From Nitrospiraceae bacterium UBA6905 (lineage in GTDB: Bacteria; Nitrospirota; Thermodesulfovibrionia; Thermodesulfovibrionales; UBA6898): DNA of 64,000 bases. Shown in pieces: positions 1-64,000 of the stretch. The notes under the pieces are model-generated. The model saw only the letters and a program-made list of their open reading frames with translations. It did no database searches and had not been told where the DNA came from. The stretch's first letter is position 1; every line of letters starts with the position of its first letter. The stretch lies in assembly GCA_002451165.1 (NCBI GenBank), contig DKBH01000003.1, positions 38,698 through 102,697 of the forward strand, read 5' to 3'. Both the position numbers and the translations under genes were made by a program.

Positions 1-1
1 C

Positions 2-520
2 CAATGGCTGAAGACTCCGCTGGGGAGGAAGATATCAGCCCTTGAGATCAAGGCGACGCCCGCGCAAAAGATCGCGGGGGCTGCATCGTTCGAGGGCGTG
101 CACGCGAAACTGCCGGAAGAGCGGCGAGAGATCATTCAGGATATGGAACGAGCTCTCTGCATGACCGATCTCAGCATCGACGTCATTTCCCAGTCCCTGT
201 ACGAGATGCTCAAGGGTATGCAATCACAGCTGGCAGAGCACAGTTCTCTGGGCTCTGCAGAGATTGACGCGCTGGTGGGCAGCGTACGAAGCATGCCGCG
301 TGCACAACTGACGCGGCATATCCTGGATCTCCTTTCCTACCAGTGCCGGGATTTGACGGACGAGGAGATCAGATCGGCCATGAGGTTTTCTGCAACGCCA
401 GCCGGAACGTGGTTCCGTGAGACCAGCAGACACGCTATAGGAGATGCCATAGGAAAGGCGTCCCGTGAAACGGGGGAGAAGATCGGCAGATCACTGGTGC
501 TAAGACGTCTCGCCGTCTGA
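2..520 (+). CDS. DUF2059-like hypothetical protein (5' partial, open to the window edge)
   Basis: The frame is open from position 2, so the listed start at 98 is a GTG inside an open frame. The C-terminal motif LTDEEIRSAMRFSATPAGTWF resembles the DUF2059 signature as I recall it. Confidence 0.45.
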   Translation, partial: QWLKTPLGRKISALEIKATPAQKIAGAASFEGVHAKLPEERREIIQDMERALCMTDLSIDVISQSLYEMLKGMQSQLAEHSSLGSAEIDALVGSVRSMPRAQLTRHILDLLSYQCRDLTDEEIRSAMRFSATPAGTWFRETSRHAIGDAIGKASRETGEKIGRSLVLRRLAV

Positions 521-524
521 AGCA

Positions 525-1298
525 CTATGGCTGTTTTTCTTCGCTTTGCTTCCGGACATTAGGGTCAGTTCCTCCGCCGCCCCTCTTCCCATATTGGTCC
601 AATCGTTCTTGTATCTGCATCACTGTTTGTTTGCCAATGAGCGCTGTTTCCTCTCTGACAGCGCGCTCGATGAGCTTTTCTGCATCCTGTTCCTGCTCCC
701 CATCCAGCATAAGATAGACCACTTCTCCCATCCGTCGGATAATGTCTTCCCGGGTGTTATCCTTGACGATCTTTACCTTGCCATGCTCATACGCAAGAAT
801 GACGGCAATATAATTCTTCCAGAGTTCTTTTTCGATGTCATTGAGCGACGAATCATCGGTGAGCACGGGAAGCGTAACGGTGATGTCATAGAAAAGGTCG
901 ATGTCGTGGATAAGGATATCAATATGCAGTTTATCGTTCTCTTCGTCGTATTCCGTGGTATAGGACAGTTGATAGCTCCAGCCCAGTGACCAGGCAAAGG
1001 TTGATGTCTGACGCTTCCGCGATTTCCTGTCGTATGGACCGTTTTCCTCCGCCGACTTGACGATCTCGGCGTAGGTCCTGCCAAACACCGGATAGAACTC
1101 ATACCGGACGTCGGGTCGAAGGCCCAGGCTCTGGGCGACCGAGTATTTTTGCGATCGGTGAGCCGACTGCGGTAAGGATTTTTTCGGAGCGGACACAAGG
1201 TTTCCCGCTGCATCAAAATGCTGTACGATTTCTCCCCGGGAATTGCTGGGAAGCGATACAACGAGGAGAAATGCGAGCAACAGGGCGTAACGCCTCAT
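525..1298 (-). CDS. Secreted hypothetical protein, DUF922/COG5661-like
   Basis: N-terminal signal peptide (MRRYALLLAFLLVVSLPSNS). The YEFYPVFGRTYAEI...TSTFAWSLGWSY...TLPV...LWKNY...AYEHGK layout matches my recollection of DUF922. The HExxH-like motif is degenerate (YEHGK). Confidence 0.5.
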   Translation of the reverse strand: MRRYALLLAFLLVVSLPSNSRGEIVQHFDAAGNLVSAPKKSLPQSAHRSQKYSVAQSLGLRPDVRYEFYPVFGRTYAEIVKSAEENGPYDRKSRKRQTSTFAWSLGWSYQLSYTTEYDEENDKLHIDILIHDIDLFYDITVTLPVLTDDSSLNDIEKELWKNYIAVILAYEHGKVKIVKDNTREDIIRRMGEVVYLMLDGEQEQDAEKLIERAVREETALIGKQTVMQIQERLDQYGKRGGGGTDPNVRKQSEEKQP

Positions 1299-1403
1299 GC
1301 AGTAAGCATACTCTTCTTTTCCGGCGAAAGCAAATCAGGGAGCGACCTAATTCCGGTTCAATCTGGTACAATATTCACGCGAAAGGAACCATCAGCGCTG
1401 ACC

Positions 1404-2282
1404 ATGGAAGATGTCTACAACATAAAACTGCCGGTTTTCGAAGGCCCGCTTGAACTCCTGCTCCATCTCATCCGGGAGAACAAGGTTGACATCTATGATA
1501 TCCCCATATCCCTCATCACGGGACAATATCTGACCTATATCGAGATGATGAAAGAACTGGACCTGGAGATTGCCGGAGAATTTCTCCTCATGGCTGCAAC
1601 CCTTATCCATATCAAGTCCCGCATGCTTCTCCCCCCTGACGAAGAGGCGCCTATGGAAGAGATGGAGGACCCGCGGCTTGAGCTCGTGCAGCGCCTGCTC
1701 GAGTACCAGGCTTTCCGGGATGCAGCTGGGATCCTGAAGGAGCGGGAGGAGGAGGCGCTCAAGCTCTTCGGACGTGAAAAGACCTCCTTCGACCCTGAGC
1801 GTACAGACGAGCAGCAGGAGCTCTATCTGTTCGACATCAACCTCTTCGATCTGCTCGGCGCATTCAAGAAGATCCTCGATACCGCCCCGCCTGAGGTCAG
1901 GACCATTACGAAGGAAACGCTTACCGTGAAGGACCGTATGATGCATATAGCTGAAAGGCTTGAGCAGGTCGATGCTGTGCGGTTCGAAGAGCTTTTTTCG
2001 GATGTCGGGGGGCGGGTGCAGCTTATCGTTACGTTTCTCGCGCTCCTCGAGCTTCTCCGGCTCGGTCTGGCGCGCGTCTACCAGGAGGGGGAGTTCGGCA
2101 ATATCTGGGTGATCAATCCGAACAGGCGGGCGGCAGACATTGCAGCGCATACAGGAGAAACAGGGGTGGGACGGACGGAGGTTTCGCACAGCGAATATCC
2201 TGCGGAGCAGGCTGTCCCGCATCAGGGATCGCGGGACCTGTCTGGTCCTGCAAACAATGACAAGGTGGTACCACAAGCGGCC
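1404..2282 (+). CDS. scpA: Segregation and condensation protein A (ScpA), with no stop codon before ileS
   Basis: The ATG at 1404 gives MEDVYNIKLPVFEGPLELLLHLIRENKVDIYDIPISLITGQYL, a typical ScpA N-terminus. The ScpA-like part ends near EGEFGNIWVI (about 2110). The frame then stays open into ileS. Confidence 0.8.
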
Positions 2283-5078
2283 ATGACAAGAGACTTCAAG
2301 GATACCCTAAATCTTCCCACAACGGATTTTCCGATGAAGGCCAATCTTTCCCAGCGCGAGCCCGAAATGCTCCGGCATTGGGATGAGGAACATATCTATG
2401 CGCGGATGCAGGAGAAGAACTGTGGTGCTGCAGCATACATCCTTCATGACGGGCCTCCCTATGCGAATGGGCATATTCATATGGGGCATGCTCTGAACAA
2501 GATTCTGAAGGACGTGATCGTAAAGTACAAGACCATGAAGGGATTTTCCGCACCCTACATTCCGGGCTGGGACTGTCATGGCCTGCCGATAGAGCTCCAG
2601 GTGGACAAGAACCTGGGAGACAAGAAGCATGCTGTCGCGATCCTTGAGAAGCGTCAGCTCTGCAGAGAGTATGCAGCGAAGTTCATCGATATTCAGCGCG
2701 ATGAATTCAGGCGGCTAGGGGTATTTGGCGACTGGTCGCAGCCATATCTCACCATGACCTTTGACTATGAGGCCGCAATCGTGCGGGAGTTTCAGACCTT
2801 TCTCAGAAAGGGATATGTCCATAAGAGGAATAAACCCGTGCACTGGTGTCCGTCGTGCGTAACGGCCCTTGCAGAGGCCGAGGTCGAATATGCGGACAAG
2901 GAATCACCTTCGATATTCGTAAAGTTCCCGCTGGACGATGAAAATATCAAGAAATATCTGCCGGAGCTCAGCGGCAGAAAGGTCTCGGTCATCATCTGGA
3001 CGACCACGCCGTGGACGCTGCCGGCAAATCTTGCAATCGCATTTCATCCTGACCTGCAATATGTCGCCGTTGAGCAGGAGGGCGAAGTCTTTATTGTTGC
3101 TGAGGGTCGTCAGGAAGCTCTGAAGGAACGGATAGGACTTTCCGGTGCAGTTCTTGCAAGGCGGGCGGGAAATGATCTTGAGGGAATCGAGGCAGGTCAT
3201 CCATTCATCGCAAGAAGATCACGGGGAGTCCTGGGAGAATTTGTTTCTCTTGAGGAGGGCACGGGCGTTGTGCATATCGCTCCCGGCCATGGTGAGGATG
3301 ATTATGAGATCGGCCTGAAATACGGCTTGGATATTTATGCACCCGTTGATGACGGTGGAAAATTCACGCAGCAGGCGGGAGACCTGCAGGGACAGTTTGT
3401 ATTGAAAGCGAATGACGCGATTCTGGAGAAATTGAAAGCGCAGCACACGCTGATTCGGGAGGAAAAAATATCACACTCCTATCCTCACTGCTGGCGCTGC
3501 AAGAAGCCGGTCATTTTCCGCGCCACGGAACAGTGGTTCATTTCCGTGGAGCACGACGGACTGCGTGCCAAGTGCCTTGAAGAGATCGACCGGGTGGTGT
3601 GGGTACCCAAATGGGGGCGGGAGCGTATCCATGCCATGGTCTCGAACCGCCCTGACTGGTGCGTTTCGCGGCAGCGGAGCTGGGGCGTGCCGATCACCGT
3701 CATCACCTGCAGTGACTGCGGTAAGTTCATACAGGACGAGACCGTGCTTAACACCGTCGTGGACTTCGTGGAACAGCACGGTGCCGACGTCTGGTTCGTC
3801 AAAGCGGCAGAGGAATTTCTGCCGGAGGGATATGCATGTCGTTCATGCGGATCAACAGCGTTTCGCAAGGAGACGGACATCCTTGATGTCTGGTTCGACT
3901 CCGGGGTAAGTCATGCCGCTGTTGTTGAACGCGACCCACGGCTTACCTGGCCGGCGGATCTCTATCTTGAGGGCAGCGACCAGCACCGGGGCTGGTTCCA
4001 GAGCTCGCTTCTTGCGTCGGTCGGTACACGGGGAACCGCGCCTTACCGCACCGTGCTTACTCATGGATTTGTTGTCGACGGTTCAGGAAAGAAGATGTCG
4101 AAGTCGCAGGGGAACGTCATTGCGCCGCAGGAGATCATCAAGAACTACGGTGCCGAGATACTCCGCATATGGGTATCGGCCGAAGACTACCGCGATGATA
4201 TCAGGATATCCAAGGAGATTCTGAACCGGCTCACCGAAGCATACCGCAAGATTAGGAATACCTGCCGGTTCCTTCTCGGGAACCTGGCGGATTTTGATCA
4301 TGCCGATTATTCGGATCGTCTTCAGGAGGTTGACCGCTGGGCCATGAGCCGGCTGCAGGGACTTACCCGCAGAGTGACCCGGGCGTATGAACATTTCGAT
4401 TTTCATGAAGTATTCCATGCGATCCACAACTTCTGCGTCGTCGATATGAGCGCTATTTATCTCGATATCCTTAAGGATAGACTGTACACGGCTAGGACGG
4501 ATGCTGCGGAGCGACGGGCAAGCCAGTGGGCCCTTGCCGAGATCCTTTCCGTCCTGACCCGCCTCATGGCGCCGGTGCTTTCCTTTACTGCCGAGGAGGT
4601 ATGGGGGCATGTCATCACGAAGGGGGTCGGGACCGTTGGCGCGGGCGATGCTTCGGTCTTCCTTGCCTCGTTTCCCGAGGTGCAGGAGAGGTTCATTGAC
4701 GTGGAACTCGAACAGAGATGGAAAGATCTGCTCTTGCTTCGCGACGAGGTGAACAAGGCGCTGGAGATCAAGCGTGCCGAGAAGTTCATCGGCAACTCCC
4801 TTGAGGCGCGGCTCATGATCTATCTGCCCGATGAGTATCGGCAGCTTGCAGCGGCCTATGCAGCATTTCTCCCTGTCTTTTTCCTGGTATCGTCTGTGCA
4901 GCTCAGCGATGAGAGCCTTGAAGATGCCTACGAGGGCGTTGTCGTTAAAGGTCTGCGGATACGGGTGGAGCGTGCAAGGGGCAATAAATGCCAGAGGTGC
5001 TGGAACTGGAGTGAAAGCGTCGGGACCTTCAGCGACATCCCCGAGGTCTGCGATAAGTGCTACGACGTTCTTGCATGA
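2283..5078 (+). CDS. ileS: Isoleucine--tRNA ligase (type 1, C-terminal zinc finger)
   Basis: MTRDFKDTLNLPTTDFPMKANL...HDGPPYANGHIHMGH (HIGH motif), KMSKS present, C-terminal CQRCWNW...CDKC. Confidence 0.95.
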   Translation: MTRDFKDTLNLPTTDFPMKANLSQREPEMLRHWDEEHIYARMQEKNCGAAAYILHDGPPYANGHIHMGHALNKILKDVIVKYKTMKGFSAPYIPGWDCHGLPIELQVDKNLGDKKHAVAILEKRQLCREYAAKFIDIQRDEFRRLGVFGDWSQPYLTMTFDYEAAIVREFQTFLRKGYVHKRNKPVHWCPSCVTALAEAEVEYADKESPSIFVKFPLDDENIKKYLPELSGRKVSVIIWTTTPWTLPANLAIAFHPDLQYVAVEQEGEVFIVAEGRQEALKERIGLSGAVLARRAGNDLEGIEAGHPFIARRSRGVLGEFVSLEEGTGVVHIAPGHGEDDYEIGLKYGLDIYAPVDDGGKFTQQAGDLQGQFVLKANDAILEKLKAQHTLIREEKISHSYPHCWRCKKPVIFRATEQWFISVEHDGLRAKCLEEIDRVVWVPKWGRERIHAMVSNRPDWCVSRQRSWGVPITVITCSDCGKFIQDETVLNTVVDFVEQHGADVWFVKAAEEFLPEGYACRSCGSTAFRKETDILDVWFDSGVSHAAVVERDPRLTWPADLYLEGSDQHRGWFQSSLLASVGTRGTAPYRTVLTHGFVVDGSGKKMSKSQGNVIAPQEIIKNYGAEILRIWVSAEDYRDDIRISKEILNRLTEAYRKIRNTCRFLLGNLADFDHADYSDRLQEVDRWAMSRLQGLTRRVTRAYEHFDFHEVFHAIHNFCVVDMSAIYLDILKDRLYTARTDAAERRASQWALAEILSVLTRLMAPVLSFTAEEVWGHVITKGVGTVGAGDASVFLASFPEVQERFIDVELEQRWKDLLLLRDEVNKALEIKRAEKFIGNSLEARLMIYLPDEYRQLAAAYAAFLPVFFLVSSVQLSDESLEDAYEGVVVKGLRIRVERARGNKCQRCWNWSESVGTFSDIPEVCDKCYDVLA

Positions 5079-5524
5079 AGAAGCGAATACTGCTGTCGCT
5101 CCTTATTGCGCTCATAACGGTGCTTCTTGACCAGGTAACAAAGTACCTCGCCAGGACGCGTATTCATCCCTACGAAATGATCAATGTTTTCCCGTTGCTT
5201 GATCTCGTGAATGTCCGCAATCAGGGTGCTGCCTTTGGTATCTTCAGCAGCTTCGGCAATACGTTCTTCATTGTTATTTCGTTCGTGGCGATCATGTTCA
5301 TGGTATGGGTCATTCTGAAGGACAAGGAGGACTATCGGATCTTCGCTCTGCTTGCGGGAGGGGCTGCCGGGAACCTCATTGACAGGATTACGCTCGGATA
5401 CGTTGTCGACTTTATTTATTTTGGGGCCGGAAGGTATCGCTGGCCTGCCTTCAATGTTGCTGATTCCGTGCTTTCGATCGGCATGGTGCTCATGGCCTTC
5501 AAACTTCTGCGGGGCAGGCAGTAA
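5075..5524 (+). CDS. lspA: Lipoprotein signal peptidase II
   Basis: The ATG overlaps the ileS TGA (ATGA). MKKRILLSLLIALITVLLDQVTKY...NQGAAFG...FNVADS motifs are present. The ileS-lspA linkage is the classic arrangement. Confidence 0.9.
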   Translation: MKKRILLSLLIALITVLLDQVTKYLARTRIHPYEMINVFPLLDLVNVRNQGAAFGIFSSFGNTFFIVISFVAIMFMVWVILKDKEDYRIFALLAGGAAGNLIDRITLGYVVDFIYFGAGRYRWPAFNVADSVLSIGMVLMAFKLLRGRQ

Positions 5525-6285
5525 TGTTCCCCGTTCTGATCAGGATAGGCCCGATCACGATCCATACCTATGGGTTCCTCATCGCCATGGCCTTTCTTCT
5601 CGGTCTGTGGATAGCTCTTCGGCAGGCTGGCCGTGAAGGACTTTCGAAAGAGAAGATAGCGGACATGGGGTTCTATGCGTTATTTGCCGGGATCGTCGGT
5701 TCCCGGATCTTTTTTATTGCGACGGATTGGGAGCATTTTTCCGCTCATCCTGCTGATATGTTCAAAATATGGGAAGGCGGGCTCGTCTTTTACGGTGGGG
5801 TGATTTTTGCCATTCCAGTTGCTGTATGGTACGCTCGAAAACAAGGGTTGCCGTTATGGCAGACGGCAGATATCTGGGCGCCGTCTGTAGCCGTCGGTCA
5901 TGCCATCGGCAGGCTGGGCTGCTTCTGCGCGGGCTGCTGTTACGGCCTTCCAACTGACCTGCCGTGGGGCGTGACCTTTAACCATGCCGAAACACTTGCG
6001 GTGAGGGCCGTCCCGCTCCATCCGACGCAGTTGTATGAGTCTGCTGCGGAACTGATGAACTTCGTGATCCTTCTTTTCCTTCGGCGTAAAAAGTCCTTTC
6101 AGGGGCAGATCTTCTGGGTATACGTTCTGAACTACGCCATCATCCGTGCAATTGTCGAGCTCTTCAGGGGGGATATTGAAAGAGGATTTATCCTGCCCGG
6201 CATATCCGTTTCCCAGGGCATCAGCGTTGTGATGCTCGTGACGGCATGCGCTTTTCTCCTGAAACTCCGGAAGCACAGGATATGA
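5524..6285 (+). CDS. lgt: Prolipoprotein diacylglyceryl transferase
   Basis: TAATG overlap with lspA. IHTYGFLIAMAFLLG...WEGGLVFYGG...GRLGCF...HPTQLYES are typical Lgt motifs. Confidence 0.9.
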   Translation: MFPVLIRIGPITIHTYGFLIAMAFLLGLWIALRQAGREGLSKEKIADMGFYALFAGIVGSRIFFIATDWEHFSAHPADMFKIWEGGLVFYGGVIFAIPVAVWYARKQGLPLWQTADIWAPSVAVGHAIGRLGCFCAGCCYGLPTDLPWGVTFNHAETLAVRAVPLHPTQLYESAAELMNFVILLFLRRKKSFQGQIFWVYVLNYAIIRAIVELFRGDIERGFILPGISVSQGISVVMLVTACAFLLKLRKHRI

Positions 6286-6291
6286 CATGAT

Positions 6292-6795
6292 ATGAGATAC
6301 GGAAGAGCTGCGATAGGCTTGCTGCTGATGGTGATCGTGGTCATCATTGCCTGCTCGCCGGGCGTCGATAAAAAGAAGTTCGACGGAGCGCGGAAGACGG
6401 CGCAGGCAGTTCGGCAGTCCCTTGACAATCTTGATGATTATGCGACGTTTACGAAGGTCTTCGATGCCTTTGCGAACGAGGTAATTGCACTTCGCGATAC
6501 CGCCTCTAATGAAAGAGAGCAGCAGCTACTCAGACAATACGCTGACCTTCTCATGACGTACCAGGACGGTCTTCAGCTCTGGGAATACAAAGTCGAATCA
6601 TCGCAGTACAGCTGGGTTCCCGAGGGAAGGATATACCTCGAACCGAAGATCAAAGCTCTTGCCCTCAAATATCACCTTCCGGTGCAGGCGCATATGCTGG
6701 AATTGACGCAGCACACGTGGAAGAGCATACCGGCCGATTCGCTCAAGATCATCTGGGAGCGAGCCAGGCTTCAGTATGGGAAGCTGAGCTCATAG
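6292..6795 (+). CDS. Hypothetical lipoprotein
   Basis: Signal peptide with lipobox (VIIACSPG). No recognisable family. Confidence 0.45.
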   Translation: MRYGRAAIGLLLMVIVVIIACSPGVDKKKFDGARKTAQAVRQSLDNLDDYATFTKVFDAFANEVIALRDTASNEREQQLLRQYADLLMTYQDGLQLWEYKVESSQYSWVPEGRIYLEPKIKALALKYHLPVQAHMLELTQHTWKSIPADSLKIIWERARLQYGKLSS

Positions 6796-7369
6796 AGCGA
6801 GGCGCCTTGTCCTGACGCGGGTGCGTAGTTCGTCAAGCATGTTCTTCTGGTTCTTGTCTGTAACAGAGGGAACAGATGGACAATAGATGTGATCAACAAC
6901 TTTTATGCCGCTGAGGCGGAATATGCCTGAGTCGATGGTCAGCTCAAAGCTTCGGTACATGCCTCGTTGTGCAAGGTCTTCCCGTGACGCCCCCGTGGTC
7001 GTGATAAGAAAGACTTTCTTGTCGGCGGGCAAGCCGACTCAGCCGGTCTCGTTGAGCTCATAGGCAAATTCTTAGAAAAGGCCCGCTCGATAATGCCTTT
7101 CGGCATGGCCGGCATTCCCGACCACCTCAGAGGATAGACGACGGCCAGGATATCGGCCTGCCGTAGGAGTTCTTGCTCCACCCTCACGTCGTTGCACACA
7201 GCCCCGTTCTGGATTGCTATTAGGGCAGCGGCGCGAGCACGGGTTGAATAGGGATCTCTGAGCTTCAGTCCCTTCCCCGCTTCATAAATTTGTCGGTAAT
7301 AGCTTGCACTATGGCATGGTTGAAACTCTCGGGATTCGGGTGTGCATACACCAACTGGTTCATATTCAT
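6790..7369 (-). pseudogene. Decayed NAD(P)H dehydrogenase (quinone)/flavodoxin-like-fold gene
   Basis: Family-like segments lie in different frames and are interrupted by stops. They are MNMNQLVYAHPNPESFNHAIVQAI...KRGRD-TGA, then DVRVEQELLRQADILAVVYPLRWSGMPAMPKGIIERAFS, then EFAYELNETG-TGA-VGLPADKKVFLITTTGAS. Confidence 0.6.
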
Positions 7370-7437
7370 AACTGCTCCTTTTTTCGCCGAGGTCCGGTGA
7401 CTTCAGCAGCCGGCAAAGCATCGCTTATGACCAGCAA

Positions 7438-8502
7438 TCACAGGGACAGATATGCCCTGGGATTGAGGTCAGGCCCGGCAAACTCTCTCTTCAGAAACCG
7501 ATGAAAACCGGCTGCCGCTATCATCGCGGCATTATCCGTGCAAAGGGACACGGGAGGTATGAAGACCTCAGCCTGCAGTTCCTCAGCCATCTTTTTCATC
7601 TTCTCCCTGAGGACCCTGTTTGCCGATACGCCGCCGGAAAGGGTAATCCTTCCGATCTTCTTCTTTTTTGCTGCCCACTTCGTTTTTCTGACCAGCACGT
7701 CTGTGACCGCGGCCTGAAACGATGCTGCAATATCCCGCAGATGCTCATCGGCAAGTTTCGACGCTTTTCCGGGAGGACTTCCCGAATCCCTTTTCCCTGC
7801 GCTCTCTTCAATAATCTGAGATGCCGACATCAGATAATTCCGCACCGCCGTCTTCAGCCCGCTGAAACTGAAATCATACGTCTCGGGAAGGTAGGCACGC
7901 GGAAAGGCAATAGCCTTGGGATCACCCTCCTGCGCAAGGCGGTCGATCAGCGGTCCTCCGGGATATCCGAGGCCGAGGAGCTTCGAGATCTTGTCGTAAG
8001 CCTCTCCTGCTGCATCATCGCGGGTCTTGCCGAGTAGGGTATACGTGCCATAATCTTCAGCGATGTAAAGGCTGGTGTGTCCGCCTGATACGATCAGCGA
8101 TAAGAACGGGAAGTCCGGAGCGTGCGCATCGAGGAAGGGTGAAAGGAGATGCCCTTCCAGATGGTTTACTGCCACGAGGGGGATGTTTCGGGAATAGCAG
8201 ACTGCCTTTGCAAAAGAGCAGCCGACAAGGAGGGAGCCGATGAGGCCGGGGCCATGGCAGACTGCTACTGCACCAAGGTCGGAGATAGTGACCGCTGCCT
8301 GACGGAGGGCCTCTTCCACCACGGGCAGGATCATCTCAATGTGCCTTCGGGATGCAAGTTCCGGCACAATGCCGCCGTATTTCGTATGGATATCGGATTG
8401 GCTCGATACGACATTCGAAACGATTTTTCTGCCATCTTCTACGACTGCCGCAGCAGTATCGTCACAGGAAGTATCTATGCCGAGGATCAGCATAAGAAAC
8501 AC
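7438..8502 (-). CDS. tsaD: tRNA N6-adenosine threonylcarbamoyltransferase
   Basis: LILGIDTSCDDTAAAVVEDG...GGIVPELASRRH...GPGLIGSLLVG...VNHLEGH, the Kae1/TsaD signature. The start may be 8493. Confidence 0.9.
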   Translation of the reverse strand: MFLMLILGIDTSCDDTAAAVVEDGRKIVSNVVSSQSDIHTKYGGIVPELASRRHIEMILPVVEEALRQAAVTISDLGAVAVCHGPGLIGSLLVGCSFAKAVCYSRNIPLVAVNHLEGHLLSPFLDAHAPDFPFLSLIVSGGHTSLYIAEDYGTYTLLGKTRDDAAGEAYDKISKLLGLGYPGGPLIDRLAQEGDPKAIAFPRAYLPETYDFSFSGLKTAVRNYLMSASQIIEESAGKRDSGSPPGKASKLADEHLRDIAASFQAAVTDVLVRKTKWAAKKKKIGRITLSGGVSANRVLREKMKKMAEELQAEVFIPPVSLCTDNAAMIAAAGFHRFLKREFAGPDLNPRAYLSL

Positions 8503-8544
8503 TACCGCTGTTTCAAAGAAGTTCTGGAAAGCGTTTCCCGTTTC

Positions 8545-9198
8545 CTACGGCAAGGGCTGTTCATAGACATTCACCCCTTTGGGCAGGTTCAGGTCAAAAA
8601 GGGAATCTTTGATCCCGGAATTGATAGTGATGTTGTTCAACCTGATCTCCACGGTGTTAGAGCGGCCGTCCTGTATCGTAAATCCCGAAATGGGGAAGCC
8701 CGTCTCGGATACAAAGACCGTGATCGATATGATGCCCGCCATGGCCTTTTTCGGTTTCAGCTGCAGGATGTTGTTCTTTCCGGTTATGAGGAACTCGTCG
8801 CGGAGGTTGCCCATGCCGGTGAGGAGCACGACCGGTGTTTGACCGTAGGCTTCTTTTGTGAAGGAGGAGCGATAGGCCTGGCTGTCACCTTTGTTATAGA
8901 TAAGAACCGTGTCATGATTGATAAGCAGGTCCTGTGCCGTCTTGCCCTTATACACCCATTTCATCTTGAGTGGCCTTTTGACAAAGAACTCGCCGGTGTA
9001 GGTGTCAACCTTATTCAGGTCCTTGATGACATTTTTCTGTACAAAGTTCCCCTTCATATCTGTGATGCCTTCATATGCCTTCTGTATGCGCGACACCAGA
9101 TCATCAACCTCCGCCCCCCGAACGGGCAACGGCTCCAAGGCTGACAGCATGACTGCGAGGAATGCGAGCAGGAACGGCATGACTCTGGGCCCGTTCAA
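8545..9198 (-). CDS. lolA: Outer-membrane lipoprotein carrier protein LolA-like
   Basis: Signal peptide, then LVSRIQKAYEGITDMKGNFVQ...YTGEFFVKRPLKMKWVY, a typical LolA pattern. The start is either the TTG at 9198 or the ATG at 9180. Confidence 0.7.
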   Translation of the reverse strand: MNGPRVMPFLLAFLAVMLSALEPLPVRGAEVDDLVSRIQKAYEGITDMKGNFVQKNVIKDLNKVDTYTGEFFVKRPLKMKWVYKGKTAQDLLINHDTVLIYNKGDSQAYRSSFTKEAYGQTPVVLLTGMGNLRDEFLITGKNNILQLKPKKAMAGIISITVFVSETGFPISGFTIQDGRSNTVEIRLNNITINSGIKDSLFDLNLPKGVNVYEQPLP

Positions 9199-11285
9199 TG
9201 CGTCCTCCTGAGAAAATCCCTTGGCTTCCCGGCGCCTTTCGGCGGTCCCACCAGTCCATCATCTTCCAATATCTCCATGATGCGCGCTGCCCGGTTATAG
9301 CCGATCTTGAATCGTCGCTGGAGGGAGGATATGGATATCTCACCCACGGACTCGGCGAATTCCATGGCCTTGTAATACATTTCGTCGCGTTCGTCCACGG
9401 CGCCGTCAGGAGACGACGGCGACTCGACGGGTATCTGCTCAAAGATCGAATAATCAGGGGTGCCCTGCGGCTTGACGAATGCCGTCACCTGATGAATCTC
9501 CTCCTCGGTGACCAGAGCGCCGTGCACACGCTTGATGCCCTGGCCGGAGAGCATAAGGAGCATGTCGCCTTTATCGAGAAGCTGCTCCGCTCCCTGCGTG
9601 TCAAGAATGGTGCGCGAATCGATCTTCGACGTCACCTTGAAGGAGATCCGCGAGGGAAGGTTTGCCTTGATAATGCCGGTAATCACATCAACGGAGGGCC
9701 GCTGCGTGCCGATAATGAGATGGATGCCGGCAGCACGCGCCATTTGTGCAAGCCGGGTGATCGAATCTTCCACCTCCCGTGAAGAGGCGAACATGAGGTC
9801 GGCAAGCTCGTCGATAAAGATGACGATATAGGGTATCTGCTCGCCTTCCGGCGCCAGCCGGTTAAAGCCTTCGATGTTCCGCGCGCCTTTTTCAGCAAGC
9901 AGACGGTAGCGGCGCTCCATCTCAAAAACCATCTTTCGCAGCGCTTCGGCGGCCTGCTTCGGACTGGTGATCACCGGCGATATGAGATGGGGGATATCCT
10001 CATACATCGAAAGTTCAATGAGTTTCGGATCGATCATGAGCATTTTGACCTCGCGGGGAGAGGCCTTGAACAAAATGCTCATGATCATGGAGTTGACCGA
10101 GACGCTCTTGCCGGCACCGGTCTGTCCTGCAACAAGCAGATGCGGCATCTTGGTGAGATCGGCTATAACCGGTTCGCCTGAAATATCTCTTCCGAGACCC
10201 AGCGTCAGCTTCGAAGAACTTTTCAGGAAGCGTTCCGACGACACCATGCCCCGCAGCGTCACGATCTCCCGCTTCCTGTTCGGCACCTCTATGCCGATCG
10301 TGTTTTCCCCGGCCAGCGGCGATATCCTGATACTCTGGGCCTTGAGCGAGAGGGCGAGATCGTCGGCAAGGGAAACGACCTTAGTTATCTTGATGCCCGG
10401 CGCAGGCTCGAATTTGTATAGCGTAACGACCGGTCCCGGCTGTACTGTGGTTATTTCTCCCTCAACATCGAAGTTCGCCAGCGTGTTGCGGATCAGCTCC
10501 CGGTTCTGTTTTATCTCTTCATTGGATGGACGTGCCGCAGCCGCGTCGTAGTCGGAAAGCAGTTCGAAGGAAGGCAGGACATAGCCGTCCTTGGATCGGA
10601 CCGTTCTCTGCAGCTGGCGGACTTTCTGTCGCGGTTCCGGCTCAGGATCAGGTTCTATGGAATGCACGGGGGCAATGATTTCCGGCTCGAACAGATCTTC
10701 CGGTTCCGTTATCAGGACATCATCCATAAGAATGCCCTCCTTTTTCGGCTCGTCTCTCGTTTCTTTTTTCTTCCGCGCGAAGAGGGAAGGGGTGATGGCG
10801 ATGGGGATCAGAAGTACGAGGGCGGAAAAAAAACACGACAGTGCCAGAAGATATGCGCCGAGGACCGAGAGATACCGCACCAGTGCCTCTGCCGTGATGG
10901 ATCCGGCGATGCCTCCGGGGCGATGCTCGGAGGAGAGGTGGAAGGTTCTGAACAGGAGGGCTGCAAGCAGAGATGCAGCAAACACGAGCAGCACCGTGCC
11001 GAGCAGGTAAACGGTCTTCTTTTCCCTGCCGAGAAGCCTGCGTATTCCATACGCCATGAGTGCTGCAGGTATCAGGTACGCTGCGATGCCGATGCATGAC
11101 ATGAGCAGGTCCGCTGCGTATGCGCCGATGACGCCGCCATAGTTCCGGACCGGGGAGGCAGAATAGGTGAAGAACGATGCATCCCACTTGGAATAGCTGG
11201 CAAGACTGATGCCGAGGTAGATGCTGAAAAGGACCGAGACGATCCCTGCGATCTCCTCCTTGATTCTGCCTATCTTCTTAGCCAT
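9195..11285 (-). CDS. ftsK: DNA translocase FtsK
   Basis: The real start is MAKKIGRIKEE at 11285. N-terminal TM helices, Walker A (AGQTGAGKSV), and a C-terminal gamma domain (YYKAMEFAESVGEISISSLQRRFKIGYNRAARIME). Confidence 0.9.
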   Translation of the reverse strand: MAKKIGRIKEEIAGIVSVLFSIYLGISLASYSKWDASFFTYSASPVRNYGGVIGAYAADLLMSCIGIAAYLIPAALMAYGIRRLLGREKKTVYLLGTVLLVFAASLLAALLFRTFHLSSEHRPGGIAGSITAEALVRYLSVLGAYLLALSCFFSALVLLIPIAITPSLFARKKKETRDEPKKEGILMDDVLITEPEDLFEPEIIAPVHSIEPDPEPEPRQKVRQLQRTVRSKDGYVLPSFELLSDYDAAAARPSNEEIKQNRELIRNTLANFDVEGEITTVQPGPVVTLYKFEPAPGIKITKVVSLADDLALSLKAQSIRISPLAGENTIGIEVPNRKREIVTLRGMVSSERFLKSSSKLTLGLGRDISGEPVIADLTKMPHLLVAGQTGAGKSVSVNSMIMSILFKASPREVKMLMIDPKLIELSMYEDIPHLISPVITSPKQAAEALRKMVFEMERRYRLLAEKGARNIEGFNRLAPEGEQIPYIVIFIDELADLMFASSREVEDSITRLAQMARAAGIHLIIGTQRPSVDVITGIIKANLPSRISFKVTSKIDSRTILDTQGAEQLLDKGDMLLMLSGQGIKRVHGALVTEEEIHQVTAFVKPQGTPDYSIFEQIPVESPSSPDGAVDERDEMYYKAMEFAESVGEISISSLQRRFKIGYNRAARIMEILEDDGLVGPPKGAGKPRDFLRRTH

Positions 11286-12037
11286 AGCCCCGCAAGAATG
11301 ACCGCTGCAAGTATGAAGCGATAATAGGCAAAGACGTTCATCGGATGTTTCCGGAAGAAGCTCATGAGAAAGCGTATTGCGGCAACGCCGGTTACTGCCG
11401 ACGCGATGACCCCGATTATGAAAAGACCCATATCCTGTCCACCCGCACCGGCAAGCAGTTTTCTGCCATGGAGCAGCGCTGCACCGGCGATGATCGGCGT
11501 CGAGAGCAGAAACGAGAATCGCGCCGACGATTGGCGTTCGATGCCCTGAAACAGTCCCGCTGATATGGTAATGCCTGAACGGGAGACGCCGGGAATGATG
11601 GCAACCGCCTGCGCAATCCCGATCATCAACGCATCCCGAAGGGTGATATGCTCTAACGGCCTGTTGCTCTTCAGCTTTTCGACTATCAGCATGACGCAGC
11701 CGAACAGGACCAGCGAGAGGGCGATGACGAAAGGACTTCTCAAGGTGTGTTCGACAAGATCGTTCAACAGCAGTCCGGCGATTCCCGCAGGAAGGGACGC
11801 GATCACGATCAACAGGAAGAGCTTCTGTTTTCTGAAGATGAGATCGATCCAATCCTTCCAGAAACAGATGACCAGGGCAAGCAGCGTCCCGGCATGGAGC
11901 GCAACATCGAAGGTGAGCGTATCCAGTTCTCCGGTCCAGTGAAAGAACCAAGGGAAAAGGATAAGATGTGCGGTGCTGCTTATGGGAAGGAACTCGGTTA
12001 AACCCTGCACAATCCCTAAAATCAAGGCTTCCATCAT
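11270..12037 (-). CDS. uppP: Undecaprenyl-diphosphatase
   Basis: ILGIVQGLTEFLPISSTAHL...PGVSRSG, the BacA/UppP motifs. Confidence 0.9.
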   Translation of the reverse strand: MMEALILGIVQGLTEFLPISSTAHLILFPWFFHWTGELDTLTFDVALHAGTLLALVICFWKDWIDLIFRKQKLFLLIVIASLPAGIAGLLLNDLVEHTLRSPFVIALSLVLFGCVMLIVEKLKSNRPLEHITLRDALMIGIAQAVAIIPGVSRSGITISAGLFQGIERQSSARFSFLLSTPIIAGAALLHGRKLLAGAGGQDMGLFIIGVIASAVTGVAAIRFLMSFFRKHPMNVFAYYRFILAAVILAGLWLRR

Positions 12038-12085
12038 GTTTCTGATTATAGCAGATTTACCGTCGAACTATCCTGAATGCGCTTC

Positions 12086-13744
12086 CTAAACCTCGAATAT
12101 CAGCGGCAGGATCATGGGCTTGCGGTCCATGGTGGTGCGCAGGTATTTCTTGAGCGCCCTCCTGATCTGCGCCTGAACCAGCGTCTTGTCGGCAACGGTT
12201 TCCGCGGACATCTTCCCGAGGGTTTGTGAAACAAGCTCCCTGACATCATTGAGTACATCTTGGGAGACATCCTCGAAGATGAAACCGCGGGAAATGATCT
12301 CCGGGCCGGAGACGATGCTGCCAGAAAGTTTTTCGATCGAGACGATGACGATAACGATGCCGTCATGGGCGAGTCTTCTTCGGTCACGCAATACCATGCC
12401 TTCGACATCGCCGACCCCTTTGCCGTCGACGAAGATCCTTCCGCTCGTGACGGTCCCCGCCTTACGGGCCTCGGTCGGCGAGATCTCGAGCACATCACCG
12501 TTTTCGAGAATGTAGATATTGCTGCGCGGTATCCCGATCTTGTCCGCGAGCCTTCCATGATAGAACTTGTGACGGTATTCTCCATGCACCGGCATGAAGT
12601 ATTTTGGCCTCACGAGATTGAGCATCAGCTTCAGCTCCTCCTTGGAGGCGTGACCTGATACATGTATTTCAGATACTTTTTCATAAATGACGTTTGCGCC
12701 CCTTCGGAAGAGGTGGTTGATAATCCTGCCGATGGAATGTTCGTTTCCCGGGATGACCTTGGCAGAGAGGATCACGATGTCATCCTGCTTGATCTGTATC
12801 TGTTTGTGTTCGTCCGTGGCGATGCGTGAAAGCACGCTCATCGGTTCGCCCTGACTGCCGGTCGTCACGATTACGACCTCGTCGTCCCGGAGGCTCTTCA
12901 GCGCGTCCAGTTTCAGCCAGGTGTTTTCGGGGATCCTCAGATACCCGAGGTCGAGGGCTATCTGGGCATTGGCGACCATGCTCTTGCCGGAGAGGATCAC
13001 TTTTCTGCCGAACATGACCGCAACGTCAATGACCTGCTGTATCCGGTGGATATTCGAGGCGAATGTGGCGATGATGATCCTTCCCTTTGCCTCGGAGAAG
13101 ATATCTTCAAACGCCCTACGCACTTCCTTTTCCGAGAACGTAAAGCCCCCCCGTTCAGCATTCGTGCTGTCCGAAAGGAGGAGCAGGGTGCCTTTCTCAC
13201 CGTATTCTGAAAACTTGTGGAAATCCATGAGCTGGCCATCAACCGGGGTGGGGTCGAGCTTAAAGTCGCCCGTATGTACAACAAGGCCTATTGGCGTCCG
13301 GATGCCGTAAGCAACACCATCGACAATACTATGGGTAACCCGGATAGGCTCAAGGGTAAATTCGCCTTCACGGATGATGTCCCGCGGCTTGATGGAACGC
13401 AGTTCAATATCTCCAAGGTTGTGTTCCCTCAGCTTCTCCCTGACCAGACCGAGCGTCAGCGGCGTGCCATAAATCGGCACTTTAACCTCTCTGAGCAGGA
13501 AGGGAAGCGCACCGACGTGGTCTTCGTGTCCGTGGGTAAGGAAGATCGCCCGCACCTTTTCTCTGTTCTCCAGGATATAGGTGAAGTCGGGGATGACAAA
13601 GTCCACGCCGAGCATATCTTCTTCGGGGAACATCAGGCCGGCATCGATGATGATCATGTCGTTCCCATACTCCATGACTGTCATGTTCATGCCGATCTCC
13701 TCGACGCCGCCGAGGGGGATGACCGAAAGACGCTTCTCCATCAC
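12086..13744 (-). CDS. rnj: Ribonuclease J
   Basis: Beta-lactamase/beta-CASP signature: IPLGGVEEIGMNM...THGHEDHVGALPFL...VSGHASKEEL. Confidence 0.9.
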   Translation of the reverse strand: MMEKRLSVIPLGGVEEIGMNMTVMEYGNDMIIIDAGLMFPEEDMLGVDFVIPDFTYILENREKVRAIFLTHGHEDHVGALPFLLREVKVPIYGTPLTLGLVREKLREHNLGDIELRSIKPRDIIREGEFTLEPIRVTHSIVDGVAYGIRTPIGLVVHTGDFKLDPTPVDGQLMDFHKFSEYGEKGTLLLLSDSTNAERGGFTFSEKEVRRAFEDIFSEAKGRIIIATFASNIHRIQQVIDVAVMFGRKVILSGKSMVANAQIALDLGYLRIPENTWLKLDALKSLRDDEVVIVTTGSQGEPMSVLSRIATDEHKQIQIKQDDIVILSAKVIPGNEHSIGRIINHLFRRGANVIYEKVSEIHVSGHASKEELKLMLNLVRPKYFMPVHGEYRHKFYHGRLADKIGIPRSNIYILENGDVLEISPTEARKAGTVTSGRIFVDGKGVGDVEGMVLRDRRRLAHDGIVIVIVSIEKLSGSIVSGPEIISRGFIFEDVSQDVLNDVRELVSQTLGKMSAETVADKTLVQAQIRRALKKYLRTTMDRKPMILPLIFEV

Positions 13745-13826
13745 GTCAGGCTATGCCGCCCTTTCAGGGGAGAGATGACCGAGCCCTGCTGTCCGCAGAA
13801 CAGAGGACCCGGCGCCGCTGCAGGAC

Positions 13827-14741
13827 TCATTGCGGGGGAGAAAGCAGCAGCTCAAGAAGTGCCTTCTGCGTATGCATACGGTTTTCCGCCTGGTCAAAGA
13901 CAGCGCTATGCGGACCGTCCATGACCTCGTCTGTTATCTCCTCCCCGCGGTGAGCAGGAAGGCAGTGCAGCACGACCACGTCCTTCTTTGCGCAGCTCAG
14001 GAGTCGGGAGTTGATCTGATACTCGGCAAATTTTCTCTTCTTTGCCTCCGCGAGGTTTTCCTGTCCCATGCTTACCCAGACATCCGTGTATAACGCATCC
14101 GCCATGCCCGCAGCCTCTCGGGGATCCCGAAGAATGACGATCTCGCTCCTTGCAGCTGCACGGGCGTTTTCCAGTGTCTCCATATGCGGTTCATAACCTT
14201 CCGGACAGGCGACGGCGAGGTCGAAACCGAGCACCGCAGCCGCCTCGATTAGCGAATTGCATACATTGTTGCCGTCTCCCACGTACGCCATCTTCACTCC
14301 TTCAAACTTGCCTTTCTTCTCCAGAAGGGTCATGGCATCGGCAAGTGCCTGGCAGGGATGCCGCAGATCACTCAATCCGTTGATGACCGGTATCGAGCTG
14401 TTTCGGGCGAACTCCTCAATTGTCTCATGCGAGAACGTCCGCATCATAATTGCATGCAGATACCGGGAGAGTGTCTTCGCCGTATCAGCGATCGTTTCAC
14501 CCCTGCCGAGTTGCAGATCCGCAGGCGTCATGCAAACGGCATTGCCGCCGAGCTGATAGATGCCTGCCTCGAACGACACCCGTGTGCGCGTAGACGGTTT
14601 TTCAAAGAAAAGCCCGATATTTTTTCCGATAAGCGGGCAATGACTGGCGTCCTTTCCGCCCTTAAGGTCAATGGCCCTTCGCAGCAGGCCCGTTATTTCA
14701 TCCCGGGTGAGATCGGTTAGTTTGAGAAAATCCCTTTTCAT
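13827..14741 (-). CDS. argF: Ornithine carbamoyltransferase
   Basis: STRTRVSFE, HPCQALAD and HCLPAHRGEE motifs. Confidence 0.9.
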   Translation of the reverse strand: MKRDFLKLTDLTRDEITGLLRRAIDLKGGKDASHCPLIGKNIGLFFEKPSTRTRVSFEAGIYQLGGNAVCMTPADLQLGRGETIADTAKTLSRYLHAIMMRTFSHETIEEFARNSSIPVINGLSDLRHPCQALADAMTLLEKKGKFEGVKMAYVGDGNNVCNSLIEAAAVLGFDLAVACPEGYEPHMETLENARAAARSEIVILRDPREAAGMADALYTDVWVSMGQENLAEAKKRKFAEYQINSRLLSCAKKDVVVLHCLPAHRGEEITDEVMDGPHSAVFDQAENRMHTQKALLELLLSPPQ

Positions 14742-14750
14742 GCTTCTCCT

Positions 14751-15950
14751 TTATGCCAGCGCGTCGAAGACCTGCTCGAGGACATCGATAAGGCTGTCTA
14801 TTTCCTTTTCTGTCACGATCAGCGGCGGCATGAACCGCAATACATTGCCTGCGGTGCAGTTGATCAGCATCCCCCGCTCCAGGCATGCCTTCACGACCGG
14901 GGCGCCGTCCCTGAGCAGCTCCATGCCGATCAGCAGACCCATGCCGCGGATATCCGCAACGATATCCGGAAAATCCTTTTTCAGATCCTCGAGCCGCTTC
15001 CGAAAATACTTTCCCATTCTCTTGCACTGGTCCAGCACGAACCCGTCTTCGAGTACCACGTCGAGCGTTGCCAAAGCCGCAGCGCATGCGAGCGGGTTTC
15101 CACCGAAGGTCGACCCATGCGTGCCCGGCTGAAACGCTTCTGCCACCTTGTCTGTGGCAAGCAGCGCGCCAATCGGTACTCCGCCGCCGAGCCCTTTGGC
15201 AAGGGTCATGATATCGGGTGCCATCCCGAAGTGCTCATAGGCGAAGAGCTTCCCTGTCCGACCGATGCCCGTTTGTACTTCGTCGAGGATCAGAAGGATA
15301 TTATGATCGTCGCAGAGTTTCCTCACCTGCCGGAGATATTCGGCATCAGGTATCCGCACGCCGCCCTCTCCCTGCAGCGGTTCGAGCAGTACGGCACAGG
15401 TGTCATTGGTGATAGCATTCTTCAGTGCATCGATGTTATCGAACTCGACATGCCTGATGCCCGGCAGGAGAGGATCGAACCCGACCTTGAACTTGTCCTG
15501 TCCCGTTGCCGTCAGTGTAGCAAGCGTCCTGCCGTGAAATGAGTTTAGCGTTGCGATGACCTCGAACTTGTTCTGGCCGACATGCTCCTTAAAATATCTT
15601 CTCGCGAGCTTTATGGCTGCTTCGTTCGCTTCTGCGCCGGAGTTACAGAAGAACACTTTGTCTGCGAATGAATGGGTAACCAGCATTTTGGCCAGCCTGA
15701 TCTGGGGTTCGATATGATAGAAATTCGAGACATGGATGAGACGCTGAACCTGCTTCTGCACAGCAACGACAACCTTCGGGTGGCAATGGCCGAGACAATT
15801 GGTAGCAACTCCGCCGACGAAATCAAGGTATTCTTTCCCCTCCCAGCTCCACACCTTCACACCCCGCCCTTTTTTCAGGACAACAGGGAACCGGTTGTAG
15901 GTGTGCATCAGATAGCTGGCTGAGTCCTCGAGGAGTTTCTTCGTTTCCAT
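14751..15950 (-). CDS. argD: Acetylornithine aminotransferase
   Basis: The start METKKLLEDSASYLMHTYNRFPV is at 15950. Class III aminotransferase motifs are present (DEVQTGIGRTGK, TLAKGLGGG). It lies adjacent to argF. Confidence 0.9.
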   Translation of the reverse strand: METKKLLEDSASYLMHTYNRFPVVLKKGRGVKVWSWEGKEYLDFVGGVATNCLGHCHPKVVVAVQKQVQRLIHVSNFYHIEPQIRLAKMLVTHSFADKVFFCNSGAEANEAAIKLARRYFKEHVGQNKFEVIATLNSFHGRTLATLTATGQDKFKVGFDPLLPGIRHVEFDNIDALKNAITNDTCAVLLEPLQGEGGVRIPDAEYLRQVRKLCDDHNILLILDEVQTGIGRTGKLFAYEHFGMAPDIMTLAKGLGGGVPIGALLATDKVAEAFQPGTHGSTFGGNPLACAAALATLDVVLEDGFVLDQCKRMGKYFRKRLEDLKKDFPDIVADIRGMGLLIGMELLRDGAPVVKACLERGMLINCTAGNVLRFMPPLIVTEKEIDSLIDVLEQVFDALA

Positions 15951-16032
15951 TGGACATAATAACGCATAACTCTTTGAAAAATCAAACAAAAATGGCTTTG
16001 ACAGAGATTTCCGCGTCATGGTAGAATCACGC

Positions 16033-16812
16033 ATGAAGATCGCGGTGACCGGAAAAGGCGGCGTGGGCAAGACGACGCTGTCGTCCATTCTCAGCTATCT
16101 CTTCGCGTCGGAAGGCAATAAGGTCATTGCCGTGGATGCCGATCCTGATGCCAACCTTGCTTCTGCTCTCGGCATTTCACGGGAGGACGCGGAGAAGATT
16201 AGGCCTATCGCCGACATGAACGAGCTGATCGAGGAGCGCACTGGAGCAAAGCCAGGCAGTGCCGGCATTTATAAGCTCAATCCCAAGGTCGACGACCTTC
16301 CCGAAGGGTTGGGTTACCGCATAGACGGCATCACTCTCCTTATCATGGGCAAGTCTAAGGCGGCATCTTCGGGATGTTACTGTCCGGAGAATGTTCTCCT
16401 TCGCAGGCTCCTCAAGCATCTTGTTGTCGAGCGAAACGAAGTGGTCATCGTGGATATGGAAGCAGGCATCGAACATCTCACGCGGGGCACTGCCGATTCT
16501 GTGGATGCATTCATTGTCGTTATCGAGCCCGGTCAGCGCAGCATCCAGACCGCAGGCGTAGTTCAGGATATGGCAAAAGGGCTCGGCGTCAAGAACGTCT
16601 TTGTTGTCGCCAACAAGATCCGCGGAAGCAACGATCTGGAATTCATAACGAAAGGCATCGGCTCCATGAATCTTGCGGGGCATATCAGTTTCAGCCATGC
16701 GATCATGGAGGCAGATATCAAGGGCGATTCCCCTTTCAAATTCGCACCGCAGACCGTAGAAGAAGTGAAGCGCATTAAGGCCGCGATCGAAAAAGTCCTG
16801 CATGCAGGATAA
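16033..16812 (+). CDS. CooC/AcsF-like P-loop ATPase (Ni-insertion accessory family)
   Basis: MKIAVTGKGGVGKTTLSS...VDADPDANL...CYCPEN, a deviant Walker A plus a CxC motif typical of CooC. Confidence 0.7.
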   Translation: MKIAVTGKGGVGKTTLSSILSYLFASEGNKVIAVDADPDANLASALGISREDAEKIRPIADMNELIEERTGAKPGSAGIYKLNPKVDDLPEGLGYRIDGITLLIMGKSKAASSGCYCPENVLLRRLLKHLVVERNEVVIVDMEAGIEHLTRGTADSVDAFIVVIEPGQRSIQTAGVVQDMAKGLGVKNVFVVANKIRGSNDLEFITKGIGSMNLAGHISFSHAIMEADIKGDSPFKFAPQTVEEVKRIKAAIEKVLHAG

Positions 16813-17374
16813 GGCATCCCTCCGCAAGGAAATACTCGCCAGAAGAGACAGCATCCCTGGGCCGGTAAGAAAGATCAAAGATCGGGCCATCGCAGAGCGT
16901 CTTTTCAGCCTCAATGAAATAAGGCAGGCACGAACGGTTTTCTTCTTTGCTTCCTTCAGGTCAGAGGTGGATACCTTTCCCATGATCATGAGGTGTCTGG
17001 CCGAAGATAAGAGGGTGGTGCTGCCACGCGTCGAGGGAACTGACCTCGGGCTATACCTGATCAACCATCCTGACGAACTCGCTCCCGGGTATATAAAAAT
17101 CCCGGAACCCACAGTCATCAGCGATGACCGAAAGGTCAGCATCCATGACGTTGATGCCATCGTCGTGCCTGGGGCGGCCTTTGACCCAAGGGGAAACAGG
17201 ATAGGCTACGGCGGGGGTTTTTATGATCGTCTTCTGGCAGGCTTACAGAAGTCCGTGTCCATAATCGCTCCGGCCTATGAAGAACAGGTTATCGAATCGG
17301 TCCCTGCAGAACAGCACGACAGAGGCGTGACGATCATTGTGACGGACCGCCAGGAGATACGATGCACACACTAG
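16802..17374 (+). CDS. 5-formyltetrahydrofolate cyclo-ligase
   Basis: LRKEILARR...VVLPRV...VPGAAFDPRGNRIGYGGGFYDRLL, the canonical MTHFS motif. The start overlaps the upstream stop codon. Confidence 0.8.
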   Translation: MQDKASLRKEILARRDSIPGPVRKIKDRAIAERLFSLNEIRQARTVFFFASFRSEVDTFPMIMRCLAEDKRVVLPRVEGTDLGLYLINHPDELAPGYIKIPEPTVISDDRKVSIHDVDAIVVPGAAFDPRGNRIGYGGGFYDRLLAGLQKSVSIIAPAYEEQVIESVPAEQHDRGVTIIVTDRQEIRCTH

Positions 17375-17605
17375 CATGTACCGTTGCGGCGGGCTGGGTA
17401 GTGCCCGTCAAAGAGACATTGCTTCCATGACACCCTGAATGCAAATTTGCAGAACTGCCTGTTGTATTCATATGCGTCAGATCATGGAGGAAAAGGAGAA
17501 AAATATTTGCGCACCGGAGCGATCTTTCATGCGTTGATAAAAGGCTTACCCTTGCAATTCATCGGCTCTATGAGCATTTGTGCGGGAAGTATCTGAAAAC
17601 GGAGG

Positions 17606-17827
17606 ATGCGATTGGACTATCGGACGAAGAGCAGATGCCAGCTTGAGGCAGAGATGAAGAGGCTGCAGCGCGATCTCGAAGACCTCGAAGAGGCCATAGG
17701 CTTTGACCTCATCAATACTTCAGCCCATATCAGCGGCAGGCAGGTACAAAAAGATGAGGCCTGTCTGTCCGAGCTCAGGGAGCGGATCGACGCCATCCGA
17801 AAGTTCCTGGAAAGCGCGAATATGTAA
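17606..17827 (+). CDS. Small coiled-coil hypothetical protein
   Basis: Open frame in an intergenic gap. The start is uncertain (17606 or 17653). No homolog recognised. Confidence 0.25.
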   Translation: MRLDYRTKSRCQLEAEMKRLQRDLEDLEEAIGFDLINTSAHISGRQVQKDEACLSELRERIDAIRKFLESANM

Positions 17828-17911
17828 CATAAGCTATCGACCGGCTTTAGACGGTAGTGCTGTTTTAGCGAGCTGTCTTCTCCTCACGTACAACTGATCG
17901 GGGCTTTCTAA

Positions 17912-18877
17912 TCACTCTTCTGTTTCCAGCTCCTTCACTTTTGTCCAGGACGTGTCAGGGTCGAAAAGTGTAATCGCCTCAGCCTTCTTCCTGGTATCCT
18001 TGCCGAGGTCCCGCTGATAGATGTCCCCTTCCTGGTTCACCATGAACGTCATGATCCCCGAGTTTCCATAATCTGCCGGAAAGGCGAGGAGAGCGAACCC
18101 GAGGATCATCTTTCCCATGACCACATATTGGTATGTTCCCCCCTCAGCGTTCTTTCCTTGACCCTTTAGGATCTTGAAGTAATATCCGTGGAACGGCGAG
18201 AGGTCCGGATTGGCATATCCTTCCCGTGAGGCCTGAGCAACCAGCGGTCCGAGCGGGCTCTGCTCCTCGCCTTCTTTTGTATCCCAGTAGAGGCCGTCAT
18301 GGTTACCCTTGGTGCTGACGATCCTCTGCGCAAACTCGACGGCGCCAGTGCCGCTGCAGTTCTTACTGGCATACTCATGCTGCGCATCGACATAGGCATG
18401 CAGTACATCCATAATAAAAAGTTCATTTCTGCCCACCCTGCGGTCAAGGATCTGCTGCTTCCCTTCCCCTATGTCGAAGACCCATTGAGAATCTTTTCTT
18501 ACGATCGGTATCGGCAGGGGCCAATTGTCCTCGCCGGTACAAAGAGTTACCTTGCCGGCAGACTGCTCCTGAAGGGTATGCTGCCGGTCATATGCTCTGA
18601 TGAATTTCTCACGGCCGACCTTGTCCGCCATGTCATCCCCTGAAAAGATTAGCTCTTTGCTGCCGGGTCCAAGGATTGCCATTATCTCGTTTGTATCATG
18701 TGCCCTGATCGCGGCAACCAGAGATTTCACCGCCTCTTCAGGCGAGGAGAAGCTTTTTTGTGTCTCTCCCCGGGCCGTGGAAGCAGTCTGGAACAGGGAA
18801 AAGATGACCGTCATCATGATAAGCGGAACTATAAACTGATACCAGGATTTCTTCGCACTCCATTCGATGCGCTCCAT
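17912..18877 (-). CDS. DUF2950 family secreted protein
   Basis: DGLYWDT...SPLGPLVAQA...FHGYYFKILKGQG...GFALLAFPADYGNSGIMTFMVNQEGDIYQRDLG matches the DUF2950 pattern as I recall it. Confidence 0.7.
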   Translation of the reverse strand: MERIEWSAKKSWYQFIVPLIMMTVIFSLFQTASTARGETQKSFSSPEEAVKSLVAAIRAHDTNEIMAILGPGSKELIFSGDDMADKVGREKFIRAYDRQHTLQEQSAGKVTLCTGEDNWPLPIPIVRKDSQWVFDIGEGKQQILDRRVGRNELFIMDVLHAYVDAQHEYASKNCSGTGAVEFAQRIVSTKGNHDGLYWDTKEGEEQSPLGPLVAQASREGYANPDLSPFHGYYFKILKGQGKNAEGGTYQYVVMGKMILGFALLAFPADYGNSGIMTFMVNQEGDIYQRDLGKDTRKKAEAITLFDPDTSWTKVKELETEE

Positions 18878-18932
18878 GTGTCCTCCCTTATATAGCGAGC
18901 CTTACATGCATTCAACAAGCTGCTGCAGCGTA

Positions 18933-20279
18933 TTACCGGCGGTGTCCGCCACCCTTACCACTGCCGCGCGAGCTTCCGCCCGGGCGGCCAGTGCTTGGGG
19001 CTCCCATGCGGTCATTGCCTTTATGGCTGCCTCCTGGCATACTCCGTGGCTGCGTGCTCCTGTATTCGGGCCGCATGCTGCTGCCCTGCTGTCTCAGTTC
19101 GCTCCTCCGGCGGCTTTCGAACCCTCGTTCTTCGGCCCTGCGTTCAAACTTGCCGTTTCCGACTCCCCCAAACGTCGACTCCCGTCGTATCGTGCTCCGC
19201 GTCCTCTCCCGTTCCGTTCCTCCTCGCGGTACTGCCGGCCCGACATGCTTCTCGGTCCTCTCCCTGGACCGCTGGCGGTCGTGCCTTCCGGGTTCAGTAA
19301 CGCTGCCGTTGCGTCGTTCGCTGCGATCCTTTGTACTGCCGATATTTCTATCTCTGCGCTGGTCCGATGGGTATCCGCGCACGGCACGGTCGCTTCGGGA
19401 CTTCCGTGCAGGCCGATCGCCGAAACGGTCGCCTGTTCTTCTATCACGGTATGCAACCCCCCTCCGGTGTCTTGGGTCATGCTTCCAGTTTTGGTGACCA
19501 CCCTTATGACCGTCGTAGTGATGATGGAAATGCCGCGTTCGGTAATAATCAACATAGATATAATGGCTGTGCCAGTCGAACCAGCACCACGAGAACAGAT
19601 CTAACCCTATGAAAAAGCTGGGACCAAAGGTGATGAAGCCACCAGTCACGATTACACCGGAAGGGTAATACCAGTACCAGGGAGGATAGGCAGGATACCA
19701 CCAAGGGCCGTATACATAAACGGGATCATAGACCGGCACATAGACAATTTCGGGATTTGCCGGCTCGATCCGGATAGCCTCCCGCTCGACGATCACCTGC
19801 TGCTCCTTGGTTGTCCGCAGATTGCCCTGTTCGTCTGCCTTGCGGCGCAGCTCCTGCACAGTCGTCATGACATCATCCTGCTGGGCCAGATAGGCATCTC
19901 CCAGTGTCCGCGTCTGATCAAGTCTGTCGCTCATGGCAAAGAGAACATCAGGATAATGACAGAGCGACTTTACACTGGGGTCCCATGTTTTCTCCTGAAG
20001 GGCATTGTCCAGCGTATCCCCCTTCAGATCCTTGTTCTGACGGATCCAGCGTTCTGCTTCGACGACCTCGAGCGGGTAGGTTGCAGCCATCAGTATCTGG
20101 GCCAGCAGAGAATCGGGATACAGCGCGATTGGGGCGAGCATCTGAGCCAGTTCTTCCCTGCTGAACTTGTCGTCAGGAGCCGGTTCTCCGGCATCCTGCG
20201 CCTTTAATCCGCCCGGCAGGATAATCAAGTTCATAAGTATCAGCGCCAGACCCGTCAATATCCTGAGTGTCGTTTTCAT
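18933..20279 (-). CDS. DUF3300 family secreted protein with a long Arg-rich C-terminal tail
   Basis: LAQMLAPIALYPDSLLAQILMAATYPLEVVEAERW...WDPSVKSL..YPDVL is the DUF3300 signature. It lies beside DUF2950, a common pairing. Confidence 0.7.
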   Translation of the reverse strand: MKTTLRILTGLALILMNLIILPGGLKAQDAGEPAPDDKFSREELAQMLAPIALYPDSLLAQILMAATYPLEVVEAERWIRQNKDLKGDTLDNALQEKTWDPSVKSLCHYPDVLFAMSDRLDQTRTLGDAYLAQQDDVMTTVQELRRKADEQGNLRTTKEQQVIVEREAIRIEPANPEIVYVPVYDPVYVYGPWWYPAYPPWYWYYPSGVIVTGGFITFGPSFFIGLDLFSWCWFDWHSHYIYVDYYRTRHFHHHYDGHKGGHQNWKHDPRHRRGVAYRDRRTGDRFGDRPARKSRSDRAVRGYPSDQRRDRNIGSTKDRSERRNGSVTEPGRHDRQRSRERTEKHVGPAVPRGGTERERTRSTIRRESTFGGVGNGKFERRAEERGFESRRRSELRQQGSSMRPEYRSTQPRSMPGGSHKGNDRMGAPSTGRPGGSSRGSGKGGGHRR

Positions 20280-20625
20280 GGCGTCTCCTTTACTGCAACT
20301 TCCAGGCTGTTACGGAATCCGCCGGCAACCGTAGGCGGTTCCCCTGCGGGAGTGTTCTCTGCAATCAGGATCATGCATCAGGGCTCGGATTCGCGACGTA
20401 CGTCCTGAAATACACAATAAGGTCGTATTTGTATAACCCTGCAGGGTAGAGAGAGGTTTCTGCATGCCGCACGGCATGGACAACTGTAGAGAGAAGATAT
20501 CGATGGCAATGAAATGAATAGAAAGATGGACGCCGAGTAGCGCCCCTGCTATTGCGGATTGTTGAACAATGACAGGCTGTTATGATATCTTTGCGAAGAG
20601 CAAAATAACATTCCGAAAGGTGGTT

Positions 20626-21972
20626 ATGTCATATAACGCTTGGTTTCAGTGCATCAATCCCGCGTGCAAGGAGCGCTATCCTCTCAGTACGATCATCTAT
20701 CGCTGCAGGAATTGCGACTCACTGCTAGAAGTGCAGCATGACATGCAGGCGCTTGCCCACAGGAGTGCTAAGGCATGGATGAAGCTGTTCGAGGACCGGT
20801 ACAAATCTACCGAATGGCCCTACGGCTCAGGTGTTTGGGGCAAGAAGGAATGGGTACTTCCCGAGATCCATGATGACAACATTGTCTCGTTGTACGAGGG
20901 CGGTACGAATCTATTCTGGGCCGATCGCTTCGGGAAGATGGTCGGCATCGACAACCTCTGGATAAAGCTCTGCGGGAACTCTCACAGCGGTTCTTTTAAG
21001 GATCTCGGCATGACCGTACTGGTTTCGATGGTCAAACAGATGATCACTGATGGCGCACCGATCCAGGCGGTTGCCTGTGCATCCACCGGAGACACCTCTG
21101 CTGCACTGGCGGTCTACTGTGCAGCAGCGGGGATCCCGTCTGTTGTTCTGCTGCCGAAGGGCAAGATATCCATTGCGCAACTCGTGCAGCCTATTGCCAA
21201 CGGTGCGCTGGTCCTTTCCCTTGATACGGACTTTGACGGCTGCATGGCTGTAGTCAAGGAAATAACGAAAGATGAGACTATCTATCTGGCAAATTCGATG
21301 AACTCGCTGCGCATAGAAGGGCAGAAGACGGTCGGCATAGAGATTGTGCAGCAGTTTGACTGGGAAGTTCCTGATGTGATCATCATACCGGGAGGCAATC
21401 TCGGCAATGTCTCTGCCCTGGGGAGCGGTCTGATCATGATGCGCGATCTCGGTCTGATATCCCGGTTGCCTCGTATTGTGGTAGCACAGGCAGAGCGGGC
21501 GAATCCGCTTTACCGCTCATACCTGAAGAACTTCGAGACGTTCGAGCCGGTTCAGGCTCAGAAGACGCTTGCGAGTGCTATCCAGATCGGCAACCCGGTC
21601 AGCAGGGAAAAGGCAATCCGAACGCTGAAGCAGTTTGACGGCATTGTGGTGGACGCGACGGAACAGGAACTGGCAGACGCAGCAGCACTCGGCGATACCA
21701 CCGGCATGTTTAACTGCCCGCACACGGGTGTTGCCCTTGCGGGTATGATAAAACTGCTCAAAATGGGCAAGATTGACCGTTCTGAACATGTCGTTGTCAT
21801 ATCGACGGCGCACGGGCTGAAGTTTACGGATTTCAAAGTGTCCTATCATGAGGGCACGCTTGACTTCCCCTGCCGTTTTGCCAATAAACCGATAGAACTG
21901 CCGCCTACCGTAGTTGCAGTAAAGGAAGCCCTCCGCCATGCCCTGAAACAGAGGAGAGATAGAGATGTCTGA
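20626..21972 (+). CDS. thrC: Threonine synthase (with N-terminal zinc ribbon)
   Basis: RBS gaaaggtgg precedes the ATG at 20626. [10 protein letters not shown]...CRNC ribbon. PLP lysine region ([10 protein letters not shown]). Confidence 0.9.
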
Positions 21973-23173
21973 GGAATCGTCCAACGCCGGGAACTGGAAA
22001 CCGTCAACACTTGCGATCCATGGACGCGGCCGTGTGCCCCACGCTCATTATGCCGTGTCAACGCCGATCGTCCATACCTCCAACTACTACTTCGATACCG
22101 CCGATGAGGTAGAAGAATTCATGCGAGCCAAGGGGCAGGGCAGGCTGCTGCGCGAGCACGAGTACGCCCGCTACGGTAACCCGACGCAGCAGGAATGTGA
22201 ACGCAAGCTTGCTGCCGTTGAGGGGGCTGAACGCGCGGTGCTGTATTCCTCTGGCATGGCCGCGGTCCTCCTGGTGATCATGACGTATGTGAAGCCTGAC
22301 AGCCATATCATTTTCACCGGTGACTGCTACCGCCAGACCCGCGATTTTGCCATGAACTTTCTCGGCAAGTTCAACGTACCCTTCTCGATCGTTGACCCTA
22401 CGGCAGATGCAATTGCTGCGGCCGTTCAGCCGAATACCAGTATCATCTTCACCGAATCTCCGACCAACCCGTATCTGCGGGTACTTGACATACCGGCAAT
22501 CGTACGCGTGGCAAAAGAACGCGGCATCATGACCGTTATCGATGCGACACTTGCCACGCCGTATAATATCAAGCCGATCGAGATGGGTGTGGATGTGGTG
22601 ATCCATTCTGCGACAAAATATCTGGGAGGTCACAATGACCTGATGGCAGGCGTCGCCCTTGGTTCGGATGCCCTCATGAATGATTTGTACAAGATGCAGC
22701 GCATGATCGGCGCTACACCCGGGCCTCTGACCTGTTTCCTGCTGGAGCGGGGGCTGAAGACCTTCGGCATGCGCATGGAGCATCACAACAACGCCGGCCT
22801 TGCCGTTGCGCGCATGCTCGAGGCGCACCCGAAGATCGAGAAAGTCTGGTATCCCGGCCTGAAATCGCATCCGGATTACCCTATTGCCGCAGCGCAGATG
22901 AGGGGGAACGGCAGCGTCATAAGCTTCCTCGTCAAGGGGGGAAACACTGAAACCCGGAAGTTCATCGACGCGCTTGAACTTTTCCTGATCACGCCGAGTC
23001 TCGGCGGCAGCGAGAGTCTGGTCACACAGATGTGGGCAATGTCCTTTTATGACTACCCGGAGGAATACCGCAGGAACATCGGCATGGTGGATAACCTGGT
23101 GCGGCTCGCTCTCGGGCTTGAAGACATCGATGATCTTATTGTCGATCTCCAGCAGGCGCTTGAAAAGATCTGA
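21965..23173 (+). CDS. Cys/Met-metabolism PLP enzyme (cystathionine gamma-synthase/beta-lyase family)
   Basis: YARYGNPTQ...[15 protein letters not shown], the PLP-lysine motif. 8 nt overlap with thrC. Confidence 0.85.
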
Positions 23174-24252
23174 TTGCATTGCCGTGCCGGCCGTCCGACT
23201 GCATCCCGGGCTATGCACGTTCTTATCATGATGCGCGAAAAAACGGCGCCAGAACTCTTTGACATCGCCACAGCTGTGGAAGAGTTATGAAGTCATTCCA
23301 GTGCCTCCCGGGGATAACCTGCTAACGCTGCATGCTGGAAGGGGCTCACGACCGCTGAGCTGTTCCATCCGACGGGTTGCCCTGTGTTCATGCAGCGCTG
23401 CTGCATACGGTTTGCTTAACCGGTGCCGACGCTGGTCATTATGAACGTGCAGCTGGACCCCTCTGCAGGTTAATTCTGCTGCTGAATAGCAGGTATATTC
23501 AGCAGCTGGAAGATGCCTATGATTTCGCCTGCAAATGCGAATACCCTGAAGTGCCCCAGTTCTTCTGCGGGATTCTCAGTGATTGTGCTTCGCGTCCGGC
23601 CGGCTCACAGGAGAAGCATCTTTCCTGTCCCTGCCCGAAGACACCGTAAACGCAGTACATTCTATTTCCCCTGTGGCAGGTCTGTTCCTGGTTGCCTCAT
23701 GATCCTTTTGGAGGTATCGGCACCATATTTTTTCCTATGGGGTGTATTAGTGCGCTGCCCGGGTGAGATAGGAATGTCTGACACCTTCCGTTCTTTCTTC
23801 TCGGCGAAGATTTGTCTGGACTTCGCCCTGCTAATGTTCAGCGCCTGTGATACTGTTCGCTTCAAGAAAACCTGATGCTGTATCCAGGGGTATGTAGGCC
23901 TTCGCCAGTAACTGAAACTTTCCTATATTAGGCCGCCGGCATGACAATTGATATAACGAGTCCATCTGTTATTATGCCTGCTTGTTCTGGACGGCATGCG
24001 TCATGCCGGAGTCTTCGTTATAAGGACAATGCTTCCTGTGAATCCTCAGATCAAATTTTATCGCAGAGAATATCTTATCCCCTTATGGAGTCGATTTTGT
24101 ACAGCAGTGTTTCATGATGAAACATATTATTATGCAATTACAGCAGAACACCTACACATAAAAATATTAAATTCAAGAAGTTATTTGTTGTTTCCCTCAT
24201 GGCATACATATTGCTGCTAGGAGATCAGATATCAACCCAAAGGAGAAAAAAG

Positions 24253-24411
24253 ATGAAGACAGTAACTGATACATTCGAAAAGATCATGATGGCCGTAGCA
24301 TTTGCCGAGGCTGCTGAATTTGAGAAGGCAAGGCAATTTGTTTACGCGGACAGACCGGCCAGGAGGCCAAGACCTTATGCCCGTCTGCAGAAGCGTATAA
24401 TAGGGAGATAA
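24253..24411 (+). CDS. Small hypothetical protein (52 aa)
   Basis: RBS aaaggag lies 7-8 nt upstream of the ATG. The listed longer ORF start (24199) lacks an RBS. Confidence 0.3.
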   Translation: MKTVTDTFEKIMMAVAFAEAAEFEKARQFVYADRPARRPRPYARLQKRIIGR

Positions 24412-24683
24412 GAGGTCAGTACCGCGTAACCGAATGACCGCTGCCCGTTGAAGAGACCTCTAGCAGCTACAATCATATTTTCTTTGCCCTCTTATACTAT
24501 TGCACGCTTTGCGGTCGTATTGGCCGACGGGTCGCATTGGCGATATTGCGGTGAGCTACATTGCGGCAGGCAGCATTACACCGCGGATACCTCTGGATAA
24601 GGTTTCCGTCTCATCGCTTTATAGATTTCAACCGAACTTGCGACAGAAAGTATTCCAATCCAGTGGTCGAAGAGGAAAGACCT

Positions 24684-25136
24684 TTAATCGTAGGCACAAA
24701 CAGCTTCCTGTACGGCCTCATAGCTGCTTCCTGATGCTATAGCTTCCCAAGAAGCACGATCATGCTGCACGGAGTGAATGATCTTATTGTTTGCATCATA
24801 CAAAATAGCTACCAATTCCCGATGTTTGTTCTTTAAACAATCTATTTCTGTTAGATAGCCGGTATGGTCATAGGTGAGAGCCTTCTCGCCTTTAGCTTTT
24901 TCCATGAGATTCGTCGGGGCATCGGAAAGGAACCCTGTGTCCTTACCGGGAACGACCTTTATCCAGAGACTCACGGTGGTAGTCGAAGGGTAGACGATGC
25001 TCTTCTTCTTGATATATACATCCTCCTTCAGCAGACTCCATCCTTCCTTGCCTATATCGGCGATTGCATCACTGCAGAACGCCGAAAAGAGGCAGATGAG
25101 CGTGGCTGTGATTGTCATTGCCGAGAGTTTTTTCAT
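24684..25136 (-). CDS. Secreted hypothetical protein
   Basis: RBS aaggagg upstream. Signal peptide MKKLSAMTITATLICLFSAF. No family recognised. Confidence 0.5.
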   Translation of the reverse strand: MKKLSAMTITATLICLFSAFCSDAIADIGKEGWSLLKEDVYIKKKSIVYPSTTTVSLWIKVVPGKDTGFLSDAPTNLMEKAKGEKALTYDHTGYLTEIDCLKNKHRELVAILYDANNKIIHSVQHDRASWEAIASGSSYEAVQEAVCAYD

Positions 25137-25382
25137 AGCTGAACCTCCTTAAAAGAGAATCATTATGCCTGAAAATCTGTTATTTCAACCTGCCTCTCCG
25201 ATACCTATCATGATATCCTGCATGGGAGCACTGAGACAGATGCAGCCGAATAGAAGCATCAGCACCGGTCTCTGCCGTATTGTTCGCAGTGACTCCTGCC
25301 TCATTCAGGATAATGCCACCTGAACACCCGCAATTGTTTCTCGTATACTTTTTTCCCTATCTTCAACGAAGAAACCTTCTCA

Positions 25383-25472
25383 GCAGGCCCCGTTCCGCTC
25401 CGGAATAGGAACATAATCACATGCCAGTATGAAACAAGGATTAAGGCCCGGTTAAGCAATGTTCATACTGAA
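25383..25472. repeat. Left arm of a 90 bp imperfect inverted repeat
   Basis: Hand alignment to the reverse complement of 26533-26622 gives 81/90 identical positions. Confidence 0.9.
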
Positions 25473-26032
25473 TATCTCATCAGGAAAAAGCAGCGTAACA
25501 GCCATGTCAGGAACTGATTTCAAGGCCTCCTCGGGAATGAGCAATTATTCAGGGGATCTGTCGTGAGGCGATGGTGTTCTTATGCAGCTTACAAGGCAGC
25601 ATCATGCTATCATCCCGAGAAAATGCCTCAAATTGCCACAGAAATTAATCCTTGCCGTCCCACGAGGCGATCTCTCTGAGGCGTTACCAACAGAGTTGCA
25701 AAGACTAAGAAAAGCTTAATGAAATATGCGTCTGTGAGAATCATTGTATCCAATAGAAGCAATATTTTGAATTATAATGGCGGAGCAGAACCATTAGGAG
25801 ATGATAAAGATGGGCATATCCCCGAGCGATATGGGGGAAAACCAAGTTAATCTTTGATAATTTCTGGAATTATTGAATAGAGGAAGTTCGTATTTTTCTT
25901 ATTTTTCATGGTATTTAGCTTTTTCGTAATATCTTCGTCTGTAATCGTACTTAAATTTTGGCATTTTCATTGCAGTAAAAGGCAGGAAAGATTTCATATT
26001 CCCATAATAATGCAGGTATAAACTACATAAAG

Positions 26033-26061
26033 TTGACATAGCAGTCTTTGCTTGCTATGTA
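26033..26061 (+). promoter_or_regulatory. Candidate sigma70 promoter with an overlapping 8 bp-arm palindrome
   Basis: TTGACA (26033-38), 17 nt spacer, TATGTA (26056-61). The palindrome ACATAGCA-N9-TGCTATGT spans 26036-26060. Confidence 0.4.
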
Positions 26062-26142
26062 TTAAATATACGTTCGAAAAAGCCAAACGCACCGCAAGGG
26101 GCGGGCGGAAAGCAACGGGTCTTGCTGAGTACGGAAAGATAG

Positions 26143-26192
26143 CCGAGCTGCCGAATAATTCTAAGGAGTATTCGGTATGCTCGGTTTTTTTT
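26143..26192 (+). terminator. Rho-independent terminator
   Basis: Outer stem CCGAGC/GCTCGG and inner stem CCGAATA/TATTCGG, followed by eight T residues. Confidence 0.7.
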
Positions 26193-26532
26193 GTAGGGGG
26201 CCGATACCCGGCGGAGACTATCGCGTTACCGACGAAGTCGTGTATCGTGCCAGTTTTGGAGTTAGCCGTTGGTGGGGATGGGCAGGGATAGTAATTCCCT
26301 TATGCTTTTTTTGTAATTCAGGCTGCGGTGTTTCTGTTAGGAAGATTCGTTCTTCTGAATGAGATGATCTGATGACGGACACCTGCTGTTACAAGTCGAC
26401 CCCAGGAGCATTGTTTTCTGCTGCGGGAGGCTGAAGAGAATTTCTTTACATTCGTGCATAGCGCGTTGGACGAAGCCGATGTTTTTAAAAAATTGTACTG
26501 ACGGATAAATTTCCGTTGCGGTGAGGTCGAGC

Positions 26533-26622
26533 TTCAGCATGAACATTACTTAACCGGGCCTTAATCCTTGATTCATACTGGAATGTGATTATGTTCCTTT
26601 CCTGGAACGGAACAGTGCCTGC
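26533..26622. repeat. Right arm of the 90 bp imperfect inverted repeat
   Basis: See the left arm. The arms are separated by 1060 bp. Confidence 0.9.
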
Positions 26623-26799
26623 CGACTACGATGGCATTTTTGACAGCCACGAAGATGCCTGAGACAGGGGATTACGGGCGATTTAGCCATGATTCAGTGC
26701 ATGAGGGAATAAGGACGGAATAGCCATGAAAGGTTACCAGTGAGGGAAAACAGAACAGTAAGCCATCGTTCAGCAGATCTTACGCAGGGCGGTGAACGT

Positions 26800-29325
26800 A
26801 TGCTGCCATACCCAAAAGAAGATCTTCAGCATCTACCCTCTTCTTTGCCGAAGCACAGGCATGATTCTGATCAACGAGTGAAGGCCCTCGGCAAATTTAT
26901 TTATGCTGGCAATGACAAGCTCTGGGTGCGCGGTGTGACCTATGGTACGTTTCGCCCGTGCGCGGATGGTTGCGACTACCCGGAACCAGAGGTGGTACGA
27001 AAGGATTTCGCTCACATTGCCGCCGCGGGAATGAACACGGTACGCACCTATACTGTTCCGCCGCACTGGCTTCTTGAGATCGCGAAGGAACATGGACTGT
27101 ACGTCATGGTAGGCATTGCCTGGGAACAGCATATCGCATTCCTCGATGATAGAGAACGGGTAGAACGTATAAAACGCAGTGTGCGCAGCGCTGTACTCAG
27201 CTGCGCTGCTCAACCTGCAGTGCTCTGCTTTGCCGTCGGTAATGAAATACCGGCTTCCATCGTGCGCTGGCATGGGCGGCGACGTATCGAGCGTTTTATC
27301 AGGGAATTATACGAAATCGTGAAAGACGTTGACGCGGAGAGTCTGGTAACCTATGTAAACTTTCCGACGACGGAATATCTGCAGCTGCCGTTCCTCGATA
27401 TCGTCTGTTTTAATGTGTACCTGGAATCTAAAGGGCGTCTTGAGTCCTATATGGCCCGCCTCCAGAATATCGCCGGTGAGCGGCCCCTGATTATGGCCGA
27501 GATCGGTCTGGACAGCCTGCGTAACGGAGAAGAGGTGCAGGCGAAAACTCTTGACTGGCAGGTCCGCTCAGCTTTTGCTGCGGGATGCGCCGGTGCCATT
27601 GTCTTTGCCTGGACGGACGAGTGGCATAGGGGAGGGTATGATATCGAAGACTGGAATTTTGGCCTTACCACGCGGGAGCGAAGTCCCAAACCATCGCTCT
27701 TTTCGGTCAGTAGGGCCTTCCATGAGGTGCCCTTTTCCCCGGAAACAGCCTGGCCGAGGATTTCCGTTGTGGTGTGCAGTTATAATGGTTCGCGCACGAT
27801 TCGGGACACACTTCAGGGGCTCAGCAGGCTGGATTATCCTGATTACGAAGTTATCGTTGTTAACGACGGCTCCCGTGACGGCACGCCGGCAATAGCCCGT
27901 GAGTTTGATGTCCGTCTGATCTCGACGGAGAACCGCGGACTGAGCAACGCACGTAACACCGGTTGGCAGGAAGCGACCGGAGAAATTGTGGCGTATATAG
28001 ATGATGACGCATACCCGGACAAAGATTGGCTCACCTATATAGCCTATACCTTCCTGACGACTTCATTCATGGGTGTGGGCGGGCCTAATATTGCTCCGCC
28101 CGAAAACGGCATCTTTACCAACAGCGTGGTGCATGCTCCCGGAGGGCCGGTCCATGTGCTCCTCTCAGACCGTGTGGCAGAGCATATTGCCGGATGCAAT
28201 ATGGCGTTCCGCAGGGAAGCGCTGTCAGCGGTCGGCGGCTTTGATCCCCGATTCCGTGCGGCAGGTGATGACGTGGATATCTGCTGGAAGATTCAGCAGA
28301 TGGGCTGGAAGATCGGCTTTAATGCTGCCGCCGTGGTGTGGCATTACCGGCGCGGCACCTTGAAGACCTACTGGAAGCAGCAGCGTGGCTACGGACAGGC
28401 CGAGGCGCTGCTGGAGCAGAAATGGCCGCAAAAATACAATGCAGCCGGCCATATAACATGGTCCGGACGGCTTTACGGAAAGGGAATAGCGCAGCCCATA
28501 AAGACCGGGAAATGGCGTATCTATCATGGCGTTTGGGGTACCGCCCCTTTTCAGCGTTTGTATCAGTCACATCCGCCCCTTTTCTTTTCGCTCATGATGA
28601 TGCCGGAGTGGTATCTGGTCACCGCTTTTCTTGCTGTTCTTGCGGCCATCGGTGTGGTATGGCCACCCCTTCTGTTTATGCTGCCTTTACTGGCAGTCGC
28701 TGTTGGCGCCCCGATTGTGCAGGCAACTATTAATGCAGCGAACATACCGCTCTGTCCCCGCGCACATTGCACGAGGGATCGCCTCCGCATTCGCGCCGTG
28801 GCGGGCTGGCTTCATCTGATACAGCCGGTCGCACGTCTCGCAGGAAGGCTGAGCCGCGGCCTTACCCCGCTGCGGCGGCGCGCCGCGTCAGATCTTTGCC
28901 TGCCGTATTCGCGCACGATCAGGATATGGAAGGAGCAATGGCGTGATCCTGCAGAAAGGATGACAGCGGTAGAAAGCGCGTTGTGTTTTCAGGGGGCGGT
29001 GACCAGGCGCGGTAGTGATTTCGACCGCTATGATCTGGAGGTGCGGGGCGGATTGTTCGGGGCAGTGCGTTTACGCATCGCAATAGAGGACCACGGTGGA
29101 GGCAGGCAGATGGTTCTTTTGCGTGCCTGGCCCATGATTCATCTGCCGGTCCTCTGCATCACGATATTCTTCGCAGTGGTGTGCAGTCTTGCTGTCATTG
29201 ATCATGCATGGATTGCTGCCTCATTGCTGGGCGCCTTTGCAATGATATTCGGCGCACGGTCACTCGGCGACTGTTCTGCGGCTATGTCCACGCTTCGTTG
29301 TGCCATGAGAACGAAAGAAGGATGA
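26800..29325 (+). CDS. Fusion protein: TIM-barrel glycosidase-like domain + family 2 glycosyltransferase (synthase-like) + C-terminal TM region
   Basis: N-terminal domain with VGNEI and MAEIG (clan GH-A-like acid/base and nucleophile Glu). GT2 core ISVVVCSYNGSRTI...VNDGSRDGT...YIDDDAY. A Q-x-x-R-W-like KQQRGYGQAE motif. Hydrophobic helices at the C-terminus. The start is either the ATG at 26800 or the GTG at 26740. Confidence 0.8.
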   Translation: MLPYPKEDLQHLPSSLPKHRHDSDQRVKALGKFIYAGNDKLWVRGVTYGTFRPCADGCDYPEPEVVRKDFAHIAAAGMNTVRTYTVPPHWLLEIAKEHGLYVMVGIAWEQHIAFLDDRERVERIKRSVRSAVLSCAAQPAVLCFAVGNEIPASIVRWHGRRRIERFIRELYEIVKDVDAESLVTYVNFPTTEYLQLPFLDIVCFNVYLESKGRLESYMARLQNIAGERPLIMAEIGLDSLRNGEEVQAKTLDWQVRSAFAAGCAGAIVFAWTDEWHRGGYDIEDWNFGLTTRERSPKPSLFSVSRAFHEVPFSPETAWPRISVVVCSYNGSRTIRDTLQGLSRLDYPDYEVIVVNDGSRDGTPAIAREFDVRLISTENRGLSNARNTGWQEATGEIVAYIDDDAYPDKDWLTYIAYTFLTTSFMGVGGPNIAPPENGIFTNSVVHAPGGPVHVLLSDRVAEHIAGCNMAFRREALSAVGGFDPRFRAAGDDVDICWKIQQMGWKIGFNAAAVVWHYRRGTLKTYWKQQRGYGQAEALLEQKWPQKYNAAGHITWSGRLYGKGIAQPIKTGKWRIYHGVWGTAPFQRLYQSHPPLFFSLMMMPEWYLVTAFLAVLAAIGVVWPPLLFMLPLLAVAVGAPIVQATINAANIPLCPRAHCTRDRLRIRAVAGWLHLIQPVARLAGRLSRGLTPLRRRAASDLCLPYSRTIRIWKEQWRDPAERMTAVESALCFQGAVTRRGSDFDRYDLEVRGGLFGAVRLRIAIEDHGGGRQMVLLRAWPMIHLPVLCITIFFAVVCSLAVIDHAWIAASLLGAFAMIFGARSLGDCSAAMSTLRCAMRTKEG

Positions 29326-29331
29326 GCTGTA

Positions 29332-31254
29332 ATGCTTCAAAAGACTCCCCGCGGCAGCGGCGCTGAAATGCCCGGACCGGGAAACATGAAGAAAGAATTA
29401 CAGCTGCTCCGGTATGTTCGTCCACACTGGCGCAGTCTGGGCATAACCCTCATAACGATATTCGCGACCATTGGGCTGGACGTCCTGCGTCCCTGGCCGA
29501 TGAAAATTCTTGTGGACGTCGTGCTCGGCAATCAGCCGCTTCCTGAAAAGCTCGGCAGCGCCCTTGAGGTGCTGCCATGGTCAGTAGGTACGTACGGGCT
29601 GCTGTTCTGGGTCTGCGTCAGCACGGTCCTGATCTTTCTTGTAGGTACCCTCATGTCAATTGTCGGGAATTTCGTTACGGTGGGGCTTGGGCAGCGGATC
29701 ACCTATTCGCTCGGTGCAGACCTTTTTTTACATCTACAGCGACTTTCTCTCATGTTCCACAATCGCCGCCCGGTGGGCGACACGATCTCTCGAGTTACGG
29801 GTGATGTCTATTGCTTACAGATTAAGGTTACGAGCGTCTTGCTGCCGCTCCTGCAGTCCTTCGTCACGCTTATCGCTCTCTTTGTCATTATGTGGCATCT
29901 CCAGCCGGTCATGACGCTTCTCTCCCTTGGGGTGGTACCATTCCTTCTCCTCAGTATCCATATGTTCGGAAAGCCGATGAAAGATCGCAGCCGGGAGCGG
30001 CGCGATCTGGAAGGACGAATGATGTCTCTGGTGCAGCAGACGCTCAGCGCAATTCCCGCTGTTCAGGCCTTTTCGCGGGAGGAGCTGGAGCATGCGCGGT
30101 TTCGTAAATACGCCGATCAGACGGTCGCTGCCTACCAGCGCAGCACACTGGCGGGCATGTGGTTCAAACTCACCGTCGGTCTCGTCACCGCCGTCGGTAC
30201 TGCAGCCATCATGTGGATGGGAGCACGTTATGCGCTCAATGGCAGCATGACCGTTGGAACGATCCTCGTGTTTCTTTCATATCTCGCGTCATTGTACGAA
30301 CCGCTGAATGCTATCAGCTATTCCGCCTCAACTTGGCAGGGTGCGGCAGCCAATACCGACAGGGTTGTGGAGCTACTCAATATACCCCAGGACGTTCAGG
30401 ACCTTCCCGAGGCTGCCGATATCAAGATCAGGGGAACTGTTCGCTATGATCGGATCACGTTCGGCTATCAACCGGACAAGAAAGTTTTGCATGACGTCTC
30501 GTTCGAGGCAAAGCCCGGAGAGGTCATTGCCATTGTGGGGCCGACGGGAAGTGGAAAGACGACTCTGGTGAACCTGCTCATCAGATTTTTTGATCCCTGG
30601 TCAGGCAGCATCATTGTAGATGGGTATGACATCCGCCGCATCAGGGTCCGTTCGTTGCGCCAGCAGATAGCCATGGTGCTTCAGGAGCCCTTTATCTTTC
30701 CTTTGACCGTAGCCGAGAATATCTCCTACGGCCGGCCGGATGCTACTCCTGAGGAGATCAGGGCTGCTGCTGAAGCGGCGAACGCCGATGAGTTTATCTG
30801 CCGTTTGCCCGAGGGATACCATACTGTCTTAGGGGAGCGGGGGGCCACGCTTTCTGGTGGAGAGAAGCAGCGGTTGTCCATAGCGCGAGCATTTCTTATG
30901 AATGCTCCTGTCCTTATTCTTGATGAACCGACCTCGGCGCTGGATGCCGGAACGGAATCCCTATTACTGGGCTCGCTCAAGCGCCTAATGAAGGATCGTA
31001 CGACCTTTATTATTGCGCACCGTCTGTCCACGATCCGCGATGCGGACCGGATTCTTGTCATAAAGGATGGCGAGATCGCGGAACAGGGATCCCATGAAGA
31101 TCTCATGGCCAAAGGGCAGCTCTATGCGAGTCTTTGCCAGAAACAAAGTAAAGTTCTTCAGGTGAACAGCTTTGATATGAGTGTCGAGGAATGTACAGGG
31201 GATCAATACCATCTGTCAAGCCACAGGCGCTGCCGGAAGCAGGACGGGCAGTGA
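29332..31254 (+). CDS. ABC exporter, fused permease/ATPase (MsbA-like)
   Basis: Six-TM domain, then GPTGSGKTT (Walker A), LSGGEKQR (signature) and ILDEPTSALD (Walker B). Confidence 0.9.
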   Translation: MLQKTPRGSGAEMPGPGNMKKELQLLRYVRPHWRSLGITLITIFATIGLDVLRPWPMKILVDVVLGNQPLPEKLGSALEVLPWSVGTYGLLFWVCVSTVLIFLVGTLMSIVGNFVTVGLGQRITYSLGADLFLHLQRLSLMFHNRRPVGDTISRVTGDVYCLQIKVTSVLLPLLQSFVTLIALFVIMWHLQPVMTLLSLGVVPFLLLSIHMFGKPMKDRSRERRDLEGRMMSLVQQTLSAIPAVQAFSREELEHARFRKYADQTVAAYQRSTLAGMWFKLTVGLVTAVGTAAIMWMGARYALNGSMTVGTILVFLSYLASLYEPLNAISYSASTWQGAAANTDRVVELLNIPQDVQDLPEAADIKIRGTVRYDRITFGYQPDKKVLHDVSFEAKPGEVIAIVGPTGSGKTTLVNLLIRFFDPWSGSIIVDGYDIRRIRVRSLRQQIAMVLQEPFIFPLTVAENISYGRPDATPEEIRAAAEAANADEFICRLPEGYHTVLGERGATLSGGEKQRLSIARAFLMNAPVLILDEPTSALDAGTESLLLGSLKRLMKDRTTFIIAHRLSTIRDADRILVIKDGEIAEQGSHEDLMAKGQLYASLCQKQSKVLQVNSFDMSVEECTGDQYHLSSHRRCRKQDGQ

Positions 31255-32237
31255 TGATGACATCAGCTAGTCTGCCCGGAATGCAGACCCTTGAGGAAGG
31301 TCTTTCTTTACTTCTTCAAGAGAGAGGATTTGACGCTAGTCGTATAACTATTTCGAGCAGGGAATCCAATGTTTATCAGAGCACGTCCCCCTGTGAGATT
31401 GTGACCTGCAGGCTGACTGACGGAAAGATATTGAAACTGCTCTGCAAGTATTCCACTGCACGGGACGATGACAGTTTTGGTCACCGAAGAGGGATTGCCT
31501 ACGAAGGAGAGGTATATCGGCGGATCCTGATGTCATCTCAACTCACTATTCCGGTCTATTATGGCACCTACATGGAGGAAATGGACGGACGCACATGGCT
31601 GGTCACGGAATATCTCCATGACGGCTGCAGAATATCGAATTCTACGGAGCACGATGCACTTTCTTTGGCCGCAGAGTGGATCGGGAAACTGCATGCTGCA
31701 CAGGAAGTGCACGATCGCGGCGATGAGAAGGCATTCCTCAGCGTGTATAATGCAGACTATTATAGCGGTTGGCTTGACCGGGCGGCGCAGAATACGAAAC
31801 ATCTGCAGAAGAATTTCCCCTGGTTGGGAGCGCTTGTCAGCCGGTTCGAAGAATGCATCACTGTCCTTACTCATCTCAGCCAGACCGTCATCCATGGCGA
31901 ATACTACCCCAGCAATATTCTTATCCGGAACAGATCGGTCTATCCGGTGGACTGGGAATCGGCAGCGATAGGCCCCGGTGAAATTGATCTAGCTGCCGTG
32001 ACCGAGGGATGGCCCGAAGATATCACACAGGAGTGCAAACGCATATATAGATCCATTCGGTGGCCTGGCGCCATGGACCAGGATTTTGATCGGCATGTTG
32101 ATGCTGCCAGCATTTATTTATGCCTGCGATGGCTTGGCGATGCCGATGTCACAACGGATGAAGACTCCCAGTGGCATCTTGAGCATCTGTATTCCACCAG
32201 CCTACGGTTCGGATTACTAGGAAAACAGGGCGTATGA
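31254..32237 (+). CDS. Phosphotransferase (APH/choline-kinase fold)
   Basis: HGEYYPSNILI...VDWESAAIGPGEIDLA resembles the Brenner/APH catalytic loop. The start overlaps the ABC stop codon (GTGATGATGA). Confidence 0.65.
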   Translation: MMTSASLPGMQTLEEGLSLLLQERGFDASRITISSRESNVYQSTSPCEIVTCRLTDGKILKLLCKYSTARDDDSFGHRRGIAYEGEVYRRILMSSQLTIPVYYGTYMEEMDGRTWLVTEYLHDGCRISNSTEHDALSLAAEWIGKLHAAQEVHDRGDEKAFLSVYNADYYSGWLDRAAQNTKHLQKNFPWLGALVSRFEECITVLTHLSQTVIHGEYYPSNILIRNRSVYPVDWESAAIGPGEIDLAAVTEGWPEDITQECKRIYRSIRWPGAMDQDFDRHVDAASIYLCLRWLGDADVTTDEDSQWHLEHLYSTSLRFGLLGKQGV

Positions 32238-32307
32238 TCTTCGGCATTGTTCAGGGAGAAGTGCAGGGCTGCCGTGGCAGGACAGCATGGTTGAACAGGG
32301 TAAATGG

Positions 32308-33477
32308 ATGAAAAAGAAATTGAGACTGGTCATTATGGGAATGATGGGGAGATGTCCTTTTGGCGGACAGACCTGGCTCTATCTGAATTGGCTCAGTGGG
32401 TTCAAACGTCTCGGGCACGAGGTCTATTATGTGGAGGATGACACGGTCTGGCCGTACGATCCTGAAAAGAACGCAGTCACCGATGACTGCGGCTATGCAG
32501 TGGATCACCTGTCACGCTGTCTGGGACGCATTGGACTGCCAGATCACTGGGCCTTTAGGTTGGCGGGTCATGCGGACGCTTGTTGGGGAATGTCCGAGAG
32601 CGCGCTGAACGATCTGTATCGTACCTGTGATGTTCTGCTGAATGTGGTCGGTGCTACTGACCTGCGTGAAGAACATATGGCTGCGCCGTTCAGGGTCTAC
32701 GTGCAAACCGATCCGGTGACCTTTGAGCTCAGGCTTGCAGGCGGTGATGAGCATACACAAAGATCCTTTTCCGACCATAATGTCATCGCAACGTACGGAG
32801 AGAATTACGGTGCTCCGGACTGCGGTGTTCCCCTGAACAATATCAGCTATATTACGACACGTCAGCCCATAGACCTTGATTTTTGGCAGATGTCCTATGA
32901 TCCTTCAGCGCAATTCTTCACGACCATCGGTAATTACCGCCAGAAGGGAAGCGATATAGAGTATAACGGGGAGACATATCGCTGGAGCAAGCATTATGAG
33001 TGGGAGAAATTCATAGACCTGCCGCGGCGAACACAACAGAAGTTTGAAGTGGCACTCAAAATAGATAGAGCCGATGATCAGCATAAGCTTGAGGCTCATG
33101 GATGGAGGTTGATATCACCCGTTCGCATGTCGCTGGATGTCTTTGGAGGCTATCCTGAATACGTTCGTAGATCACGTGCTGAATTTACGGTTGCAAAAGA
33201 CCAAAACATCAGATTGCGCAGCGGCTGGTTCAGTGACAGAGATGCCTGTTATCTGGCATGCGGAAAACCCGTAGTATTACAGGACACGGGGTTCACCAAC
33301 GTCCTGCCGGTGGGAGAGGGGCTCTTTGTCTTTACGACCATGGATGAGGTCCTTGCTGCAATCGACGCGATCAACACCAGCTATCAGATGCACTGCGAGG
33401 CTGCGAGAGCTGTAGCAGAGGATTATTTCAGGGCTGAGAACGTTGCGGCAAAACTTCTTTCGGACATAGGGTATTGA
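32308..33477 (+). CDS. CgeB-like / GT-B C-terminal-domain glycosyltransferase-like protein
   Basis: The C-terminal part SGWFSDRDACYLACGKPVVLQDTGF...GEGLFVFTTMDEVLAAI...AARAVAEDYF resembles Glyco_trans_1_2 (CgeB) as I recall it. The start is 32287 or 32308. Confidence 0.45.
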   Translation: MKKKLRLVIMGMMGRCPFGGQTWLYLNWLSGFKRLGHEVYYVEDDTVWPYDPEKNAVTDDCGYAVDHLSRCLGRIGLPDHWAFRLAGHADACWGMSESALNDLYRTCDVLLNVVGATDLREEHMAAPFRVYVQTDPVTFELRLAGGDEHTQRSFSDHNVIATYGENYGAPDCGVPLNNISYITTRQPIDLDFWQMSYDPSAQFFTTIGNYRQKGSDIEYNGETYRWSKHYEWEKFIDLPRRTQQKFEVALKIDRADDQHKLEAHGWRLISPVRMSLDVFGGYPEYVRRSRAEFTVAKDQNIRLRSGWFSDRDACYLACGKPVVLQDTGFTNVLPVGEGLFVFTTMDEVLAAIDAINTSYQMHCEAARAVAEDYFRAENVAAKLLSDIGY

Positions 33478-33480
33478 GCG

Positions 33481-34185
33481 ATGAAGACGACCTGTCTCAT
33501 TGTGAATGCCGATGACCTTGGATTGAGTCAGGGTGTCAATGCAGGCGTTTTACATGCACATGAACAGGGTATCGTGACCAGTGCCAGTCTCATGGTCCGC
33601 TGGCCTGCTGCTATTGCAGCAGCCGGGTATTGCAGGGAATACCCTGACCTGTGTATCGGATTGCATCTCGATTTTGGTGAGTGGATATGGGAAAAAGGGC
33701 ATTGGATCTCCCTTTATGATGTCGTGTCCCTCGAAGATGAGAAGTCAGTGAGGAATGAAGTGTTTCGTCAGCTGACTGCTTTTCGTGACATCACCGGCAT
33801 GGAACCCACCCACATTGATTCTCACCAGCACGTTCACCGTTCGGAACCCCTGCAGCATATCACCAGGGAACTGACACGCCACCTTGGCATACCACTTCGA
33901 CATCTCAGTTCGGAGATTTGCTATCGGGGAGATTTCTATGGACAAACGGAAAGGGGAGAACCCCTTCCGGAAAATATCAGCACGGCTCATCTTATCGATA
34001 TCCTGACTTCATTGCCGCCAGGAATAACGGAATTGGCATGTCATCCGGGCAACGGCGATGGGCTGAACACCATGTATGCAATTGAACGTCAACAGGAATT
34101 ACGGGTGCTGTGCGATCCGATAGTTAAAAAGGCTATTGATGAGCGTGGTATACAACTCTGCTCGTTTCGGACGATCCCCCGGTGA
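33481..34185 (+). CDS. YdjC/ChbG-family carbohydrate deacetylase
   Basis: LIVNADDLGLSQGVN.G...GIVTSASLMV...HIDSHQHVH, the characteristic YdjC motifs. Confidence 0.85.
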   Translation: MKTTCLIVNADDLGLSQGVNAGVLHAHEQGIVTSASLMVRWPAAIAAAGYCREYPDLCIGLHLDFGEWIWEKGHWISLYDVVSLEDEKSVRNEVFRQLTAFRDITGMEPTHIDSHQHVHRSEPLQHITRELTRHLGIPLRHLSSEICYRGDFYGQTERGEPLPENISTAHLIDILTSLPPGITELACHPGNGDGLNTMYAIERQQELRVLCDPIVKKAIDERGIQLCSFRTIPR

Positions 34186-34325
34186 AAAGACACCTTGGCG
34201 AGGGAAGGGCGTGCGAAAAGAGACGCTGCAGCGGCACGCCTGCTCGGAAAGTCAATAAGGGCAGGTCGCGGGCATTACTGTGGAACTGGGAAATTAAGAA
34301 ATGAAGGAACAGAGGTGAGAAACAG

Positions 34326-35351
34326 ATGAAAGATGCTAAGAAGAAGCGGATTCTCGTTACCGGAGGCGCCGGCTATATCGGCAGTCATGCCTGCAAGGCC
34401 CTTTCGCGCGCCGGATTTCATCCCGTGACCCTGGACAACCTTATCTACGGGCATGAATGGGCCGTGAAATGGGGGCCTTTCATCAGAGGAGATATCCATG
34501 ACGGCCGGTTGCTCGATCGGGTCTTCGGGTTTTTCAGCCCAGCAGCGGTAATTCATTTCGCTGCCTTCGCCTATGTCGGTGAGTCGGTTACTGACCCCGA
34601 AAAATACTATGAGAACAATGTTGCCGGTACGCTCTCGCTCCTTAGTGCGATGAGGCGCAACGGCTGTCCGAGCATTGTGTTTTCGAGCACCTGTGCAACC
34701 TACGGTGACCCGCACAGAGTTCCGATTTCAGAGGATCATCCGCAGCAGCCCATCAATCCTTACGGAAGAAGCAAGTTCATGATCGAGCAGATACTGAAAG
34801 ATTTCGAAGATGCTTACGGAGTCCTGTATGCAGCACTGCGCTACTTCAATGCGGCCGGCGGTGACCCTGACGTCGAGATCGGCGAGGATCACGATCCTGA
34901 GACACATCTTATTCCGCTGGTGATTCAGGCCGCCCTCGGCCTGCGGCAGTGCGTGGAGGTTTTTGGCAGTGATTATCCGACGCCGGACGGCACGGCGGTG
35001 CGTGATTATATCCATGTAACGGATCTCGCCCAGGCCCATGTGCGTGCTCTGCAACATCTCCTTGACGGAGGTAAGAGTCTCCGGCTGAACCTCGGGACCG
35101 GGAAGGGGCATTCGGTCAGGGAAATAATTCGTGCTGTGGAAGAGGAGACGGGGACAAAGGTTCCGGTGCAGAAGGCATCGCGACGGGCAGGAGATCCGCC
35201 CCTGCTCGTTGCTGATGCTGCGCGCGCAGCAGAAGAGCTGTGCTGGAAGCCTCGCTATTCCGATATGCGTACCATCGTGAAAACAGCGCTACGATGGCAC
35301 CGTTCCCGTCTCGTATTGCATGATACTGCGGCCGTGGAGAGACGCGCATAA
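34326..35351 (+). CDS. galE: UDP-glucose 4-epimerase
   Basis: ILVTGGAGYIGSH...YGRSK...DYIHVTDLA, the SDR extended-family GalE pattern. Confidence 0.9.
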   Translation: MKDAKKKRILVTGGAGYIGSHACKALSRAGFHPVTLDNLIYGHEWAVKWGPFIRGDIHDGRLLDRVFGFFSPAAVIHFAAFAYVGESVTDPEKYYENNVAGTLSLLSAMRRNGCPSIVFSSTCATYGDPHRVPISEDHPQQPINPYGRSKFMIEQILKDFEDAYGVLYAALRYFNAAGGDPDVEIGEDHDPETHLIPLVIQAALGLRQCVEVFGSDYPTPDGTAVRDYIHVTDLAQAHVRALQHLLDGGKSLRLNLGTGKGHSVREIIRAVEEETGTKVPVQKASRRAGDPPLLVADAARAAEELCWKPRYSDMRTIVKTALRWHRSRLVLHDTAAVERRA

Positions 35352-35619
35352 ACGGCGCCATTTCAATAGCTCTTCCCATCTCACATCAGCCCGGCGGGCC
35401 CTCATGCTTGCTGCCCTTCGTTCGAGGAGGTTCTCTGCTTGTTCGAAAGATTTACAAAAAAGTAATGAGTGCGAGAGCGAAGTTGCAGGGGATCGTTTTG
35501 GATTGGTATGCACCATCAGTTCATCGTGGATAACAGATGCTTTCTGCCAGAAAGGGTAACGGATACAACATTGAAGGTATTGAGACCATCCGGTGCATAC
35601 CGAGCGTCTGCCAGCCTAT

Positions 35620-36066
35620 CTTAAGAGATGTGCGGGCTCACTTGGGTACCGTCGGATATCCCGCAGTGATCCAGTCGTTCCATCCACCCCGAAGTACCGA
35701 GACGTTCCTGTACCCGAATGCCATAAGTTTGAGCGCCACACCGACGCTCGTTTCATGGTTTGTTCAGGAGCAGTAGATGACTATCTTCTGATCAGAAGGA
35801 TAACGTCCCTCCCAGGAGTCCACTTCTGATGCATCAAGCCGCTCGGCGTTCCTGATCTTACGATCGCTCCTCTTCCAATCCTTGCCATACCGTGCATCCA
35901 GAATGATCAGTGACGGTTCATCCAAGATGGCCAGAAGCTCTTCCTTGCTGGTCCAGGTTATCTTGTTCGTATCCTCAGGCTGCACAAACGCAGAACAGGC
36001 TGCCAGAGAAAGAAAAAGTGCCAGCATCACAAGGACTTTCCCGGTCATAGAATCGTTTTTTTTCAT
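35620..36066 (-). CDS. Rhodanese-domain lipoprotein with an in-frame TGA (candidate selenocysteine, or a nonsense mutation)
   Basis: The listed ORF stops at ...KIVIYCS-TGA (35764-66). The same frame continues as TNHETSVGVALKLMAFGYRNVSVLRGGWNDWITAGYPTVPKVSPHIS-TAA. That continuation is the canonical rest of a rhodanese domain. Confidence 0.6.
35722..35757 (-). promoter_or_regulatory. SECIS-like stem-loop downstream of the in-frame UGA
   Basis: The RNA reads UGA-N14-GAGCGUC-GGUGU-GGCGCUC, a 7 bp stem with one G-U pair and a 5 nt loop containing GU. A possible lower stem is CAUGA/UUAUG. Confidence 0.35.
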
Positions 36067-36069
36067 CTC

Positions 36070-36519
36070 TTACTTTGGCGAAAGAACAAGATCAAAGACC
36101 GCTGCTGTTTTGTCTTTTTCCGGATAGTGCTGCGTGACGAGCGTTTGAAATCCCGCTGCAGAAATGCGTAGATGAATGTGTGGCGGTCTGCCGTAATAAG
36201 GCGGCGGGATATGACTTTCAAAACGGAATTCGCCAGCGTTGTCGGAATAAAGCGCTGCGCGGTAATCATCGGCGTATTCGCCGTCAGGCCCTGCCAACCA
36301 CAACTCGATCTTTGCACCGGGAACGGGCAAGCAGGTGTCAGCCGATTTAACGGTACCGGTCAGCATATAGCCCGTGCCGACGTTTGAGCGTGCAGGGGCG
36401 TCAGGCTTATAGAATGGTCCCAGCGCATCAGGTTCCGTAGGCCTGCAGTCTGAGCCGTTCGAGATGCCCCACAAAAGCAACAGAGTACAGAGCATGAGAG
36501 AAACGCTAGATGTTCTCAT
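36070..36519 (-). CDS. Intradiol dioxygenase-like (Dioxygenase_C fold) secreted protein
   Basis: Signal peptide, then TEPDALGPFY...GAKIELW...YYGRPPHIHLRI, the typical intradiol dioxygenase core. It sits 3 nt upstream of the rhodanese start. Confidence 0.7.
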   Translation of the reverse strand: MRTSSVSLMLCTLLLLWGISNGSDCRPTEPDALGPFYKPDAPARSNVGTGYMLTGTVKSADTCLPVPGAKIELWLAGPDGEYADDYRAALYSDNAGEFRFESHIPPPYYGRPPHIHLRISAAGFQTLVTQHYPEKDKTAAVFDLVLSPK

Positions 36520-36709
36520 ATTCTCATGATACCGTACTTGCCTATCATGGTAAAGCTCTTGCCGGTGGCACGGATGATCGCCGGGATATGGCAACGGCCT
36601 AATAAACCGTGAGTTCAGGATATGAATCTGCTATAATGCTCTCATTCTGGGTCGGGCTGTTGCCCGTACGATGTACAGCAACTTCGGGAAAAAAGGAGCA
36701 CTGATCATC

Positions 36710-37330
36710 ATGAAATATCAGCTGGCTGGCCGCCTTATTATAGGAATAGCATTCCTGTCACTGACCACTTCCTGCGCTGCAACCAAGACCCTGCATGTAT
36801 GGAGGGATGACCAGTACAAGCAACGACTCCATAAGGTCCTGATCATCGCGGTAGCGGAACAAGACTACATGAAAGACCACTTTGAAAATGTCCTTGCCGA
36901 ACAGCTGGAGGCGCGGGGCATAGAAGCTGTGCCCGGGAACAAGGTATTTCCCAAGACCAATGCTAAGCTCGAACGGGATGCGGTTGTGGCCAAGGTGAAG
37001 GAATTGGGCATTGGCAACGTTCTGATCGGCCGTTCCGTCAGCAAAAAAGAGGTCTCTCAGCTCACCCCGGGAGGGGTCTATTTTATACCCGTGGATTTTT
37101 ATAGTGATTATTACGGTTTTTATACCAATTCCTTCGTTGCAGTGAGGGTGCCCGGCGTGGCCTATGATGCAGAATACTTCAATATCCTGACGAATGTATA
37201 TGATGCAGGCACCGAGAAACTGATCTGGTCTTATCTTTCACAAGTCAAGGTAGAGGGGTCTCGGGAGGGTGCTATCAACCCCTTTATCGATATCCTTATA
37301 AAACAGCTTCGAGACAGTGGACTCATTTAG
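36710..37330 (+). CDS. Hypothetical lipoprotein (DUF4136-like)
   Basis: RBS AAGGAG 11 nt upstream. Lipobox LSLTTSC. Confidence 0.5.
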   Translation: MKYQLAGRLIIGIAFLSLTTSCAATKTLHVWRDDQYKQRLHKVLIIAVAEQDYMKDHFENVLAEQLEARGIEAVPGNKVFPKTNAKLERDAVVAKVKELGIGNVLIGRSVSKKEVSQLTPGGVYFIPVDFYSDYYGFYTNSFVAVRVPGVAYDAEYFNILTNVYDAGTEKLIWSYLSQVKVEGSREGAINPFIDILIKQLRDSGLI

Positions 37331-37396
37331 TTCCTTTATAGCACGTATGCAGGAACTCCCGGGGAGAGAGAATGTGCGACAAGAGGAAAAACTATC

Positions 37397-37873
37397 ATGA
37401 CAAGGGTTCTGTTGCACGGATATGATCTTGCAAAGCGTAATCCCATGAGGAGTCTTCTCGTTGCGGTTATGATCATAAGTTCGGTATTCCTCGCTTCTTG
37501 TCAGGATCCGGATAAGGATCTTCTCCAGGGAAGGTGGAAGACCACAGAAATTCTTACTGATGGAACAGAACGGTACCTCCCTGACGAAATGGAGTTCTTC
37601 TCGGACAGCACCATGACCATGCCGGGATTTGCCGACAGGAGAATGCCGTTCAAGACCGATCTTACAGAGGACGAAAAGAAGCAGATCCGGGAACACTATC
37701 CTGAGCTGCTGGGAAAGAATCTCCTGCTCATCAAGCTTGATCCCGAGGAGAAGGACTGGTCGCAGAGTGCGGTCTATCAGTTTACGGTTGCCGGCGATGA
37801 ACTTACGTTACGCTCGATTACCGATAACCGGGCAGTTTTGTTCCGGAAAGTGCCGTCCGGAGCGGGAAAATAA
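37397..37873 (+). CDS. Hypothetical lipoprotein
   Basis: RBS gaggaa upstream of the ATG at 37397. Lipobox VFLASC. Confidence 0.45.
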   Translation: MTRVLLHGYDLAKRNPMRSLLVAVMIISSVFLASCQDPDKDLLQGRWKTTEILTDGTERYLPDEMEFFSDSTMTMPGFADRRMPFKTDLTEDEKKQIREHYPELLGKNLLLIKLDPEEKDWSQSAVYQFTVAGDELTLRSITDNRAVLFRKVPSGAGK

Positions 37874-37928
37874 GTTTACGCCTACCGGCTGAAGTCTCCG
37901 GCAGACGTTCATGAAATAAACGTGAAAC

Positions 37929-38702
37929 TCAATCTCTGGCCAGTTCCTCCACAAATCGTTCGACAAGAGCTGCGAGATACTCTATATCGATGTGATCCGA
38001 AGCGCTGCGGTCGAAGTGGAGCTTACAGGCTGCGGCGAATTCCTCGTCCGCCTGCCAGAAGGAAAGGTAGCAGGGGATATGAGGCAGAAGGTCAAACCTA
38101 AAGCTGACGTCTGCCTTGACCCGGCCGACGGTCTCCCTACCGCCCAGTTCCAAGCTGCGCTGTTTCAGGCCCGCGAGGTCTGAGCCGAAACGGCTGCTGA
38201 TCTTGCCTTCTGCGCTGGCCTGGAATGCCTTGACATGCGACGCGGTATGAGGAAAGTGGCCAAGGGTGATCAACTCTCCGCGTAACGAACTCGCTCCTTT
38301 CCTGCGCAGGTAATCGTAGATGATAATCTTTGCCCAGACGTCCCTGCTGGGCAGACCGTTCTCAAACAAGCCTTCTTTACGGAAAACGTATTCGCGATTG
38401 AGCATCCTGACAGTTATGGATTCTTTGCCATCGACTTCTCCAAACCTGCATTCCGTCGCCTCTGCAGCTTCCCGGAAATCCATCGCAACAACCTCTTTTT
38501 CCAGCGCAGCGGCAACCTGATCAAAACTGCTGAAAGGCCCTCGACCTTTTTCGGGATGCTCGGCAGCCGCTTCGGCTGCAACATAGGGACATTCCGAGAT
38601 TAGCGCCTGCGCGTTCTTCACCTTGAGCGCAAAGGCCATGCAGGTCGGCAGACCACATCTGCCGCAGTTGGTTCCGGGGAGCTTCTTATAGATATCGATC
38701 AT
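37929..38702 (-). CDS. Fe-S-binding N-terminal domain + DUF3786 protein
   Basis: KKLPGTNCGRCGLPTCMAFALKV is the putative Fe-S cluster motif seen in CFeSP/RnfB N-termini. The remainder resembles DUF3786. Confidence 0.65.
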   Translation of the reverse strand: MIDIYKKLPGTNCGRCGLPTCMAFALKVKNAQALISECPYVAAEAAAEHPEKGRGPFSSFDQVAAALEKEVVAMDFREAAEATECRFGEVDGKESITVRMLNREYVFRKEGLFENGLPSRDVWAKIIIYDYLRRKGASSLRGELITLGHFPHTASHVKAFQASAEGKISSRFGSDLAGLKQRSLELGGRETVGRVKADVSFRFDLLPHIPCYLSFWQADEEFAAACKLHFDRSASDHIDIEYLAALVERFVEELARD

Positions 38703-38935
38703 GACGACGGTTCATTTGAGACGCGTTATGAGCAAAGGCTCAGCATAGTACCGAGCAGCAAGCTTTCATGATTCTATTATCAACGAACATCCCGTTTATG
38801 TTCAATCAGGCGCGGACAGTGGATACAAAAGAAACTGCGAGGAGCCATCTTTTCAGTCGCTTTCCCTGACAGGAGGATAGCAGAAGGCGTTTCGGCGTTA
38901 GCATAAAGGGCTTGTTGATGCCCGGTGCGCTGACT

Positions 38936-39844
38936 TCAGGTTGCCGTCGACCAGCAGCGAGAGACGTACCCTATCAGCTTATAGATCAGCTTGGCTATGA
39001 CAAACTGGGGATATAAGAGTCCCTCTATGGGAGACAGCTCTGTTACATCGAAGCCGACGATACGCCGTTTTTCAGCGATGCGCCGCAGAAACGACATGCT
39101 TTCATCCCAAGCGAACCCGCCCGGTTCGGGTGTCCCTACCGCCGGCATGAGCGCAGGATCAAAGAAATCGCAGTCAAGAGAGAGGTAGACATTTTCCTTG
39201 AGACCATCGATGACCACATCGTGCCAGGCATCCGGCTCCGGGCCATATTGACCGCTTCTGAGAGCAACGGCGTAAAACGTATTGATCTTCTTGAGTTTGA
39301 TGAAGTCAGCTTCTTCCTTGCATTGACTCCGTATGCCGACCTGTACGATATTCTTATTGAACTCATACACCCGGGCCATGACACAGGCATGACTGTATCT
39401 GTTCCCTTCGTATTCGTCCCTGAGGTCTGAGTGAGCATCGAGCTGAAGAAAAGACATGTCCGGATAATGCGCGGCATGGGCGCGGGCCGCGCCGATGGAA
39501 ATCGTATGTTCTCCGCCGATGCAGACCACGAACTTGTCTTCCCCGATGAACGTATGCACTTTTTTCTCTATCGATTCCACGGCAGCGGAGTCCTTTCCGT
39601 CTAGGTCAAGGGCTTCCGCCGTGGCGATGCCTCCGGCCACTTTGTAGATTTCCGTATCTAACTCCTCGTCATATAACTCAACCTGCGCCGAAGCATCTAT
39701 CACCGATGCCGGACCTGAAGCTGTACCTTTCCCGAAGCTGGTCGTCTGTTCATAGGGTACGGGAAGGATTACTACCCGAGATCGGTCGAACGCTGACCAG
39801 GCCTCCGGAAGACCCAGAAAATTATTCGACCGAAAGGATGTCAC
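38936..39844 (-). CDS. speB: Agmatinase
   Basis: Arginase-family motifs [15 protein letters not shown] and SLDCDFFDP. Lies in a polyamine operon. Confidence 0.9.
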
Positions 39845-40935
39845 GGGTTTTTCTCAGTTTCCGAATACTTTTTGAGGAGATTTCGGTAGAGCAGTTCGAG
39901 TCGGTCATACAGGCGGGAAGCGGGCCGGGGTGCGCACGAGGCAACGGCGTATGCCGTGAGGAGCGGTAGGACGATGGTAGAGTCAGCATAACAGACGACC
40001 GCGTCGGGGAGCTGTTCAGGATCGACCTTGCCCCAGGTCACGGCTTCACCGGGCGTGGCGCCCGAAAGGCCGCCCGTATCCGGACGGGCATCAGTGATCT
40101 GGAGATAGTAATCATGGCCTGCCCCTTCTATCCCTAATATCTCCTGAATATGGGGCTCAGTCTGAAGGAGAAAATTCTTCGGTGAGCCGCCCCCCAGCAT
40201 CAGGAGCGCGCTTTTGCCCCTTTCCTTCGCATGCAGAACAATGGCGGCGGTCTCATTTACGTCCCGGGCCACATCGAGGCGGAGGCCGCAGCCGTCCAGG
40301 GCAAGTCGCGCAACATTCATTCCTATGGAACTGTCTCCCGGGGATGAGGTGTATATGGGCACGCCGGCCCGGTAAGCCGCTGCAAGGACACTTACTTTAC
40401 CAACGCCGGGCAGGGATTCCAGCTCATTGACATACCTCCCGATCCGGTGATGAAACTCGGCCGTCGACATCTCTCTGTTGAACTCGTCCTCGCAGAGTAT
40501 TTTGCGGTAGAAGGTGTCCGTCGAGAGAAGGACTTCATAATCGAACAGGATATCGTAGATACGGATAACGCCTTCCTCCCGAAGCTTGCGGTCATCGAGA
40601 AAGGGGCTTCCGGGGTACATGGTGAGCCCCAGGGCAAAATGGGTATCGTGATAAAGGTTTGCACCGGTGCTCACGATCCAGTCGATAAAACCTGCCTCGA
40701 TAAGGGGAATAAGGGATGACATGCCGAGCCCGGCCGGTGTGAGGGCGCCCGTGATGCTCAGCCCGACCGTAACATCGGGTTCGAGCATCTTGCGTGTAAA
40801 GAGGCGGCATGCCTCGCGAAGGCGTCCGGCGTTATACGCCAGAAAGGTCTCGTCAATCAGCTCGGCAGCCGAGATGCCGCGGACGATCTCCTTCGGTCTG
40901 ATAGGTTTTCCCCTGAGGTGACCGCTCTTGCTCAT
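39841..40935 (-). CDS. Deoxyhypusine synthase-like protein (probable homospermidine synthase type)
   Basis: [14 protein letters not shown]...[14 protein letters not shown]...GGGSPKNF is the DHS family pattern. The start MSKSGHL lies 7 nt after the pdaD stop. Confidence 0.8.
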
Positions 40936-40942
40936 GATGAGC

Positions 40943-41494
40943 TCACGGTATAAGGACAGCTGCTGCCACGACCGTTGTCCAGACACTCTGTGTGCCTACG
41001 CTGGTCTGTGTCACATTGCGTGTCTTGACGATCTGGTCGCTCAACTTCCACTGGTCGAGCCTTTTGTTGTAGCTCTCATTCACGTCGAATTCTACGCCGA
41101 GTATGGTTGCCAGCATCTGTGCTGCGATGTCCTCAGCATAGTCTCCGGTCGTTTTATCGTCGTCGCCGAAACTGTGGTGCTCAGAGAGATATCCGATATG
41201 GCTCCGGTCCTTGGGGATTGCAATGCCGATGGAAGCACCGATGAGGCGGTGACGTTCATTGGTGGCAGACTCGGCAAGGACGGCGTGCACGATTTGTCCG
41301 GGTGACAGTTCTTTTATCCCCTTTTTCATGGTGATGATCTCGCAGTGCGGAGGAAAGATGCTCGAAACCCTGACGATATTGAACGGGGCGAGCTTTGCAT
41401 CACGGAGCGCAAGCTCGAAGCTGACCAGTTTCTCCTTGCTCTTGCCAACCCCCTTTGTGAGGAACATCTTGGAAGCTACATACATGCCGGGCAT
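40943..41494 (-). CDS. pdaD: Pyruvoyl-dependent arginine decarboxylase
   Basis: [23 protein letters not shown]...[11 protein letters not shown], containing the SS self-cleavage site typical of PdaD. Confidence 0.85.
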
Positions 41495-41670
41495 CTCCTT
41501 TCAGGAATTCCGTGACATCGTACCGCACATGAAAAATATCATACGTCACAAAAACGGTAAAGCGCAACAGCAAAGCAACAGCTGCGGCGCGTGTGCAAGC
41601 TCGACCGGCACGAAAAGGGTCTGATCAGTCCTGTTATCCGGTTACTCTTCAGGTGTGATAGAATCAGGCC

Positions 41671-42762
41671 ATGGGAAATGACGGATTAACGCTTACGGGC
41701 AGTATTCTCATCTACCGGCTCTATGACGTTGCCTGGGATATTGACCTGAAAAAGGTCGAAGAACGGGTGCGGGAGTTCAAACGCCAGAGCATCGAAAGGA
41801 AACGCTTCAGCAAGGCCTTCGAATTTGCAAACCCTCCGCTTTCCCTGAAGCTCAAGTCCTTTGAAAAGACCCTGAGCGGAAAACAGTACCTCATCAATGC
41901 CTATGCCAAGGCCTATGATTACGGAGTGCTGACCATCATTTTCGAGCTGCCGATAAAAGAGATGGAGATAATGGAATTTGAAGCGCTCGCAAGGATCATC
42001 GACGAGCCGTTACAGGAGGACTTTCTGCAGGAGCTCGACCATCTTGTCTGCGACCTCGGGGATGCTCTCCACAACATTAACCGGCAAAAGATGGCGGAGG
42101 ACTATACCGTCTACTACTGGCGTCATTCAGCGCCTCCTGCTTCTGCGGATGACCTTATGAGGACGCTCGATGTCGGCAGCCTCCTTCTTTACGAGGAGGG
42201 AGAGATCCCTCCCAAAAGGGCGACCACGGAGCAACTGCTCTCTGTTAATTTTTCCTATTCTGACCATGACCTGGTTGTTCTGAGCTGGGACAGGGCCTTC
42301 GTGCTTGAACCGAGTGGAAGTATGGATATCCCCGACCTCCTTGAGTTCGCCAATGCCCAGCTCCTAGAACTGAGGGTATACGATGATATGGTCGACCGGG
42401 AGCTTAACAGCATTAATGAACGCCTCATGACAGAAGTCCCGCCTTCCATATGGAAGATCAAACGCTATGAGAAGCTTGCTGCTCGAGCGATGCGCACGGT
42501 CATGGACCTGACCGGCATCACCGAAAAGATCGATAACTCCCTCAAGGTGACCGAGGACGTTTACTACGCGAGAATCTACTCCTCCGCCCTTTCCCTTTTT
42601 AAGGTCAAGGAATGGGAAACGAGCATTGAAAGAAAAATCATCATCGTGTCGCGGGTCTATGACATGCTGTACCGTGAGATAGCGAACAAGAGGACAGAAC
42701 TTCTTGAGGTCATCATCATCGTCCTCATCGCCGTCGAGATCCTGTTGTTCCTCATGATGTAG
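41671..42762 (+). CDS. RMD1/YagE-like (DUF155-like) protein with a C-terminal TM helix
   Basis: Overall layout and the terminal hydrophobic helix LLEVIIIVLIAVEILLFLMM. The family assignment is from memory only. Confidence 0.4.
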   Translation: MGNDGLTLTGSILIYRLYDVAWDIDLKKVEERVREFKRQSIERKRFSKAFEFANPPLSLKLKSFEKTLSGKQYLINAYAKAYDYGVLTIIFELPIKEMEIMEFEALARIIDEPLQEDFLQELDHLVCDLGDALHNINRQKMAEDYTVYYWRHSAPPASADDLMRTLDVGSLLLYEEGEIPPKRATTEQLLSVNFSYSDHDLVVLSWDRAFVLEPSGSMDIPDLLEFANAQLLELRVYDDMVDRELNSINERLMTEVPPSIWKIKRYEKLAARAMRTVMDLTGITEKIDNSLKVTEDVYYARIYSSALSLFKVKEWETSIERKIIIVSRVYDMLYREIANKRTELLEVIIIVLIAVEILLFLMM

Positions 42763-42956
42763 GTACTGGTGAGGAATCGCCGCCCGGAAAGACAGGGGAG
42801 GCGGTGTCGACTTCTGTCAGAGATAGACGATATCTTCCGCAAGCCCGCTGAGGCCTTCTGCAATCTCTTGATTTCCGATGCGATGCGTCATTAAGGTAGA
42901 ATTAATAGGGCAAGTTTTCCTGAAGCAATTATATCGAAACTGTGGGGTATACAAAT

Positions 42957-43811
42957 ATGAGAAGAGGTTTTTTTATCGGCGATTTTGAGTTCATATGGCT
43001 CAATGGGGGCATGTTCGCACTGGATGGCGGTGCAATGTTCGGTGTAGTTCCGAAAGCCTTATGGGCGCGGAAGTATCCGGTAGACGAAGATAATACCATT
43101 CCTATGGTTGCCTGGCCGCTCCTAATCAAAACCCCTGAGTCACTGGTTATCATAGAAACAGGGCTGGGAAACAAGCTGACAGACAAGCAGAAGAAGATAT
43201 TCAGGGTGAAGGAAGAATGGAACCTGCTTGCCGACTTACGTGACCTCGGCATAGCGAGAGAGGATATCAGTCATGTGATCCTGACCCATTACGATTTTGA
43301 TCACGCCGGCGGCGTGGTAATGCGGGAAGAATCCGGATCGTTCTGCCTTACTTTTCCCAGAGCAAAGCATTATATTCAGACAACAGAATGGGAAGACGTC
43401 CTGCGTCCGAATATCCGCTCCATTAATACCTACTGGCCCATTAATAATGAACTCCTCAAGGGGACCCCGAATCTCGAACTCGTGAACGGGGAGTCCGAGG
43501 TTGTCAAAGGTATCAGGGTAATCCATACAGGAGGACATACCAAGGGATACCAGATAGTGACCATGGAATCACAAGGACAGTCGGCAGTCTATCCGTGCGA
43601 TCTTTTGCCAACACACGCACACTTCAATCCTCTGTGGGTTATGGCCTATGATAATTTCCCTTTAGATTCGATTCAACAGAAAGAAGATATCGAAAGAGTT
43701 TATCTCGCTCAGGAGGCATGGTTCATCTTCTACCATGATCCTTTCGTCCCTGCCTGCAAGTTTGACCTACAAGGAAATATCGTAATAAAGTGGACTGGAG
43801 AGCATGCGTAA
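42957..43811 (+). CDS. MBL-fold metallo-hydrolase
   Basis: VILTHYDFDHAGG (variant HxHxDH) and a later HTGGHTKG motif. Confidence 0.75.
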   Translation: MRRGFFIGDFEFIWLNGGMFALDGGAMFGVVPKALWARKYPVDEDNTIPMVAWPLLIKTPESLVIIETGLGNKLTDKQKKIFRVKEEWNLLADLRDLGIAREDISHVILTHYDFDHAGGVVMREESGSFCLTFPRAKHYIQTTEWEDVLRPNIRSINTYWPINNELLKGTPNLELVNGESEVVKGIRVIHTGGHTKGYQIVTMESQGQSAVYPCDLLPTHAHFNPLWVMAYDNFPLDSIQQKEDIERVYLAQEAWFIFYHDPFVPACKFDLQGNIVIKWTGEHA

Positions 43812-43918
43812 TTTCCGGGCGCCTTTTCTGTTTGGCCAAGATTTTTCCATAGAGTGATCATTCAGTCATAACATTTTTACGTTATTATTCAGGAGGTTAT
43901 ACGTATCACAATTTTTAA

Positions 43919-43958
43919 TTGACAAAAGTACTACAGATGTACTACATTTGTAGTATAT
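43919..43958 (+). promoter_or_regulatory. Candidate promoter with operator repeats upstream of the RHH gene
   Basis: TTGACA at 43919-24. Direct repeat GTACTACA at 43928 and 43939 (11 bp phasing). Inverted repeat TACTACA-tt-TGTAGTA at 43940-43955. Confidence 0.4.
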
Positions 43959-43978
43959 CCAAGATGTCAGGAGGTTCA

Positions 43979-44347
43979 ATGAAGCTGAAACCCATAACGT
44001 TGAGGCTGGATGAAGAAGAATACGAGAAATTGAAAAAATATCTTGACGAATTCGGCGATCCTGATATTAATGTTGCCTTCATAATACGATCTTATATCCG
44101 GGACCTCAACAGGGCTTTACCTTTCATGCTAACATCAGGCATGGATCTGAAGAACTATTTTGGCATGCTCGGTTCCTGGCTCAAACAGGTCGGTTCCATG
44201 ACCGATGCCGATCTCTACTCCAAGATGATGAATCCATGGGCATTATGGAATATGCCCGGGGCAACTTCGCAAAAGCCGGCGGAGCCGGGTGAAGATTCAG
44301 GACAGGAAGAAGCGGCAAAAGGTCACGGGATCAAACAGCACGATTGA
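43979..44347 (+). CDS. Ribbon-helix-helix (CopG-like) protein, probable regulator of the PHA locus
   Basis: RBS caggagg. MKLKPITLRLDEEEYEKLKKYL is a typical RHH N-terminus. Confidence 0.55.
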   Translation: MKLKPITLRLDEEEYEKLKKYLDEFGDPDINVAFIIRSYIRDLNRALPFMLTSGMDLKNYFGMLGSWLKQVGSMTDADLYSKMMNPWALWNMPGATSQKPAEPGEDSGQEEAAKGHGIKQHD

Positions 44348-44395
44348 CACGTACAAAAGTGACAACCAGACTGCTCATAATAAAAAGGAGAAGCT

Positions 44396-44839
44396 ATGTT
44401 TAACGACGACTGTGACACAAGAATGAATGACCTTTTTGCCAATCCTCTCTTCAAAATGGGATTTTTCGATTTCCTCCTGAAGATGCAGCAGGAAGGGATA
44501 GATGCGGCAAGAAAGTATTGGATGATGTACGCGGAAAAAAACAGCCTGTTTCCGAATGTCCTCGAAACGTACGAACGGATGGCCGACTTTTATATCATTC
44601 TCGGTTTCGTGCCGAGGTCTCGGCACGATCAAGTCCTCAAAGATAACAAGAGCCTGAAGGAAGAAAACAAATTTCTGAGAGATACGATACGTGAACTGCA
44701 GTTCAATCTTTTTACCGAGGGCGGCGAGGCCGCACAGAACCTTTGGCATAAAAGCATCGACAAACAGCTGGAAGTAAACAAGGAAATTGCAAGAAATTTC
44801 TTTGAGCTCTTCAGATCTTTAAAACTGAGTACGGAGTAG
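44396..44839 (+). CDS. PhaE/PhaR-like small coiled-coil protein (PHA-granule associated)
   Basis: RBS aaaggag. The FVPRSRHDQVLKDNKSLKEENKFLRDTIRELQ motif resembles the conserved PhaE/PhaR C-terminal motif. Confidence 0.45.
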   Translation: MFNDDCDTRMNDLFANPLFKMGFFDFLLKMQQEGIDAARKYWMMYAEKNSLFPNVLETYERMADFYIILGFVPRSRHDQVLKDNKSLKEENKFLRDTIRELQFNLFTEGGEAAQNLWHKSIDKQLEVNKEIARNFFELFRSLKLSTE

Positions 44840-44865
44840 ACTGCTCCTGATTGTCACGGCTTCAG

Positions 44866-44882
44866 ATCAGTATTTTACTGAT
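44866..44882. promoter_or_regulatory. Palindrome ATCAGTA-ttt-TACTGAT upstream of the phasin-like gene
   Basis: Perfect 7 bp arms located 34 nt upstream of the ATG at 44916, next to TATATT and TATAAA -10-like boxes. Confidence 0.3.
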
Positions 44883-44915
44883 TATATTATTCTATAAACG
44901 GTTGAGGTGAAGAGT

Positions 44916-45266
44916 ATGGAAAAGATGATGGAATATTTTGACGTATGGATGAAGTCTCAGAAGGATATTATGGAGAAATGGTCAGAATCTCAGAAAGGCA
45001 TGATGGAGAACTGGAGTGAGGTGACAAGGAAGTTCCAGGAATCCCTTGCATCCATGGGCGGTTCCCAGGAAGGTCCTGCAAAAGAGATGATCACCCTTTA
45101 CAATTCATGGTTGACAACAACGATAAATTCTTCGAAGAGTTTTGCCCAGGAGATTGAAAAGATGCAGGAGACGTGGAAGAGCACGGTCGAGAAGCAGATG
45201 GAGATGAGCAGGGAGATCGTAAAGAAAATGACGGAGCTGTTCAAGCAGGCCGGGCAGAAGTCATAA
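44916..45266 (+). CDS. Phasin-like protein
   Basis: Small, Met/Lys/Glu-rich and helical. The N-terminus (MEYFDVWMKSQKDIMEKW) parallels the PhaE N-terminus (QNYFDAWRKSQEQVF). Confidence 0.5.
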   Translation: MEKMMEYFDVWMKSQKDIMEKWSESQKGMMENWSEVTRKFQESLASMGGSQEGPAKEMITLYNSWLTTTINSSKSFAQEIEKMQETWKSTVEKQMEMSREIVKKMTELFKQAGQKS

Positions 45267-45291
45267 GACCACCGCGGAGAGGAGATATTTC

Positions 45292-46356
45292 ATGGAACGT
45301 ACCCAGAATTATTTTGATGCCTGGCGCAAGTCGCAGGAGCAGGTTTTTGGCAACCTGACCGAGATGACAAAGAAATTCCAGCAGGCTCTCCAAGGTTTCG
45401 GGGGGAATGGAGCAGGGATGCCGTTCGTTGGCGGATTCCAAGATCTTTATACCTCCTGGACTACGTCGGTATTAAATGCTTTGAAGGGCGCAGAAACAAC
45501 CGACATAAACCTTCTGCGGGAGACCCTTTCCAAAACTCTTGCCGGATCCCATGCCTACCTGAAGCTCTATGAAATATGGCTCCCTCTCTTTAAAGCAATA
45601 CAGGAAAGGGCTGCAAGTCCCGATTCCTACAAGGAGCTGGCTGATCCGGCAAAATACCAGGAGATGCTAAACCATATCTTCGGTTTTGCTCCCGACACAA
45701 CGTCGAGGATCAGCGAGCAGGCCTCAAAGCTCCTTGAAACCCTTGCAGGGTCGTCTCAGGGCTTTACGAGACCCTGGATGGACGCCTATGGAGCGACGCT
45801 CAAGTCTTTTCCCAACGTGTTGGAGGGCCACCCCGAAGAGTTCATGAAGATATTCCATACGTTATTCAGCGCCTTTGACAGTACGGTTGGGAGGGCATTT
45901 CATGTCCCGGCTGTGGGGAAGGACAGGGAGAAGATCGAACTTCTCCTCAGGAGTCTCGACGATCTTTCCGTGTATCTCGCGAGAAAGACCGAATACGAGC
46001 ACATGATGTACATCACGGGCATCGGGGCGTTCGAAAAGGTAATCGCGACGGTTGCGGACAAGGTCGGCAAGGGGGAGAAACTCAAGAAATTCGCTGAATT
46101 CTTCGACCTCTGGCTTGACGTGAGTGAGAAGGCGTACTACGCGCTCTTCCAGACAGAAGAATTCTCGAAGAGGCAGGGGCAATTGCTTGAAGCGTCTCTG
46201 AATGTGCGACAGCACTTCTTTAAGTTAATGGAACTCTATCTCTACGATTTTCCTATCGCACTCCGTTCGGAAATGGATGATCTCTACAAGACGATCTACG
46301 ACCTGAAGAAGAAAGTGAAAAACCTCGAAAAACAGGTCGGGGAGGCACGCGCATGA
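45292..46356 (+). CDS. phaE: Class III PHA synthase subunit PhaE
   Basis: Size of about 354 aa. N-terminal YFDAWRKSQE. C-terminal LRSEMDDLYKTIYDLKKKVKNLEKQV motif. ATGA overlap with phaC. Confidence 0.8.
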   Translation: MERTQNYFDAWRKSQEQVFGNLTEMTKKFQQALQGFGGNGAGMPFVGGFQDLYTSWTTSVLNALKGAETTDINLLRETLSKTLAGSHAYLKLYEIWLPLFKAIQERAASPDSYKELADPAKYQEMLNHIFGFAPDTTSRISEQASKLLETLAGSSQGFTRPWMDAYGATLKSFPNVLEGHPEEFMKIFHTLFSAFDSTVGRAFHVPAVGKDREKIELLLRSLDDLSVYLARKTEYEHMMYITGIGAFEKVIATVADKVGKGEKLKKFAEFFDLWLDVSEKAYYALFQTEEFSKRQGQLLEASLNVRQHFFKLMELYLYDFPIALRSEMDDLYKTIYDLKKKVKNLEKQVGEARA

Positions 46357-47540
46357 AATCGGCATTGGAGACTTTCGACGCAAAGAAATTTATCAAGGAA
46401 CTTGGCGAAGTCAACACCAAACTCATCAAGGGTACAGAAAACCTTGTCGGAATAGATGAGATAGACGTAGGGACTGCACCAAAGGAACTCATCTACGAAG
46501 AAGACAAGCTTAAGCTCTATCACTATACACAGGAAGGCGAGGTCACCTGCGGAGTGCCGGTGCTGATCGTCTACGCCCTCGTAAACCGGCAGTATATGCT
46601 CGATATCCAGCCCGACAGGAGCATCGTAAGGAATCTTCTGAAGCGCGGTATGGACCTCTATATCATTGATTGGGGATACCCGAGAAAGTCGGATATGTAT
46701 CTCACGCTCGACGATTACATCACGGGATATCTGGACAACTGCGTCGATGTTATTATAAAGAGGGCAGGAAAAGACAAGATAAATCTTATGGGCATTTGCC
46801 AGGGCGGGACTTTTTGCGGAATTTATTCTGCACTCTACCCTGAGAAGGTGAAGAATCTTGTTACGCTGGTTGCGCCCTTTGATTTTTCGACGAATGACGG
46901 CCTGCTGTTCAGCTGGGCAAAGAACATGAATGTTGATGCGCTTGTCGATGCCTATCGGATCATCCCGGGGGATTTCCTGAACTCCGGCTTCCTCATGCTG
47001 ATGCCCTTTACCCTCAATGTCAGAAAGTATGTGGACATGCTCGATGTGATAGAAGACAGGGAAAAGCTCCTCAATTTCCTTCGTATGGAAAAATGGATAT
47101 TCGACAGCCCGGGACAGGCAGGAGAATGCCTCAGGCAGTTCATCAAGGATTGTTATCAGGACAACAAGCTCATCAAGGGGGAACTAAGGATAGGCGATCG
47201 TCTGGTTGATCTGAAGAACATAACGATGCCGCTGCTGAATATCTACGCGTCTGCAGACCATCTGGTGCCGCCCGCAGCGACACGGCCGCTCAATGATGCT
47301 GTCGGCACAACGGACAAGACCCTTTACGAATTCAAGGGCGGGCACATTGGTGTCTTCGTCGGGTCCAAATCCCAGAAGGAACTTGCGCCAACTATTGCCA
47401 CGTGGCTTCACGAGCGGGACGGCGAAGGTCATGTCAAGCCCTCTCGTGATCTGAAGAATATGAGGACCGATAAGAGCGGACAGACAGCACCTGACAGGAA
47501 GCATAGCCCTAAGGATAAAGGGCTGCACAAGACGAATTAG
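46353..47540 (+). CDS. phaC: Class III PHA synthase subunit PhaC
   Basis: Lipase-box variant GICQGG and an alpha/beta-hydrolase layout. About 40 aa of basic C-terminal tail. Confidence 0.9.
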   Translation: MKSALETFDAKKFIKELGEVNTKLIKGTENLVGIDEIDVGTAPKELIYEEDKLKLYHYTQEGEVTCGVPVLIVYALVNRQYMLDIQPDRSIVRNLLKRGMDLYIIDWGYPRKSDMYLTLDDYITGYLDNCVDVIIKRAGKDKINLMGICQGGTFCGIYSALYPEKVKNLVTLVAPFDFSTNDGLLFSWAKNMNVDALVDAYRIIPGDFLNSGFLMLMPFTLNVRKYVDMLDVIEDREKLLNFLRMEKWIFDSPGQAGECLRQFIKDCYQDNKLIKGELRIGDRLVDLKNITMPLLNIYASADHLVPPAATRPLNDAVGTTDKTLYEFKGGHIGVFVGSKSQKELAPTIATWLHERDGEGHVKPSRDLKNMRTDKSGQTAPDRKHSPKDKGLHKTN

Positions 47541-47592
47541 AAGCCCGGCCAAAACGTTCCAATCCAGAAATGTAGAAGGGGGAGGTAGTATT

Positions 47593-48336
47593 ATGGAATT
47601 CAGCGGTAAGAATATAATCATAACAGGCGGCGCTCGAGGCATGGGAAAGAAATTTTCTGTAGATTTAAAGCGTCTGGGAGCTAAAGCTTTTGTGGTGGAT
47701 GTGATTCAGGAGAACCTCGACGCGCTCAAGCATGAGGCCGATATTTCGGGTCAGGTTGTCGATGTAAGCAACGAGAAGAGTGTTGAGGCTTTCTTTGAAA
47801 GCTATGTCTCGGCAAACGGTGCGCCTGACGTGTTGATTAACAATGCGGGGATCACTGCCGATGCCCTTTTTATCAAGCAGAAGGGAGATGAGATTACGAA
47901 ATTCCCGTTTGCAAACTGGGAAAAGGTGATCAATGTCAATCTGACTGGCGTATTCCTCTGTGCACGGGAAGCTGCTTACCAGATGGTCAAGAACAAGATT
48001 AAGGGCGTGATAATCAATATCTCATCCATTAGCCGTGCTGGCAACCTCGGACAGACCAATTATTCGGCGACGAAAGCAGCGGTTGATTCAATGACCGTGA
48101 CGTGGGCCAAGGAGCTTTCGAAGTTCGGCATACGGGTGGGAGCCATCGCACCCGGCTATATTAATACCGAAATGGTTGCTAAGATCAGACCCGACGTTCT
48201 CGAAAAAGTTGTTCAGAATATCCCGATCGGGAGATTGGGCGAGATGGAAGAAATTTCGCAGGCAGTTCAGTTCATCATCCGAAATGATTTTTTCACCGGG
48301 AGAATCATGGAAATAGACGGCGGGATGAGGATCTGA
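47593..48336 (+). CDS. phaB: Acetoacetyl-CoA reductase / 3-oxoacyl reductase (SDR)
   Basis: TGGARGMGK, NAG and YSATKAA motifs. Assignment supported by PHA locus context. Confidence 0.75.
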   Translation: MEFSGKNIIITGGARGMGKKFSVDLKRLGAKAFVVDVIQENLDALKHEADISGQVVDVSNEKSVEAFFESYVSANGAPDVLINNAGITADALFIKQKGDEITKFPFANWEKVINVNLTGVFLCAREAAYQMVKNKIKGVIINISSISRAGNLGQTNYSATKAAVDSMTVTWAKELSKFGIRVGAIAPGYINTEMVAKIRPDVLEKVVQNIPIGRLGEMEEISQAVQFIIRNDFFTGRIMEIDGGMRI

Positions 48337-48405
48337 TCCTTTGTGTTATAGCAGGATGTGCTCGGGGCTTAATTTCCAGGAGGCCCCCTTACTTGAGGAG
48401 GAGCT

Positions 48406-49587
48406 ATGGATGCGTATATCGTGGGTGGCGTAAGGACAGCCATCGGGAGGTTCAATGGGTCACTGGCCTCGCTGAACACCATTGACCTCGGATCCGCAGT
48501 TATCAAAGAGGTCATCAGAAGAACGTCAATAAAAGGCACCGAAGTTGATGAAGTCATTATGGGCAATGTCCTCCAGGCAGGATTAGGACAGAACCCTGCG
48601 CGGCAGGCGGCCATTATGGCGGGCCTTCCAGAGAATATCCCTGCATTTACGGTGAATAAGGTATGCGGCTCGGGGTTGAAGTCCGTTGGACTGGCAGGTC
48701 AGGCAATCGCGTCGGGTGAAGCGAATGCCATTATTGCTGGAGGGATGGAGCATATGACCAGTGCACCCTATGTTGTGAAGTCAGCCCGGTGGGGTCAGCG
48801 CCTCGGAAACGCCGAGATGATAGACACACTCGTCAACGATGCCCTGTGGGACATGTTTTATGAATGTCATATGGGTCAGACCGCCGAGAATGTAGCAGAA
48901 AAGTACGGGATTACCCGGGAAGAGCAGGATGCCTTTGCTGCATCCTCTCAGAAGAAAACAGAGCAGTCCATCAAGGAAGGGAAGTTCACGGAAGAGATTG
49001 TCCCCCTGAAGTTAAAACAGCAAAAAGGAGAAGACAAGGTTTTTGACACCGACGAGCATCCCCGATTCGGGACTACCGTCGAGAGTCTTGCAAAACTTCA
49101 GCCGGCATTCAAGAGCGAGGGGACGGTCACCGCAGGGAATGCTTCGGGTATCAACGATGGTGCAGCTGCCGTGCTGGTCGTGTCGAAAGAAAAGATGAAG
49201 GAGTTTGCCCCTGGCTGGGCTTTCAAAATTAAAGGTGCTTCATCTGCAGCGCTGGACCCCGCATTTATGGGGCTCGGTCCTATCAACGCCTGCAAGCAGC
49301 TTATTCACAAGGCCAGGTGTACTGTAAAGGACCTCGATCTTATAGAGATCAATGAGGCGTTTGCATCTCAGTCAATCCAGGTTCACCGAGAAATGGGATG
49401 GAACATGGATAAAGTGAATGTCCTGGGCGGTGCTATTGCACTCGGGCATCCGGTCGGCGCGAGCGGAACAAGGATCCTTGTTACACTCCTTTATGAGATG
49501 GTACGAAGGAATGTGAACCTGGGTCTCGCTTCCCTCTGCATCGGCGGAGGACAGGGTATCGCCATGATCGTTGAGCGCGTCAGATAA
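48406..49587 (+). CDS. phaA: Acetyl-CoA acetyltransferase (thiolase II)
   Basis: VNKVCGSGLKS (active Cys), NEAFA, and GGAIALGHPVGASG...CIGGGQG. Confidence 0.9.
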   Translation: MDAYIVGGVRTAIGRFNGSLASLNTIDLGSAVIKEVIRRTSIKGTEVDEVIMGNVLQAGLGQNPARQAAIMAGLPENIPAFTVNKVCGSGLKSVGLAGQAIASGEANAIIAGGMEHMTSAPYVVKSARWGQRLGNAEMIDTLVNDALWDMFYECHMGQTAENVAEKYGITREEQDAFAASSQKKTEQSIKEGKFTEEIVPLKLKQQKGEDKVFDTDEHPRFGTTVESLAKLQPAFKSEGTVTAGNASGINDGAAAVLVVSKEKMKEFAPGWAFKIKGASSAALDPAFMGLGPINACKQLIHKARCTVKDLDLIEINEAFASQSIQVHREMGWNMDKVNVLGGAIALGHPVGASGTRILVTLLYEMVRRNVNLGLASLCIGGGQGIAMIVERVR

Positions 49588-49896
49588 CTGCCGACTCTTG
49601 GGAGCGCCCTGCTTATGAAAATTTGCAGGTTTGTGAATATCGGAAACAAAAGAATCTGCCCTAACCACAGAGAGAGTTAAGGCATTTTCCTTTTTTTTTC
49701 AGTATACGCTCATCGCAAGAATACGGTATTCGTCTGCACCATACTAAAATTATGGTTTCATGAGTACTTGCTACATTTAATGTCATGTTGACAAGAACGT
49801 CTCACCTTGATAGCTTTTAGTTAAGCACTTGTTTTATACCGGAAACGGATGACCTTTTGATGGAATAATCATGCGTAATACCCAGGAATATTGAAG

Positions 49897-50475
49897 ATGT
49901 TGGAAGAGTATCCTAAAAAAGTAAGACTTAAAGACGGGGCCTTCGTAACCCTGCGGCCGATGACGAGAGATGATGAGCACGGTGTTTACTTGTTCTTCAA
50001 CTCACTTTCTGAAGCTACCAGGCAGTTTCTGAGAAACGACGTGCTCAACAGAAAGATAATCACGGCATGGATGCGTGAGCTGAATTATGAAAAGGTCCTT
50101 CCGATTATCGCGGAATACGAAGGAAAGATTGTGGCTAACGCGACCCTGCACCGCAAGACGTTTGGGTGGGGACGCCATGTCGGCGAGGTCCGGGTAGTGA
50201 TAGATTGCGGCTTCCAGGGCCGTGGGCTGGGGGGTATCCTTTCTGATGAGATGTGCCGTATTGCTGTTGCTGGCGGACTCAAAAAACTGGTTGCAAGGAT
50301 CGTAACCGCCAGGGAAGATGCCATCAAGGCCTTTGAAAGTTCTGGTTTTGAATCCGTAGCAGTACTGAAGAACTATGTCAAGGATATCAATCAGAACTAT
50401 GCAGACATTGCAATTATGGTTAAGGAATTAACCCCCCTTAAAGCTGAGGGATCATTACGGCGGCGCCATGCGTGA
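49897..50475 (+). CDS. GNAT-family acetyltransferase
   Basis: FQGRGLGGILSDEM is an acetyl-CoA-binding Q/RxxGxG/A motif. 8 nt overlap with the downstream thiolase. Confidence 0.7.
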   Translation: MLEEYPKKVRLKDGAFVTLRPMTRDDEHGVYLFFNSLSEATRQFLRNDVLNRKIITAWMRELNYEKVLPIIAEYEGKIVANATLHRKTFGWGRHVGEVRVVIDCGFQGRGLGGILSDEMCRIAVAGGLKKLVARIVTAREDAIKAFESSGFESVAVLKNYVKDINQNYADIAIMVKELTPLKAEGSLRRRHA

Positions 50476-51661
50476 CGTGGTAATTGCAAGCGCTGTTCGC
50501 ACTCCCATAGGCAGTTTCGGCGGGACATTAAAGGAAATACCGGCTGTTGACCTTGGCGGGATTGTCATTAAGGAGGTTCTCACGAGGGCGAGAATACCTG
50601 CCGACAAGGTTGATCTCGTAGTAATGGGGAATGTGCTTCAGGCCGGGCTTGGACAGAACCCTGCCCGCCAGGCAGCAATAAATGGTGGGATTTCACAATA
50701 CATTCCAGCGGTGACCGTGAATGCAGTCTGCGGCTCAGGCTTGGAGGCGGTTATTATGGCTGCTCAGAAGATAAAGGCTGGTGATGCTGAGATCGTAGTG
50801 GCCGGGGGCATGGAGAATATGAGCCAGGCCCCGTATGTTCTGACCCATTCACGGTGGGGTCAACGGATGGGACACAGCCAGATGATTGATGTCATGATCA
50901 ACGACGGACTGTGGTGTTCATTCAGTGATACGCATATGGGTGTTACTGCCGAGAACGTTGCGAAGAAATTCAATCTCAGCCGTGAAGTCCTGGACGCGTA
51001 TTCTGCCATGAGCCAGGCAAAAGCGGAAAAGGCGATTACATCAGGACGGTTCAAGGACGAGATCATAGCCGTTTCGGTACCCCAGAAGAAGGGTGCCCCG
51101 ATTATTCTTGATACAGACGAGTATCCCAAGTTTGGCACGACCCTGGAAAAGCTGGCGAAGCTGAAACCCGTTTTTGACAAGAAAGGGACGATAACTGCCG
51201 GCAACTCCTCCGGGGTAAATGACGGCGCTGCTGCCCTGCTGGTGATGTCAGCCGATAAGGCGTATAAGCTCGGAATAAAGCCGCTGGCTAACATAGTGTC
51301 GTACGATGCAAGGGGTTGTGAGCCCGAACTCATGGGAATAGGCCCTATCTTAGCTGTCCAGAGCGCTATTGCCAAGGTTAAGACTGAACTGGGGAAAGAG
51401 GTAGATCTGGTGGAGCTGAACGAAGCCTTTGCAGCACAGGCTATCGCCTGTCTGACAGCGCTCAATATCGACCCTGAAAAGGTGAATGTCAACGGCGGTG
51501 CCATTGCATTGGGACATCCGATAGGGTGCAGCGGTTCACGGGTATTGGTCACGCTTCTGTATGAGATGCAGAAGCGAAATGCCAAGACGGGTCTTGCCGC
51601 GCTGTGCGTCGGAGGTGGAATGGGATTTGCGATGATTGTAGAACGGGCATGGTACTTCTAA
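50468..51661 (+). CDS. Acetyl-CoA acetyltransferase (second thiolase paralog)
   Basis: VNAVCGSGLEA, NEAFAAQ, and GGAIALGHPIGCSG...CVGGGMG. Confidence 0.9.
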   Translation: MRDVVIASAVRTPIGSFGGTLKEIPAVDLGGIVIKEVLTRARIPADKVDLVVMGNVLQAGLGQNPARQAAINGGISQYIPAVTVNAVCGSGLEAVIMAAQKIKAGDAEIVVAGGMENMSQAPYVLTHSRWGQRMGHSQMIDVMINDGLWCSFSDTHMGVTAENVAKKFNLSREVLDAYSAMSQAKAEKAITSGRFKDEIIAVSVPQKKGAPIILDTDEYPKFGTTLEKLAKLKPVFDKKGTITAGNSSGVNDGAAALLVMSADKAYKLGIKPLANIVSYDARGCEPELMGIGPILAVQSAIAKVKTELGKEVDLVELNEAFAAQAIACLTALNIDPEKVNVNGGAIALGHPIGCSGSRVLVTLLYEMQKRNAKTGLAALCVGGGMGFAMIVERAWYF

Positions 51662-51706
51662 AGCGGATCATCGACGAGTGGTTACCGTCTGAGGACGTTA
51701 TGTCCT

Positions 51707-52282
51707 ATGGAGACTGCGTTGGATAAGCTTGTGGAGCTGCTGATCAAGAACTATCCCAAGAAGGTTCTCCTTGATGATGGGAGTGAGGTCATGTTCAGGC
51801 CACTTCGCAAGGATGACGGAAAAAGCCTTGCCGAATTTTTCAGAAATCTTCCGCTGAAAGACAGAGTTTGCCTGAAAGAGGATGTTTCCGACCCCATGGT
51901 AATAGAAAACTGGATCTGGAATCTCGACTATGACAATGTCCTGCCTATTGTTGCCACGCATGACGATAGGATAGTCGGGGACGCTACGCTTCACTTCAGC
52001 CCCATCGGTTGGACAAAGCATCAGGGCGAGATCAGGATCACTACAGATGTCAATTACCGTGTCAAGGGCTTGGGGACACGGCTAACACAGGATGTCATAC
52101 ATATCGCTCAAGAGCTGGGGCTTGAACAGATAAGCCTCGAAATATCCCCTGAGCTGCAGGAGGCATTTCTCCTCTGTCAGAAACTTGGTTTTAAACAGGA
52201 GGCCGTACTGAAAGGGTTTATCATGGATCTCGAAGGCAAAGAAACAGACCTGGTGTTAATGATCAAACATCTGAATGCATGA
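51707..52282 (+). CDS. GNAT-family acetyltransferase (paralog of 49897-50475)
   Basis: Aligns along its length with the first GNAT (NYPKKVLLDDGSEVMFRPLRKDD versus EYPKKVRLKDGAFVTLRPMTRDD). YRVKGLGTRL motif. Confidence 0.7.
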   Translation: METALDKLVELLIKNYPKKVLLDDGSEVMFRPLRKDDGKSLAEFFRNLPLKDRVCLKEDVSDPMVIENWIWNLDYDNVLPIVATHDDRIVGDATLHFSPIGWTKHQGEIRITTDVNYRVKGLGTRLTQDVIHIAQELGLEQISLEISPELQEAFLLCQKLGFKQEAVLKGFIMDLEGKETDLVLMIKHLNA

Positions 52283-52335
52283 CGGCGCCGAAGTGCCAGT
52301 GTTTTTCCCGCCACCGACTGCACCATATTAAACTC

Positions 52336-52374
52336 CTCTCCGGCCACAGGCCCGGAGAGAGGGATATTGTTTTC
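52336..52374. terminator. Hairpin between convergent genes (possible bidirectional terminator)
   Basis: CTCTCCGG-N8-CCGGAGAG followed by a T-rich tract, between GNAT-2 (+) and the M24 peptidase (-). Confidence 0.35.
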
Positions 52375-52412
52375 GCCATACGCTACTACATCTCAATAAA
52401 AAGGTGGTCCCC

Positions 52413-53594
52413 TTAGAGATATACAATTTCATCTGGCGCATCAGTCAGCTTTTCGCAGCTGTTTTCCCTGACGGCGAAGGTGTTTTCGATGCCCACGGCG
52501 CCCTTTTCAGGGAAAAGGAATGTCGGCTCGACAGCGATCACATTGCCTTTCCGGAGCGGTGTCCTGAAGCGGGGTGACAGAACCGGCAGTTCGTCCAGCT
52601 CAAGACCCACGCCATGACCAACGAACTTCGCCGGTTCTCCCGGATAGCCCATGAAATTGTCCGCAAGCCCGGCCTCTGCAGCCATTCTGCAGGCGCCGTC
52701 ATACAGATCCTCACAAATACTTCCGGGGACGAGGTTTTCCCTGACCCAGTCCTGAATGGCAAGAGCTGACTGGAATGCCTGCTCAAGCCGGAGATCAAGT
52801 CTTTCGAAGCAGAAGACCCGCGTCATATCCACAATATACCCATTATAAAAGCCACCGTAATCCACGAGGATCGGCTCTGCCGCGCCGATCCTCTCCATGG
52901 ATGGGCCGTAGGGGGCAGCAGTCCAATGTCCCTTTCCGGTTACCCTGCCGTCAAAGCAGCCCGGAAGGGCGGCATTACTTCCTGAGACTGCAATCCCTGT
53001 TATCTCCTGGTTGAATCCCCGGATGCGCAGATACCCTCCGATGCCCGCTCTCCTCAACTGGTGTTCGAATTCCGCTGCAAGGTCGATCTCACGCATGCCG
53101 GGCCTGAGCAATGCCGGGATACGGCTGAAGGCATCTGCCAGCAGCCTGCCACTGATCCGCATCTGATCCAGCTCCCAGGCTGACTTTATGGAGCGCAGAT
53201 CACGGTTGATGGAGGAGATGTCAAGGAACTCTCTGTCCAAGAGAATTCCTCGGTAGAAATGGTAATGTTGTACCGGCAGCACATCGAAGGTAAGACCGAT
53301 CTTCCCGGCTGTCCTGCCGATGACTGACCGCAGATCCCTGCTTGCAGGGAAGGGCCGTACATCCTCTATGAGGCTTTCCTCCTGCGCACGACTGAAGCTT
53401 TTTCTTACCATAAGGACCGGTGCTCCCGCAGTAGGTATCCAGAGTACAGAGTTCTGTCTTGTGCCGCTGAAATAATAGACATCCACAGCATAGTTGAAGA
53501 GCGCGCCGTCAAGATTGTCAGCAGCAAGCCTGGTCTTCAGGCTCGCCAGTCTTGCGGCAATCTCCTGTTGGGGTATGGGCGTCTGCAACGTCAC
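52413..53594 (-). CDS. M24-family Xaa-Pro aminopeptidase
   Basis: Creatinase-like N-terminal domain plus an M24 core (DYGGFYNGYIVDMTR, HGVGLELDE, VIAVEP). Confidence 0.85.
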   Translation of the reverse strand: MTLQTPIPQQEIAARLASLKTRLAADNLDGALFNYAVDVYYFSGTRQNSVLWIPTAGAPVLMVRKSFSRAQEESLIEDVRPFPASRDLRSVIGRTAGKIGLTFDVLPVQHYHFYRGILLDREFLDISSINRDLRSIKSAWELDQMRISGRLLADAFSRIPALLRPGMREIDLAAEFEHQLRRAGIGGYLRIRGFNQEITGIAVSGSNAALPGCFDGRVTGKGHWTAAPYGPSMERIGAAEPILVDYGGFYNGYIVDMTRVFCFERLDLRLEQAFQSALAIQDWVRENLVPGSICEDLYDGACRMAAEAGLADNFMGYPGEPAKFVGHGVGLELDELPVLSPRFRTPLRKGNVIAVEPTFLFPEKGAVGIENTFAVRENSCEKLTDAPDEIVYL

Positions 53595-53599
53595 CGATA

Positions 53600-54331
53600 T
53601 CAGTCCCCGTCATCTCCCACATCAATCGGCTGACTCTGGAGCCTCTTATAGTAGAAATTCTGCCCGTACAGCACACTGACCGGGTTGTGACCGGTGACCC
53701 TGTCCTTGACTACGAGCGTTGTGACTGGGGCGTCCGAGTATTTCGAAAAGAGCATGTCATGACCGACACAGAGGCCGACGATGATGTTCATATCCGTTCC
53801 GGCACGGTTCAGGAGCTGCGCCTGTGCAACGGGGTTGCACGCCGGTTCAAAGGTATTAGGCCGTACCTTGTTCTTCTCCTGCAGTCCCAGTTCGAGCTTG
53901 TCTATGCTGCCGGTCTTGCAGCAGACGCTGACTGGTTCAAATCCCTGGGCCTTGAGAATAGCGGCAAGCCGGTTCGTTTCGTCTAGAAGACCGATGCAGG
54001 TGGCCATGCCAATCTTCCGGTATCCCATCAGCCTGGCAAAAGCGACCGTGTCCTCGACGCGCGTCCAGCGAGCATGTACGGCATCGCTTCCAGGGACCGG
54101 CTGATAACAAAGCCCCTCCACCTTCGTGGCTATCCGCGCCATCTTTGCGTCTTCGGTATTGCCGCGATAAAGGTCAAAGGATTCCCGGATGACGTCCTCG
54201 TGCTCAAGGGTGGGGCAATAGCCGGGCTTTTCAGGCTTCCTGGCAGGATCAGCACTCCAGCAATTCGTTGTCCCGGTCTTTTGCCAGACATTACTACAGA
54301 GTCCGCAGGAAAATGCATTTTTGTCGCTCAT
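53600..54331 (-). CDS. DUF1847 metal-binding protein
   Basis: Cys-rich N-terminus, CIGLLDE, and GLCVGHD...VKDRV as recalled for DUF1847. RBS aggagg upstream. Confidence 0.7.
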   Translation of the reverse strand: MSDKNAFSCGLCSNVWQKTGTTNCWSADPARKPEKPGYCPTLEHEDVIRESFDLYRGNTEDAKMARIATKVEGLCYQPVPGSDAVHARWTRVEDTVAFARLMGYRKIGMATCIGLLDETNRLAAILKAQGFEPVSVCCKTGSIDKLELGLQEKNKVRPNTFEPACNPVAQAQLLNRAGTDMNIIVGLCVGHDMLFSKYSDAPVTTLVVKDRVTGHNPVSVLYGQNFYYKRLQSQPIDVGDDGD

Positions 54332-54523
54332 CGTCTCGTTCCTCCTGTTTCCGGCTTCGCGCCACGCGGCTGCCTGCGCTGTTTCCGTATTCTACCACGC
54401 AGGACGCTAAGGGAGAATACGATGAGCCCACCAAGGTGCAGCGGGTGACAGCGGACGGCAGTGAAGTTGCAATAAATTCATGGTGTGCTATAGTGAGATT
54501 ACATTCTACAGAAGGAGGTGTAC

Positions 54524-54634
54524 ATGGCAACGGCGAAGAAGGCAATGTGTGCGGGTAAGACAAAGCAGGGCACAAAATGTAAGAAGACTGCTGTAGGAAA
54601 GTCGGCTTTTTGCGCAACGCATAAGAAAAAATAA
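54524..54634 (+). CDS. 36-aa Lys-rich Cys3-His mini-protein
   Basis: RBS gaaggaggtg 4 nt upstream of the ATG. MATAKKAMCAGKTKQGTKCKKTAVGKSAFCATHKKK. A strong terminator follows. Confidence 0.55.
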   Translation: MATAKKAMCAGKTKQGTKCKKTAVGKSAFCATHKKK

Positions 54635-54658
54635 CTTCTGTCCTGCAGAAGGTCTGTC

Positions 54659-54689
54659 AAGACTGCCCTTCGGGCAGTCTTTTTTTTTA
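54659..54689 (+). terminator. Rho-independent terminator
   Basis: AAGACTGCCC-ttcg-GGGCAGTCTT followed by a T run. Confidence 0.8.
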
Positions 54690-54879
54690 CGGCGGCTTTT
54701 TTCGTGTCCGATGAAATAGACTGGTCCCTGTCCGCGTCTCTACTACTGTTCCTGATAGGCAGGCAGGTGGAAGAGGAAGCAGGAACCGCCTCCCCGTGCA
54801 CGTTCATGCCAGAGGTCGCCCTCTCGACTCCATCGAAGAAACGCGCGTTCCATAAATATGACACAATGACACGCTTCAG

Positions 54880-54909
54880 AAAAAAAACAGGGGCTATTTT
54901 GCCCCTGCC
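54880..54909 (-). terminator. Rho-independent terminator of the protease gene
   Basis: On the minus strand: GGCAGGGGC-aaaata-GCCCCTG followed by eight T residues. Confidence 0.75.
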
Positions 54910-54940
54910 TCAATATACATCACCTGTGATTTCCAATAGC

Positions 54941-56929
54941 CTATTTCTTCTTTTTGTCATGAGGCACAGCAACGGTCGTACTTTCGGCTGAACTATTACC
55001 ACACGCATCAGTGCACGTGACGGTCAGCGTGTAGATCCTCCCGTCGCCTGTGCCAGAGCGCTCAGCCCTCAGATCCACCGCGAGATCGCCGGTGATCATC
55101 CAGTCGGGAGACGTGTCGCCGTCACCGAGACCATTTACCGGTTCATTGCTGCTCACCCCCGTGATGGAACAGGATGGCGTGCTGTCGCAATTATCTGTGG
55201 CAGTTGCTGACACTTCAATCTGTACCATCTTATGATTTGGCGACCAAAGCATGTTCGGTTCGGCCGTAACGCTTTGTATTGCGGGCGGTGTAGTGTCAAC
55301 CACCTGGATGTTCTGTACACAACTGCTCAAATTTCCACAGTTATCGACGGCTGTCCAGGTTCGGGTAATCGTAGATTGTTGAGGACACGCACCAGAAGTA
55401 GCGCTGTCGGAGTAGGTTGGCACCACGCTTGGGCTACAAGCATCTGTAGCTGTTGCAGAGCCCGTATTTCCAGGGTCAGTTGACGTATTGCATTCGATAG
55501 TTATGTCTGGTGGACAGGTAATCACCGGTGGTAACGAATCGCTTATAGTAACAGAAGACATGTCAGAATCCAGATTCCCTGAAGGATCAGCCACCGTGAG
55601 GGTGACGCTGCAATTTAGGCCGCACCCGGGTGATGTTGCGATGTTAAGCTTTGATGTAGCACTGGCTGTATCGTCAAACGCCCCCCCTGGGCAATCGGTA
55701 CTCCAAGAGTACGTCAATGCATCACCATCGGGATCGCTGGAACCGGTGCCGTCGAGCTGAATTGTAGTCACAGTACCCTGGCATTCCCCATTGTAAGGTC
55801 CGTCTGCGTCAGCAATCGGCGGCTCCGGGATATCACTGCACAAAGAGACATTGAGCTGTGTCAGTACTGTGTCAATAGGGATGCCATAGCCGTCCGCACC
55901 GCCGGAGACTCCAGCAAAATGAAGAGCCACAGCCCGATTGGTCCCATCATTCAGAATAACGGGAGCCCCTGAGTCGCCTCCCTGGCTCATATCGGTGTCA
56001 GGAGGAGTAGGTGAATACATGATAATGTTTCTAAATCGACCCGCTCCTGTACCACATAATCCCGGTGATGGATCACCGGCCTGGTCATACCCCACGTCGA
56101 TCGTGAGATTGATACCGGTTATCGTTCCACAAGTCACACCCGTGGTACGTCCGCTCTTGCATACAGGGTCACCCAAGGCCACAGTATTATACGTTGTGTT
56201 GTTTTGGGCTCCTATTCCGTCGATGTTTTCTGAGACGAGTGCATCGGTGCTTTGGACAAAAGCTGCATCGACATCATTCTGAGTGCTGCCATCCAAGACC
56301 ATGGTAACGAAGCGGTTCAGAGTGCCGACATTGGTTGCACCTGTAGTGGTACAAACGGGCACATTGTCAACAAGACCGGGATGAAAGAGATTGGTGCCTA
56401 TCGGAGCATTATTCGGGCATTTACCCGGGCAACCTGATACGGCAACATGGTTGTTCGTGATGAAACCTCCCACATTCGGCGCAGTATTGTCACACACCTT
56501 GAACCCTGCGGTCCCGACGTCACAGAAATTGCATGTTCCACCAGTGCAAGGGCCGGGTCCACCACAAAGTATATCATTGCCAGCAGATTGTCCAAGATCC
56601 ATTACCTGCTCGGCAACAATTCGGCCAACTTCCTTAACGATAACAGGCATATCTCCCACGGTGGTCGGCATCTCAAACTCTCGGCTTTGCTGATCCACCA
56701 GAATCAGAATCCCGGCCTGTCCATCCTTTGCTCCAATGCCAACTCCCTTCACACCTGGGCGGCTAATCAGCTCCTTCTCGTGTTGGGCCTGGACCGTGAC
56801 GGCCTGAGATAACGCTTCTTTGCTCAGCACAATTCTGTCCATTGCATCGGCAGTTGATACTCCTAGAGATAAAGACAATGCGACGCCCGTGATCCACACT
56901 ATTAAGATTATAAGCACTTTACTTTTCAT
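54941..56929 (-). CDS. Secreted chymotrypsin-fold (S1) serine protease with C-terminal PKD-like, HYR-like and PNHK-type domains
   Basis: RBS aaggagg and a signal peptide. Catalytic residues ITNNHV (His), DVDAAFV (Asp) and GGDSGAPV (Ser). C-terminal motifs DGTGSSDPDGDALTYSW (PKD-like), PPVITCPPDITIEC...TRTWTAVDNCGN (HYR-like) and LWSPNHKMV...LRAERSGTGDGRIYT. Confidence 0.8.
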   Translation of the reverse strand: MKSKVLIILIVWITGVALSLSLGVSTADAMDRIVLSKEALSQAVTVQAQHEKELISRPGVKGVGIGAKDGQAGILILVDQQSREFEMPTTVGDMPVIVKEVGRIVAEQVMDLGQSAGNDILCGGPGPCTGGTCNFCDVGTAGFKVCDNTAPNVGGFITNNHVAVSGCPGKCPNNAPIGTNLFHPGLVDNVPVCTTTGATNVGTLNRFVTMVLDGSTQNDVDAAFVQSTDALVSENIDGIGAQNNTTYNTVALGDPVCKSGRTTGVTCGTITGINLTIDVGYDQAGDPSPGLCGTGAGRFRNIIMYSPTPPDTDMSQGGDSGAPVILNDGTNRAVALHFAGVSGGADGYGIPIDTVLTQLNVSLCSDIPEPPIADADGPYNGECQGTVTTIQLDGTGSSDPDGDALTYSWSTDCPGGAFDDTASATSKLNIATSPGCGLNCSVTLTVADPSGNLDSDMSSVTISDSLPPVITCPPDITIECNTSTDPGNTGSATATDACSPSVVPTYSDSATSGACPQQSTITRTWTAVDNCGNLSSCVQNIQVVDTTPPAIQSVTAEPNMLWSPNHKMVQIEVSATATDNCDSTPSCSITGVSSNEPVNGLGDGDTSPDWMITGDLAVDLRAERSGTGDGRIYTLTVTCTDACGNSSAESTTVAVPHDKKKK

Positions 56930-57055
56930 AGCGGCCTCCTTTCTTGGACTAAACATATGAGAAACTATTCCTGACCGGTACAACTTTGAGCATCACCTCC
57001 TTTCCGGCAAAAGGGGTTTTCTAAAAACTGCTCTCGGGACCTAGTCTGTTTCTCC

Positions 57056-57355
57056 TCAACGCGAATTTTTCGGTTCTGCCTCAATCCTTCCTGAAACCGT
57101 AATTTCCACACTGTATCCGTCAAGGCTTTCGGGAATACTTCTCTCGATCTCAGGGGTTTTTTCGGTGACCAGTACTTTGATGCAGGGAGCCCGATCACAA
57201 AGGCCTTGACCGACACCTACAACTCCCGGTATCGCCATCAATTCGTCAGTGTGCTTTTTGAGTGCCTCTTCAATAGTCATGGCAGCCGGTATGGCATTTG
57301 CAACGATCAACAGAACCGAACATAGTATGACGACGAAAGAACATTTGATGACCAT
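57056..57355 (-). CDS. Stand-alone protease-prodomain-like protein
   Basis: Strong RBS GGAAGGAG. Signal anchor. ELMAIPGVVGVGQG...IKVLV...IPESLDGYSVEI parallels the protease N-terminal ELISRPGVKGVGIG...ILILV...MPTTVGDMPVIV. Confidence 0.5.
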   Translation of the reverse strand: MVIKCSFVVILCSVLLIVANAIPAAMTIEEALKKHTDELMAIPGVVGVGQGLCDRAPCIKVLVTEKTPEIERSIPESLDGYSVEITVSGRIEAEPKNSR

Positions 57356-58292
57356 TTGCCTTCTCCTTCCCAACAAGAAGGCTATCCCTCGGTTTATCAT
57401 TCTTTAAATTCTCAATGCTCTTGTGCCTCGTAATGGCATTTCGTGCTGTTCTAGCCCTGTTGTCTCGATCGACGGAACAACCTCGTAGGCGATCAAGTGA
57501 TTGCTCAGTATTGATCGTATCCAGCTCTTCGGCATCGTCACAGGAGCCGTTCCGTATGCACTTTTTCCGTATGCATCTGCACAAGTAATGCTGGTATCGC
57601 AAATTCTTCCATCCCCTATGACAGAGGGCTCGGCCCTTAGGTTTTATCGAGAGGTTGCAGTTAATGATTCTCACAGGGTTGACATCGTTGTCACCTATGT
57701 TTGTCCTCACCTTTTCACCCCCGTCTCGCGGAGGTGTTGGCTTTGCCGCGGATTACGTTACTCTGAGTTTAAGACCAGGTGTTAAGAAAGAAAGTGGAGG
57801 GCGGCGAACAATCAAATCCCCAGAACTTCATATGAATAGATTGCGGATATAAGAAGAACCCCCGTTCAAAAATCTCTCGCATTGATTTACCCCTCACTTA
57901 ATGGATACTCCTGAATGACATATTTGTCAAGTTTTAATTGTCAGATCTTCTGTCCATTTATTTCTTTTTAGAAGAGTTCAGTAACTTCGCAGTAGAGCAC
58001 TGTCGGCGCGTAGTGTGAAGGGATTTCGCGAGTATTTCATGTTCGATTCAACAGGAACTACAAGCTCTATAAACAAAAGGAAAGATGGAGGGTTCAAGAA
58101 TGTATCGCGAGTTTGTTCTGGTAGCCTCGATGTGGTTGAGTTATGCAGAAAAAAAGTCATTAAGGCGTTACACGATCAGGAGAAAGCAATTACAATAGGT
58201 TATGGCTGTCGAACTGACTCATCTACCAGCAGGGCTGATGAGCCCTAAGCCCTTACCATGTTGCGTTGCAGGCCTTGACTGCTCGGCAGGAG

Positions 58293-58718
58293 TTAGGCGT
58301 TCTTTTGCATCTTCTCACGCATTCTTGCGTCAAATTTAGCTTTATCGATAATGAACCGCTCGTGTTTTCCGTGCGAAACTAGAGCAGCATTGTCATAAAC
58401 CTCGACTTCGAACAGCAATCTGCGCCTGTCAACTTCCAGCAGCTTTACTTTCGCCGTTACGGTTACGCCCGGTGGAGTCGCTGCTATATGACTGACATCG
58501 ATATGCGTACCGACGGTCTGCTCCGCTGGCCAGCCAATGTGAGAGTTGATCGCCTGAATGCAGGACCATTCAATGAACCCGACCATATATCCGGTGGCAA
58601 AGACTTCGGGCATGGCCTGAAACTCAGCAGACTCAGGGTAAAGGTCCGGAACTGTTTTTGACTTTGCTATCCGAATGCTGAACTCATGTTCAATGCCGGG
58701 GATTAAAGATTCTTTCAT
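58293..58718 (-). CDS. Hotdog-fold thioesterase (FlK-like)
   Basis: VFATGYMVGFIEWSC...GTHIDVSHIAATPPG...GKHERFII is the pattern of thioesterase-superfamily proteins. Confidence 0.75.
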   Translation of the reverse strand: MKESLIPGIEHEFSIRIAKSKTVPDLYPESAEFQAMPEVFATGYMVGFIEWSCIQAINSHIGWPAEQTVGTHIDVSHIAATPPGVTVTAKVKLLEVDRRRLLFEVEVYDNAALVSHGKHERFIIDKAKFDARMREKMQKNA

Positions 58719-59195
58719 CTCTATTTTTTCCTTTCACAGGTGACTGCCCGTTGCCTTCTCTTTTTCTATAATGGGCGGGGACAGTTAATGCATCTCGCGC
58801 CCCATCAATTACCACAGGAACTTCCGGTTTATTGGTTTTATTGGATAGAATATAACACAAGGAGTGAAAACACTGAATAATAAATAATAATATCAAGCAG
58901 ATACGAAACATCAGTGCGTAGAATCGATAATACGAAATACGTAAAATGTGGGGAAATTGGCAGGCAATCGGCAAGGGCAAATGCATGGCGGTATTTGTCG
59001 CTGATGACTTTAAACTCAGGATGATCGCGGAGGATGCAACGGCGTGGGATGATCAGCGGTCGACCTGCCGGGTTTCGAGATAAAAAGATGTCGGAAGTTC
59101 CTTGAAACAAGTTTTATTCATTATGATGTCGGGGGCATAGCTATCCTTTCGGGGAATAGGGAAAACGTGAAAAGACAAAAAACAAAGATATGCTG

Positions 59196-59843
59196 CTATA
59201 TAGCCGAGCGGACCCTGATGAAACTCTTAATGCGTTCTGCCTGCTCCGGGGTAATATCTATGAACTCAAAACCGATGTGGTATTTTCTTTCTGTCCCGTG
59301 CAGTACGGTTTTGCAGGACGTGACCTTTGTCATGCACTTTACTGGCTCAGCTTGGTCAGGGAGGAACAGCCGGGCAGTGCATTCCGTGCCGGACGCTATC
59401 GGATTCCATGACTCGGCAAGGAGACCGCCGTAACTGAGGTTCAAGAGCGTGAGTGATTCGGTGAAGCTCAGCAGCGCCGATAATGCCGGGGCGGATACGC
59501 GGACCGCCCGCGTCTTGCCGCTCTCGCTGCCGCAGGTCTTCTTCATGAGATCCCCGCGTGATTCCTCAAATTGAATGCCTGCAGAATAAAGCGGGTCTCG
59601 ATGGCCCCGCGGGGTGATGGACCATCCTGCAAATCGCTCCCACACTGATATGCCGCGGACGATCATGAGCGAACCATTGCTTCCGATCGTGACCATACAC
59701 TTGCTGCCGGGTATAAGCCGCTTCGATGCTTTGATACCAATGCCGTTCATGCCAAGGTCCGCAATCTCGGCATGTGTTTCGGTTATGGTCTCGACACGGA
59801 TGGCATCACCCTTTAGGGATATTCTTTTGTGCTTACGTCTCAT
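59196..59843 (-). CDS. Tandem PilZ-domain protein (c-di-GMP receptor candidate)
   Basis: RRKHKR ... DLGMNGIG (RxxxR plus D/NxSxxG-like), and a second PilZ-like half (RAVRV...LNLSYGGLL). Confidence 0.7.
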   Translation of the reverse strand: MRRKHKRISLKGDAIRVETITETHAEIADLGMNGIGIKASKRLIPGSKCMVTIGSNGSLMIVRGISVWERFAGWSITPRGHRDPLYSAGIQFEESRGDLMKKTCGSESGKTRAVRVSAPALSALLSFTESLTLLNLSYGGLLAESWNPIASGTECTARLFLPDQAEPVKCMTKVTSCKTVLHGTERKYHIGFEFIDITPEQAERIKSFIRVRSAI

Positions 59844-59951
59844 CGTCTGAGGAAAACCCCCTAGTATATCTTACGAAAAAATAAGAGAAAGAACAATAGT
59901 CTGCCGAAAAAATAGCGCTGAGGAACCAGCCACAAAGATGGACACGTTCCC

Positions 59952-60410
59952 TTAGACAGGACAGAGAGACTCAAGAAACTGTTGCCGCTCCTCCGGCCCG
60001 GGCAGATGGTCAGGCAGGACATCATGCAGGCAGCATCCCGTGATGATCTTTTCCACGAGGCTTAAAACGGCGAAGGGAATGATCTCATCGACTAGTGAAC
60101 CGGAGGCTTTTTCGATACGCAAAAGCTCCGAGTACCAGGTATCGGTTGCAGGTTTTATCCCTGCGCAGCCATTTCCGCGGATAGCCCGGGGGACAGCCCC
60201 TTTCGAGATTGCCAGACTGCTTACACCGTGCTTTACCCGCTGCAGGCCTCGTATGATGGGGTTGGAGCTCAGTCCGTGGAGTCCTCTGGTGATCGGCATA
60301 AAGCGCGTTATATTGACTCCGGCACAAAAAATCAGGGCTTGTTCTTCGAACTTCTCGTCCGGCAATAGCACGACGTAAAGAAAATCATTGCTATCGCTAT
60401 GACTCGGCAC
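59952..60410 (-). CDS. Hypothetical protein
   Basis: Open frame with a GTG start. No family recognised. Confidence 0.3.
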   Translation of the reverse strand: MPSHSDSNDFLYVVLLPDEKFEEQALIFCAGVNITRFMPITRGLHGLSSNPIIRGLQRVKHGVSSLAISKGAVPRAIRGNGCAGIKPATDTWYSELLRIEKASGSLVDEIIPFAVLSLVEKIITGCCLHDVLPDHLPGPEERQQFLESLCPV

Positions 60411-60486
60411 CTATCATAGGGAATGGCAGGACAAGAGTGCAATGAGAAAGCGAGGCCGCAGTCCATGAATCGGAGAAAACAGTGCT

Positions 60487-61791
60487 TTAGGGCTTGTTTT
60501 TTTCGATCAATGCCTGAACCGGCTTCAGGCCGTAAGGACTTCCCTGTTCAATAGCAGTCAGAACGGTTCCCCCTCCGGTGAAGAAATAGTAATTGGCATT
60601 GTCCATAACCGACAGATATAGCCCGGGGCAGAGGTCTTTGAATTCCTGGAGGGTATCTCCTCCCCCATACATTTTCATGGCCGATGCATTCCGGTCTATG
60701 GTATGATCGAGCGCCTGAGAACCTGCCGTGAAGTGAGGAGTAAACCCCATGACAGCGTTGACGAAGATGGTCTTAGCCGTGGCAATGGCACCTGCAACGG
60801 CACTGTCCTCAAACGATGCGGGGTCAATATCGAGGATATATCCGTAGGAGCTTCCCGGTGCAAAGTCCTTGAGGGAGATGGTCCGAAACTTTCCTTCAAC
60901 CCTGCTGTCCGGGATGTCCGACTCCACGAGATGGGGCAGTTCTATGATTTTTTTCTGCTCCCCGTCCTTGTCAACCAGTTCCCGTGCAAGCCGGATGTCT
61001 TCATCAAGCACACCCTTGATATGCACCTGATATTTCGCGCAGAGGTACGTATTGTAGATGACGCCCCCGAGAATAAGCCGGTCGACTTTCTCGTAGATCG
61101 CAGAAAGCGGTCGAATCTTGGTATCGTATTTCGAGCCGGCGACAACAGCGAGAAAGGGCCGATCAGGGGTGAGTACGCGGGAGAGGTTCATGATCTCTTG
61201 CTGCATGAGAAACCCTGCATATGACGGCAGATGATGGGTGATGTTATAGGTAGATGCATGTGGTTGCCAGGACCCGAAGGCGTCATTCACATAGATATCA
61301 GCGAGACCGGCAAGCTGCAGGGCGAAGTCTTCGGCGGCATTTCCCTTTGACTCCTCACCCTGAAACCAGCGCATGTTTGGGAGATAGATGCCGCCCAGCC
61401 TGCGCTCGCGGAGTTCTCTGATGGCGAGGTTGATCGAGGTATCGATGCCTGCGATCCCACTGTCAGGGGTGACGGGTAATTTGGGTATATGGATTTTCGT
61501 ATGCAGCTTCTGTTCAAGGTATTGTACGATCGGTTCGACCGACTCCTCGGGTTTGCAGGCAATGGCTCCGGTCTTCTTGTCCTTTGGCCTCCCGACATGG
61601 GTCATCATAATCGGTCTTCCGCCGCGTTCGACAATGTGGAAGAGGGTGCCGATGGTCCTGTCGATACGGAAGGGATCGCGGATCTCGCCCCTCTTGACCA
61701 CATTGTGATCGAAGCGCACCAGCACGACCTTTCCGTTAAGATCCGCATCCTGAATCAGGGGTAGCCCCTGTTCTGCCAGAGGTTTGTTCAT
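60487..61791 (-). CDS. pgk: Phosphoglycerate kinase (divergent, long form)
   Basis: VLVRFDHNV...RIDRTIGTL...MTHVGRPK...YGGGDT...FFTGGGT correspond to the canonical PGK motifs. Confidence 0.75.
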   Translation of the reverse strand: MNKPLAEQGLPLIQDADLNGKVVLVRFDHNVVKRGEIRDPFRIDRTIGTLFHIVERGGRPIMMTHVGRPKDKKTGAIACKPEESVEPIVQYLEQKLHTKIHIPKLPVTPDSGIAGIDTSINLAIRELRERRLGGIYLPNMRWFQGEESKGNAAEDFALQLAGLADIYVNDAFGSWQPHASTYNITHHLPSYAGFLMQQEIMNLSRVLTPDRPFLAVVAGSKYDTKIRPLSAIYEKVDRLILGGVIYNTYLCAKYQVHIKGVLDEDIRLARELVDKDGEQKKIIELPHLVESDIPDSRVEGKFRTISLKDFAPGSSYGYILDIDPASFEDSAVAGAIATAKTIFVNAVMGFTPHFTAGSQALDHTIDRNASAMKMYGGGDTLQEFKDLCPGLYLSVMDNANYYFFTGGGTVLTAIEQGSPYGLKPVQALIEKNKP

Positions 61792-62062
61792 CTCGTGTCT
61801 CCTGTCTCCTGGTGCAGCATAATAGTTCTGGGCTACATCAGAGTGTACTGCATCAGAAGCTGCTCGTCAACAAATGAGGGGCCGAGCGGGGAAAGACAAA
61901 GGGAGACAGAAGCACCAGTGAGAGGAGCTTGAGACGCCTGCCGGACCGGTTCAGTTGCGGGATTTCCTGCGCTGATCCGTATGAGAATATGTCGTTCCAG
62001 CGAAAAAAAGCAGGGAAAGCGAACTAAACTGCTGTCGTCAAAGTCCTCACAGGGCGCTCCCT

Positions 62063-62614
62063 TTATCCCTGAGAAATGTCAGCGGACGTGACGAGCATGA
62101 CCCCGGCATGAACCATTTCCCATAGCGCTCGCTCCACATCTCCTCTGTGCAGTTCTATTCCTGCCACCGCGTCCCGAACAACAAATGTGTGGAACCCTTT
62201 TTTCACAGCATCTCGTGCCGATTTCTTCACGCAATATTCAATGGCAATTCCTGTTATATACAGGCTGTCCACACTGCGTTCTTTCAGGTACTGTTCGAGA
62301 TTTATATTGGAAGCCTCAAACGCTGAGTAGCCTTCGTCCCGGTCCCCCGTGCCTTTGAGCGCCACCTGGTGAATGATGTCCTGACGGAGGCCGGGATGCA
62401 GTTCAGCGCCCCAGCTATTTTGAACACAATGCTTTGGCCACGCACCAAAATGAGCAGTCGTATCAGGATGCCAGTCCTTAGATGCCACGACGAGAGGAAA
62501 GTAATGCATGATGCTGTTTATCACCGGCACTACCTTGTCCCCCTCAGGCGCTGGCAGCGCTCCGCCGGGACAAAAATCATTTTGCAGATCTACGATAAGG
62601 AGTGCTTTCATCAT
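62063..62614 (-). CDS. pncA: Nicotinamidase/pyrazinamidase
   Basis: ALLIVDLQNDFCPGGAL...KDWHP..H...GIAIEYCV, the isochorismatase family with the catalytic Cys. 4 nt overlap with pncB. Confidence 0.9.
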   Translation of the reverse strand: MMKALLIVDLQNDFCPGGALPAPEGDKVVPVINSIMHYFPLVVASKDWHPDTTAHFGAWPKHCVQNSWGAELHPGLRQDIIHQVALKGTGDRDEGYSAFEASNINLEQYLKERSVDSLYITGIAIEYCVKKSARDAVKKGFHTFVVRDAVAGIELHRGDVERALWEMVHAGVMLVTSADISQG

Positions 62615-64000
62615 GACTGCTCCACTCTTCCGAACCTGCCCCTGATCGTGTCGATGATCGCGGAGCGCTGATCCCTGAGTTTGCTGCTGATGCCGACCTT
62701 ATATTCGTGCGGATTCTCAAAACGCTTGTGCTCGTCCGGCAGCGCAGCAAGTCGCTGCTGCGCATATTTTGCTATCTCACCAAGCGGTTTTTTCTCGACG
62801 ACAATCCTTCCCTTGTCCATGACCTTGCGCAAGAGGGTCTCTTTTCTGAGCGCGGCCACGGAACTGCTCTTGTCGGGGCGATGCGGATGATGGATTGCAT
62901 CAACAGTTCGTTCTCCTGAAAGGCAGATGCAGTCAGCACGAAAATAGCCGTCAGCGTCGATGCAGCGGAATACCTCCTTGACCCCCGGGAGAATAATTTT
63001 TTCCGGTGTTTCCGATATCTTCAGGCGTGGTCTGTTATCGCACATCGAAAGTTTGTATACGCCGTCGAGCGCTGCATCGCTGCGGCCGGTAACGAGACTG
63101 GTGCCGACACCGAATGCATCGATCGGCGCTCCCTGCGCCAGGAGGCTGTTGATGACATATTCATCGAGCTGGTTTGAGGTCATGATCTTGACATAGGCAA
63201 GCCCTTCAGCATCGAGCATGGCCCGGGCCTTTTTCGTGAGATAGGCAAGGTCCCCGCTGTCGAGTCGCACTCCTAAAAGCCTTTCCCCCCTGCGCCCCAT
63301 CTCGTGTGCGACCACGATGGCGTTCGGGATGCCTGATTTCAGGGTGTCATAGGTATCCACCAGCAGCACGCAGTGTTTGGGATATGCCGCTACAAAATCC
63401 CTGAAAGCAGTCACCTCGTCGTCGTATGTTTGTATCCAGGAATGTGCCTGTGTCCCGGCCGAGGTGAGACCGAACATGAATGCGCTGTAGACGTTCGACG
63501 TGCTGTCTGCACCCCCGATAACCGCTGCTCTGCTGGCATGCACCCCGCCGAGACCGTGGGCCCTCCTCAGGCCGAAATCTACTACCAGCCGCGTCCCGGC
63601 TGCACGCCGGATCCTGGCAGCCTTGGTCGCTATAAGCGATTCGAAGTTCACCATGTTCAGAAGTACCGTCTCAATGAGCTGTGTCTCTATGATATTCCCT
63701 TCAACCCTGATCAGAGGTTCGTAGGGGAAGACAACTTCACCCTCCTCAGGTGCATAGAGGTCTCCCCTGAACCGGAATGATTTCAGATAGCCTACGAACT
63801 CGGGTGCAAAGCCGAGGGATGCGAGATAATCGCAGTCTTCCTGATCGAATTTCAGTTCTTGAAGGATTTCCAACAGATCCTGCAGACCTGCGAAGATCAC
63901 ATAGCCGCCTCCAAATGGATTCTTTCTGAAAAAGTAGTCAAAACAAGCTGAAGTGTCTATCTTATGATGCAGGAAGTAACCCTGCGCCATAGTAAGTTCA
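62611..64000 (-). CDS. pncB: Nicotinate phosphoribosyltransferase (5' partial, runs off the window)
   Basis: ...ELTMAQGYF... is internal to the canonical LYELTMAQGYF motif, and the frame is open to position 64000. Confidence 0.9.
   Translation of the reverse strand, partial: ELTMAQGYFLHHKIDTSACFDYFFRKNPFGGGYVIFAGLQDLLEILQELKFDQEDCDYLASLGFAPEFVGYLKSFRFRGDLYAPEEGEVVFPYEPLIRVEGNIIETQLIETVLLNMVNFESLIATKAARIRRAAGTRLVVDFGLRRAHGLGGVHASRAAVIGGADSTSNVYSAFMFGLTSAGTQAHSWIQTYDDEVTAFRDFVAAYPKHCVLLVDTYDTLKSGIPNAIVVAHEMGRRGERLLGVRLDSGDLAYLTKKARAMLDAEGLAYVKIMTSNQLDEYVINSLLAQGAPIDAFGVGTSLVTGRSDAALDGVYKLSMCDNRPRLKISETPEKIILPGVKEVFRCIDADGYFRADCICLSGERTVDAIHHPHRPDKSSSVAALRKETLLRKVMDKGRIVVEKKPLGEIAKYAQQRLAALPDEHKRFENPHEYKVGISSKLRDQRSAIIDTIRGRFGRVEQS

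What the first reader, a model, noticed from the sequence alone, without database searches (positions are those of the whole stretch)
35620..36066. Rhodanese gene with an in-frame TGA at a Cys-equivalent position plus a SECIS-like hairpin: candidate selenoprotein
The annotated 100-aa ORF ends at ...KIVIYCS-TGA, inside the rhodanese active-site loop.

Reading through the TGA in the same frame gives 47 more codons: TNHETSVGVALKLMAFGYRNVSVLRGGWNDWITAGYPTVPKVSPHIS. These are exactly the conserved remainder of a rhodanese domain, and the frame ends at a TAA at 35620-22.

From memory, a rhodanese subfamily carries YC-x-C-P-x-E-x-S at this site. If so, the TGA aligns with a Cys codon, which is the classic Sec/Cys pattern. 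The resulting motif would be C-S-U.

Fourteen nt after the UGA the mRNA can form GAGCGUC-GGUGU-GGCGCUC. This is a 7 bp stem with an apical loop containing GU, and a further lower stem (CAUGA/UUAUG) is possible. The geometry is similar to bacterial SECIS elements.

The alternative is a recent TGC/TGG-to-TGA nonsense mutation. The window does contain one clearly decayed gene elsewhere.
Basis: partly seen in the sequence, partly recalled or inferred. Interest (0 to 1): 0.7.

Follow-up and report, generated by a model that had tools for sequence, protein, structure and literature searches.

The report
Selenocysteine rhodanese lipoprotein gene, mis-annotated as truncated
The "premature" TGA in this small rhodanese gene is a real selenocysteine codon with its own RNA hairpin signal, but the protein belongs to an already catalogued selenoprotein family, so it is a correct call and an ordinary finding.

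Summary
The minus-strand gene (36048/36066 to 35638) has an in-frame TGA at 35766-35764. After it come 41 conserved codons, not 47, and the real stop is TGA at 35640-35638, not TAA at 35620.

- All 15 distinct orthologues (41-80% identity, Nitrospirota MAGs and metagenomes) carry TGA at this column. Their true terminators vary between TGA, TAA and TAG.
- The downstream codons are under purifying selection (dN/dS 0.05-0.3).
- The hairpin GAGCGUC-GGUGU-GGCGCUC, 14 nt after the UGA, is kept in all of them. It shows two compensatory synonymous double changes and strongly reduced synonymous variation (p about 3e-5). It meets the published bacterial SECIS model.
- Full-length homologues carry Cys (TGT) at this column.
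- The read-through protein scores 135 bits against NCBIfam NF041203 "rhodanese_LYCAU, rhodanese-related (seleno)protein" (cut-off 115). Reviews list this CxU family as predicted since 2005.

It is therefore a new member of a known selenoprotein family. In this clade it is a lipoprotein, and it usually sits just downstream of an exported intradiol-dioxygenase-like gene. No Sec machinery lies in the window, so that test remains open. The biochemical function is unknown.

The parts
35638..36066 (-). Full selenoprotein CDS. The ATG at 36066 gives 142 aa. The conserved ATG at 36048 gives 136 aa and is the more likely start. Sec codon at 35766-35764; true stop TGA at 35640-35638. The product is a single rhodanese domain behind a lipoprotein signal peptide.
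   Evidence: sequence and translation. Pfam Rhodanese 48.2 bits for the read-through. NF041203 135.2 bits against a cut-off of 115; orthologues have the same architecture.
35764..35766 (-). In-frame UGA read as selenocysteine (U101 in 142-aa numbering; motif I-Y-C99-S-U101).
   Evidence: TGA at this column in every orthologue, while real terminators are TGA, TAA or TAG. Cys (TGT) in full-length homologues; 87 of 122 database homologues are truncated exactly after YC[AST].
35731..35749 (-). SECIS upper hairpin: 7-bp stem GAGCGUC/GGCGCUC with the 5-nt apical loop GGUGU (35742-35738). There are 21 nt between the UGA and the loop. MFE -11.6 kcal/mol.
   Evidence: 98% of cells paired across 16 sequences, with compensatory G-C to C-G (L018) and C-G to U-A (L022); synonymous entropy 0.31 versus 1.17 bits, p = 3e-5; meets the bSECIS model constraints; unique in the window.
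35721..35758 (-). Optional lower stem of the SECIS (CCAUGA 35758-35753 with UUAUGG 35726-35721) enclosing the upper hairpin.
   Evidence: part of the MFE and centroid folds; only 72% of cells paired in orthologues, with 3 pairs changed on both sides. Weakly supported.
35995..36006 (-). Lipobox L-A-A-C (residues 21-24). Cys24 is the predicted lipidated first residue of the mature protein.
   Evidence: Sequence. Cys24 is invariant and a lipobox-like L-x-[AS/G]-C is present in all 12 aligned orthologues. lgt is present in the window. Assignment is by consensus only, so this is an inference.
35770..35772 (-). Codon for the invariant Cys99. It aligns with the catalytic Cys65 of GlpE and forms the C-x-U pair with Sec101.
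   Evidence: invariant in 29 of 29 family members; hhalign to GlpE; it is the first loop residue after the strand in the AF2 model of Cys homologue P0014.
36070..36519 (-). Upstream neighbour, probably co-transcribed: an exported mini intradiol-dioxygenase-like protein (GPFY ... RPPHIH motifs). Its stop lies 3 nt before the ATG at 36066.
   Evidence: Pfam Dioxygenase_C (weak). TIGR02465 45 bits, far below cut-off; found immediately upstream of the rhodanese gene in 12 of about 16 informative loci. A functional link is inferred, not shown.

Best explanation
This is a genuine bacterial selenoprotein gene.

**Recoding (inferred from the textbook bacterial mechanism).** During translation, the hairpin at 35749-35731, which starts 14 nt after the UGA, is bound by the Sec-specific elongation factor SelB carrying Sec-tRNA(Sec). 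The UGA at 35766-35764 is then read as selenocysteine instead of stop. Translation continues for 41 codons to the real stop at 35640-35638.

**Product.** The protein is 136-142 aa and is exported. It is probably lipid-anchored through Cys24 and has a single rhodanese domain. It belongs to the curated family NF041203 (rhodanese_LYCAU, "rhodanese form 3, CxU").

**Active site.** Its active-site loop is two residues longer than in classical rhodaneses. It carries the invariant Cys99 at the canonical catalytic position and Sec101 two residues later.

**Chemistry (inferred).** The most likely chemistry is a thiol/selenol couple. Cys99 and Sec101 would accept and pass on, or reduce, a sulfur, selenium or oxyanion substrate outside the cytoplasm through a transient Se-S bond. 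The substrate is unknown.

**Shown here:** the conserved UGA, the Sec/Cys pair, the conserved and covarying hairpin, purifying selection downstream, and family membership.

**Inferred:** SelB-dependent insertion, lipidation, and the chemistry.
For: -: TGA at the same column in all 15 distinct orthologues (41-80% identity). True stops vary (TGA, TAA, TAG), and the downstream 41 codons stay in frame and conserved.
- downstream dN/dS is 0.05-0.33, similar to upstream (0.08-0.24).
- the hairpin is kept in 16 of 16 sequences with 98% of cells paired. There are two compensatory double substitutions, both at synonymous sites.
- synonymous codon entropy is 0.31 bits in codons +5..+12 against 1.17 elsewhere (permutation p = 3e-5).
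- it satisfies all four bSECIS model constraints given in PMC13188914. These are a 3-9 nt loop, G in the first two loop positions, 16-37 nt spacing (here 21), and MFE at or below -7.5 (here -11.6).
- Cys forms (TGT in L021) lack the hairpin. A Gly form (GGA in L020) keeps a decayed one.
- database "Trp" forms are TGA translated with table 4.
- NF041203 scores 135.2 bits against a cut-off of 115.
- the CxU rhodanese selenoprotein family is listed in two reviews.
- TGA is the commonest ordinary stop in the window (32 of 59 long ORFs), so the genome uses the standard code.
- a closely related MAG (UBA6898) carries a second split selenoprotein (Prx-like, W-U-P-Y-C) 760 nt downstream of its orthologue. 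The lineage therefore decodes Sec.
- rhodanese fold, with Cys99 aligned to the catalytic Cys of GlpE.
Against: - No selA, selB, selC or selD gene and no tRNA-Sec lie in the 64-kb window or the fetched loci. The machinery in this genome is assumed, not seen.
- There is no experimental evidence of Se incorporation for this family; the reviews list it as predicted.
- The hairpin's folding energy alone is not significant (z = -1.8).
- The alignments disagree on which of Cys99 and Sec101 occupies the canonical catalytic position. An ungapped match to 6mxv domain 1 puts Sec there. hhalign to GlpE, 6mxv domain 2 and the AF2 secondary structure put Cys99 there.
- The lower stem is poorly conserved.
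Confidence: 0.9

Rival explanations
1. Recent nonsense mutation (TGC or TGG to TGA). On this view the gene is a pseudogene producing a truncated, inactive 94-100-aa fragment.
For: All public gene calls stop at the TGA. The truncated product falls below the Pfam threshold.
Against: The same TGA is present in 15 distinct orthologues down to 41% identity. The downstream frame is intact and under purifying selection. The nucleotide-level hairpin is conserved with compensatory changes. A random nonsense mutation would not be shared across this divergence.
Confidence: 0.02
2. UGA is read through without selenocysteine. One route is a reassigned code (table 4 Trp or table 25 Gly). The other is near-cognate or suppressor decoding (Trp or Cys) in an organism that has lost the Sec machinery.
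For: Some database entries show W at this column. Sec machinery was not seen in the window.
Against: TGA is the commonest terminator of long ORFs in the window (32 of 59), and it terminates this very gene. The W entries are a table-4 gene-calling artefact on short contigs. A conserved, covarying hairpin at bSECIS distance has no role in simple read-through. Lineages that gave up Sec show TGT or GGA at this column with the hairpin lost or decaying.
Confidence: 0.05
3. The hairpin is conserved only because it encodes the conserved peptide T-S-V-G-V-A-L. It would then not be an RNA signal, and the conserved UGA would have some other explanation.
For: The peptide E-[TS]-S-V-[GS]-V-A-L is itself highly conserved.
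Against: Four- and six-fold degenerate codons in this stretch are almost frozen: AGC 13/14, GTC 11/11, GGT 8/8, GTG 13/13, GCG 13/14 and CTC 13/14. Equally conserved residues elsewhere use 2-4 codons freely. The few changes that occur are paired across the stem and synonymous. The Cys homologue L021 encodes a similar peptide without the hairpin.
Confidence: 0.03

Closest known systems
NCBIfam NF041203 rhodanese_LYCAU, "rhodanese-related (seleno)protein". [quoted passage not shown]
   Same: It scores above the curated equivalog cut-off (135.2 against 115, full-length match 5-126 of 126). It has the same [LIVF]-Y-C-[AS]-U motif, a single rhodanese domain behind a signal peptide, and Sec/Cys alternation at the same column.
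   Different: The local motif is I-Y-C-S-U rather than L-Y-C-A-U. This Nitrospirota clade has a lipobox rather than a plain signal peptide. It is usually preceded by a dioxygenase-like gene. At 135 bits it is among the more divergent members; L018 and L022 score 167-177.
Bacterial SECIS elements as modelled by bSECISearch (Zhang and Gladyshev 2005, as summarised in PMC13188914); the prototype is E. coli fdhF/SelB.
   Same: A stem-loop inside the coding region immediately 3' of the UGA. It has a small apical loop starting with G followed by G/U, 21 nt between the UGA and the loop, and MFE -11.6.
   Different: The sequence is unrelated to the E. coli elements. No SelB binding has been tested. 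There is no Rfam family match.
Single-domain rhodanese sulfurtransferases such as E. coli GlpE (1gmx) and the Francisella rhodanese-like protein 6mxv.
   Same: Same fold: Foldseek E 1e-8 to 1e-6, TM about 0.65. The profile hit to 6mxv is 5.5e-22. The invariant Cys follows the central strand.
   Different: The active-site loop is two residues longer and carries a second redox residue (Sec or Cys) at +2. The protein is exported or lipid-anchored rather than cytoplasmic. GlpE's NCBIfam model scores only 16 bits.
Rhodanese-related sulfurtransferase selenoproteins of the Olavius delta-proteobacterial symbionts, including a UxU form (PMC1976440).
   Same: A Sec-containing rhodanese with a second redox residue two positions away. 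It is abundant in anaerobic sulfur-cycling bacteria.
   Different: Here the first position is Cys (CxU), not Sec. The lineage is Nitrospirota, not Deltaproteobacteria. I did not align to those sequences.
Sud, the periplasmic polysulfide-sulfur transferase of Wolinella succinogenes (1qxn).
   Same: An exported single-domain rhodanese in an anaerobe. It gives a weak profile hit over the whole domain (E 0.0069).
   Different: It has one Cys, no Sec and a canonical loop length. The similarity is too weak to transfer function.

Membership tests
NCBIfam NF041203 rhodanese_LYCAU (rhodanese-related selenoprotein, CxU) | HMM score at or above the curated equivalog cut-off (115 bits) over the full model | tested here: met
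   135.2 bits, residues 21-142 on profile positions 5-126 of 126 (Sec entered as Cys).
NCBIfam NF041203 rhodanese_LYCAU (rhodanese-related selenoprotein, CxU) | [LIVF]-Y-C-[AS]-U/C motif in the rhodanese active-site loop | tested here: met
   I-Y-C-S-TGA; 87 of 122 homologues end at [LFIV]YC[AST], and 9 full-length ones have Cys next.
NCBIfam NF041203 rhodanese_LYCAU (rhodanese-related selenoprotein, CxU) | Rhodanese fold | tested here: met
   Pfam PF00581 48.2 bits; the AF2 model of Cys homologue P0014 (pLDDT 87.6) matches rhodanese structures. The model is of a homologue, not of the window protein itself.
Bacterial selenoprotein gene (SelB/SECIS-dependent UGA recoding) | In-frame UGA conserved among orthologues, with conserved coding sequence on both sides | tested here: met
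Bacterial selenoprotein gene (SelB/SECIS-dependent UGA recoding) | Homologues with Cys aligned to the UGA (Sec/Cys pair) | tested here: met
   P0014, P0027, P0029, P0034, P0045, P0068, P0073 and P0092. TGT confirmed in L021.
Bacterial selenoprotein gene (SelB/SECIS-dependent UGA recoding) | Stem-loop immediately downstream that fits the bSECIS model (3-9 nt loop, G in the first two loop positions, 16-37 nt from the UGA, MFE at or below -7.5) | tested here: met
   (criteria from PMC13188914); loop GGUGU, 21 nt spacing, -11.6 kcal/mol.
Bacterial selenoprotein gene (SelB/SECIS-dependent UGA recoding) | Evolutionary support for the RNA structure (covariation, synonymous constraint) | tested here: met
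   2 compensatory pairs in the upper helix and 98% paired, against 30-46% in the slid controls; p = 3e-5. Caveat: there are few independent events, and 4 of 7 pairs never vary.
Bacterial selenoprotein gene (SelB/SECIS-dependent UGA recoding) | selA, selB, selC (tRNA-Sec) and selD present in the same genome | not testable with these tools
   None is present in the window or loci, and the rest of the genome is not available. Two lines of indirect support exist. A second Sec gene sits next to the orthologue in MAG UBA6898. Reviews report selC nested in selB in Nitrospirae.
Bacterial selenoprotein gene (SelB/SECIS-dependent UGA recoding) | Selenium demonstrated in the protein | not testable with these tools
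   This needs 75Se labelling or mass spectrometry. The family is listed as "predicted" in PMC9312934.
Classical thiosulfate sulfurtransferase (GlpE/PspE type) | Six-residue active-site loop C-X5 with a single catalytic Cys, and a score above the family cut-off | tested here: not met
   GlpE model 16.4 bits against a cut-off of 102; a two-residue insertion (U/C-P) in the loop relative to GlpE.
Bacterial lipoprotein | Signal peptide ending in the lipobox [LVI][ASTVI][GAS]C | tested here: met
   Sequence L-A-A-C at residues 21-24. The Cys is invariant in orthologues. This is a consensus match only; no dedicated predictor or experiment was used.

The most novel reading that the evidence does not exclude
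In this Nitrospirota clade the CxU selenoprotein may be one half of an undescribed two-gene extracytoplasmic module. The pieces are a lipid-anchored rhodanese with an expanded Cys-x-Sec loop and, translationally coupled to it, an exported mini intradiol-dioxygenase-like (Fe-binding RPPHIH) protein. Together they might process a sulfur, selenium or metalloid species outside the cytoplasm. On this reading Sec is not the classical rhodanese nucleophile but a resolving partner sitting in a two-residue loop insertion.
Probability: 0.15. Interest if true: 0.45.

Novelty: new member of a known kind. Interest (0 to 1): 0.2.

Why it matters
The main value is practical.
- Every public record of this gene and of 87 of its 122 closest database relatives is stored as a truncated "hypothetical protein" of about 94 aa. 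Another 14 carry a W at this column; the one I checked at DNA level (L022) is TGA translated as Trp with the wrong code table.
- Recognising the Sec codon restores a complete exported rhodanese. It also flags this uncultured Nitrospirota lineage as a selenium user.
- The family has no known function. The observation that the invariant Cys, not the Sec column, matches the canonical catalytic position gives experimenters a concrete C-x-U hypothesis. So do the natural Ser, Gly and deletion variants.

None of this changes how selenoprotein synthesis is understood.

Tried and rejected
- **Sec machinery in the window.** ARAGORN found no tRNA at all. The Rfam gathering scan found only a c-di-GMP riboswitch. 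Pfam annotation of all large ORFs at 0-29 kb and the precomputed annotation of 26-64 kb showed no selA, selB or selD. The outcome is not informative rather than negative.
- **tRNA scan of 11 related loci.** Nothing found.
- **Other split selenoprotein genes in the window.** I listed ORF pairs joined by a single TGA. It returned 74 mostly spurious pairs with nothing convincing apart from the target. I dropped this line.
- I modelled the Cys homologue P0014 instead.
- **DNA for two W-form proteins.** P0018 and P0026 were not retrievable. Only one W form (L022) could be checked at DNA level.
- **A look-up with a window ORF failed**, probably because the called start differs.
- **Nonsense mutation, alternative genetic code and peptide-only conservation of the hairpin** were each considered and rejected (see rivals).
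- **Ordinary GlpE-type sulfurtransferase** was considered and rejected: it scores far below cut-off and the loop is longer.

Full report
**What is in the sequence**

On the minus strand an ORF starts at ATG 36066. A second, conserved ATG lies at 36048. The ORF runs 100 codons to TGA at 35766-35764, ending ...KIVIYCS.

In the same frame, 41 further codons follow: TNHETSVGVALKLMAFGYRNVSVLRGGWNDWITAGYPTVPK. They end at a second TGA at 35640-35638. Everything else it described is present.

The truncated product scores 20.6 bits on Pfam Rhodanese, below the 22.2 cut-off, and covers profile positions 2-69. The read-through product scores 48.2 bits over positions 2-100 of 102. The TGA therefore cuts a rhodanese domain in two at its active-site loop.

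**Is the TGA a mutation or a signal?**

A protein search returned 12 relatives of 91-95 aa. All stopped at exactly the same place...[IVL]YC[SA]. I fetched DNA for these and for further relatives from GTDB genomes and JGI metagenomes.

- All 15 distinct orthologues, at 41-80% protein identity, have TGA at this column.
- Their real terminators are TGA, TAA or TAG.
- The 41 downstream codons stay in frame and are conserved.
- Nei-Gojobori dN/dS for the post-TGA segment is 0.05-0.33. The upstream part gives 0.08-0.24.
- The four genome hits are Nitrospirae/Nitrospiraceae MAGs.
- TGA is also the commonest ordinary stop of long ORFs in the window (32 of 59), and it terminates this gene. A reassigned genetic code is therefore excluded.

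A nonsense mutation cannot explain a TGA shared across this divergence with purifying selection on both sides.

**The hairpin**

The hairpin GAGCGUC-GGUGU-GGCGCUC occupies 35749-35731 and begins 14 nt after the UGA. On its own it is unremarkable: in an 81-nt context z = -1.8.

Across 16 sequences the 7-bp upper stem is paired in 98% of cells, against 30-46% when the 3' partners are slid. Two pairs changed on both sides, G-C to C-G in L018 and C-G to U-A in L022. A U-G to C-G change occurs in three sequences. The compensatory changes are synonymous: ACG/CTC to ACC/CTG, and AGC/GCG to AGT/GCA.

Codon usage over the hairpin is almost frozen. The counts are AGC 13/14, GTC 11/11, GGT 8/8, GTG 13/13, GCG 13/14 and CTC 13/14. 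Mean synonymous entropy is 0.31 bits for codons +5 to +12 against 1.17 bits for other four- and six-fold codons of the gene (permutation p = 3e-5).

The element meets all four constraints of the published bacterial SECIS model (PMC13188914):
- The apical loop is 5 nt.
- The first loop position is G followed by G. In five sequences the loop is AGUGU, which fits the N1-G-U-N-N2 pattern.
- There are 21 nt between the UGA and the loop.
- The MFE is -11.6 kcal/mol.

It is only 72% paired in orthologues, so I regard it as optional.

**The Sec/Cys pair and family membership**

A profile search with the 12 read-through orthologues found 981 relatives. Of the 122 sequences retrieved across the two searches and the cluster look-up:
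- 87 are cut off exactly after [LFIV]YC[AST]
- 14 show W at the next position
- 9 show C
- 5 show S
- 2 have a two-residue deletion
- 1 shows G and 1 shows D

At DNA level, one W form (L022) is really TGA translated with table 4 by the gene caller. The Cys form L021 has TGT and no hairpin. The Gly form L020 has GGA, one step from TGA, with a partly decayed hairpin.

The read-through protein scores 135.2 bits on NCBIfam NF041203 "rhodanese_LYCAU, rhodanese-related (seleno)protein", an equivalog model with cut-off 115. Two more distant orthologues score 167 and 177.

Two reviews list this family as a predicted selenoprotein first found with bSECISearch in 2005. [quoted passage not shown] A UxU variant was reported in Olavius symbionts (PMC1976440). 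The gene is therefore a new member of a known selenoprotein family.

**Where Sec sits in the fold**

Cys99 is invariant in all 29 aligned family members, whereas the Sec column varies.
- An AlphaFold model of the Cys homologue P0014 (pLDDT 87.6) has the central strand ending at the Tyr. A six-residue loop C-A-C-P-N-E follows, and then the helix.
- The model matches single-domain rhodaneses.
It treats the Sec/Cys-Pro dipeptide as a two-residue insertion.
- The gapped HMM alignment to 6mxv domain 2 agrees. The ungapped alignment to 6mxv domain 1 instead puts Sec on the catalytic Cys.
- Natural variants with a two-residue deletion keep only the first Cys.

On balance, Sec is a second, family-specific redox residue two positions after the canonical catalytic Cys, in an enlarged loop. 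This points to a thiol/selenol couple forming a transient Se-S bond rather than a simple persulfide carrier. That is inference; no substrate is known.

**Location and context**

The N-terminus is a signal peptide ending in the lipobox L-A-A-C. Its Cys is invariant in the clade, and lgt is in the window. The mature protein is thus probably a lipoprotein facing the periplasm.

Three nucleotides upstream of the ATG at 36066 ends a gene for an exported protein of about 141-149 aa. It has intradiol-dioxygenase motifs (GPFY, RPPHIH), a weak Pfam Dioxygenase_C hit, and 45 bits on TIGR02465, far below cut-off. This gene lies directly upstream of the rhodanese gene in 12 of about 16 informative loci. 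It is absent in L004, L007, L008 and L018. No promoter or terminator of note separates the two genes.

**Sec machinery**

None of selA, selB, selC or selD is in the window or in any fetched locus. This condition remains untested. Two things give indirect support:
- In the related MAG UBA6898 (80% identical orthologue, same synteny), a second split gene lies 760 nt downstream. It reads through TGA as a complete AhpC/TSA domain with motif W-U-P-Y-C, the known Prx-like UxxC selenoprotein.
- The reviews report Sec machinery, with selC nested in selB, in Nitrospirae.

**Verdict**

The selenoprotein interpretation is supported with about 0.9 confidence. The item is a new member of a catalogued family using the textbook mechanism, so interest is low.

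What remains open is the function of the family, the role of the C-x-U pair, and a possible partnership with the dioxygenase-like neighbour.

Noticed in passing
window 26073-26156 (+): A c-di-GMP-I-GGC riboswitch aptamer (Rfam RF03167, 65.5 bits against gathering 59). It lies about 580 nt upstream of an 861-aa glycosyl-hydrolase/glycosyltransferase-2 fusion gene (26740-29325) and an ABC exporter. This looks like a c-di-GMP-controlled exopolysaccharide locus.
   Followed up: no
window 1218-5078 (+): One uninterrupted 1286-codon ORF holds a ScpA domain (residues 84-298) and, after a linker of about 60 residues, a complete class-I tRNA synthetase beginning MTRDFKDTLNLP. scpA has no in-frame stop before the synthetase gene. 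It could be a real fusion, a lost stop codon, or simply the synthetase ORF extended upstream.
   Followed up: partly
window 36070-36519 (-): An exported mini intradiol-dioxygenase-like protein (GPFY ... RPPHIH) ends 3 nt before the selenoprotein gene. It is conserved in that position in 12 of about 16 informative related loci. Its function and any link to the rhodanese are unknown.
   Followed up: partly
L001 11049-11741 (+) (same in L002/L006, MAG UBA6898): A second mis-annotated selenoprotein. It was called as 95 aa plus a 130-aa AhpC-TSA gene, but it is one frame through TGA with motif FYRGIW-U-PYC, a Prx-like UxxC protein. The read-through covers AhpC-TSA positions 1-123 of 124. This gene and its 132-aa neighbour are absent from the window, where only about 290 nt separate the rhodanese gene from the epimerase gene.
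   Followed up: partly
L022 199-567; database proteins P0015, P0016, P0018, P0019, P0021, P0026, P0028, P0030, P0032, P0043: Fourteen full-length database homologues carry Trp at the Sec column. The one whose DNA could be read (L022) has TGA there, so the protein was produced with translation table 4 on a short contig. This is a systematic artefact that hides selenoproteins as Trp forms.
   Followed up: partly
L020 35-460: This homologue has GGA (Gly) at the Sec column, one substitution from TGA. A partly decayed copy of the SECIS hairpin remains (5 of 7 pairs left). It looks like a recent loss of Sec.
   Followed up: partly
L013 1663-1899 and L015: In this orthologue only 36 codons are open upstream of the Sec TGA, although tblastn matches residues 7-142. 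There is therefore a stop or frameshift in the N-terminal half. It could be a pseudogene or an assembly error.
   Followed up: no
window 45292-52282 (+): A polyhydroxyalkanoate cluster: class III PHA synthase subunits PhaE and PhaC, a short-chain reductase, two thiolases and acetyltransferases. It is ordinary, but it shows carbon-storage capacity in this Nitrospirota MAG.
   Followed up: no
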